This document shows positions 1 to 32,000 of a stretch of 32,000 bases of DNA, piece by piece. A program made the translations under genes and the position numbers. The stretch comes from Candidatus Harpocratesius repetitus (GTDB taxonomy: Archaea > Asgardarchaeota > Lokiarchaeia > Sigyniarchaeales > Promethearchaeaceae): NCBI GenBank assembly GCA_021498095.1, contig JAIZWK010000001.1, positions 1,440,001 through 1,472,000 of the forward strand. Direction: 5' to 3'. Each line of letters begins with the position of its first letter. Position 1 is the first letter of the stretch. Under the pieces are notes generated by a model. That model made no database searches. It was not told where the DNA came from and worked only from the letters and a program-made list of their open reading frames with translations.

Positions 1-873
1 ACTCCCCTTTTTTCGACCACGCTTTCGATTGCCTAAGCTCTCTTTGGTTGTTTTTACATGTCCTATAAACCATCCAAATGTTGTAGTAATTTCATTCGTT
101 GTTTTAAAGATTGTTTTAGAAACGTCAAACTCATCATACGAATAGATTTCTACGATAATTCTCCTGTACGGAGGTTTGTGAATATGTCTTACATGTGTGA
201 GATTTTTGCCTAATTTCCTTGCTACCCCTACATATACTTGAAATCCATCAGATATCAAGAGTTGTAGGCCATATAATAAACGATCTGCACAATTCTTGAC
301 AATTTCGAATATTATTGCTTTAGTTCGCTTTTTAACTAACTCGACTGCCATAATTTTGTTATTTCCACTCACTACAACAATCAAATACCATGTTTTCCTT
401 CCGATTTTGAGAAATGTTTCATCGATAAACAAGCAATTACTCCGTCTCCGCTTAGTCTTAAAATATTTCTTGTGTTTAATCGAATTTGAGACTAATTTAA
501 TAACTTGTAATAGAAGCCTCGAAGTGGTCGATCTTTTTAATTGCAATCTTCTCGATAAAGATTTTACATTTAATCGTCCTCTTTTGAGTGATTGAGAGAT
601 GATCGTCTTGATATCGGTTTTCAATTCTTTGAAGAAGCGACTAGTATGCGGATAGAAACATCTTCCGCATGTAGTGCAAACAAATTGCTGTGGAGAACCT
701 TTAACGCTTGTATCTTGGCCATTCTTAGTCAATATATGAACTTCTTCACCGTCTTTTTCATTTGGACAACATATTTTCACATAATCAGTAATGATTTTAG
801 TCCCAATTGAAATATTTAGTGGAATACATAATCCATCAACCGGAAGTGTATCAATTTCACACGATCTTGACAT
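1..873 (-). mobile_element. DDE transposase (IS6/IS1-like) with N-terminal Zn ribbon; runs off the window start
   Basis: Hand translation gives an uninterrupted frame from ATG 873 (alternative ATG 933) to base 1. It reads MSRSCEID..CPNEKDGEEVHILTKNG..QQFVCTTCGRCF..LFIDETFLKIGRKTWYLIVVV..LISDGFQVY..RKRGRKKGS. It is missing from the ORF track because no stop lies inside the window. Confidence 0.85.
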
Positions 874-1009
874 GATATGGAACGTAACATACAAAACAAT
901 ATAAATGTTCCAGAATTTTGAAGAAATAATCATTTAATTTTGTCGGTCATGGGAATTGAGAAATTCTCCTTATTAAAAAGAAATATTAATTTTCGTCTGT
1001 AAAAAAGAA

Positions 1010-2461
1010 TTAGGAAAATTTTGGAAAAACAAAAATTAAAAATGCGATGTAAATAGCACCTAAAATCACATGAATCAGGGCAAATAAACTTCCTAACTTT
1101 GTTAGCTTTTTGTAATTTACATCTTCTATCCCATAGTATTTGGATAATTCTAATGTCATCATATCTGCAGCAGAACCTTGAGGAAGGAAATTACCACCTA
1201 AATTTATTCCTAAAATAAAAGCAATTAATAAAGGTGTTGATGCGAAACCTGCATCACTAATTAGAATTCGAATAATAGGCAGAAAAATTATCGTTACTGG
1301 GGCATTATCAAGAAATCCTGATAAAATAGATGATATTAGCATTATAAATATTGATATAAAAAAGATATTATGGACAGCTAGTTGTTCTATTGCATTTTCC
1401 AATAACATGACAGTTCCATTATATTCCATTAAGAACACAAGCACAAATAAGCACATAAAGAAATATATGAGTTTGTAATCAACTTTTCTAAGGTATTTTG
1501 ATAAAGAAGGATGAATTTTTCCATTTTTATCTTTTGTAGGATTTAGAAAAACAAAAAGAAGCATTCCCAGTAATCCTGCGACATGAATTTGATGGATGAA
1601 GATAAGGAATAAAAAGAATATGAATAAAGCAATGAGATTCTTGACCAAATTATTTTTTGATGTTTTTATCATTGATAAGCTTGGATCTAAAGCTTTAATT
1701 GATAATAGTGGTGTTAATAATGGTTGTGCTGAAAATTGATGAGATGAATTTTTGGACTTGGATGAATTTTCTTGTAATGAATTAATACTCTTATCTATAA
1801 TATTATTACTGCTTCTTTCCCATTTCTTATTAATTGATTTTCTTAATAATAAAATATCCAGTAATACTAGTGTTAATATTAAAGTAAATACAAAATATAT
1901 TCCAATATTTGAAATAAAGAAGAGAAATGTAAGATTAAATTCATTTGCAATCATCACATTTTCAGCTGAGCCAAATGGTGTTAAAGTTGATGCCAAATTG
2001 ATACAAATGGTCATACCATATAAAAATGGAGCAGGATTTGTTTTGATCTCTTGACATGTTAGAATAATTATAGGGATAAAGATAATTGCTACTGATAGAT
2101 CTTCTAAAATTGACGCAAGAAGTGTAGAAATAATGCAAATTAGGTAATACATAACACGAATGTTTGAATGGAATTTTTTAACTATGAATTTGGCAATTTC
2201 ATAAAAAACATGCGCTTCATTTAAAATTTCTACTATAGTAAACATGGAAATTAGAAAAATTATAACTTCCCAATCAATTCCTTTGATATAATCATCAAGT
2301 ATTGGTGGATTTTCAAGATCTATACTAGTGACAATCGTAGAAATCATCAAGAAAAGAACAGAATACGTCAAATAATCTTGTTCATCAAAAAACAAAATAA
2401 TTATCAGTAGAATGAAACAAATTATTACAGTTATCTGAGAAATGGGGTGTAATAATGGCAT
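1010..2461 (-). CDS. ArsB/NhaD/SLC13 (ion transporter superfamily) permease
   Basis: About 11-12 hydrophobic segments; motifs ASTLTPFGSAEN, SGFLDNAP and GINLGGNFLPQGSAA. Confidence 0.85.
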   Translation of the reverse strand: MPLLHPISQITVIICFILLIIILFFDEQDYLTYSVLFLMISTIVTSIDLENPPILDDYIKGIDWEVIIFLISMFTIVEILNEAHVFYEIAKFIVKKFHSNIRVMYYLICIISTLLASILEDLSVAIIFIPIIILTCQEIKTNPAPFLYGMTICINLASTLTPFGSAENVMIANEFNLTFLFFISNIGIYFVFTLILTLVLLDILLLRKSINKKWERSSNNIIDKSINSLQENSSKSKNSSHQFSAQPLLTPLLSIKALDPSLSMIKTSKNNLVKNLIALFIFFLFLIFIHQIHVAGLLGMLLFVFLNPTKDKNGKIHPSLSKYLRKVDYKLIYFFMCLFVLVFLMEYNGTVMLLENAIEQLAVHNIFFISIFIMLISSILSGFLDNAPVTIIFLPIIRILISDAGFASTPLLIAFILGINLGGNFLPQGSAADMMTLELSKYYGIEDVNYKKLTKLGSLFALIHVILGAIYIAFLIFVFPKFS

Positions 2462-2602
2462 TGAAGAATATCTATTTTTTTAAGAAATTTAAGGTTTTCT
2501 TTTATGAGAGATTTAGATTCTGCACTTTTCAATGAAGTAAGAATGAAATAAATAATATGTAGATATCAATACTGTCTCTTTTTAGACTTTCATAAAATAC
2601 AG

Positions 2603-3184
2603 TTAAATTTTTTGATGGGAATTGCTAGTGAAATTTTCATTTTTATGTATTTTTTGTGAAATGATTTTTGAAGAATGTTCTGCTTGAACGCGTATTTTTG
2701 TTTCATTTAATTGATATACATCTTGAACACTTGAATGAATATGGTTAATCTGTTCGTTGAATTCTTCTTCTTGTTGCTTATGATAGAATTTGAGAATTTC
2801 TTTTAAAATCTTATCCTTTTCTAAGAAATAAAACAGAAAATTTATCGTTACCGGAATTGGATATTGCAAAAATTTGTTCCCAGATATTTTTACTTGCATA
2901 AATTCTTTTATTTCATGAATTATTTGATTGATTTCATACAATAAAATTTGTATTACACTCATTTTCACTTCAAGAGTAGTATTTGAATCAGGATCGATAT
3001 ATTCTTGAAAGGCTTTCTCTGTTCTCTGGGTGAAAAAATTTTGAATTCGCTCAATTTCTATGATACATTTATCTAAATTCTTTCGATCCTTTTTCCGGAA
3101 GCTTGACATGGTTAAACTAAGTAATTTTGGAAGTAATTGAACGAATTTCTCGGATGAAATCTTTTCTAATTCCCTCGGAAACAT
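2603..3184 (-). CDS. hypothetical helical protein (possibly PhoU-like)
   Basis: 193-aa ATG ORF, amphipathic and helical in character, upstream of and co-oriented with the permease. No motif recognised. Confidence 0.55.
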   Translation of the reverse strand: MFPRELEKISSEKFVQLLPKLLSLTMSSFRKKDRKNLDKCIIEIERIQNFFTQRTEKAFQEYIDPDSNTTLEVKMSVIQILLYEINQIIHEIKEFMQVKISGNKFLQYPIPVTINFLFYFLEKDKILKEILKFYHKQQEEEFNEQINHIHSSVQDVYQLNETKIRVQAEHSSKIISQKIHKNENFTSNSHQKI

Positions 3185-3365
3185 CGAATTTTGCGTCCTT
3201 TAATTATTTAAATTTGATTAAATGAAAATCAACAAAGATTGCAAATATAGAAATAAATCTAATGATAAATTTTCTAATTATATGTTTGTTTGATCTAAAT
3301 TTCCTTATGACTCTAATTTAGAACATGTTTAAATAATTTTCTATTAAAAAAAACAAAAATGTAAT

Positions 3366-4619
3366 TTATTCGTTTGATATATTTAATACACGTTTCAATT
3401 CTTCTAAATCTACCTTTTTACCAAGATTTTTACGAAAAAATTTGTCACTACTTGATCCCATGAGAATTGCCCCTGTAAGTTTTGATTCTTCAACCAATAT
3501 CTTTTTGCAGATATAATTTTCAGGATCAATTGCTTGAATTATTTTTTTTCCTTTAGAACTAATATTTGGAGGTGTCGTCCCCATGCAGCTTAAGCTGATT
3601 CCTGCGATTTTTAATTTAGTATTCCAGATTGTACCTTGATATGGGGATATTTCCTTTCCTAAAATATGATTCGCTGCAATTTGCGCTTGCTCCATACTAG
3701 CTGGTATGATCCCCCATATTCTTTTGTTAAATTGAATACAATCTCCTGCTGCATATATATCTGATTCGCTGGTTTGCATATATTCGTTTACAATAATTCC
3801 GAGCTCAACTTTCAATCCTGTTTTTTGAGCTAAAAAAGTATCAGGAATAATTCCCATTTGTTGTAATATCATTTGACATTTAATTACTTTTCCTGATTCA
3901 AATTGAATCCCTTCAACAAATTCTTTTCCAATGACCTTCTCTGCCTTTTCTCCGCATAAGATTCTTAGCCCTTTATGTTCTAAGTATTTTTGTAACAGTT
4001 TTGCCGTTCCTTCATCAAGTTGCCGATGTAAAAGATAAGAAGAGAGTTCACATATCGTTATTGATAAATCTAACTTCAATAAATGAAATCCTAACTCAAT
4101 TCCAAGTAATCCACCGCCTAAAATTACCACATTTTTAACATTATTTTTGTTGATAAATTCTCGAATTTGATTTGCATCATCAATATTTCTTAATGTAAAC
4201 ATTCCATCAATGTTTGGATTTCCAAAAGAAAATCGCCTTGGATTACTTCCTGTGGCAAATACAAGCTTATCATAAGAAATGGATTGGAATTTTTCATAAA
4301 TATTTCGATCTGAATTTAAATTTGGTTCAGGTATGTCAATAGGATCTCTTGGATAGATTAATTTTTTTTCTGGATCAATATGATTGATAGGATTATTAGT
4401 AAATAATAAAATGTCATTTTTTTTATACCACTCTCGATTTCGAAGGATAAGCTTATCCAGTGATCTTTCGCCTATAATATATAAGGGTAGAAAAATTCGG
4501 GAATAAAAAGAATATGGTTCTTTCGTAAAAATAAAAATTTCACTTTCATTATCTTCTTTTCTAATCTTTTCTGCTACCGATTGACCAGCTATTCCGTCTC
4601 CAATTATTACAATACGCAT
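3366..4619 (-). CDS. FAD-dependent NAD(P)H oxidoreductase, rubredoxin reductase/NirB-N-terminal-like
   Basis: GDGIAG FAD motif, ATGS, GGGLLG NAD motif, TSESDIYAAGDC and a C-terminal KLKIAG domain. Likely start is ATG 4619 (the ORF track extends to 4634). Confidence 0.85.
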   Translation of the reverse strand: MRIVIIGDGIAGQSVAEKIRKEDNESEIFIFTKEPYSFYSRIFLPLYIIGERSLDKLILRNREWYKKNDILLFTNNPINHIDPEKKLIYPRDPIDIPEPNLNSDRNIYEKFQSISYDKLVFATGSNPRRFSFGNPNIDGMFTLRNIDDANQIREFINKNNVKNVVILGGGLLGIELGFHLLKLDLSITICELSSYLLHRQLDEGTAKLLQKYLEHKGLRILCGEKAEKVIGKEFVEGIQFESGKVIKCQMILQQMGIIPDTFLAQKTGLKVELGIIVNEYMQTSESDIYAAGDCIQFNKRIWGIIPASMEQAQIAANHILGKEISPYQGTIWNTKLKIAGISLSCMGTTPPNISSKGKKIIQAIDPENYICKKILVEESKLTGAILMGSSSDKFFRKNLGKKVDLEELKRVLNISNE

Positions 4620-4774
4620 ACTATTTAGAATCAAAGGATGCCTATTAAGACTCTCATAATTTTTTGAATAAAATATGATTTTGGTTTCAGATTATAAATC
4701 ATAAGCAAAAATATCAAGTTGAATTTCCTATGATATGATAAGTAATATATTACTTTCTGTGCGAAGTAAATAAT

Positions 4775-5086
4775 ATGTATCAAGATATTCCTTTTGATTT
4801 TGAAGATGGAGAAGTTGATAATAAAGAAATCTCCGTATTTGCTCTCTCTACATGTGGATTTTGTCGAAGAGGGATTCAATTTTTAAGAAATAATAAGGTT
4901 AAATTTCGATATGTCTATATTGACAAGATGCCATATGAAGAAAAACAACAATTAAAAAAGCAATTACAAGAAAAATTTCAAAAACGAGTTGCTTTTCCTT
5001 TTGTTGTTGTAAATGATGAAGAAGCACTCGTAGGCTTTATTCAGAGACAATGGGAAGAGAAAATTCTTTCTCATAAGGACTCGTAA
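4775..5086 (+). CDS. glutaredoxin/NrdH-like protein
   Basis: CGFC active site, AFPFVVVN cis-Pro motif and LVGF. Confidence 0.9.
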   Translation: MYQDIPFDFEDGEVDNKEISVFALSTCGFCRRGIQFLRNNKVKFRYVYIDKMPYEEKQQLKKQLQEKFQKRVAFPFVVVNDEEALVGFIQRQWEEKILSHKDS

Positions 5087-5156
5087 ATCTGATAAAATAT
5101 AAGCAGTAATTTTACAATAACCACTTTTTTATATTATTCCCACAAATTTTTATACA

Positions 5157-5507
5157 TTGGTGATAAAACTGTCAAAATCAATTAAACCTAAAACAAAAGA
5201 GCAAACTCGGAAATTCATGGAAATGGTCGCAAAGAAACATGGATGGCATTTAAATCGTGATGAAGAGTTTTTAGATATACTCGCTGAAGGACTCACTACT
5301 AATTTTAATCGTTATGGATATTATTCTTGTCCTTGTCGAGATGCTGATGGACAAAGAGAACTTGATAAAGATATTATATGTCCTTGTGATTATTGTATTC
5401 CTGATCAGCAAGAATATGGGCATTGTTACTGCGGGCTTTATTTAACACCAGAGTTTTACGAAACAGGAAAAGAACCAGAAGCAATTCCTGAAAGACGGCC
5501 ATTATAA
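5157..5507 (+). CDS. ferredoxin:thioredoxin reductase catalytic subunit-like
   Basis: CPC (YSCPCR), CPC (ICPCDY) and CYC (GHCYCGLY) motifs. Confidence 0.92.
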   Translation: MVIKLSKSIKPKTKEQTRKFMEMVAKKHGWHLNRDEEFLDILAEGLTTNFNRYGYYSCPCRDADGQRELDKDIICPCDYCIPDQQEYGHCYCGLYLTPEFYETGKEPEAIPERRPL

Positions 5508-5567
5508 TCTCTACTATTTATATTTAAATTTTTTTTTTTAATAATTACTAATTGAGTTGAATTAAAA

Positions 5568-6815
5568 GTGAAAGCAATAAAAATTACAGATGGAATTTAT
5601 TGGATTGGTGTAAATATCTCTTCAAATGATTTATTTGAAGGAATTTGGCCGATTCCGAAAGGTGTTTCAATTAATGCATATTTGATTAAAGGTGAAAAAA
5701 CTGCAATAATTGATTTAGTTCGCGATTGGGCTAGTGCTTCCACCTATTTGTTGGAAGAGTTGAAATCGATAGGAGTTTCTCCTAAGAATATTGATTACAT
5801 AATATTAAATCATCTTGAACCAGATCATACAGGTGATTTACGCGCATTTCATGAATTATGCAAAAATGCTCAAATAATCACATCTAAGAAAGGTGTGCCC
5901 TTAGTTAAGTCATTTTATGGATTTGAAGAGAATGTAAAAGGAGTAGGAACAGGAGATTCATTAGATTTGGGAGCAGGTAAAGGCCTTAAGTTTTTTGATA
6001 TCCCAAATGTTCATTGGCCAGAAACCATGGCAACTTATGAAGAATCTACCCAGACTTTATTTCCATGCGATGCTTTCGGTTCATTCGGGGCTTTAAATGG
6101 TTTTCTGTTTGATGATGAAATAAGTGAAGAAGATCATCGATCTTACGAACGCGAATCTTTACGTTATTACGCCAATATTGTTGGACCCTTCTCAAATTTT
6201 GTTTTGAAAGCAATTAATGCACTTGGATCGTTAGCAATTAAAATAATTGCTCCTTCACATGGTTTGGTTTGGAGGGCTAATCCTGGGCGAATTGTTGAAC
6301 GATATAAAAACTATGCAACCTACATGAATGATTTTGCAGAACCAAAAATCACTGTTATTTGGGGAAGCATGTATGGAAACACAGAAGTGATGCTTCGCTC
6401 CGTTTTACAAGGAATTGCTTCTGAAGGCGTACTGACAGAAGTTTTTAGAGTTCCTCATGACCATATATCATACGTTCTTGCTTCGGTATGGGAATCTGCT
6501 GGATTAGTGTTCGGAATGCCTACATATGAATATAAAATGTATCCTCCAATGCGCGATGCTTTAGGACAAATGGTTCTTAAAAAAGCTAGGCATAAAAAAG
6601 TATTCCGATTTGGAAGCTTTGGATGGTCTGGTGGTGCACAAAAAGAATTTGATGCAATGTCGGAAAAAATGCAGTGGGATATGATTGAACCATTAGAGTT
6701 TCAAGGCGCACCAACTGAGAAAGATTTAGAAGAGGGTTTCGCTCGTGGTGCAGCTTTAGCGCGCGAGGTTAAAAAAATACCCCAAAAATCTACCGAATTT
6801 GTGAACACTAACTAG
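5568..6815 (+). CDS. fprA: flavodiiron protein (O2/NO reductase)
   Basis: Metallo-beta-lactamase diiron ligands NHLEPDH, HWPE, CDAFG and SHG, plus a flavodoxin domain (SMYGNT, FGSFGWSGG). Confidence 0.95.
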   Translation: MKAIKITDGIYWIGVNISSNDLFEGIWPIPKGVSINAYLIKGEKTAIIDLVRDWASASTYLLEELKSIGVSPKNIDYIILNHLEPDHTGDLRAFHELCKNAQIITSKKGVPLVKSFYGFEENVKGVGTGDSLDLGAGKGLKFFDIPNVHWPETMATYEESTQTLFPCDAFGSFGALNGFLFDDEISEEDHRSYERESLRYYANIVGPFSNFVLKAINALGSLAIKIIAPSHGLVWRANPGRIVERYKNYATYMNDFAEPKITVIWGSMYGNTEVMLRSVLQGIASEGVLTEVFRVPHDHISYVLASVWESAGLVFGMPTYEYKMYPPMRDALGQMVLKKARHKKVFRFGSFGWSGGAQKEFDAMSEKMQWDMIEPLEFQGAPTEKDLEEGFARGAALAREVKKIPQKSTEFVNTN

Positions 6816-7176
6816 AATTAAGAGCCAATCCCAGTCCAAATGTAATTAGCATCAATGGTTCAATTCCATATATCAATTCTACTGCAAGAAATACTGAACC
6901 AAAAATTATAATTATTTTTGGTATTTTTTTCATTGGATTTTCTGTTATAACTGCAATTATAATTGCAACCATATTAATAAAAATTCCTATATAGAATATA
7001 ATAAAACGTAAGCTAATAATACCAATTAGTAAAAAAAATGGGTGGAGTAGGAATAAGAAAAATGCCCATCCAACACTCTCATTATACCATTTATAATTTA
7101 AAAAAGAATTTGACGAAATGAAATAATTGTATAAATTGCTTTTGAAAATTGTGAAAGAGACATAAGAATCATCCAA
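6808..7176 (-). CDS. small hydrophobic membrane protein (start uncertain)
   Basis: About 3-4 hydrophobic segments. It overlaps the upstream gene by 79 nt, so the true start may lie downstream. Confidence 0.4.
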   Translation of the reverse strand: MDDSYVSFTIFKSNLYNYFISSNSFLNYKWYNESVGWAFFLFLLHPFFLLIGIISLRFIIFYIGIFINMVAIIIAVITENPMKKIPKIIIIFGSVFLAVELIYGIEPLMLITFGLGLALNSS

Positions 7177-8627
7177 ACAAATAGATCTGGCTGATATTGG
7201 GCGAAAAATTGAACTAAATTGCCGCTTATTCCTGCAAAAATACCAATAAATAATGGTAATAACACCATAATTAGAATAATTGAAAAGACATTCATGAGTA
7301 TTTCAACTAAGATGACTTGTTTTTTCTCTTTTTTCAACAATTTTTCACGCATTTTCAAATTAATTCCCTTTTTCAAACCCAAAAACTTCCAAACATCCCT
7401 TCCTAAACCGATGAACATAATTGAATCAATCAGAATATATAAAACCATATGAGAGAAAATAGGGGAATAAGGTTGCTTATCATTCAATATATTATAGATA
7501 CTATCTGCAAGATTTCGATAGTAGCCTTGATTTCCAAAGAAACTATTCACATTCGTAAAAACAACAACACCTTCTTGATTCTCAGGCGTTAAGAAAATTT
7601 CTGCATGATAGTCTCCTAAATCTCCTGATTGTGCCAAATATTTTATTCCATTGAATGTAAAATTATACCACCCCATTGTCCATGAAGAATTTTTCAGTGG
7701 ATCTTGGGGTATTGCGTGTAAAAGTTCAAATGAAGAAGGCATTAAAACATTGTGTGTAAAACTGCTGTTTTTATAAAACAAATGGGCTTGCATTAACACA
7801 AGTATATCTTCGATATTAGAAACCATTCCGTTCGCAGGAGATTGTGCTGCTGAGTAGGATAGTTGTGAAGGGATGGCAATTCCATACCATAATCGATAAC
7901 CTTGAGCGAATTCTACCTGATTTTCTGCCTCTGCTTGGCTGAAAAATGTATGTTGCATCCCAAGAGGAGAGAGAATACGAGTGGTAATATAATTGCTAAA
8001 TGATTGATTAGTAACTTGTTCGATTAAATACCCTAAAATCCAGTAATTTGCATTAGAGAATTCAAAATTTTCTCCTGGCGCTGATTGAAAAGATTCGGAC
8101 TTTAAACCGTTTACTAATTCTTGAATGCTACTTACTTTGATATCAGCTGAACCTGCTTTTATTGATATACCTGTTTGATGGGTTAAACATTGTTGAATTG
8201 TGATTTGTGAAGAATACTCTGGATCTGAAAGTTCAAATGAAGGTATATATTTTTGAATTGTTTCGTTTAATTCTATTAATCCGTCTTCTTGAAGTGCCAA
8301 AACTCCCATTGCAGTAATCGTTTGAGATATTTCTCCTAACATGAAAAGTGTGCGGTTTGTTACTGGTGTTTTGGCATTGTTTGCTTTACCTAATCCATCA
8401 GCATATATAATTTGACCATTTTGAATTACACCTACAGCAATTCCAGGAATAAGCATTTTTTGTTTCTGATCTTGTAAATAAGTATCTATTTTTTCTGAAG
8501 ATGTGGCAGCTGTCCCATTATTCATAAATGTACACAAAATCATAAGAATTGACAAGAAAAAAAAGAAAATAATTCTAAATTTTGAAAAAGAAGTGTTTCT
8601 TTGATGATTAGTTACCATTATATTCAC
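7098..8627 (-). CDS. beta-lactamase/serine-hydrolase-fold protein with N-terminal signal/TM and C-terminal TMs; catalytic motifs substituted
   Basis: IPGIAVG, LTHQTG, PGENFEFSNANY, LSPLGM and GVVVFTN are family landmarks. SxxK reads EISQ, YxN reads FSN, and the HxG position reads QSG. Confidence 0.85.
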   Translation of the reverse strand: MNIMVTNHQRNTSFSKFRIIFFFFLSILMILCTFMNNGTAATSSEKIDTYLQDQKQKMLIPGIAVGVIQNGQIIYADGLGKANNAKTPVTNRTLFMLGEISQTITAMGVLALQEDGLIELNETIQKYIPSFELSDPEYSSQITIQQCLTHQTGISIKAGSADIKVSSIQELVNGLKSESFQSAPGENFEFSNANYWILGYLIEQVTNQSFSNYITTRILSPLGMQHTFFSQAEAENQVEFAQGYRLWYGIAIPSQLSYSAAQSPANGMVSNIEDILVLMQAHLFYKNSSFTHNVLMPSSFELLHAIPQDPLKNSSWTMGWYNFTFNGIKYLAQSGDLGDYHAEIFLTPENQEGVVVFTNVNSFFGNQGYYRNLADSIYNILNDKQPYSPIFSHMVLYILIDSIMFIGLGRDVWKFLGLKKGINLKMREKLLKKEKKQVILVEILMNVFSIILIMVLLPLFIGIFAGISGNLVQFFAQYQPDLFVWMILMSLSQFSKAIYTIISFRQILF

Positions 8628-8708
8628 CTATGCAAAATACGTACCGGCTAAAAAATAATTTTAATCTGATTAGTTAACTTTTAAAAATTAGGCTGGGTTG
8701 AATAAAGT

Positions 8709-9071
8709 ATGATCTTGCAGTGGGAAGTTACTCCCGATGAGCAAACCACATTAATAATTGAACTGATTTTTACAATCATTGCCATTGGATCTTGTATCGA
8801 ATTTGCAATAATTAAAAGAATTTATCATAAATTGGCAAAAAAGGGGTATAACATTATCTTTTTTGGTGTATTCCTCTTTGGACTTCATATTCTTTCCGAT
8901 TTTTTAGATACTCTTGCCATGAAAAAAATAGATGGAACAACTACAACGCTTTACTTAGTTTTTGATTATTTGGATGCAATTTTTGCCTTTATTGGACTTT
9001 TTATTATTGGATATGGTTTTTACCAAATTGCAAAAGATGGAATGGAGATTTGGGAGGGTGATGTGAAGTGA
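8709..9071 (+). CDS. small 3-TM membrane protein
   Basis: Three hydrophobic segments; its stop overlaps the GTG of the next gene. Confidence 0.75.
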   Translation: MILQWEVTPDEQTTLIIELIFTIIAIGSCIEFAIIKRIYHKLAKKGYNIIFFGVFLFGLHILSDFLDTLAMKKIDGTTTTLYLVFDYLDAIFAFIGLFIIGYGFYQIAKDGMEIWEGDVK

Positions 9072-9409
9072 TTTCTGTAAGTCTTTCCTCAAATATCGAT
9101 TTACTTGATGTAATTTTAGAAAGCTTAAGTTTAGTTGGATTTATATTCATTTTGGTTATGGCATTCTATGCAAATAAGAAAAATCCAATTTTTCGCTCAA
9201 AAGGATTTCCTATTCTTATAATAGGAATTATTTTAGGTATTATTGCTGCAGGAATGGATTTATTGGGTGAATTTATTTGGTTCGATACAGGTTATGATAT
9301 ATATAAAATGGTGATGAGCGTTTTGTATATTTTTAGTCTAGTTATTTTTAGTATGGCTATTTTTCTTGTGTTTCGATTTACAAAGTTCATGATGGGAGAA
9401 AAAATCTGA
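9068..9409 (+). CDS. small 3-TM membrane protein, probable paralog of 8709..9071
   Basis: GTGA start/stop overlap and an SD-like GGAGGGTGA upstream. Shares the pattern KG[YF]xI..G..L...D[FL]L with the preceding gene. Confidence 0.75.
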   Translation: MISVSLSSNIDLLDVILESLSLVGFIFILVMAFYANKKNPIFRSKGFPILIIGIILGIIAAGMDLLGEFIWFDTGYDIYKMVMSVLYIFSLVIFSMAIFLVFRFTKFMMGEKI

Positions 9410-9421
9410 GCGTAAAATAAT

Positions 9422-10279
9422 ATGCTGCTTGAAGTTTTCATAATTCAGAAAGGAACCTCATTTTTATTGGCCAGAAAAGCATTTACGAAAAAAGAAATCA
9501 GAATGGATGGTTCCCTATTTTCTGGCATGATTTCAGCAATTTCATTGTTCACAAATGAATTAAAAATAGGAGAAATCCAATTTTTTGAAACAAACGATTA
9601 TAGGATCTTAATCCATTCTTGGAAAAAGATACTAATTGTTGGAATTGTAGAAGAAAAAGATGAAGATGAATTTATAATAAGTACTTTGAAAAAAATTGCA
9701 CAAGAATTTTGGAAACAATTTCAATATTCATTAGAAAACTGGAATGGAGATACTGCAGTATTTGAAAATTTTCCAATTACTATCGATGAAATTTTCTATT
9801 CTGAATTTGCACAATTTTATATTGAGCGAAATTATCCAAACAATGTGATTTCAGTAATACATTCTGTGCAATATAAATTTGAACCTCATATTCTCCGATT
9901 TATTGGAATAAGAATTGGTGAAGCTCGTTCAAATACTATATCTCAGAAACAAATGAAGAAAATTATTAGTTTTGGGCAAGATTTTCCTGAAAAGCAAATT
10001 TTAAAATTAGTAGAAAAGGAAATAAATCATTTTTCAATTAGTGAAGTTGAATCAAAAGAAGTTGCGGGAAAAAAGTCAATTCAAATCACCTTGAAAATTT
10101 GTCCTATTTGCAGGGGTATTCATGATAATTCATTTTCCTGTGATTTTATTATTGGATTTATACATGGTTATCTTAATGGAATAAAGCTTGGGTTTTCATT
10201 TAATGTGTTTGAAAGCGAATGCCATGCTCATGGCGACCAATATTGTGTTTTTTCTGCAATTCTTCAACAAGAGAAATAG
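9422..10279 (+). CDS. longin/roadblock-like domain fused to a V4R domain
   Basis: N-terminal DGSLFSGMISAISLF..IGEIQ..WNGDTAVF matches the Asgard longin-like pattern. C-terminal CPICRG..CDFIIGFIHG..ESECHAHGDQYCVF matches V4R. Confidence 0.8.
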   Translation: MLLEVFIIQKGTSFLLARKAFTKKEIRMDGSLFSGMISAISLFTNELKIGEIQFFETNDYRILIHSWKKILIVGIVEEKDEDEFIISTLKKIAQEFWKQFQYSLENWNGDTAVFENFPITIDEIFYSEFAQFYIERNYPNNVISVIHSVQYKFEPHILRFIGIRIGEARSNTISQKQMKKIISFGQDFPEKQILKLVEKEINHFSISEVESKEVAGKKSIQITLKICPICRGIHDNSFSCDFIIGFIHGYLNGIKLGFSFNVFESECHAHGDQYCVFSAILQQEK

Positions 10280-10553
10280 TCATCAAGTTAAGATCTCATA
10301 GAATTCTGATTTTTTTATTCTATTCTATGGTTTTTCTTTTCTAATATTAAATAATCAAATGAATTATCTTGCTAATCATTTTAACTTTCTATAACAGTGA
10401 TTTTGACACATATATTCTAAAAAGGATAAGCATAAATTACCAGTAGATAATTCAAAATCACGATAGTGACTTTGTGATATAAGCGATAAAAGTGATTAAA
10501 ATCAGATAATTCTGAAAAGATTTAATCTGATAGAATAAAAAAAAAGAAGAAAA

Positions 10554-11930
10554 TTGGTGAAAGATAAGATGGTGGATTTTACATTAACAGAAGAACAATT
10601 ACAATGGCAGCAGCGCGCTAGGGATTTTGCACAAAATGAAATTTTACCTGTTGCGTGGTATTTTGACGAGAAGGATGAGATGCCGGTTTTTGTGCTAAAA
10701 AAAGCTTGGAATGCTGGATTGATGAATCTTGGTGTTCCTAAAAAATACGGTGGAGAAGAATTGGATAATTTGACCCAATCATTAGTTGTTGAAGAATTTG
10801 CATCTTGCGGTCCTGGTATGGCAACATCTATTTTTGATAACGGTTTGGGTCAAGAACCAATTATTTTAAGTGATAATGAATACATTAAAGAGAAGATACT
10901 TTCTCAAGTTATAAAAGAGTTTAAATTGACTTGTTTTGCCACTTCTGAAACTGGGATGGGCTCAGATGTTGCAGGTATGCGCTGTAAAGCTGAAAAAGAT
11001 GGTGCCGATTATATCTTAAATGGAATAAAATATTGGGTAACTAATGGTGGAGCCGCAAAAGATAATGGAGGATATGCTTCCATATTTGCTACGACAGATC
11101 GAAAGGCACGCCATAACGGAATTGCAGGATTTCTTGTTGATTTAAAATCTGATGGCGTTTCTGTTATGCAACATATTCCAAAAATGGGTCAACGCTGTTC
11201 TAATACTGTAGCATTAAAATTTGATAATGTTCGAGTTCCTGCTGATCATGTATTAGCTCGCGAAGGAGGTCCAGGTTTTAAACTCGCGATGAAAACATTC
11301 ACACAAACGCGTCCTATGATTGGAGCATTTGCTGTAGGGGCAGCGCGTTCTGCTATGGAATTTGGTATGCAATATGCACTTTCTCGAAAGGCATTTGGAC
11401 AACCAATTGGAATGTTTCAAAGTATTCAATTTAAAATTACAGAAATGTATCAAAAGGTTGAAACTGCTCGCTTAATGATTTGGCGTTCTTGTTGGGAAGC
11501 AGATCAAGGCAGAGATGCTACATTATGGGCATCTATGACCAAATTTTGGAGTACAGAAGCAGCTTTTGAAGTAGCAAATGATGCGTTACAAATAATGGGA
11601 GGATATGGGTATACAAAGTATTACCCTGTAGAAAAATATCTGCGAGATATTCGGTTACTTCAAATTTATGAAGGAACGAATCAAGTTCAACGGGCAGTAA
11701 TTATTAAATATCTCCTAAAAGGTGGTTATAAACCAATAATGCCAAGATTGGAAGATTTACCACGTCTTCGTGCGAAAGATATTGAAGAAGCTGCAAGAAA
11801 AGGAATGCAACAACAAACCGTTTGGCGCTGTAAGGTCTGCGGGCATCATCACTATGGAGATGAACCTCCTGATGAATGTCCTGTATGTCGAATGAAAAAA
11901 GGAGTCTTTAAAAAAGTTTGGCCTAAATAA
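10554..11930 (+). CDS. acyl-CoA dehydrogenase with C-terminal rubredoxin-like domain
   Basis: TSETGMGSD, NGIKYWVTNG, GGYGY and IYEGTNQVQR motifs; tail CKVCG..PPDECPVC. ATG 10569 is an alternative start. Confidence 0.92.
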   Translation: MVKDKMVDFTLTEEQLQWQQRARDFAQNEILPVAWYFDEKDEMPVFVLKKAWNAGLMNLGVPKKYGGEELDNLTQSLVVEEFASCGPGMATSIFDNGLGQEPIILSDNEYIKEKILSQVIKEFKLTCFATSETGMGSDVAGMRCKAEKDGADYILNGIKYWVTNGGAAKDNGGYASIFATTDRKARHNGIAGFLVDLKSDGVSVMQHIPKMGQRCSNTVALKFDNVRVPADHVLAREGGPGFKLAMKTFTQTRPMIGAFAVGAARSAMEFGMQYALSRKAFGQPIGMFQSIQFKITEMYQKVETARLMIWRSCWEADQGRDATLWASMTKFWSTEAAFEVANDALQIMGGYGYTKYYPVEKYLRDIRLLQIYEGTNQVQRAVIIKYLLKGGYKPIMPRLEDLPRLRAKDIEEAARKGMQQQTVWRCKVCGHHHYGDEPPDECPVCRMKKGVFKKVWPK

Positions 11931-11937
11931 AAGTCGC

Positions 11938-11968
11938 TTCTTCTTTCATTTTTACTTATCTTTTTTTA
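11938..11968. terminator. U-rich terminator region between convergent ACAD and nitroreductase genes
   Basis: Pyrimidine/T-rich tract in the 39-nt gap. Confidence 0.4.
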
Positions 11969-11969
11969 C

Positions 11970-12554
11970 CTATTTTTTTGTTATTTCATCAAGGGCTAAA
12001 TTTATGAACCTAAATTTCTCTAAAGGGATTCGTTTTGGCCTAATTTTCTCACTTTCTATCTGTCCTTTAGATAATACATCGTTAAATTCCAATTTTCGTT
12101 TTCCAACTATGATCAAAGCGATAATGTCATATTTCTCAGGAATATTTACAATTTTTTTTACTTTATTTGGAGAAAAACCTGCAATTGGATGCGCAACTAA
12201 ATTTAAATCTGTTGCTTTCAAAATTATAGCTGCAGCTGCCATTCCCACATCAAATTGATAATATATTCGATCTTTGATTATGCAATCTAAATTTTTCTTT
12301 GAAAAGATTACAATAATCATTGATGCATGCTTTGCCCATGCATTTCCTTGAGATAAAGCTTCATTCTTAAGCTGTTCCAAGAAAGGATTATCCTTAACAA
12401 AGACAAAGCGCCAAGGTTGATTATTGAAACAACTTGGCATAAGTTGTGCCGCATGGGCTAAGTGATCTATTATTTTTTCTGTAATATCAACATATTTTAA
12501 AGAACGAAACGCTCTTCGTGTTTCGATTATTTCATCTAAATTCATAATTATCAA
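11970..12554 (-). CDS. nitroreductase family protein
   Basis: RRAFRS, AAQLMPSCFNNQPWRFVFV and DVGMAAA motifs. Confidence 0.92.
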   Translation of the reverse strand: MIIMNLDEIIETRRAFRSLKYVDITEKIIDHLAHAAQLMPSCFNNQPWRFVFVKDNPFLEQLKNEALSQGNAWAKHASMIIVIFSKKNLDCIIKDRIYYQFDVGMAAAAIILKATDLNLVAHPIAGFSPNKVKKIVNIPEKYDIIALIIVGKRKLEFNDVLSKGQIESEKIRPKRIPLEKFRFINLALDEITKK

Positions 12555-12631
12555 AGATTTATTCTCTTTCAGTTTTTAATACATAGCGCTTATCCAATAT
12601 TTTTTAACTTCTTTTAGTATTAATAATTAAT

Positions 12632-13819
12632 ATGAAAAAAGGGATTGCTTTAATATTTCAATTATTTTTTCTTTTCATTCTTTTGAAATCAACTCAATTA
12701 TTTCAATTATCAAATAATCTTTATCAATTTAATTTCAATAATCCAATTACTCAAAGAAGTACTGAAAGTCAAAATATTCTTATCAGTCCTAAAAATTCAT
12801 TTCAAATAGATATTGAATTCATTAATCAAACTTTAGAAAATCTTGAGTTGGAATTCTATCAAGAAGATTCTATTATCTTCAGAGGCAATATTTGTAAAAA
12901 TGTAACCATCAGTATTATGGATTCTGGTTATGTAGAAATATGCGATAATATATTTAAAGAAACTTTTTTCACAACATTAACATTATGGAATTGTGCGAAT
13001 CTTGTTGTTCAAAATAATACATTTCAAGATATCTACGATACTCCTATTCATGTAATTGAAACAATAGGGGCAGAAATTGAGAATAATTCTGTATTACTTC
13101 CTGAGACGAATCCAAATCCATTATCACTAAATTTTGGAATGGAAATTGATCGTTCTCCTCAATCAAGAATAAAAGGTAATATTATTAATGCTCCTCTGGG
13201 TGATGGGTTAATTCTTTCTCAATCTCCCAATTCATTAATTCAAAAAAATTCAATACTTAATAGTGGATTTGGTGGAGTTAGTCTCATGTTTAGTTCCGAT
13301 ACTATTATTTTTGAAAACACAATTGTTAATAATTCTATGCTTGTTACCGATGAACCCCAATTAAGCTCTGCAGTAATGCTTTCTGTATCTCCAAAAACCA
13401 ATATAACAAGAAATCTTATTGAAAAATCATCTAATGCAGGTATTTGGATCGAATCATCAGAAGAAACAGTCGTGAATCAAAATACAATAATAAAGAATGA
13501 AGTTGTCGGAATATTCATTGGTTCTTCTCCCCGATCAAAAATTACATTTAATAAATATGCTCAAAATGGAGGAACGAGTTTTGTTGACCAAGATCAAAGT
13601 CCAGATTGTGTAATTGAAGGTAATGAAGAAATAAAAATATCTGATGACATTGATGATTCAAGTGATTCTAATGATTCAAATTGTAATTATACAAGCGATG
13701 ATGCTTCTGACTTTAATCAGAAAAACATTTCAAGTTATCTAGGGATATCTTTGATTTTTATTGTAAGTGTATATTTATATTTTTATAACACAAGAAAAAA
13801 AGCAAATTTAATCCCTTGA
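12632..13819 (+). CDS. secreted/surface right-handed beta-helix (NosD-like) protein with C-terminal TM anchor
   Basis: Signal peptide, repeated GIxIxxSxxxxIxxNxI turns, a D/S-rich linker, and an ISSY + TM + RKK tail (Loki-CTERM-like). Confidence 0.8.
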   Translation: MKKGIALIFQLFFLFILLKSTQLFQLSNNLYQFNFNNPITQRSTESQNILISPKNSFQIDIEFINQTLENLELEFYQEDSIIFRGNICKNVTISIMDSGYVEICDNIFKETFFTTLTLWNCANLVVQNNTFQDIYDTPIHVIETIGAEIENNSVLLPETNPNPLSLNFGMEIDRSPQSRIKGNIINAPLGDGLILSQSPNSLIQKNSILNSGFGGVSLMFSSDTIIFENTIVNNSMLVTDEPQLSSAVMLSVSPKTNITRNLIEKSSNAGIWIESSEETVVNQNTIIKNEVVGIFIGSSPRSKITFNKYAQNGGTSFVDQDQSPDCVIEGNEEIKISDDIDDSSDSNDSNCNYTSDDASDFNQKNISSYLGISLIFIVSVYLYFYNTRKKANLIP

Positions 13820-13914
13820 TCACCTTTGAAAAATAAGAATATTGTATAGAATATTTTCTAAAAATATGGGATAAGCATAAAAACGGGGGGATCATCTATA
13901 GATTTTGAATATAT

Positions 13915-16131
13915 ATGGCAAACCACTTGAAAAATGAGAATTCCCCTTATTTACTAATGCATGCTGATAATCCTGTGAATTGGTATCCCTATTGTTCTCA
14001 AGCATTTGAAAAAGCAAAAAAAGAGAATAAATTGATATTTATTTCTATTGGCTATACTGCCTGTCATTGGTGCCATGTAATGGCGCGTGAATCTTTTGAA
14101 AATATTGATATTGCTTCTACATTAAATAAAAATTATGTTTCAATTAAGGTTGATAGAGAAGAACGCCCTGACGTTGACATAGTTTATCAAAAATTTGCTC
14201 AAATAATGGGAAAGAATGGTGGATGGCCATTAAGTGTATTTTTAACACCAGAAGGATTACCTTATTTTATAGGAACTTATTTTCCATCTCAATCTCGTTA
14301 TGGATTAATTGGTTTTTCAGAATTACTTGCAAAATTAACCTCAATTTATAACGAACAAACCGAAAAAGTGAAAGAATCCAGTATAATATTGCTGAAAATT
14401 CTTTCCTCTTCGAGAGATGATGAAATTGATGAAATGAAATATACAAATGGCATGAATGATTTTAGTTCTAATTCATATTTCGATGAAATTCTTAATAAAT
14501 TCTGGATTCAGATGGATTCAAAGTATGGGGGGTTTGGAAATGCTCCGAAATTTCCTAATTTTCCTGCTTTATTGTTTTTGATTCGTCAGCTTGCCTATCA
14601 AAATCAGAAATTAAGACCGAAATCTCACACTGTGAATAAAACATCGTTAAACTTTTCAGCCCTCCTTGATAATGAAGATTCTATCAAAATTATGGCTTTA
14701 AAGGAAAATCTTAAAAAAACTTTAGATAACATGATATTTGGGGGATTATATGATCAAATTGGTGGGGGTTTCCATCGATATACTATGGATCAGAAATGGA
14801 TAATTCCTCATTTTGAAAAAATGCTTTATGATAATGCCCTCGCCATCCAAGTTTACTCAGAAGCTTTCCTTTTCTTTCGAGATCCAGAGTATAAAAGAGT
14901 GGTTAAAGAAATAATTGATTGGTTAAATAGAGAGATGCATGATGAAGAAGGAGGATATTATGCTACGCTTTGTGCAGATTCAGAAGGTCATGAAGGGAAA
15001 TTTTATGTGTGGCAGAAAAATGAACTTGAGCAAATGTTAACTTTAGAGGAACAATCTCTTTTCTTTGACCATTATCGTATTTCAGAGAAAGGTAATTTCG
15101 CTTATCACTCAAATATCATTACTGTTCAAAAGAATTTAAATGAACTTGCTGAAGATAGAAAAACAAATAGAGATCTGTTGGAAATCATCCTAAGCCAGAT
15201 AAAAAAGAAATTAATTAAAGTGCGCTCTAAACGACCGCCACCTCAATTAGATTCAAAAATTATTACTTCATGGAATTCACTTCTTTTAACAGGATTAATA
15301 ACATCGGAGAGAATATTTGCAGGTGATCCCGATTTTGTAAACATTCAAAGAATTATTATCGATTTAAATAATTTTCTTAAAGGTAAGATGATCGACTTCC
15401 AAAATGGTAGTGTTAAACGAATTTATATGCAAGGTAAAGCAAAAATCCATGGAAATCTTGATGATTATGCATATTTAATTAATACATTTTTAATCCAATA
15501 CCTTTATTCTGCAGATTCTTCTGTTTATTCTTTGATTGAGCGTTTAATTAATTATGTTATGAATGAATTTTGGAACAAAACTAATTATTATTTTTATTAC
15601 TCCCCAAAAGAATCAGAAGATCTTCCTATTCGGACGAAATTGGATTTTGATCTCCCACTACCCGCGCCATCCGTTATTATGCTTGATAATTTGAATCTCT
15701 GGGCAGAAATAACAGGTGAAAAAGGATGGCTTGAGAAAGTAAATCTGTCCATTCGATCCTTATCGCCTAAATTGGAAAAATATGGCTCTTCAGCGGGCTC
15801 TTTTTTTATATTAATGCAACATTTGATTTATGGGTATCAAGAAATTTCATTTTCAAATAGTAAAGGTGAACAAATAGCTGAAAGAGAAAACCTTCTCTTA
15901 AAATTGAAACATTTCTTTTTACCATTTCAAATAATTAAAATAATTACTTCTGATATTTCAGCAAATAAGGAATTAAAAGAAAAACTGGATTCTGTCTCTG
16001 AAATTTTAAATGATGAAACCCATCCCATTTACTACTTTTGCGAAAATCATGTATGTTCAAAACCCTTTAAATCTGTAGAGCAATTAATATGCTGTATTAA
16101 GAATAAATTTTTGAAATTAAACAAAGAATGA
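13915..16131 (+). CDS. thioredoxin-domain protein, YyaL/SPATA20 family
   Basis: [44 protein letters not shown] and [10 protein letters not shown] motifs. Confidence 0.93.
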
Positions 16132-16199
16132 AGAGAAAAAAAAACGTTCAAAACTAAAAAAATCTTTGATTTAGAATGAATAATTTTTCAATAAAATCT

Positions 16200-16949
16200 T
16201 TATTCTGATTCATCTTCTTGCTTTTTCGATATTTTTTCTTGTTTTGGCGGCATAAAACCCTCAAAAATCATAAAATATCCAATTGCCATTACTATTCGTC
16301 CAGCTATAATAAAATAGAACAATGAAGCGGGAATAATTGCATCTGTAATCGCACCTATTACAAAAAGTAACCATCCAAATCCTATCATGAATAGTTGTGT
16401 AACATCTCCTTTTGGTGCTCCTTTTTTCTTCATCTTAATTGCTAAACGGATGAATCCTGTTGATACAACTAACAAAACAGTCAAAATATTAAAAGCAGTT
16501 ATAATACGAATAACACCTGCTAAGTTTGTGTCAAGCATTTCTTCGCCAGCTATTGTTTCAAAGGCGTTTTCAGGCCAAACAAACATAAAAACCCAATAGA
16601 CTGCTAAAAGAATCAAATAGAAATACGATGCTTGATTTTTATATTTTGGTTGAAAGATACTGAAGCCTAAATAAACCACGATCAGCGTTCCGACTGGATT
16701 TAAAGTATAAGAAATCATAAAATACAAGGTCGGATCAAGATTTGTCCCTGTAAATACAAGTTTCAGAAATGTTATTCCAGGACCTAAGTAAAAGGTGCCT
16801 AAGCATAAAGCAGCAAGTGATACATATGGTAACAATGGTTTTTTTCTTTGGAAATATTTTACCAAAAATACAACGTAATATGTAAAGCCAATGATGACTA
16901 TGATCCAAGCTGTAATGCCATTTAAATAAGTTTGTAGACTGAGTGCCAT
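16200..16949 (-). CDS. stand-alone 7-TM membrane protein
   Basis: Seven hydrophobic segments counted by eye; no soluble output domain. Confidence 0.75.
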   Translation of the reverse strand: MALSLQTYLNGITAWIIVIIGFTYYVVFLVKYFQRKKPLLPYVSLAALCLGTFYLGPGITFLKLVFTGTNLDPTLYFMISYTLNPVGTLIVVYLGFSIFQPKYKNQASYFYLILLAVYWVFMFVWPENAFETIAGEEMLDTNLAGVIRIITAFNILTVLLVVSTGFIRLAIKMKKKGAPKGDVTQLFMIGFGWLLFVIGAITDAIIPASLFYFIIAGRIVMAIGYFMIFEGFMPPKQEKISKKQEDESE

Positions 16950-17138
16950 ATTTTTCTCTATTAATATTACTTTTAAAAGTATTTTAAGGTTGAGATATAA
17001 TTAATGCTTAAGTGAAAGGATAAATAATTATTGGGGGTTAAGAATAAGTAATTAAGAATAAGTATAATTCCTTTTATATGCCGTTCTTGTTAAAAGCTGG
17101 GCGTTGCGTTACAATGTATTATAAAAGCGGAGTTTTAA

Positions 17139-17369
17139 ATGTTAGTTATTGAGGAAATGGCTTTTTGTATCGGTTGCAATTAATGCATGCTTGCATGTCA
17201 TGTTTCAAAATCAAGTGAACTCCCAATCTCAATGCTCAGTCAAGAAGTAATTTGTAAAGATCCTCCGGAATATATTGCTCTGGAGTTAATACTAAACTGT
17301 GTTCGATGTAATCGCTGTGTTCCTGTCTGTTCGCTTGGAGTTCGAAGTGATTTGATGGTTTACGGATAA
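17139..17369 (+). pseudogene. 2[4Fe-4S] ferredoxin interrupted by in-frame TAA
   Basis: MLVIEEMAF-CIGCN*CMLAC...CVRCNRCVPVC. TAA at 17181-17183 lies inside the first CxxCxxCxxxC motif; GGAG precedes ATG 17139. Confidence 0.75.
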
Positions 17370-17405
17370 AATCAAAAATTCAATCATATCAGACTATTTT
17401 TAAGA

Positions 17406-17919
17406 ATGAAGGATCAATTAAGAGAAGCCTTATTTTTTAAATTATTTCAATATTATCGTTCAAAAAAATCTCATTGACAATTTCATTGAAGTTTTAGAGC
17501 AAAACATACACTATTTTAAAGCTTATGACAAAGAAAAGCAAGGATATGCATAAATTGATATTTTTATAAAACTCTCAAACTGGCAAAAATATGCTTTCCG
17601 CAGTTACAGTTGCTATAAAGGAAATACAAGACTATTTATGGCAAAAGTTATATCAAATAATCTGGCGGAGAATGTAAATAATGTGATTGAGACTCGCGTG
17701 CATTTAACCGGTCCTAAAACACCTGAGGGTTTAGAACAGCGACTTCAGGCATATATTACAATCACAAATGAACCCAAAATCTTATAAATTACCATTGTTT
17801 CACACCGATTTAGCCCAAAAATGCTCTTTAATGAGTGGAATAATTCAGAAATTAAACGATTATTTCAATTAAACGAAAAATGGGGGAAAAAAATTCAAAC
17901 CGAGGTGTTAGTGAATTGA
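17406..17919 (+). pseudogene. decayed DDE-transposase C-terminal remnant
   Basis: The frame reads ISNNLAENVNNVIETRVHLTGPKTPEGLEQRLQAY, typical of the third-catalytic-residue region. In-frame TAA at 17551 and 17785, and a probable frameshift at the A-run near 17462. Confidence 0.55.
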
Positions 17920-18100
17920 TCCTTCGTAATTAAAAATAGCTCATATCCTTTATCAATTTATTTAAATACCACAATTCAGCGTTTTTTGCATACGTATCAT
18001 CTCTTTTACATTCCCAGAAAGAATTCAAAATATTATTGCTTTTTTTTTCCTTATCAAAAGGAGAAATTTTAAGTATATCAAGATCAGTGTTTATACTATT

Positions 18101-19435
18101 ATGGTAGATGAATATAAACCAAATTTACATTTTATATTCCATGAGCAATGGTTAGGGATTAGTGTTTTGTGTGATCTTTCAGAGAATGAAATCTCAAAAA
18201 ATCTACAAGAAATGGAGCAGTTCGTTAACGATGTTTTTCTAAAAATTACAATAGATAAGATCAATCCTACATATGTTCCTGATATAAAAGATCGAGAAAA
18301 GATTGTTAGTATTGCTCACAATCTGAAGTGTAGTTTCGAATGGCAGAATTATATTGAAGACTTTAGATATGTTCATAGTAATCATACATACAATAAATTG
18401 GGGTATATTTTAATTAGAGTTAGACTGAAAGAGAATATTTCTCCCGATTTTGATCTTAGAATAATTCGACCTCAGTATTTGCAACAAATTGTATTTTCCT
18501 TTTGGTTTGGACTTATTAAAAAATTCCAAAATCACTTTCTTTTTGATGAAAAAACCGTTCCTTATGCATTTAATGTGTGTTCTGAAGTTGATCCAAGGGA
18601 TTTGTTGACAATTGAATGGAATCCTCATAATATTCAAAAATATAAACGTGAAATTGGTGATTGGTGTGTTTTATACTCAGGACAATTCCCCGATTATCAT
18701 GATTTGCTTTATGAACGAAGAGTAGAAGTAAATCTCTCCAATAGATCATCTGAAATGCATTTTATTCATCGGAACTCTGCATTTCTTTATATGAGACCTG
18801 AGAATTATAATAAATTCTTTATTAAAGATAATGAAACCCCGAATTCAACTGGATATATGTTTAATACTGTTATTAAAACAGTGTGTCAGATGCGCACAAT
18901 TGGTTTTGCAATGATTTTAGTTAACTCTGAGATAGATATTGATACAAGCCAATTAACTTCAAGGGATTTTAAAGAAAAAGATCCAGGATTAATTAAAGAT
19001 GATCTGGAAAAAACAACTCGGTTAAAAATGATTCTACAGAGAACCTTAGCTCCATTTTTTACAGATCTCTCCAGAAGTCATCGTCAGCATTATCATACAC
19101 TTCTTCAACATTGTGTAAACTTATATAATATTGAAAAGAATTGGAAAATGATTTCAGATAAATTAGAGAGTAATACTCAAGAATTGAACTCACTTTTCTT
19201 GGATAAGCAAGAAGAAGCAAGTAAACGCCAAGAAAAAATCTTGAATATTGTCAACCTCATATTAGGTGCTGGAATTGTCTTCGAAATTGTTGATTTTATT
19301 GTAGATGATACTGATCTTCAAAGTTTGATTAAGAAAATTGTTGGTGGAGGTTTTCTTCTTTTAATTATTGGTCTATTAGTTCCACTTTATCTCCCAAAAC
19401 TATTTAAAAAATTCAAGCGAAAAAAAAGTAAATAG
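18101..19435 (+). CDS. hypothetical protein with long helical region and two C-terminal TMs (CorA-like topology)
   Basis: 444-aa ORF with coiled coil, two TMs and a basic tail; no GMN motif. Confidence 0.65.
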   Translation: MVDEYKPNLHFIFHEQWLGISVLCDLSENEISKNLQEMEQFVNDVFLKITIDKINPTYVPDIKDREKIVSIAHNLKCSFEWQNYIEDFRYVHSNHTYNKLGYILIRVRLKENISPDFDLRIIRPQYLQQIVFSFWFGLIKKFQNHFLFDEKTVPYAFNVCSEVDPRDLLTIEWNPHNIQKYKREIGDWCVLYSGQFPDYHDLLYERRVEVNLSNRSSEMHFIHRNSAFLYMRPENYNKFFIKDNETPNSTGYMFNTVIKTVCQMRTIGFAMILVNSEIDIDTSQLTSRDFKEKDPGLIKDDLEKTTRLKMILQRTLAPFFTDLSRSHRQHYHTLLQHCVNLYNIEKNWKMISDKLESNTQELNSLFLDKQEEASKRQEKILNIVNLILGAGIVFEIVDFIVDDTDLQSLIKKIVGGGFLLLIIGLLVPLYLPKLFKKFKRKKSK

Positions 19436-19569
19436 GAATCAAAGCATTCTTATGAAAATTGATAAAGATTGATTTTACTTTAAAGGTAAAACAATCACAT
19501 TTTTTTTAAATTAAAATCACGATTTTTAATTAATTAGAGTGCTAAATCATACACAACTCCAATATATTA

Positions 19570-19956
19570 ATGGGGGAAAAAATCATGAAAAGTACTTACT
19601 ATAAATGTGAGAATTGTGATGAGTTATATGAAAAAGTTTTTGAAGGTACGGCATGTGCAGATGGGAAATGCCATCTTGATGCCTTATCACCAAAAACTGC
19701 AGATTGGAAAAACGAAAAGCATGTCCCTATAGTAGAAAAGACCGAGAAAGGAATAAAAGTCACCGTTGGATCAACTCTTCATCCAATGGTTGATGATCAT
19801 TGGATTACAATGATTGAAGTAATTTCAGGAAACAAACAATATCGTCAATACTTAAAACCAGGAGATCAGCCTGTAGCAGAATTTCCTATAGATGATGTGG
19901 ATGTCATAGCACGAGAATATTGTAATAAACATGGATTATGGTCAAATAAAGCATAA
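19570..19956 (+). CDS. sor: superoxide reductase (desulfoferrodoxin-type)
   Basis: EKHVP, HPMVDDHWI and EYCNKHGLW active-site motifs; N-terminal 4-Cys domain. Confidence 0.93.
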   Translation: MGEKIMKSTYYKCENCDELYEKVFEGTACADGKCHLDALSPKTADWKNEKHVPIVEKTEKGIKVTVGSTLHPMVDDHWITMIEVISGNKQYRQYLKPGDQPVAEFPIDDVDVIAREYCNKHGLWSNKA

Positions 19957-19985
19957 TTCAAAAATTAGGAAATGAAAATTAAGAA

Positions 19986-20507
19986 ATGAAGAGTGAGAAA
20001 AACATGTCAAAAAGTGAAAAGGATTTATTAGCTGCATTTGCAGGAGAGTCTCAAGCTAATCGTAAATATCTTGCATATGCAAAACAAGCAGATAAAGAGG
20101 GATTCCACCAAATTGCACGCGTTTTCCGTGCAGCTGCAGCTGCAGAGACAGTTCATGCCCATAATCACTTCCGAGTGTATGGTGGTGTTAAATCTTTGGT
20201 GGAAAATATTCAAGACGCGATTAATGGGGAACATTATGAATTTTCTGAAATGTATCCCGAATTTTTAAAAGATGCTCAAGAAGAAGGGAATAAAAAAGCG
20301 GAGCAGAGCTTTCATTGGGCTAATGAAGTAGAAAAAATTCATCACAAGTTGTATAGCAATGCTTTGACTGCTGCAGAAAAAGGGGAAGATCTACCTGAAA
20401 AGGATATGTATGTCTGCCCTGTATGTGGATATACTGTAGAAGGTGAACCTCCAGAAAATTGCCCTATCTGTAGTGCAAAAGGTTCGACATTTATGAAAAT
20501 TGAGTAG
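19986..20507 (+). CDS. rbr: rubrerythrin
   Basis: AFAGESQANRKY, AETVHA, GEHYE and EKIH diiron ligands; C-terminal CPVC..CPIC. Confidence 0.95.
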   Translation: MKSEKNMSKSEKDLLAAFAGESQANRKYLAYAKQADKEGFHQIARVFRAAAAAETVHAHNHFRVYGGVKSLVENIQDAINGEHYEFSEMYPEFLKDAQEEGNKKAEQSFHWANEVEKIHHKLYSNALTAAEKGEDLPEKDMYVCPVCGYTVEGEPPENCPICSAKGSTFMKIE

Positions 20508-20753
20508 TTTTTATGAAATAACTTGGTTTTTCTTCTTTTTTCTCTAATTTCTTCGTTTTTTGTTCTTTAAAAAAAATTACTTGACAGTTAATTGTGAAAA
20601 AAAGATTCCTTTCCGTAGATTTTACTTGACGGCTCTAAAGTGACCATATGAATTTCATCCATGGTCATACTGCATCCTTCTTCCCTTTTTTCGGTTTTGA
20701 CAAATTCTCTTCCAGATGTGAATATTTTTATGAAACGATATTTTTGAATAATT

Positions 20754-22625
20754 ATGCTAAACTTTAAAAATCCCTTTTTGTTCGCTCCTATTAAAACAGG
20801 ATACAGCGATGGTACCGGCATAGTGACTAAAGCTCACATTGATTTCTATAGGCAAAGATGCAATGATTTGGGAGCTGTAATAGTAGAACCTCTCTATTTG
20901 GCCTCTAATTTGCGTGAACTTCCCACACAACTTGGAATCGACAATGATGATAAAATCTTTGGTTTGAAAAATCTTGTTGATACAATTCATCGATTTGATA
21001 CAAAGGTTATTGCTCATTTAAATCATCCTGGTAGAATGAGTAATCCAAAAATTCCAAATAATATTTTTTATTCCTCAACTTCTAAACCTTGTGAGAATGG
21101 CGGTGCAAACCCAAAACAAATAAATAAAGAAGAAATGGATTTCATTCAGGAACAGTTTATCTCTGCGGCAAAGCGGGTCAAAGAAGCAGGATTTGACATG
21201 ATAGAACTGCAGTTTGGCCACGGATACTTATTTGCACAATTTATTTCTCCTGCTGTAAATGACAGAGAAGATGAATATGGGGGTTCTTTTGAAAATCGCA
21301 TCCGTTTTCCATTAAGTGTTTTCAAATCAATTAAAAATTTTGTTGATCTACCAATAATTGTGCGAATTAGTGGGGATGAAATGATTCCAGATGGTATTCA
21401 TATTGATGAGATGATTAAATTATCACAAATCTTGCAAGAAAATGGAGCTGCTGCAATTCATGTATCAGCTGGAACAGTATGTTCAACTCCACCATGGTTT
21501 TTCCAACATATGTTTATACCCAAAGGAAAAACATGGGATCTTGCCAAAAAAATCAAGGAATCAATAAATATTCCTGTAATTTTTGTGGGACGGATAGATT
21601 CTGCTGAAGATATACAAACCCTCATTGAAGAATATAATGCTGATTATTTTGCTATCGGAAGGGGGTTGGTAGCGGATCCACAAATTGTATCGAAATTGCA
21701 AGGAAAAAATCCAGATCCAATCGTCCCGTGTCTTGCATGTGTTGAAGGATGCTTAGGTGGTGTAAAATCTGGTAATGGATTGCAGTGCCTGGTAAATCCA
21801 AGCGTTCAAAAAGAAGAAATTAAGCAAGTTCAAGTAGAAAAAACTAAATATTTTGCGATTATTGGTGGAGGATTAGCAGGGATGGAAGCTGCTATAGTGT
21901 TATCTGAACGAGGCCATCGTGTGGATTTATTCGAGAAAGATGAACTAGGTGGTCAATTTCGCTTTGCACCGTTAACTCCTCATAAAAAAACACTTCAAAG
22001 CTTGATTCCTTCTTATATTGAAAGACTTAAAAAATTTAATGTCTCTGTAATCTATAAAGAGATAACCAAGCCTGAAGAACTTTCAGATTATGATGGAATT
22101 ATTATCGCAACTGGTTCTATCCCAAAAATACCACAAATTCCAAATCTATCTGATTATTTTTGGGCAGAGATTCTATTAGAAGAAAATCTTCCTCATAACA
22201 AATCTGTTTTAATTATTGGCGGGGGCTTGATCGGAGTCGATATTGCTACTGCATTGATTGAAAAAGGTAATCGTGTCATAATTGTAAAGCGAACGGAAAA
22301 TTTTGGAGGAAAAATGGAAATGATTGCCAAAAAGCTTTCTCTTAATTTTATGAAGAAAAAAAATGTTGTATTTTCTGATCATACTCATATTAAAAACATC
22401 CGAAAATTAGGTGAAAAATATTCCGTTGAGGCAGAACGTGATGGAAAAAAGATTAATTTTGAAGATATTGATCATATTGTAATTTCGACTGGTTTAGAAT
22501 CTTACAATCCTTTAGCAAATTGGGATTTGAGTGGAATTCCCACCTATGTAATAGGAGATGCATCAATGGTTGGAGATGCTCAAGACGCGATTTATTCTGC
22601 TTACAAATTGGCAATTACACTTTAG
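20754..22625 (+). CDS. NADH:flavin oxidoreductase (OYE / 2,4-dienoyl-CoA reductase-like) with 4Fe-4S and FAD domains
   Basis: HLNHPGR, ELQFGHGYL, NDREDEYGGSFENR, CLACVEGC..C, GGGLAG and GGGLIG motifs. Confidence 0.92.
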   Translation: MLNFKNPFLFAPIKTGYSDGTGIVTKAHIDFYRQRCNDLGAVIVEPLYLASNLRELPTQLGIDNDDKIFGLKNLVDTIHRFDTKVIAHLNHPGRMSNPKIPNNIFYSSTSKPCENGGANPKQINKEEMDFIQEQFISAAKRVKEAGFDMIELQFGHGYLFAQFISPAVNDREDEYGGSFENRIRFPLSVFKSIKNFVDLPIIVRISGDEMIPDGIHIDEMIKLSQILQENGAAAIHVSAGTVCSTPPWFFQHMFIPKGKTWDLAKKIKESINIPVIFVGRIDSAEDIQTLIEEYNADYFAIGRGLVADPQIVSKLQGKNPDPIVPCLACVEGCLGGVKSGNGLQCLVNPSVQKEEIKQVQVEKTKYFAIIGGGLAGMEAAIVLSERGHRVDLFEKDELGGQFRFAPLTPHKKTLQSLIPSYIERLKKFNVSVIYKEITKPEELSDYDGIIIATGSIPKIPQIPNLSDYFWAEILLEENLPHNKSVLIIGGGLIGVDIATALIEKGNRVIIVKRTENFGGKMEMIAKKLSLNFMKKKNVVFSDHTHIKNIRKLGEKYSVEAERDGKKINFEDIDHIVISTGLESYNPLANWDLSGIPTYVIGDASMVGDAQDAIYSAYKLAITL

Positions 22626-22680
22626 AGATATTAAATTCTTCAGGTTTCACTTATCGAGTTATATCTTTATGTTGAAATTG

Positions 22681-22735
22681 TTTGTTTTTTTTGCTTTTTT
22701 TCCTTCTTTTTCTCTTTTCTGACCTTTGTCTTTTC
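22681..22735 (+). terminator. long U/pyrimidine tract after the OYE gene
   Basis: About 55 nt consisting almost entirely of T and C. Confidence 0.4.
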
Positions 22736-22767
22736 ATATGATTATTAAATTTAATTGTTTCATTATT

Positions 22768-23616
22768 TTATCGTAATTCTGCATGATTTTCTTCAAGGCT
22801 GTTCAACCATGCTACAATTTTGGGAGAAAAAACCACCCAAGGATTGTTCCTCAGCCAAAATCGTTTCAATTTTTTCAATTTAGTAATCTCAATTGGAAGT
22901 TCTGTTAAAGCATTATTTTTTATAATTAAATCAGATAAATTCTGCAAATTTCCAATACTACGTGGTAATTCAATTAATTGATTGCCGTCCAAATTCAATT
23001 CTTGAAGATTTTTCAATTTTCCAATTTCTTCTGGTAAAGTACTAATGTTATTTTGATATAGTGAAAACTCTTTTAATTCGATTAAATTTCCAATTTTTGA
23101 AGGGATTTCCATAATATAATTATTTCCTAAAGCTAAAATTTGCAGTTCTTTTAAATTTCCGATCCATGAAGGTATTACGCTAAGATCATTATCAAATGCA
23201 GATAAAATTTTCAAGTGTTTGCAATAATGCAACGATTTTGGAAAATTTTTCAAATTTGTTTTTGCAATATATAATTCTTCTAAAAGTGGGAAACTGGAAA
23301 AAATTGAAGAAAGTGTTCTTAATGGATTATTAGAGAGATCTAATAATTGCAATTGTGAAAGTTGAGTGAATTCTTTAGGAATTGAAGAAATCAAATTGTT
23401 ACTTAATTTCAATATTCTTAATGAGGTTAATAAGGAAATTTTTCGAGGAATATGCTTAATTTTGCAATTTGACAGAAAAAGACCTATAATTTTACCGTCT
23501 TTTATCATATATCCTGGCTTTTCTGCATCTATTTTGCAATTTTCTAATAAAGAACAGTTAATTTCTTTTTCAATTAACTGAATAATGTGCTTAGTTCTCT
23601 CCGGAAGATTTCCCAT
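22768..23616 (-). CDS. leucine-rich repeat protein
   Basis: About 9 repeats of LxxLxLxxNxLxxLPxxIxxLxx. Likely start is ATG 23616 (the ORF track extends to 23676). Confidence 0.9.
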   Translation of the reverse strand: MGNLPERTKHIIQLIEKEINCSLLENCKIDAEKPGYMIKDGKIIGLFLSNCKIKHIPRKISLLTSLRILKLSNNLISSIPKEFTQLSQLQLLDLSNNPLRTLSSIFSSFPLLEELYIAKTNLKNFPKSLHYCKHLKILSAFDNDLSVIPSWIGNLKELQILALGNNYIMEIPSKIGNLIELKEFSLYQNNISTLPEEIGKLKNLQELNLDGNQLIELPRSIGNLQNLSDLIIKNNALTELPIEITKLKKLKRFWLRNNPWVVFSPKIVAWLNSLEENHAELR

Positions 23617-23655
23617 AATACTAAAAAATATGTTCTTCCTAAAATATATAAGCTC

Positions 23656-25098
23656 ATGGTCAACGAAGAATTCCAATCACATCCCGAAATTCTAAAAATC
23701 TCGCGAATTTTCCGAGCTTTAGCTTATCCCAAACGCTTGGAGATTTTAATGGCTCTTTTCACAGAGAAATCATTAGAATTTGCTCAATTATTAACGATTA
23801 TATCATTGGGAAAGACAGCACTTGCCAATCATCTAGCTGAATTGGAAAAACTTCGGTTAATATCTAAACCCAAACGCGGTGTTTATACAATAACAAATCG
23901 GGGTAGAAGATTTCTTAAACTAAATACTTCACTTTATGAAGAGATGGAAAATGAACCTATTGATAATGATTTTATTGCAAATGATAAACATAATATTGGT
24001 ATTATGAAGAACGTTGATGGAATGGATAAAATTCTTGAAATTGAGGGAGAAAATAGATTAGGTGAAATAAGTAAAGTAAATGATGTCTTTAATATTAGTG
24101 CGCGAAATCATGTTCAAATGAAACCTCATCCAAATTCTTTTATTGGCTGTCTATCTGGATTGTTACCTTTGTTTGAATTGGAATTTGATGCAGTAGATCT
24201 TGCTGGAATTACTGGTTTTGCATTTTTATATAGATTTCCCAAATACATACCAGAAAAACTTTCAAATATTCCTTTAGGGATAGATATATGGAAATTTATT
24301 AAACAAAATCTAAGTTTATTCAAAATTCCGATGAATATGCTGCAAATTCATTCATCATTTCCCGCTTCTCCCAATTCTATTACATTAGAAGATTTAGCAA
24401 GAGCTCAAAAAATTTACCGCTTGATTACTAAAAATATTATGGAATTTGGTTATCCTGTAATTATATGGGGTGGAGTTCTTGCAGAGTATTATTTGGTTAA
24501 TGAAATTGAAGGATTCAATTATATTATGAATGGCTTGGATAAAAAGAATAATATAGCGTCTCAGTCTCTTAGATTTGATTCAATTAATTCTCCATATTAT
24601 ATGCAAATATGGTTTTATTCACCTCAAGACAATCAATCTTCTCGTCGAGGAGATGTTCATGATATCATTCATCAAGCAATTCAATTTTTGGAAGGTAATG
24701 AATTGGATAAGCAAAAATATTATACTGGAATTGAAGCAATTAAGCATTGGGCAGAAATTCTTGAATCTCATGAAAAACAAGGAGAGAGATTTAATGAATA
24801 TTTTAATTATTTATTAGGATCATATACAAAAAATCAATTTCTTGAAGCATCTGAATGTTTAAAGCGAATTATTAAAAAATATCCTAGAAAAACATGGAAT
24901 CATTATTTAGAAGAAGCTGTATTTCATTTTAGTAATGCATATAAGCGAATGCAGAAATTTTCTGTTCTATTTCCTGTAAATTTTTATAATCAAAATTTGC
25001 CTGCAGTTTTTGAATCAGGGGCAATCTTATTGAATTTTTGTGCTACTGATGTGAGCAATGCATTGAAAGCCTTGAAAAGTGCAGAAGTTCTATGGTGA
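23656..25098 (+). CDS. ArsR-type wHTH regulator fused to a large C-terminal domain
   Basis: FRALAYPKRLEIL..LANHLAELEKLRLI..GVYTITNRG. Likely start is ATG 23656, because the track start at 23587 overlaps the LRR gene. Confidence 0.8.
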   Translation: MVNEEFQSHPEILKISRIFRALAYPKRLEILMALFTEKSLEFAQLLTIISLGKTALANHLAELEKLRLISKPKRGVYTITNRGRRFLKLNTSLYEEMENEPIDNDFIANDKHNIGIMKNVDGMDKILEIEGENRLGEISKVNDVFNISARNHVQMKPHPNSFIGCLSGLLPLFELEFDAVDLAGITGFAFLYRFPKYIPEKLSNIPLGIDIWKFIKQNLSLFKIPMNMLQIHSSFPASPNSITLEDLARAQKIYRLITKNIMEFGYPVIIWGGVLAEYYLVNEIEGFNYIMNGLDKKNNIASQSLRFDSINSPYYMQIWFYSPQDNQSSRRGDVHDIIHQAIQFLEGNELDKQKYYTGIEAIKHWAEILESHEKQGERFNEYFNYLLGSYTKNQFLEASECLKRIIKKYPRKTWNHYLEEAVFHFSNAYKRMQKFSVLFPVNFYNQNLPAVFESGAILLNFCATDVSNALKALKSAEVLW

Positions 25099-25221
25099 TC
25101 TTTCATTTTTTAATGAAATCTTCAAAGAATTTTAAGAATACAATTAACTTATATTGTTAAGAAAATATGAAAAAATGATATTATTGTGAGTATTCGTAAT
25201 TTTAGAAGGAAAATTGTTATT

Positions 25222-26091
25222 CTAAATGCTCCGTTTTGCTTCAATTAATACTTTAAGTTTTTCAATATCCCCTTTTCGTTTATAGAGGGGATCAGTTCGC
25301 TTTTTATAAGCTGCAGATTGTTCCCAGAACACTGGTTTCCCTTTTTCTTCATAGAAAATTCCCGTTGGATATGGATCATGCTCTAATGCCTTTGCAAAAG
25401 CTGCTTTTCGATCGTGGATATCATGATCTTTTTCAATTATATATGTATGCTCTTTATACCATTGGAATGAATTGAGCTTATTCATCGATACACATTGAAC
25501 TAAGCTATCAACCAATGCATATCCCTTATGATTAATTGCTTGTTTTAAAATATCAATAGTCTGTTCTTTATTTCCCACAAACACTCTTGCAACAAATGTG
25601 GCGCCCATAGCTATTGCAACAGCAATTGGGTTAAATGGTTCATTAGTTACTCCCATGACTTGCACCGGTGTTTTCATTCCTTTTAAGCTGGTTGGAGACG
25701 CTTGGCCTTTAGTAAGGCCGTAAATCATATTGTTATGTGCAATATGCACAATATCAGAATTTCTTTCGATCTGAGCTAAAAAGTGATTTCCTCCTTCACC
25801 ATAACTGCAACCATCTCCGCTTGTTACAATTACTTTTAGGGTGGGATTTGCTGCTTTAATCGCCATTGCAGCAGGTAAAGCTCTTCCGTGGAGTCCATTG
25901 AACATATTCCCTTTCATATATTGTGGAAGCTTTGCTGCTTGACCAATTCCAGAGACAAAAACTAAATTCTTTGGTGGAATATGTAATTCTGCAAGAGCTT
26001 CACGTAGATATCGATGGAGAATAAAATGTCCACATCCAGGGCACCATGCTTTTTCATGAGGCATATCATATAATTTTGCATTATAATCCAT
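25222..26091 (-). CDS. korB: 2-oxoacid:ferredoxin oxidoreductase beta subunit (TPP-binding)
   Basis: WCPGCG, VSGIG, HGRALP, GDG..YGEG and [15 protein letters not shown] motifs. Confidence 0.92.
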
Positions 26092-26253
26092 TTATATTAC
26101 CTCCTTTTCAATAATTGCAACTATTTCTTCCACCGACCAAGGTTTTCCTGAAAATCGAAGATATTTTTGAGAGTCTGGAATATCAAAGTTAGCTTCTAAT
26201 TTCCGCTTATAAAATGTTGTGATTATAAAAGCACTGAATAAAATATCATCCAT
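26092..26253 (-). pseudogene. C-terminal remnant of the 2-oxoacid:ferredoxin oxidoreductase alpha subunit
   Basis: 53-codon frame ending KLEANFDIPDSQKYLRFSGKPWSVEEIVAIIEKEVI*. Its stop abuts the beta ATG, and it contains the beta GGAGGT SD. Confidence 0.65.
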
Positions 26254-26377
26254 TTATGAAAAAGAAGAAGAACTTTGATCATTAGGATAAAATCTATGAA
26301 TAAACAAAGATTAAAGGAAAAATCAAAAAAAAGGATTATTTAACCCAATATGTAAAAAATAATTTTCTTTATTATGT

Positions 26378-26530
26378 CTACTGCTTTTCAAAATCGTCTT
26401 TAGATGCTCCACATACTGGGCATTCAAAATCATCTGGAAGATCCTCAAACTTTGTTCCAGCAGGATAATCTCCATATCCTTCTTCTTCATTATATTCCCA
26501 GCCACATACTGAACAAACCCAAATTGCCAT
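26378..26530 (-). CDS. rubredoxin (50 aa)
   Basis: Hand translation [50 protein letters not shown]; below the size cutoff of the ORF track. Confidence 0.95.
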
Positions 26531-26638
26531 ATTATTTTCACCTATTGCATAAGGATTTTACTATACTTAAATCCCATTATACGTATTATATGATCAACTC
26601 GCTCTTTTAAAAAATTTTAGGAAATATTTCATAATTAA

Positions 26639-27283
26639 ATTAAGTCGAAAGAACCACGCAAAATTTATACTCCACCATTAGTCCAAAATGATCTTATTAA
26701 AAAAATTATTCCATATCTTAAGGAACTGAACATAAATATTGTTCGTATTTGGCCAACGATTCAGAACAAAATACATTGTGCAACTATTAATGATGAAGCG
26801 TTTTATCTATTTAGTGATTCTGGATTTCATATTATTTTAAATCTACCAGTAAATTGGAACATTAAACCATCATTTTCGGAATTGAAAGCGTTTTTAAAGC
26901 GATATTCACCAGATAAATTTCCAGAAATTGATATTTATTGTATTAGTATTGAAAGTTATCATGGATTTCGGACACCAATTGTTTATATTAATGCAGTCCA
27001 AAAATTAACAAAATACTTAATTAATCGCTTAACATTAATGACTAATGCAAATTTGAATAAACCTTAGTATTTTGATGCTGATATCGTTGGTGCGGATTTT
27101 TTTACTTACCTTTATTCAATTTCAAACCAAGATTTTAGCGATGTAGGTGCTGTGGCAAGAATGATGCTTGAAGATGCTAATGACGTATATAATATTTATC
27201 CTCGTGCATTATTGCTTCTTTTCGAAAAATTTAGAGATATTTGTTATAGATTTAAGCATTATTATGAAAAAACTCACAGTTAA
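26639..27283 (+). pseudogene. start-less ~215-codon frame with a single in-frame TAG (27065-27067)
   Basis: 142 open codons, then TAG, then 71 open codons to TAA. Protein-like composition on both sides; family not recognised. Confidence 0.5.
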
Positions 27284-27397
27284 AATTGATTCCGTTTTTA
27301 AAATAATTTTTAATATATTATAATTTGCTATTTTCTTCCAAATATTACCAACTATAGTTGCTAAGTTTTATATGGAACTCCCCAATGATATCTTATA

Positions 27398-28741
27398 ATG
27401 AATAATTCACAAATAATGGAAATTTTAGTCGATTGGAATCTTTGGGGTAATTTTGATGTAGACTGTATCATTCGCCCTAATTATATAAAAAGAATTACTC
27501 AATTAGTATCACCTAAAAAAGCCACAATCGTTAAGGGTATTCGTCGTGCAGGAAAATCGTATTTAGTATATTCTTTTTTATTATCGCAATTAAATAAGAA
27601 TAATCGCATTAAGGGAAAAAGTGAAACTTTGATTATTAATTGTGAAGACCCAAGATTATTCAATATTGAGGCAAAAGATCTTTTAAAAATCTATGATGTA
27701 TATATGGAAGAAGTATGTATTGGAGAGGAACCTTATGTTTTAATTGATGAAATTCAGAATGTGCGGCGATGGGAAAAGGCAGTTCATTATTTAATTGAGA
27801 CAAAAAAAGTGAAATTAATAATTACGGGATCGAGTTCAAAACTCTTAAGTGATGAGTATGCTTCAACAATTGGAGGGAGATATATCGCTTTAAATGTACT
27901 TCCATTGTCATTTAAAGAAATTTTGATCTTTAAAGGAATCATAGAATTGAATGAAATTAACGAAATTGGTTTAATACAAGATTTAACAATCCTAAAAAAA
28001 AAGAGGCAAATAAAAAAAAGTCTTAAAGAATTTATGCAATTTGGGGGATTTCCTGAAGTCGTACTTGAGAAAAATATACAAAAAAGAAAATTAATCCTTC
28101 TGAATTATATTCAAACAATAATTTCAAAAGATCTTTCGATTAGATATGAAATTCGAAATATTGTGAAATTAACTGAAATGATAAAATTGTTCCTAACAAA
28201 TATTGCTACATTACAATCGATAAATAAAATTAGTAAAACTCTCAAACTCTCTAATGAAACAGCAATGAATTATACAAAATATCTACAAAACGTTGGATTA
28301 CTCTATTTTCTTTCTAAAATTGATTTTTCATTAAAAAAACAAATTTTAGCAAATAAAAAAGTATATTGTATAGATACTGGAATTGCGATGCAATATAGCT
28401 TTAATTTCATTGAAAAATTTGGTAGATATTTAGAAAATATGGTAGCAATTGAGTTAATTCGTAGATATGGAGAATCAAATGTATATTATTGGAAAGATTC
28501 AAATCAACATGAGATAGATTTTGTTGTGTATAAAAATAGTAAAGTAATCACTTTAATACAAGTTACTTTTGATTTAACTGATGATAAAACAAAGAATAGA
28601 GAATATCGTTCTCTATTATTTGCAAATAGACATTTCAACTGTAAAAAATTAGAGATAATAACATGGGATAATGAATTTGAAGAGAAATTTGATGGAATAA
28701 ATATTAAAGTATTCGCTTTCTGGAAGTGGGCTTTACAATAA
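27398..28741 (+). CDS. AAA+ ATPase (AAA_14) with DUF4143/PD-(D/E)xK-like C-terminus
   Basis: GIRRAGKS Walker A, LIDEIQ Walker B, ITGSSS, GGFPE, KKVYCIDTG and EIDFV motifs. Confidence 0.9.
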   Translation: MNNSQIMEILVDWNLWGNFDVDCIIRPNYIKRITQLVSPKKATIVKGIRRAGKSYLVYSFLLSQLNKNNRIKGKSETLIINCEDPRLFNIEAKDLLKIYDVYMEEVCIGEEPYVLIDEIQNVRRWEKAVHYLIETKKVKLIITGSSSKLLSDEYASTIGGRYIALNVLPLSFKEILIFKGIIELNEINEIGLIQDLTILKKKRQIKKSLKEFMQFGGFPEVVLEKNIQKRKLILLNYIQTIISKDLSIRYEIRNIVKLTEMIKLFLTNIATLQSINKISKTLKLSNETAMNYTKYLQNVGLLYFLSKIDFSLKKQILANKKVYCIDTGIAMQYSFNFIEKFGRYLENMVAIELIRRYGESNVYYWKDSNQHEIDFVVYKNSKVITLIQVTFDLTDDKTKNREYRSLLFANRHFNCKKLEIITWDNEFEEKFDGINIKVFAFWKWALQ

Positions 28742-29507
28742 AAAGCGCATTTGCTATAATTATATGTACTTAAGATTTGGTTATCTAATACGAAATCTGG
28801 TGCTCTTATTCCCAGATTTAGATCTATTCTTTCTTTAAATTTTTCAATACTCTCTATTTTTACATCTCCTGATTTCTTTATATGCATCAATTTCTGTATT
28901 AAGTGATTCTATCCAGATTATTTATAATTATAGGATGTAAGTATATATCTTCTGTTTTTAATATGGTATAATAGTGGATTTTATGAGAAAAGAAGTACTT
29001 GATTCATTGATTCATTAATATCTTCAGTATAATCGATATCGGTTGGTATAATATCTCTTAATCATTTCTTATTTCAAGTAGAGCTAAGTGAATTGGTAAA
29101 ATTATCCTAATCTATAAAAATATCCCTTGCAGAAATTGCTGGCTCTATCCAGATGAATAATAAAGTGTAAGAAAGAATTGGAGTAACTATGGAGCATCTT
29201 AAATTCTTCTTTCAAAATTTCAAGAGAATTTAAATATTAAAACACAATCTAGCGATTCAATATGCAATTTAGGTGAGAAAATCTTTGATTTTGTCAAATC
29301 TACGACACAATTTACGACTTTGATTTTATTGCCAAGATAGATTTGATCAATATATTTACAGATTATTAAAGTTGAAGAAAAACAAAAACAAACTTTTATG
29401 AGATATCATTAATAAAATTGCAGATAAACCATAGAAATAAATATCTTTTTTGCCTTTTTTGCTTTAAGGTATTTGTAATTTAAATTCGAATTTCTCTGAA
29501 ATTTGAG

Positions 29508-30377
29508 ATGGATGCCATGGATCAATTGATGGAACTGGAAAGAAATAGTGCTTTTGCGAATAAGTTAAATGATGTTAGATCATTTTTAAATAATAAAAAA
29601 GTCATAATTGCATTTTCTGGTGGTAAAGATAGTGCTTTATTAACCTATCTTGCTTCAAAATATGCAGAAAAAGTTCTAGCTGTTTTTATTCATTCAGAAT
29701 TATCACCAAGTATAGAAATATTTCAAGCAAAATCGTTTTGTGAATATTATAATATTCCCTTTCGCTCCATTTCAATTCCATTATTAGGAATTCAAATGAT
29801 TCAAAAAAACAATTCTAACCGATGTTATTACTGTAAACAGCTTTCATTAAATAACTTAGAAGAACTTGCAGAAGATATGGGTTATAATTTAGTAGTTGAT
29901 GGAACTAATTATTCTGATTTAAATTTAGATAGACCCGGCCTTCAAGCATTGAAAGAAAGTCGTGTAGAATCTCCTTTCGCATTAGCATCAATATCAAAAC
30001 AAGATATTATCGAAATAAGTCGTTTGCTAAATCTGATTTCACAGCACTATACTTCTCAAGCTTGCTTAGCTTCTCGAATTCCTTTTAATCTTCCTATTAC
30101 GCCAGAATTATTACAGAGTATAGATAAAAGTGAAGCATTCATCCGCTCCTTACTTCCTAATAAGCATTCATCTTTACGTGTTCGAATTCAGCAATTGTTA
30201 CCCACCAAACAACTACTCGCTCGAATCGAAGTGGGCTCAGATTTTTACAAACTTCTTTCAAACGCTGATACCCGCGCAAAAATTGTAAATAAACTGCGTG
30301 AATATGGGTTTACTTATGTTACATTGGATTTAGAGGGATTTCATAGTGGTTCAATGCACAAAATGCTAGATGTTTGA
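29508..30377 (+). CDS. larE: ATP-dependent sulfur transferase LarE (PP-loop)
   Basis: FSGGKDS, RCYYCK, DGTNYSD..DRPG, ACLASRIP and YVTLDLEGFHSGSM motifs. Confidence 0.92.
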   Translation: MDAMDQLMELERNSAFANKLNDVRSFLNNKKVIIAFSGGKDSALLTYLASKYAEKVLAVFIHSELSPSIEIFQAKSFCEYYNIPFRSISIPLLGIQMIQKNNSNRCYYCKQLSLNNLEELAEDMGYNLVVDGTNYSDLNLDRPGLQALKESRVESPFALASISKQDIIEISRLLNLISQHYTSQACLASRIPFNLPITPELLQSIDKSEAFIRSLLPNKHSSLRVRIQQLLPTKQLLARIEVGSDFYKLLSNADTRAKIVNKLREYGFTYVTLDLEGFHSGSMHKMLDV

Positions 30378-30423
30378 AATCTGATTTCTAATATCTCTTG
30401 TGAAATATTTTAATAAAATTATG

Positions 30424-30439
30424 GGAAAAAAAGGAAAAT
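30424..30439 (-). terminator. U-rich archaeal terminator after the SECIS-like hairpin
   Basis: AUUUUCCUUUUUUUCC run on the minus strand. Confidence 0.4.
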
Positions 30440-30455
30440 CCCCTCATACAGAGGC

Positions 30456-30491
30456 GTCAGATTTTCTCCAAGGTTTATAGAAAATCATCAT
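30456..30491 (-). ncRNA. candidate SECIS element (eukaryote/Loki-type kink-turn core) in a 3' UTR
   Basis: The minus strand reads A-UGAU GAUUUUCU AUAAACCUUGG AGAAAAUC UGAC. This gives tandem G.A core pairs, a perfect 8-bp helix and AAA in the apical loop, starting 17 nt after the stop of a TGA-containing ORF. Confidence 0.72.
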
Positions 30492-30507
30492 TCAACGGAT
30501 TTTTTGT

Positions 30508-30807
30508 TTATGCTTCGACCAGCACTAAGCGTTTAAATGCTGCCCAGCCTGCAATGTCTATTTTTGCTTGAGTCCATAGATGTGCTAAGCGTTTATCCAA
30601 ATAAATCGGATACTTAAATTTCTCTACTTTTTTTATTTCAAACGCATTTTTATCTTGAACCATTTCTTCACTGGCTGGTGCTACAACATTAACCACTTCT
30701 GTGCCACATCAACCGCGGTAAATTCGTTGAAACACAACCAAAATTGGTTTCTCGAATTCTTTTGCTTGTTCTTCCATGTATGCGGAAGCCTCAGAGCTAA
30801 TATGCAT
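30508..30807 (-). CDS. candidate selenoprotein, HesB/IscA-like small protein with G-U-C-G motif (99 aa)
   Basis: ATG 30807 MHISSEASAYMEEQAKEFEKPILVVFQRIYRG-TGA(30711-30709)-CGTEVVNVV...LVEA*. SD-like GAGTGA upstream and a SECIS-like hairpin downstream. Confidence 0.75.
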
Positions 30808-30923
30808 AAGTGATCATATCACTCAAATTAATGATACATTTTAAGGTTGTGCATTGTAATTGAACGTTCAAGCCGTAAAAAGAATTATAAAAAATAGGAT
30901 AGGAATGATGAGATTAAGATTTA

Positions 30924-31136
30924 TTATTTTTTATTATTCTTCGGATTTTGCGATATTTGGAGTGAGTAGATTAAGTATAATGAAATAGCTGAAGCTGAAA
31001 GTAGAACAAAAATACCAAAATTAAATCCAGCAATACTTTCTTCTTTTTCAAAATTATCTGAATTTGAATTATTAGAAGTATATTTTGAGTCTTTGATAAG
31101 TGAATGAATATTATAAATAAAAATAAAATACTTAAG
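30924..31136 (-). pseudogene. start-less C-terminal remnant of a membrane-anchored surface protein
   Basis: 70 codons: S/N-rich linker, SIAGFNFGIFVLLSASAISLYLIYSL TM segment and a basic tail (Loki-CTERM-like). No start codon. Confidence 0.5.
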
Positions 31137-31165
31137 TTAAAAAAGCTGTTTATTTAAAAAGAACA

Positions 31166-31405
31166 TCAGCAAAATTCTGTTGATAAATATCTTTCTCCAG
31201 TGTCTGGAAAGACTGTAACAATATTATATTTCTGTGTTTTATCGAAATTTGATAATTGCGTTTCCAAAATTTCAATAAATTTAAACACACATGCTAAAGC
31301 AGCTCCTGAAGAAATTCCAACAAAGATTCCCTCATTTTTTGCCAGATAACGTGCATATAAAAATGCTTCCTGGTCTGAAATAGTTAGAATATAATCGATT
31401 AATTC
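31166..31405 (-). pseudogene. cysK: C-terminal fragment of cysteine synthase (PLP fold II)
   Basis: ELIDYILTISDQEAFLYARYLAKNEGIFVGISSGAALA..IVTVFPDTGERYLST. Preceded by an in-frame TGA; the N-terminal PLP-lysine part is absent. Confidence 0.85.
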
Positions 31406-31648
31406 TCAGAAATTGGTTAATTATAAACTTCATGGCTTTAAACATTCCGAATTTGTGTTATTTTCTTACGCTTATATAAAGAAAGAAAATGTGTTGAAGT
31501 TATTATTTTTTAGAGACATTTTCTAAATCTAAATTTACTTTACTTATCAAATAAGTTATATATCTTTTATCTCAATAGAAATTTGAATGCTTTTTTCCAT
31601 TCTGGTAAAGAAAGAAAATAAAAAAAAAGGATATTAAAGTGAAAAAAA

Positions 31649-32000
31649 ATGCCTCAAATGATAGGAATTGAATTAAATAAAGAGTTTAATAATCAAATTG
31701 TTGAAGAATTACGTTCAGGATATATCTATTTGGCAATGAGTGCATGGGCTGAACAACGGGGAATGCATAATTTTGCTGCTTTTATGAAGACTCATGCTGA
31801 AAAAGAAGAATATAAACACGCAATGAAATTTGTAAAATTCATTCAAGATGCTGGTGGTAAAGTAGAATATGGTGCTATTGAAAAAGTACCTTCTGATTGG
31901 GCGGATTTAGAAACAGTTTTGAAAGAAGCAATCAAGCACGAGCAGCATATTACTGCAAGAATAAAGATCTTATGGGATTTAGCAAAAAAAGAGAGTGAAG
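31649..32000 (+). CDS. ftnA: non-heme ferritin (runs off the window end)
   Basis: NNQIVEELRSGYIYLAMSAW..AEKEEYKHAMKF..HEQHITARI ferroxidase pattern. Confidence 0.9.
   Translation, partial: MPQMIGIELNKEFNNQIVEELRSGYIYLAMSAWAEQRGMHNFAAFMKTHAEKEEYKHAMKFVKFIQDAGGKVEYGAIEKVPSDWADLETVLKEAIKHEQHITARIKILWDLAKKESE

Follow-up and report, generated by a model that had tools for sequence, protein, structure and literature searches.

A probable Lokiarchaeota-type SECIS element behind a CC/Se-motif gene with an in-frame UGA in Candidatus Harpocratesius repetitus

The CC/Se-motif gene and its 3' UTR

The window analysed here is a stretch of 32,000 nucleotides from the genome of Candidatus Harpocratesius repetitus, which consists of a single contig of 4.36 Mb with 31% GC. 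A 99-codon gene with an in-frame UGA lies on its minus strand, and the 3' UTR of this gene holds a 69-nt structured element (minus strand, 30503-30435). The features of the locus are as follows, in the order in which they would be transcribed:

30508-30807, minus strand: 99-codon selenoprotein gene of the CC/Se-motif family with the motif YRG-U-CG, assigned by an NF041239 match and by homologues
30709-30711, minus strand: UGA codon 33, in frame and conserved among homologues, predicted to be read as selenocysteine
30497-30503, minus strand: 5' strand of the lower helix, AAAAUCC, which pairs with 30435-30441
30488-30493, minus strand: 5' side of the predicted K-turn, with G30493 (pairs with C30456), the 3-nt bulge A30492-A30491-U30490, and G30489 and A30488 of the AUGA core
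30479-30487, minus strand: 5' strand of the upper stem, with U30487 (U.U with U30459) and eight Watson-Crick positions
30468-30478, minus strand: apical loop AUAAACCUUGG, 11 nt, in which AAA comes early and G is the final base
30459-30467, minus strand: 3' strand of the upper stem
30455-30458, minus strand: 3' side of the predicted K-turn, with G30458 and A30457 (expected to form sheared pairs with A30488 and G30489), and C30456 and G30455 of the short adjoining helix
30442-30454, minus strand: side hairpin CCUC-UGUAU-GAGG, the third arm of a three-way junction
30435-30441, minus strand: 3' strand of the lower helix, GGAUUUU
30426-30432, minus strand: U7 tract two bases 3' of the element, a likely archaeal transcription stop

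The NCBIfam model NF041239 (“CC/Se motif family (seleno)protein”) matches the 99-residue protein with an E value of 1e-7 and 32 bits, below its 40-bit cut-off, and a Pfam search with the 99-residue read-through protein returned no match. Among the 32 homologous matches listed, from relatives and from the genome itself, 31 have one or two in-frame TGA codons. The TGA falls in the same motif in all 29 homologues that were translated, and the protein is conserved on both sides of it. The gene has homologues in 12 of the 13 genomes from the same taxonomic family and in four of five genomes of two other families of the order; none was found in the 42 genomes searched of a further family.

The genome has the equipment for selenocysteine. 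It encodes a tRNA-Sec, a SelB/EFSec homologue (247 bits, above the curated cut-off), a selD gene with one in-frame TGA and a vhuD/FlpD gene with two. Its L7Ae-fold proteins are two only, L7Ae and L30e, in line with the literature, in which Asgard archaea are described as lacking SBP2.

Two neighbours of the gene deserve description. A gene for a PP-loop ATP pyrophosphatase (window 29508-30377, plus strand), with weak matches to NAD_synthase, QueC and ATP_bind_3, runs convergent to the selenoprotein gene, and seven orthologous loci in other genomes (L012-L018, 44-74% identity) have the same pair, which hints at a functional link between both proteins, for example in sulfur or selenium transfer. 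On the minus strand at 31166-31387, a 73-residue frame aligns with PALP, a family of PLP-dependent enzymes, at the C-terminal end of the profile alone (positions 243-276 of 295; 27 bits, under the cut-off) and looks like the remnant of a cysteine-synthase-like gene.

An earlier sequence-only reading had placed a eukaryote-type SECIS-like hairpin on the minus strand here, about 220 nt 3' of the UGA. Each base and helix that it named within 30503-30435 lies at the position given, and the distance from the TGA (30711-30709) to A30491 of the core is 220 nt. Read on the minus strand, the upper helix is formed by GAUUUUCU (30486-30479) and AGAAAAUC (30467-30460), and all eight of its pairs are Watson-Crick. 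AUGA (30491-30488) stands directly 5' of the upper stem and GA (30458-30457) directly 3' of it. AAA occupies positions 3-5 of the apical loop, whose penultimate base is G. The bases GUUGA lie between the lower-helix strand AAAAUCC and AUGA, and CG lies between A30457 and the side hairpin. The gene ends with a TAA stop at 30510-30508; the lower helix begins 4 nt past this stop and the core 16 nt past it.

RNAfold, run on the element alone, returned the three-helix shape as both the minimum free energy fold and the centroid fold (-16.3 kcal/mol). This energy is ordinary for the base composition (z = -1.17), so thermodynamics alone does not set the element apart. Pattern descriptors discriminate poorly as well: a loose one (AUGA, stem, loop, GA) returned 841 matches in the genome and 373 in the reversed genome, and one for the three-way junction returned 255 against 105 in the control, or 48 against 23 with the loop AAA added, which makes such descriptors too unspecific for a census of this AT-rich genome. 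One strong SECIS-like match of the three-way-junction descriptor lies at C1:1474604 (plus strand), about 2.6 kb past the end of the window, and has a 10-bp stem and a 19-nt loop starting with AAA.

Recurrence and covariation of the element

The 3' UTRs of selD and vhuD in the same genome, which the sequence-only reading had proposed for comparison, show the same build: core, 8-bp stem, loop with UAAACUUUG, GA and a small side hairpin. The core reads ACGA behind selD and AUGA behind vhuD. Behind vhuD a lower helix encloses core, stem and side hairpin; in the selD UTR a lower helix could not be clearly discerned. The loop word UAAACYUUG has 116 copies in the genome, three of which were found on inspection to stand in a SECIS context: those of the window element, selD and vhuD.

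We scored the element with a covariance model (R1) that annotates the upper helix only and whose seed of 21 elements comprises 19 homologous UTRs from other loci and the selD and vhuD UTRs of the same genome; the window element was left out. Run on the 32-kb window with filters off, R1 gave 30503-30428 a score of 50.6 bits (E 8.4e-9), a highly significant outcome of the covariance-model check that had been suggested, with the next best match at 15.9 bits; most of the training UTRs belong to homologues of this gene, and the score therefore reflects shared ancestry in part, not independent recurrence alone. Genome-wide, where R1 was applied to 150 of 7016 first-look candidates, a sample that is no full census and that missed the elements of other paralogues, the window element ranked first (50.6 bits), followed by selD (40.9) and vhuD (40.3), both of them training members, and by a fourth match at 28.6 bits. 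We rejected this fourth match (C1:418737-418813) as a SECIS and regard it as noise, as it lies inside an open reading frame for a 263-aa membrane protein.

Rfam at the gathering threshold gave no match anywhere in the window, and a search of 30300-30900 at E values up to 10 returned no SECIS family, the eukaryotic SECIS model (SECIS_1) being without a match. This is the expected result, since the main text of Mariotti et al. 2016 (PMC4989117) states, in the part cited here, that none of the eukaryotic, archaeal and bacterial SECIS models detects anything in the Loki genes.

We took the 3' UTRs of 29 homologous genes and parsed them for a 7-10 bp stem with AAA in its loop, preceded by AUGA and followed by GA, with one free base between stem and motif on either side. 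Elements were parsed in 25 of the 29, beginning 4-50 nt past the stop. AUGA is present in all 25 of these CC/Se-family UTRs, and the only exception in the seed alignment is selD with its ACGA; in alignment A4 the AAA columns and GA are invariant. The stems are wholly different in sequence between lineages, yet paired. In the alignment of the 25 elements, 94.9% of the upper-helix cells are paired, compared with 56.6% in shuffles; this alignment was fitted to the model structure and thereby favours that structure somewhat, although the margin is large. All eight upper-helix pairs show changes on both sides, the covariation score of 1.02 (0.25 in shuffles) was reached by none of 500 shuffles, and sliding the partner by 1-3 columns lowers pairing to 27-53%. 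The covariation that the sequence-only reading had asked for in orthologous UTRs is therefore strong. Even where protein identity falls to about 25-30%, the element has kept its place and shape and shows compensatory changes. A run of U5-U10 also follows it in the orthologues L012-L018.

The single TGA-less homologue (L036) has no R1 match at E <=0.05, and no AUGA/GA hairpin was seen downstream of it. In three homologues with an in-frame TGA (L019, L020 and L023, from genomes G008, G001 and G014), R1 gave no match and the parser detected no AUGA/GA hairpin in the first 150 nt past the stop; a SECIS at a greater distance, or one of a different form, may serve them.

The genome of Candidatus Harpocratesius repetitus has four paralogues of the CC/Se-motif gene. 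The three outside the window are at C1:3231793-3232092 (minus strand), C1:2400903-2401232 (plus strand) and C1:2668775-2669080 (minus strand), and their loci include L032 and L038. An AUGA/GA hairpin lies just 3' of two of these three; the third (L032) has a weak R1 match only (25.8 bits), in which bases other than GA follow the stem. Two TGA codons stand side by side (G-U-U-G) in L039, in L040 and in the related copy at 2668775; the SECIS of this copy, at about C1:2668734, has the same 8-bp stem and 11-nt loop, together with a side hairpin.

FlpD/VhuD genes, which in 14 relatives occur in a Sec form (one or two TGAs) and a Cys form, offer a measure of specificity. Among 19 Sec-type vhuD loci, R1 found matches in 8 at E<0.01 and in 11 at E up to 0.11. 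All 11 lie downstream and on the strand of the gene; ten are no more than about 250 nt away from the FlpD match, and the eleventh (L080) is about 1.3 kb beyond the gene. In 29 Cys-type FlpD loci (about 95 kb), by comparison, the best match has 17.6 bits and an E value of 0.46. As R1 is dominated by UTRs of another gene family, the vhuD matches give cross-family support that it recognises a class of SECIS. Relatives hold many FlpD/VhuD paralogues of both forms, and in the comparison of L083-L098 and L078-L080 with L055-L077, L081 and L082, R1 matches occur only behind Sec forms. Family f3 is without the CC/Se gene, yet has such elements (L090, L092, L093 and L097).

K-turn geometry and the side hairpin

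The sequence-only reading had proposed a quartet of U.U, A.G, G.A and U.C pairs with an apical AAA. The bases are all present, and the AAA, U.U and tandem G.A positions stand; the U.C pair does not. G30493-C30456 is the first pair of a short helix beside GA, so that A30492-A30491-U30490 form a 3-nt bulge and U30490 sits in this bulge. The canonical helix extends for only 1-2 bp before the junction. Among the 25 sequences, the pair between the base two positions 5' of AUGA and the base directly 3' of GA (-1b/-1n) is G-C in 16, A-U in 7 and C.U in 2, and the next pair of the short helix is formed in 17. At the level of sequence, the element has what a K-turn, a motif that kinks on binding Mg2+ or L7Ae, would need: bases for tandem sheared G.A pairs, a 3-nt bulge and a flanking pair that covaries. 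The -1b/-1n covariation would agree with an ordinary K-turn whose bulge has 3 nt and whose canonical helix is very short and runs into a junction. An alternative pairing of CGUUG with UGACG, raised as a caveat earlier, needs sequences that homologues do not conserve; what they conserve instead is the short helix beside GA.

Alignment-based folding is of limited use for the outer helices. MAFFT misaligned several sequences among the trimmed cores (A2), and RNAalifold, run on a MAFFT alignment of 11 full elements, recovered the upper helix only, because the side hairpins differ in loop length. For this reason, we tested the three-way junction by constrained folding with shuffled flanks as the control: the K-turn and upper stem were fixed and the flanks were folded freely. 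A junction in which a lower helix of at least 5 bp encloses a side hairpin of at least 4 bp formed in 18 of the 25 homologues; when the flanks were shuffled, the number averaged 6.1 and never exceeded 9. The side arm also stands behind selD and vhuD in the same genome and behind vhuD in relatives, and it recurs behind two unrelated selenoprotein families (the CC/Se-motif genes and vhuD) and in several genera. The sequence-only reading had called the side hairpin atypical; it is instead a conserved trait of the lineage.

We tentatively suggest, at somewhat less than even odds, that the SECIS of Lokiarchaeales is a K-turn built into a three-way junction that resembles a k-junction, with a side hairpin of 4-7 bp placed 1-3 nt past GA and within the lower helix. 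If this is true, it could be the third arm that makes SBP2 dispensable, for instance by offering a place where SelB, L7Ae/L30e or the ribosome can dock. The main texts of PMC4989117 and PMC11227280, in the parts considered here, describe an internal loop and a lower stem and leave a side arm unmentioned. A literature search on SECIS elements and three-way junctions in archaea gave, as judged by title and abstract, no paper on Asgard or Lokiarchaeal SECIS elements.

Alternative explanations, proposed function and comparison with known systems

Three other origins of the hairpin have to be weighed. It could have arisen by chance in AT-rich intergenic DNA, where, as the descriptor counts above show, loose SECIS-like patterns match hundreds of genome sites (841 against 373, and 48 against 23 with junction and loop AAA); the leave-one-out R1 E value of 8.4e-9, the compensatory changes and the conserved position and shape effectively refute this. 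A hairpin that serves transcription termination or mRNA stability only, with no part in recoding, would account for the U-run 3' of the element here and in orthologues and for a bacterial-type scan that flagged the side hairpin with its U-rich tail as terminator-like. Such a hairpin, however, has no need for an invariant AUGA/GA, a loop AAA, a fixed 9+11+9 geometry and a covarying K-turn flanking pair, nor does it explain why the same build stands behind unrelated selenoprotein genes and not behind Cys paralogues, and we consider it quite unlikely. Termination in archaea depends mainly on oligo-U, so the U7 tract can be the stop while the structure acts as a SECIS.

Less likely still is a K-turn of the box C/D type, be it a small guide RNA or a generic site for L7Ae, whose place behind the gene would be accidental and unrelated to recoding. 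The core of this copy does read AUGAUGA ... CUGA, a perfect C box and D box, and the only weak Rfam matches are to C/D snoRNA families (SNORD30 with 18 bits and E 7.3, others with E >2), but all of these are far below gathering scores. From the start of the C box to the end of the D box there are 35 nt, and the 27 nt between the boxes form a perfect 8-bp hairpin, which leaves neither C'/D' boxes nor a single-stranded guide (about 12 nt would be expected). Homologues conserve only AUGA and GA, not the additional UGA of the C box or the CU of the D box, and the element tracks genes that contain a TGA.

We therefore conclude, with a probability of roughly 0.9 and on evidence from sequence comparison, that the minus-strand element at 30503-30435 is a functional Lokiarchaeota-type SECIS (type I, eukaryote-like) that serves the 99-codon CC/Se-motif gene in whose 3' UTR it lies. 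Its geometry, its leave-one-out R1 score, its covariation and its likeness to the selD and vhuD elements all support the eukaryote-type SECIS-like hairpin first proposed for it. In the mRNA, AUGA and GA would give tandem sheared G.A pairs and a 3-nt bulge, and so a predicted K-turn, on top of which the 9-position upper stem and the 11-nt AAA loop would sit; the K-turn itself would be set within a three-way junction with the small side hairpin and the 7-bp lower helix. The structure may then recruit the Sec-specific elongation factor with Sec-tRNA(Sec) to a ribosome on the same mRNA. Candidate binding partners are L7Ae, L30e or SelB itself, no SBP2 being known in Asgard archaea. The UGA at codon 33, 220 nt upstream, would be decoded as selenocysteine rather than as a stop, and transcription would probably end at the U7 tract just past the element.

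At the RNA level, the element is an independent argument for reading the upstream 62-residue “hypothetical protein” as a selenoprotein of 99 residues. A 2026 review (PMC13188914) gives the CC/Se-motif family for bacteria only and counts 11 archaeal selenoprotein families without CC/Se among them, so the known Asgard selenoproteome would grow. The set of about 35 aligned elements points to a Lokiarchaeal SECIS with a conserved third arm, which bears on how eukaryote-like SECIS elements are read in the absence of SBP2 and on the evolution of the eukaryotic element. With models such as R1, selenoprotein genes that have been overlooked in Asgard genomes could be detected.

Several known systems resemble the element to differing degrees. 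It shares with the euryarchaeal SECIS of Methanococcales and Methanopyrus a place in the 3' UTR, an archaeal host and action at a distance on a UGA, but lacks the GAA_A bulge and the GC-rich stems of that form and has the AUGA/GA core instead. The k-junction motif (Wang et al. 2014) is cited in PMC11227280. A third helix reportedly leaves the non-bulged strand of a k-junction beside a very short helix, and the third helix of the window element would be placed alike. The likeness to a box C/D K-turn lies in the predicted tandem sheared G.A pairs, the 3-nt bulge and the neighbouring U.U, with this copy at the C-box/D-box consensus. The differences are that the window element has no guide regions and no C'/D' boxes, that its C/D-like extensions are not conserved and that its K-turn/L7Ae site is a predicted one. 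Compared with the eukaryotic SECIS of form 1 (SECIS_1), the place in the 3' UTR, the AUGA/GA core with its non-Watson-Crick quartet or K-turn and the lower helix agree, whereas there is no Rfam match even at an E value of 10, no SBP2, and an extra side hairpin that makes a three-way junction.

The closest counterpart is the lokiSECIS. Mariotti et al. 2016 (PMC4989117), in the main-text passages cited here, describe it as AUGA, a 9-bp stem, an 11-nt apical loop and GA, close to the end of the CDS, with first loop bases that are mostly A and a last base that is an ultraconserved G. The Asgard type I eSECIS-like element, its equivalent in the corresponding passages of Huang et al. 2024 (PMC11227280), has a GA_[G/A]A core, a stem of 7-15 bp with at most 2 mismatches allowed and a loop of 8-20 nt. 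Directly 3' of the upper stem, lokiSECIS and Asgard type I elements have GA, rarely AA. Judged against these descriptions, the window element agrees on each point: AUGA, nine stem positions (U.U and eight pairs), an 11-nt loop, AAA, G as the last loop base, and GA. It also lies, like them, a few bases past the stop of a gene with an in-frame UGA, in a genome with the Sec machinery and without SBP2. It departs from the published lokiSECIS, as far as these passages describe it, in three respects: its penultimate loop base is G and not the usual A; a conserved side hairpin stands between GA and the lower helix, where the papers have stem, internal loop and lower stem only; and it serves a CC/Se-motif (NF041239-like) gene, a family absent from the archaeal selenoproteins in the cited parts of PMC4989117 and PMC11227280. 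The element is a new instance of an already known class of RNA.

Follow-up and report, generated by a model that had tools for sequence, protein, structure and literature searches.

A probable 99-residue selenoprotein gene with a vicinal Sec-Cys pair, a lokiSECIS-type element and an IscA-like predicted fold in a Lokiarchaeia genome

The locus and its annotation

A minus-strand frame of 99 sense codons, 30807..30508 (-), lies in the window (the whole stretch of DNA analysed, 32 kb in length), running from an ATG at 30807-30805 to a TAA at 30510-30508. Its sole in-frame interruption is a TGA at 30711-30709, which takes the place of codon 33, is followed by TGT and stands in the context Y-R-G-[TGA]-C-G. 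The first-pass annotation of this DNA had described a frame of this length with its single TGA at this codon, as the sequence confirms, and had regarded the 62-aa GTG open reading frame at the locus as the 3' part of that frame, a view with which the ORF list agrees, 30508..30696 (-) being all that the ORF lister gives here. The features of the gene are as follows.

30508..30807, minus strand: putative selenoprotein coding sequence, 99 codons plus TAA; start, length and frame are common to orthologues and paralogues
30709..30711, minus strand: UGA codon 33, predicted to be read as selenocysteine (Sec); invariant column of the 27-sequence alignment A2, Cys in some homologues
30706..30708, minus strand: TGT codon for Cys34, the vicinal partner of the predicted Sec33; the column reads C, S, G or a second U in relatives

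Public records annotate the C-terminal piece alone, which is 62 aa long here and appears in Lokiarchaeia records as a 'hypothetical protein' of 58-71 aa; the RefSeq entry of Candidatus Lokiarchaeum ossiferum is among those in which only the C-terminal halves are annotated, as hypothetical proteins. This habit of calling just the downstream piece would suit a locus at which the TGA is a true stop, that is, a pseudogene or two unrelated small ORFs of which the 62-aa product alone is made, but the comparisons described in the next section make such a reading extremely improbable. The TGA itself is also found in an independent source, as a metagenome contig from a separate study (run X4) is about 94.5 % identical over the region, with 26 differences in 474 nt, none of which falls at 30709-30711; the possibility, raised at the outset, that other reads might show TGG, TGC or TGT at this place is thus not borne out by that contig.

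Immediately upstream, at 30809-30823 (-), AGTGAT-ATG-ATCACT makes up an inverted repeat with 6-bp arms around a 3-nt spacer, its end lying one base short of the start codon. The translated upstream frame of the closest orthologue, L005, suggests that part of the repeat, ATATGATCA, is common to both genes, and the repeat might act as an operator, be a ribosome-binding feature or form a 5'-UTR hairpin.

Homologues and conservation around the UGA codon

A six-frame search that ignored stop codons revealed three more paralogues in this closed genome of 4.36 Mb, making four family genes in all, and about 30 homologous loci in 19 genomes (this one and 18 others of the phylum), nearly all of them with exactly one in-frame TGA. 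Within the same taxonomic family 12 of 13 genomes have this protein family, and it occurs in a few others of the same order, class or phylum. In the homologues the TGA lies 29-37 codons from a plausible start, within Y-R-G-U-C-G or variants such as U-S-G, and the only invariant columns of alignment A2 are Sec33, Gly35 and Leu94.

Over codons 1-32 dN lies well below dS, as it does in the downstream part, with dN at 0.1-0.5 and dS saturated in most pairs (the upstream part of L001 vs L005 gives dN 0.17 and dS 2.23), and on these comparisons both halves of the frame are judged to be under purifying selection. Were the TGA a true stop, the upstream 32 codons would hardly be kept in frame across genera under such constraint, nor would the TGA stay fixed amid variable neighbours; there are also Cys homologues of full length, and the full-length structural model described below is one domain, with a pLDDT of 95, in which a hairpin spans the TGA.

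The Cys homologues emerged from a profile search of 1.8 billion representative proteins, which returned three kinds of sequence: fragments ending or beginning at the TGA, full-length proteins with 'W' in its column, and full-length Cys-Cys forms. Three of the last (P0009, P0013 and P0023) translate by table 11, and L030 also has Cys at the Sec column, whereas those database 'W' forms that were checked on DNA proved to be TGA called with code 4. This exchange of predicted Sec with Cys at the column of codon 33 is the classical Sec/Cys signature. Conservation on both sides of the TGA and homologues with Cys at position 33 had been named beforehand as marks of a real selenoprotein, and Trp homologues as a sign against one; the alignment and the dN/dS comparison bear out the first, the four Cys sequences the second, and the only 'Trp' forms found are the code 4 readings.

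The forms taken by the family hairpin include U-C, C-C, U-U, U-S and U-G, and some relatives read U-C-G-P. One of the paralogues in this genome (L004, G000:C1:2668775-2669080 (-)) has two adjacent in-frame TGA codons in the context K-G-U-U-G, from which a vicinal Sec-Sec pair is predicted, and it has a strong element of its own in the 3' UTR (40.2 bits with the family model R1 described below). Database relatives called as 'WW' (P0028, P0039 and P0040) suggest that there is a U-U subfamily.

Two sets of more distant sequences were also observed. The first is a 112-aa protein of the same genome (L055:1480-1815, equivalent to G000:C1:1280886-1281194 (+)), which has the same layout (N-terminal 'LIISPAALSHI', then 'FPIYVD') with no Cys or Sec at the hairpin and scores 18 bits to PF01521; on its sequence this is a redox-dead, IscA-like or DsrR-like distant paralogue. 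The second consists of the long proteins P0010 (4241 aa), P0047 (1539 aa) and P0065 (5358 aa) together with P0057 (410 aa), each having 4-13 repeated matches to profile positions ~20-60, the hairpin region, and these could be repeat proteins of a similar beta-hairpin or spurious matches.

The 3' UTR and its lokiSECIS-type element

The sequence that follows the stop codon can be folded into a structure of several parts, listed here with the run of T residues that comes after it.

30451..30497, minus strand: lokiSECIS-type element in the 3' UTR, predicted from the family model R1 (47 bits), the VhuD-trained model R2 (19.2 bits) and covariation
30491-30488, minus strand: AUGA of the element, followed by an unpaired U at 30487
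30486-30479 and 30467-30460, minus strand: arms of the helix
30478-30468, minus strand: 11-nt loop AUAAACCUUGG (AUAAAC..G), read from the sequence
30459 and 30458-30457, minus strand: U and GA that follow the helix
30435..30503, minus strand: whole 3'-UTR structure from the MFE fold, enclosing the SECIS hairpin and a side hairpin
30503-30497 with 30441-30435, minus strand: lower helix AAAAUCC with GGAUUUU (MFE fold)
30454-30442, minus strand: side hairpin CCUC/GAGG (MFE fold)
30426..30432, minus strand: run of seven T directly after the structure, with T-runs after the element in most homologous loci

The element begins 19 nt past the TAA stop, and its stem is an 8-bp helix, or a 9-position stem if the U.U position is counted, below a loop that is A-rich at its start and ends in G. 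The lokiSECIS was described by Mariotti et al. in 2016 as comprising AUGA, a 9-nt stem, an 11-nt loop with an A-rich start and a final G, and GA, located near the stop codon (PMC4989117), and every one of these published features is seen in the window element. A pattern finder recovered the same layout, 4-50 nt 3' of the stop codon, for 24 of the 30 family loci and failed to find it at the Cys form L030; nor was a SECIS element found behind L053 and L054, which like L030 are distant Cys forms. The 7-T run is likely to be an archaeal oligo-T terminator.

In a MAFFT alignment of 20 elements the AUGA, AAA and GA are invariant. Across the eight helix pairs 92.4 % of cells are paired, with double changes in every pair, a result reached by none of 500 shuffles and compared with 30-53 % in slid registers, but these counts of pairing and covariation are biased upward because the hairpins were chosen by a finder that required pairing, and the unbiased tests are the R2 model and the held-out matches. 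R2, whose training was limited to the SECIS elements that follow TGA-containing VhuD genes in eight genomes, has its top match in the window at 30451-30497 (-), with an E-value of 0.037, while in 94 kb of other family loci all ten of its matches fall on predicted elements. R1, which was built from the aligned family elements, has four matches in the whole genome, one behind each paralogue, including L002, on which it was not trained; it also recognises family members kept out of its training, as well as the SECIS of this genome's Sec-containing VhuD gene (25.7 bits). It has no match in the SelD 3' UTR, as is expected since SPS genes carry a different (type II) lokiSECIS.

Compared with the lokiSECIS elements of HdrA-VhuD, VhuU and PrxL (PMC4989117; Huang et al. 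2024, PMC11227280), the core is the same and the models cross-recognise both ways, but here the element is part of a three-part structure, in which a covarying lower helix encloses it and a further side hairpin lies 3' of it, and it serves a gene family previously unlinked to lokiSECIS. This three-part layout recurs, with other helix sequences, in single-sequence folds of orthologues and paralogues.

In the same region Rfam matched no SECIS family and gave only sub-threshold C/D-box snoRNA matches, such as SNORD30 at 30452-30495; the snoRNA reading was rejected, the C/D-box matches reflecting the common kink-turn motif (AUGAUGA...CUGA). A loose pattern scan of the genome, which found 90 matches vs 33 in the shuffled genome, is too unspecific to be used alone.

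One close Cys-Cys relative (TGC TGT), on an ENA metagenome contig (L052:117-473), has kept a SECIS-like hairpin that scores 38 bits with R1 and in which UUGA has replaced AUGA; this relative has apparently exchanged Sec for Cys recently, its SECIS being altered or in decay. A separate observation concerns L002, L023-L029 and L031, where a single gene uses TGA twice, as the Sec codon (around codon 33) and as its final stop, the latter lying a few nt before the SECIS (4 nt in L025-L027). Such genes pose the problem of distinguishing one UGA from the other.

Selenocysteine machinery and the genetic code

The genome encodes tRNA-SeC(tca), SepSecS (443 bits), a SelD gene with an in-frame TGA, an EFSec/SelB candidate (247 bits, over the cut-off) and a PSTK-like kinase whose 94.8 bits fall short of the family cut-off. 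The tRNA-Sec, SepSecS, EFSec and PSTK that the first-pass annotation had wished to see confirmed are thus represented. TGA terminates 355 of 2112 long open frames of the genome (17 %) and is therefore an ordinary stop, and a genome-wide reassignment under codes 4 or 25 was rejected.

A narrower alternative is that a standard tRNA (Trp, Cys or Arg) decodes this TGA, or that it is recoded by some route other than Sec. The databases do hold 'W' versions of the protein, but the 'W' versions checked on DNA are TGA called with code 4, the 3' UTR carries a SECIS of the VhuD class, Sec and Cys exchange at the column, the Sec machinery is complete and TGA is a common stop elsewhere in the genome; we consider this alternative very improbable. 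The earlier proposal that the UGA is decoded as Sec is instead supported by the conservation, the Cys homologues, the SECIS and the machinery. In that proposal UGA-33 would be recoded by the archaeal/eukaryal-type pathway of tRNA-Sec, PSTK, SepSecS, SelD and EFSec, and the recoding signal would be the eukaryote-like kink-turn SECIS (lokiSECIS) of the 3' UTR.

Predicted fold

An AlphaFold2 model made with the family alignment has a pLDDT of 95.3, and in it the loop joining strands 21-32 and 35-46 consists of Sec33 and Cys34. Structural comparison of this model with VIA-align gives IscA, SufA and DsrR at Z 8.0-9.8 over 85-90 of the 99 residues (1S98 at Z 9.8, with 90 aligned), and the top ten rows are all of the Fe-S-biogenesis type (IscA, SufA, DsrR and putative Fe-S biosynthesis proteins), the next row having a Z of only 3.2. 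Foldseek likewise matches the IscA/SufA/DsrR fold (E 2e-3, TM ~0.6), and 'FeS cluster biogenesis' clusters of AFDB are matched as well. We therefore predict with high confidence that the protein is an IscA/SufA-type beta-sandwich with the Sec-Cys pair at the tip of a beta-hairpin, and the IscA/HesB-type resemblance first noticed in the N-terminal sequence agrees with this fold. A homodimer prediction with natural database sequences scored 0.02.

Among the sequence searches, Pfam gave no family at E<=10, and hence no PF01521 match for the window protein, and a PDB sequence search with the family profile gave no match. An hhalign comparison of the family with canonical Asgard IscA, which is weak (probability 7 %) and was used solely for locating the hairpin, aligns G-U-C-G to within one residue with the G-G-C-A-G hairpin of IscA. 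The A-type carriers IscA, SufA and HesB (PF01521; PDB 1S98, 1R94, 2D2A and 1X0G) have the same fold (Z 9.2-9.8, rmsd 2.5-3.0 over 85-90 residues), the N-terminal 'M-x-I-T/S-x-x-A' helix start in common and their reactive residue at the tip of the central hairpin, but they combine a single hairpin Cys with a C-terminal C-G-C, where the window protein has Sec with a vicinal Cys and no C-G-C. It ends ...RLVLVEA, with no C-terminal Cys, whereas the alignment of canonical Asgard IscA sequences (A4) ends C-G-C-G-K.

With the frame, the conservation, the SECIS and the fold taken together, 30807..30508 (-) is very probably a genuine 99-residue selenoprotein gene in which UGA-33 is recoded to Sec and whose product has an IscA-like predicted fold. 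The protein would be an A-type-carrier beta-sandwich lacking the C-terminal CGC, in which a glycine-flanked Sec33-Cys34 at the tip of the central hairpin would stand about where IscA has its first cluster-binding Cys, and this branch of the family would have expanded to the four paralogues of the genome, one of them Sec-Sec.

Relationship to known selenoprotein families

The profile NF041239, which defines the 'CC/Se motif family (seleno)protein', aligns residues 2-95 of the window protein on profile positions 4-87 of 91 with an E-value of 9.8e-8 and 32 bits, a score that does not reach the curated cut-off of 40 bits. It matches 21 of the 27 family members (best E 8.8e-12), and gives no match at the loci when searched on the raw genome, with the TGA unread. 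The bacterial CC/Se family (NF041239, Moor_selen_rel; Pfam CC_Se_fam PF28096) likewise consists of proteins of about 100 aa with a vicinal Cys-Cys or Cys/Sec, and the motif of these small proteins is present here, as U33-C34 in the window copy and as CC, UC and UU forms among its relatives. The two differ in that the bacterial family uses an in-frame bacterial SECIS, whereas the window copy is archaeal and has a eukaryote-like SECIS in its 3' UTR. On the sequence comparison the protein is clearly homologous to the bacterial CC/Se motif family, as a distant and divergent archaeal branch that lies outside the curated boundary, and the link to CC/Se-motif proteins drawn in the first-pass annotation is upheld by the NF041239 matches.

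Another archaeal selenoprotein with which the family might be compared is that of the Methanococcales (TIGR01911, motif UxGP), which we take to be related to HesB/IscA. Its SECIS is of the GAA/A methanogen type, however, where the window gene has a lokiSECIS, and TIGR01911 matched none of the 27 members (E<=0.01) and none of the four genome loci (E<=10). It carries the HesB-like name in the table of a 2026 review, in which CC/Se is listed as a bacterial selenoprotein family without an archaeal mark (PMC13188914).

That review puts the number of archaeal selenoprotein families at 11, with seven in Asgard archaea (PMC13188914), and the Asgard selenoproteins listed there and in three Asgard surveys are HdrA, VhuD, VhuU/FrhA, SelD, PrxL, AhpF-N and DsbA-like proteins (PMC4989117, PMC9723677, PMC11227280, PMC13188914). 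The present family is absent from the Asgard and archaeal lists of Mariotti 2016, Sun 2021, Huang 2024 and the 2026 review, in keeping with the earlier suggestion that it could be an unannotated addition to the Loki selenoproteome; what is new relative to these lists is its archaeal occurrence, the family of bacterial (seleno)proteins being already known. In this genome four family genes, each with its own SECIS, compare with the one Sec-containing VhuD gene and one Sec-containing SelD gene that were found, and since the family is found in 12 of the 13 related genomes the selenoproteome of the Lokiarchaeia would appear to have been under-counted.

The family offers more than 25 new examples of strongly covarying, eukaryote-like SECIS elements within a distinctive three-part structure, together with a natural series of U-C, C-C, U-U, U-S and U-G pairs on an IscA fold and one apparent recent Sec-to-Cys conversion. 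Such material should be useful for studying the evolution of Sec insertion and of Sec/Cys exchange near the origin of eukaryotes.

Gene neighbourhood and possible functions

One neighbour of the window gene bears on its possible role.

29508..30377, plus strand: LarE-type PP-loop sulfur transferase, convergent neighbour (TIGR00268, 222.8 bits against a cut-off of 150)

LarE is convergent with the orthologue group of the window gene in eight loci from three genera, and a ferritin gene lies near this group in three loci; the window copy adjoins both LarE and ferritin and is without a thioredoxin neighbour. A gene for a WCxPC thioredoxin, divergent or tandem, adjoins the family gene in 11 loci, which belong to the other paralogue groups and to more distant homologues. 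The neighbours of paralogues L003 and L004 were also examined and were uninformative.

Our tentative reading of function is that the exposed selenol may be a redox or chalcogen-transfer centre coupled to thioredoxin. In its cycle the selenol would form either a Sec-Cys selenenylsulfide or a mixed bond to a partner protein or molecule, and thioredoxin would recycle it. Mammalian thioredoxin reductase has a C-terminal G-C-U-G redox centre, in which a vicinal Cys and Sec are flanked by glycines. The window protein shares with it a glycine-flanked vicinal pair, for which an 8-membered selenenylsulfide ring is possible in principle, but in the reductase the order is C-U and the pair lies on a flexible tail, whereas here the order is reversed (U-C) and the pair sits on a structured hairpin, and the proteins are unrelated. 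Among the relatives the second residue of the motif varies between C, S, G and U, and a vicinal selenenylsulfide therefore cannot be the universal mechanism.

The same gene, with the same Sec decoding, might instead encode a carrier of an Fe-S cluster or a soft metal, in which a cluster or metal bridging two subunits is bound by their Sec33 and Cys34, much as IscA and SufA use three Cys. The predicted fold and the position of the hairpin Sec, within one residue of the hairpin Cys of IscA by hhalign, would fit such a carrier, as would the Cys-rich, A-type-carrier-like C-terminal tails of some distant relatives (L022, P0029, P0041, P0049 and P0064), the ferritin neighbour in three loci and a LarE neighbour with a three-Cys pattern. 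A canonical PF01521 protein was moreover not found in the genome (best 18 bits), and a sample of 81 genomes from the phylum yielded PF01521 in only 3. The window copy, however, is missing the C-terminal CGC ligands, Sec is the one invariant ligand residue and the thioredoxin linkage suits redox chemistry better, and so we regard a carrier as possible but rather unlikely. A broader and more speculative proposal, which we think unlikely to hold as a whole, is that Lokiarchaeia lack canonical A-type carriers and use this expanded Sec-containing IscA-fold family in their place, with Sec as an Fe-S(e) or metal ligand or as a Se/S donor.

The LarE neighbour also invites the idea of a persulfide or perselenide relay, in which the same Sec-decoded protein hands its chalcogen to the adjacent PP-loop sulfur transferase. 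The structural matches include DsrR (Z 8.3), which has the IscA fold and belongs to sulfur metabolism, and LarE adjoins orthologues in all eight of the loci noted above, but its convergent orientation means that the two genes are not co-transcribed, the linkage may be synteny inherited among relatives and the other paralogue groups are without LarE, which leaves the relay improbable beside the redox or chalcogen-transfer centre favoured here.

The LarE homologue at 29508-30377 (+) has a C-Y-Y-C motif and a third Cys in 'SQACLASR', which we presume to be the 3-Cys pattern of cluster-dependent, non-sacrificial LarE enzymes.
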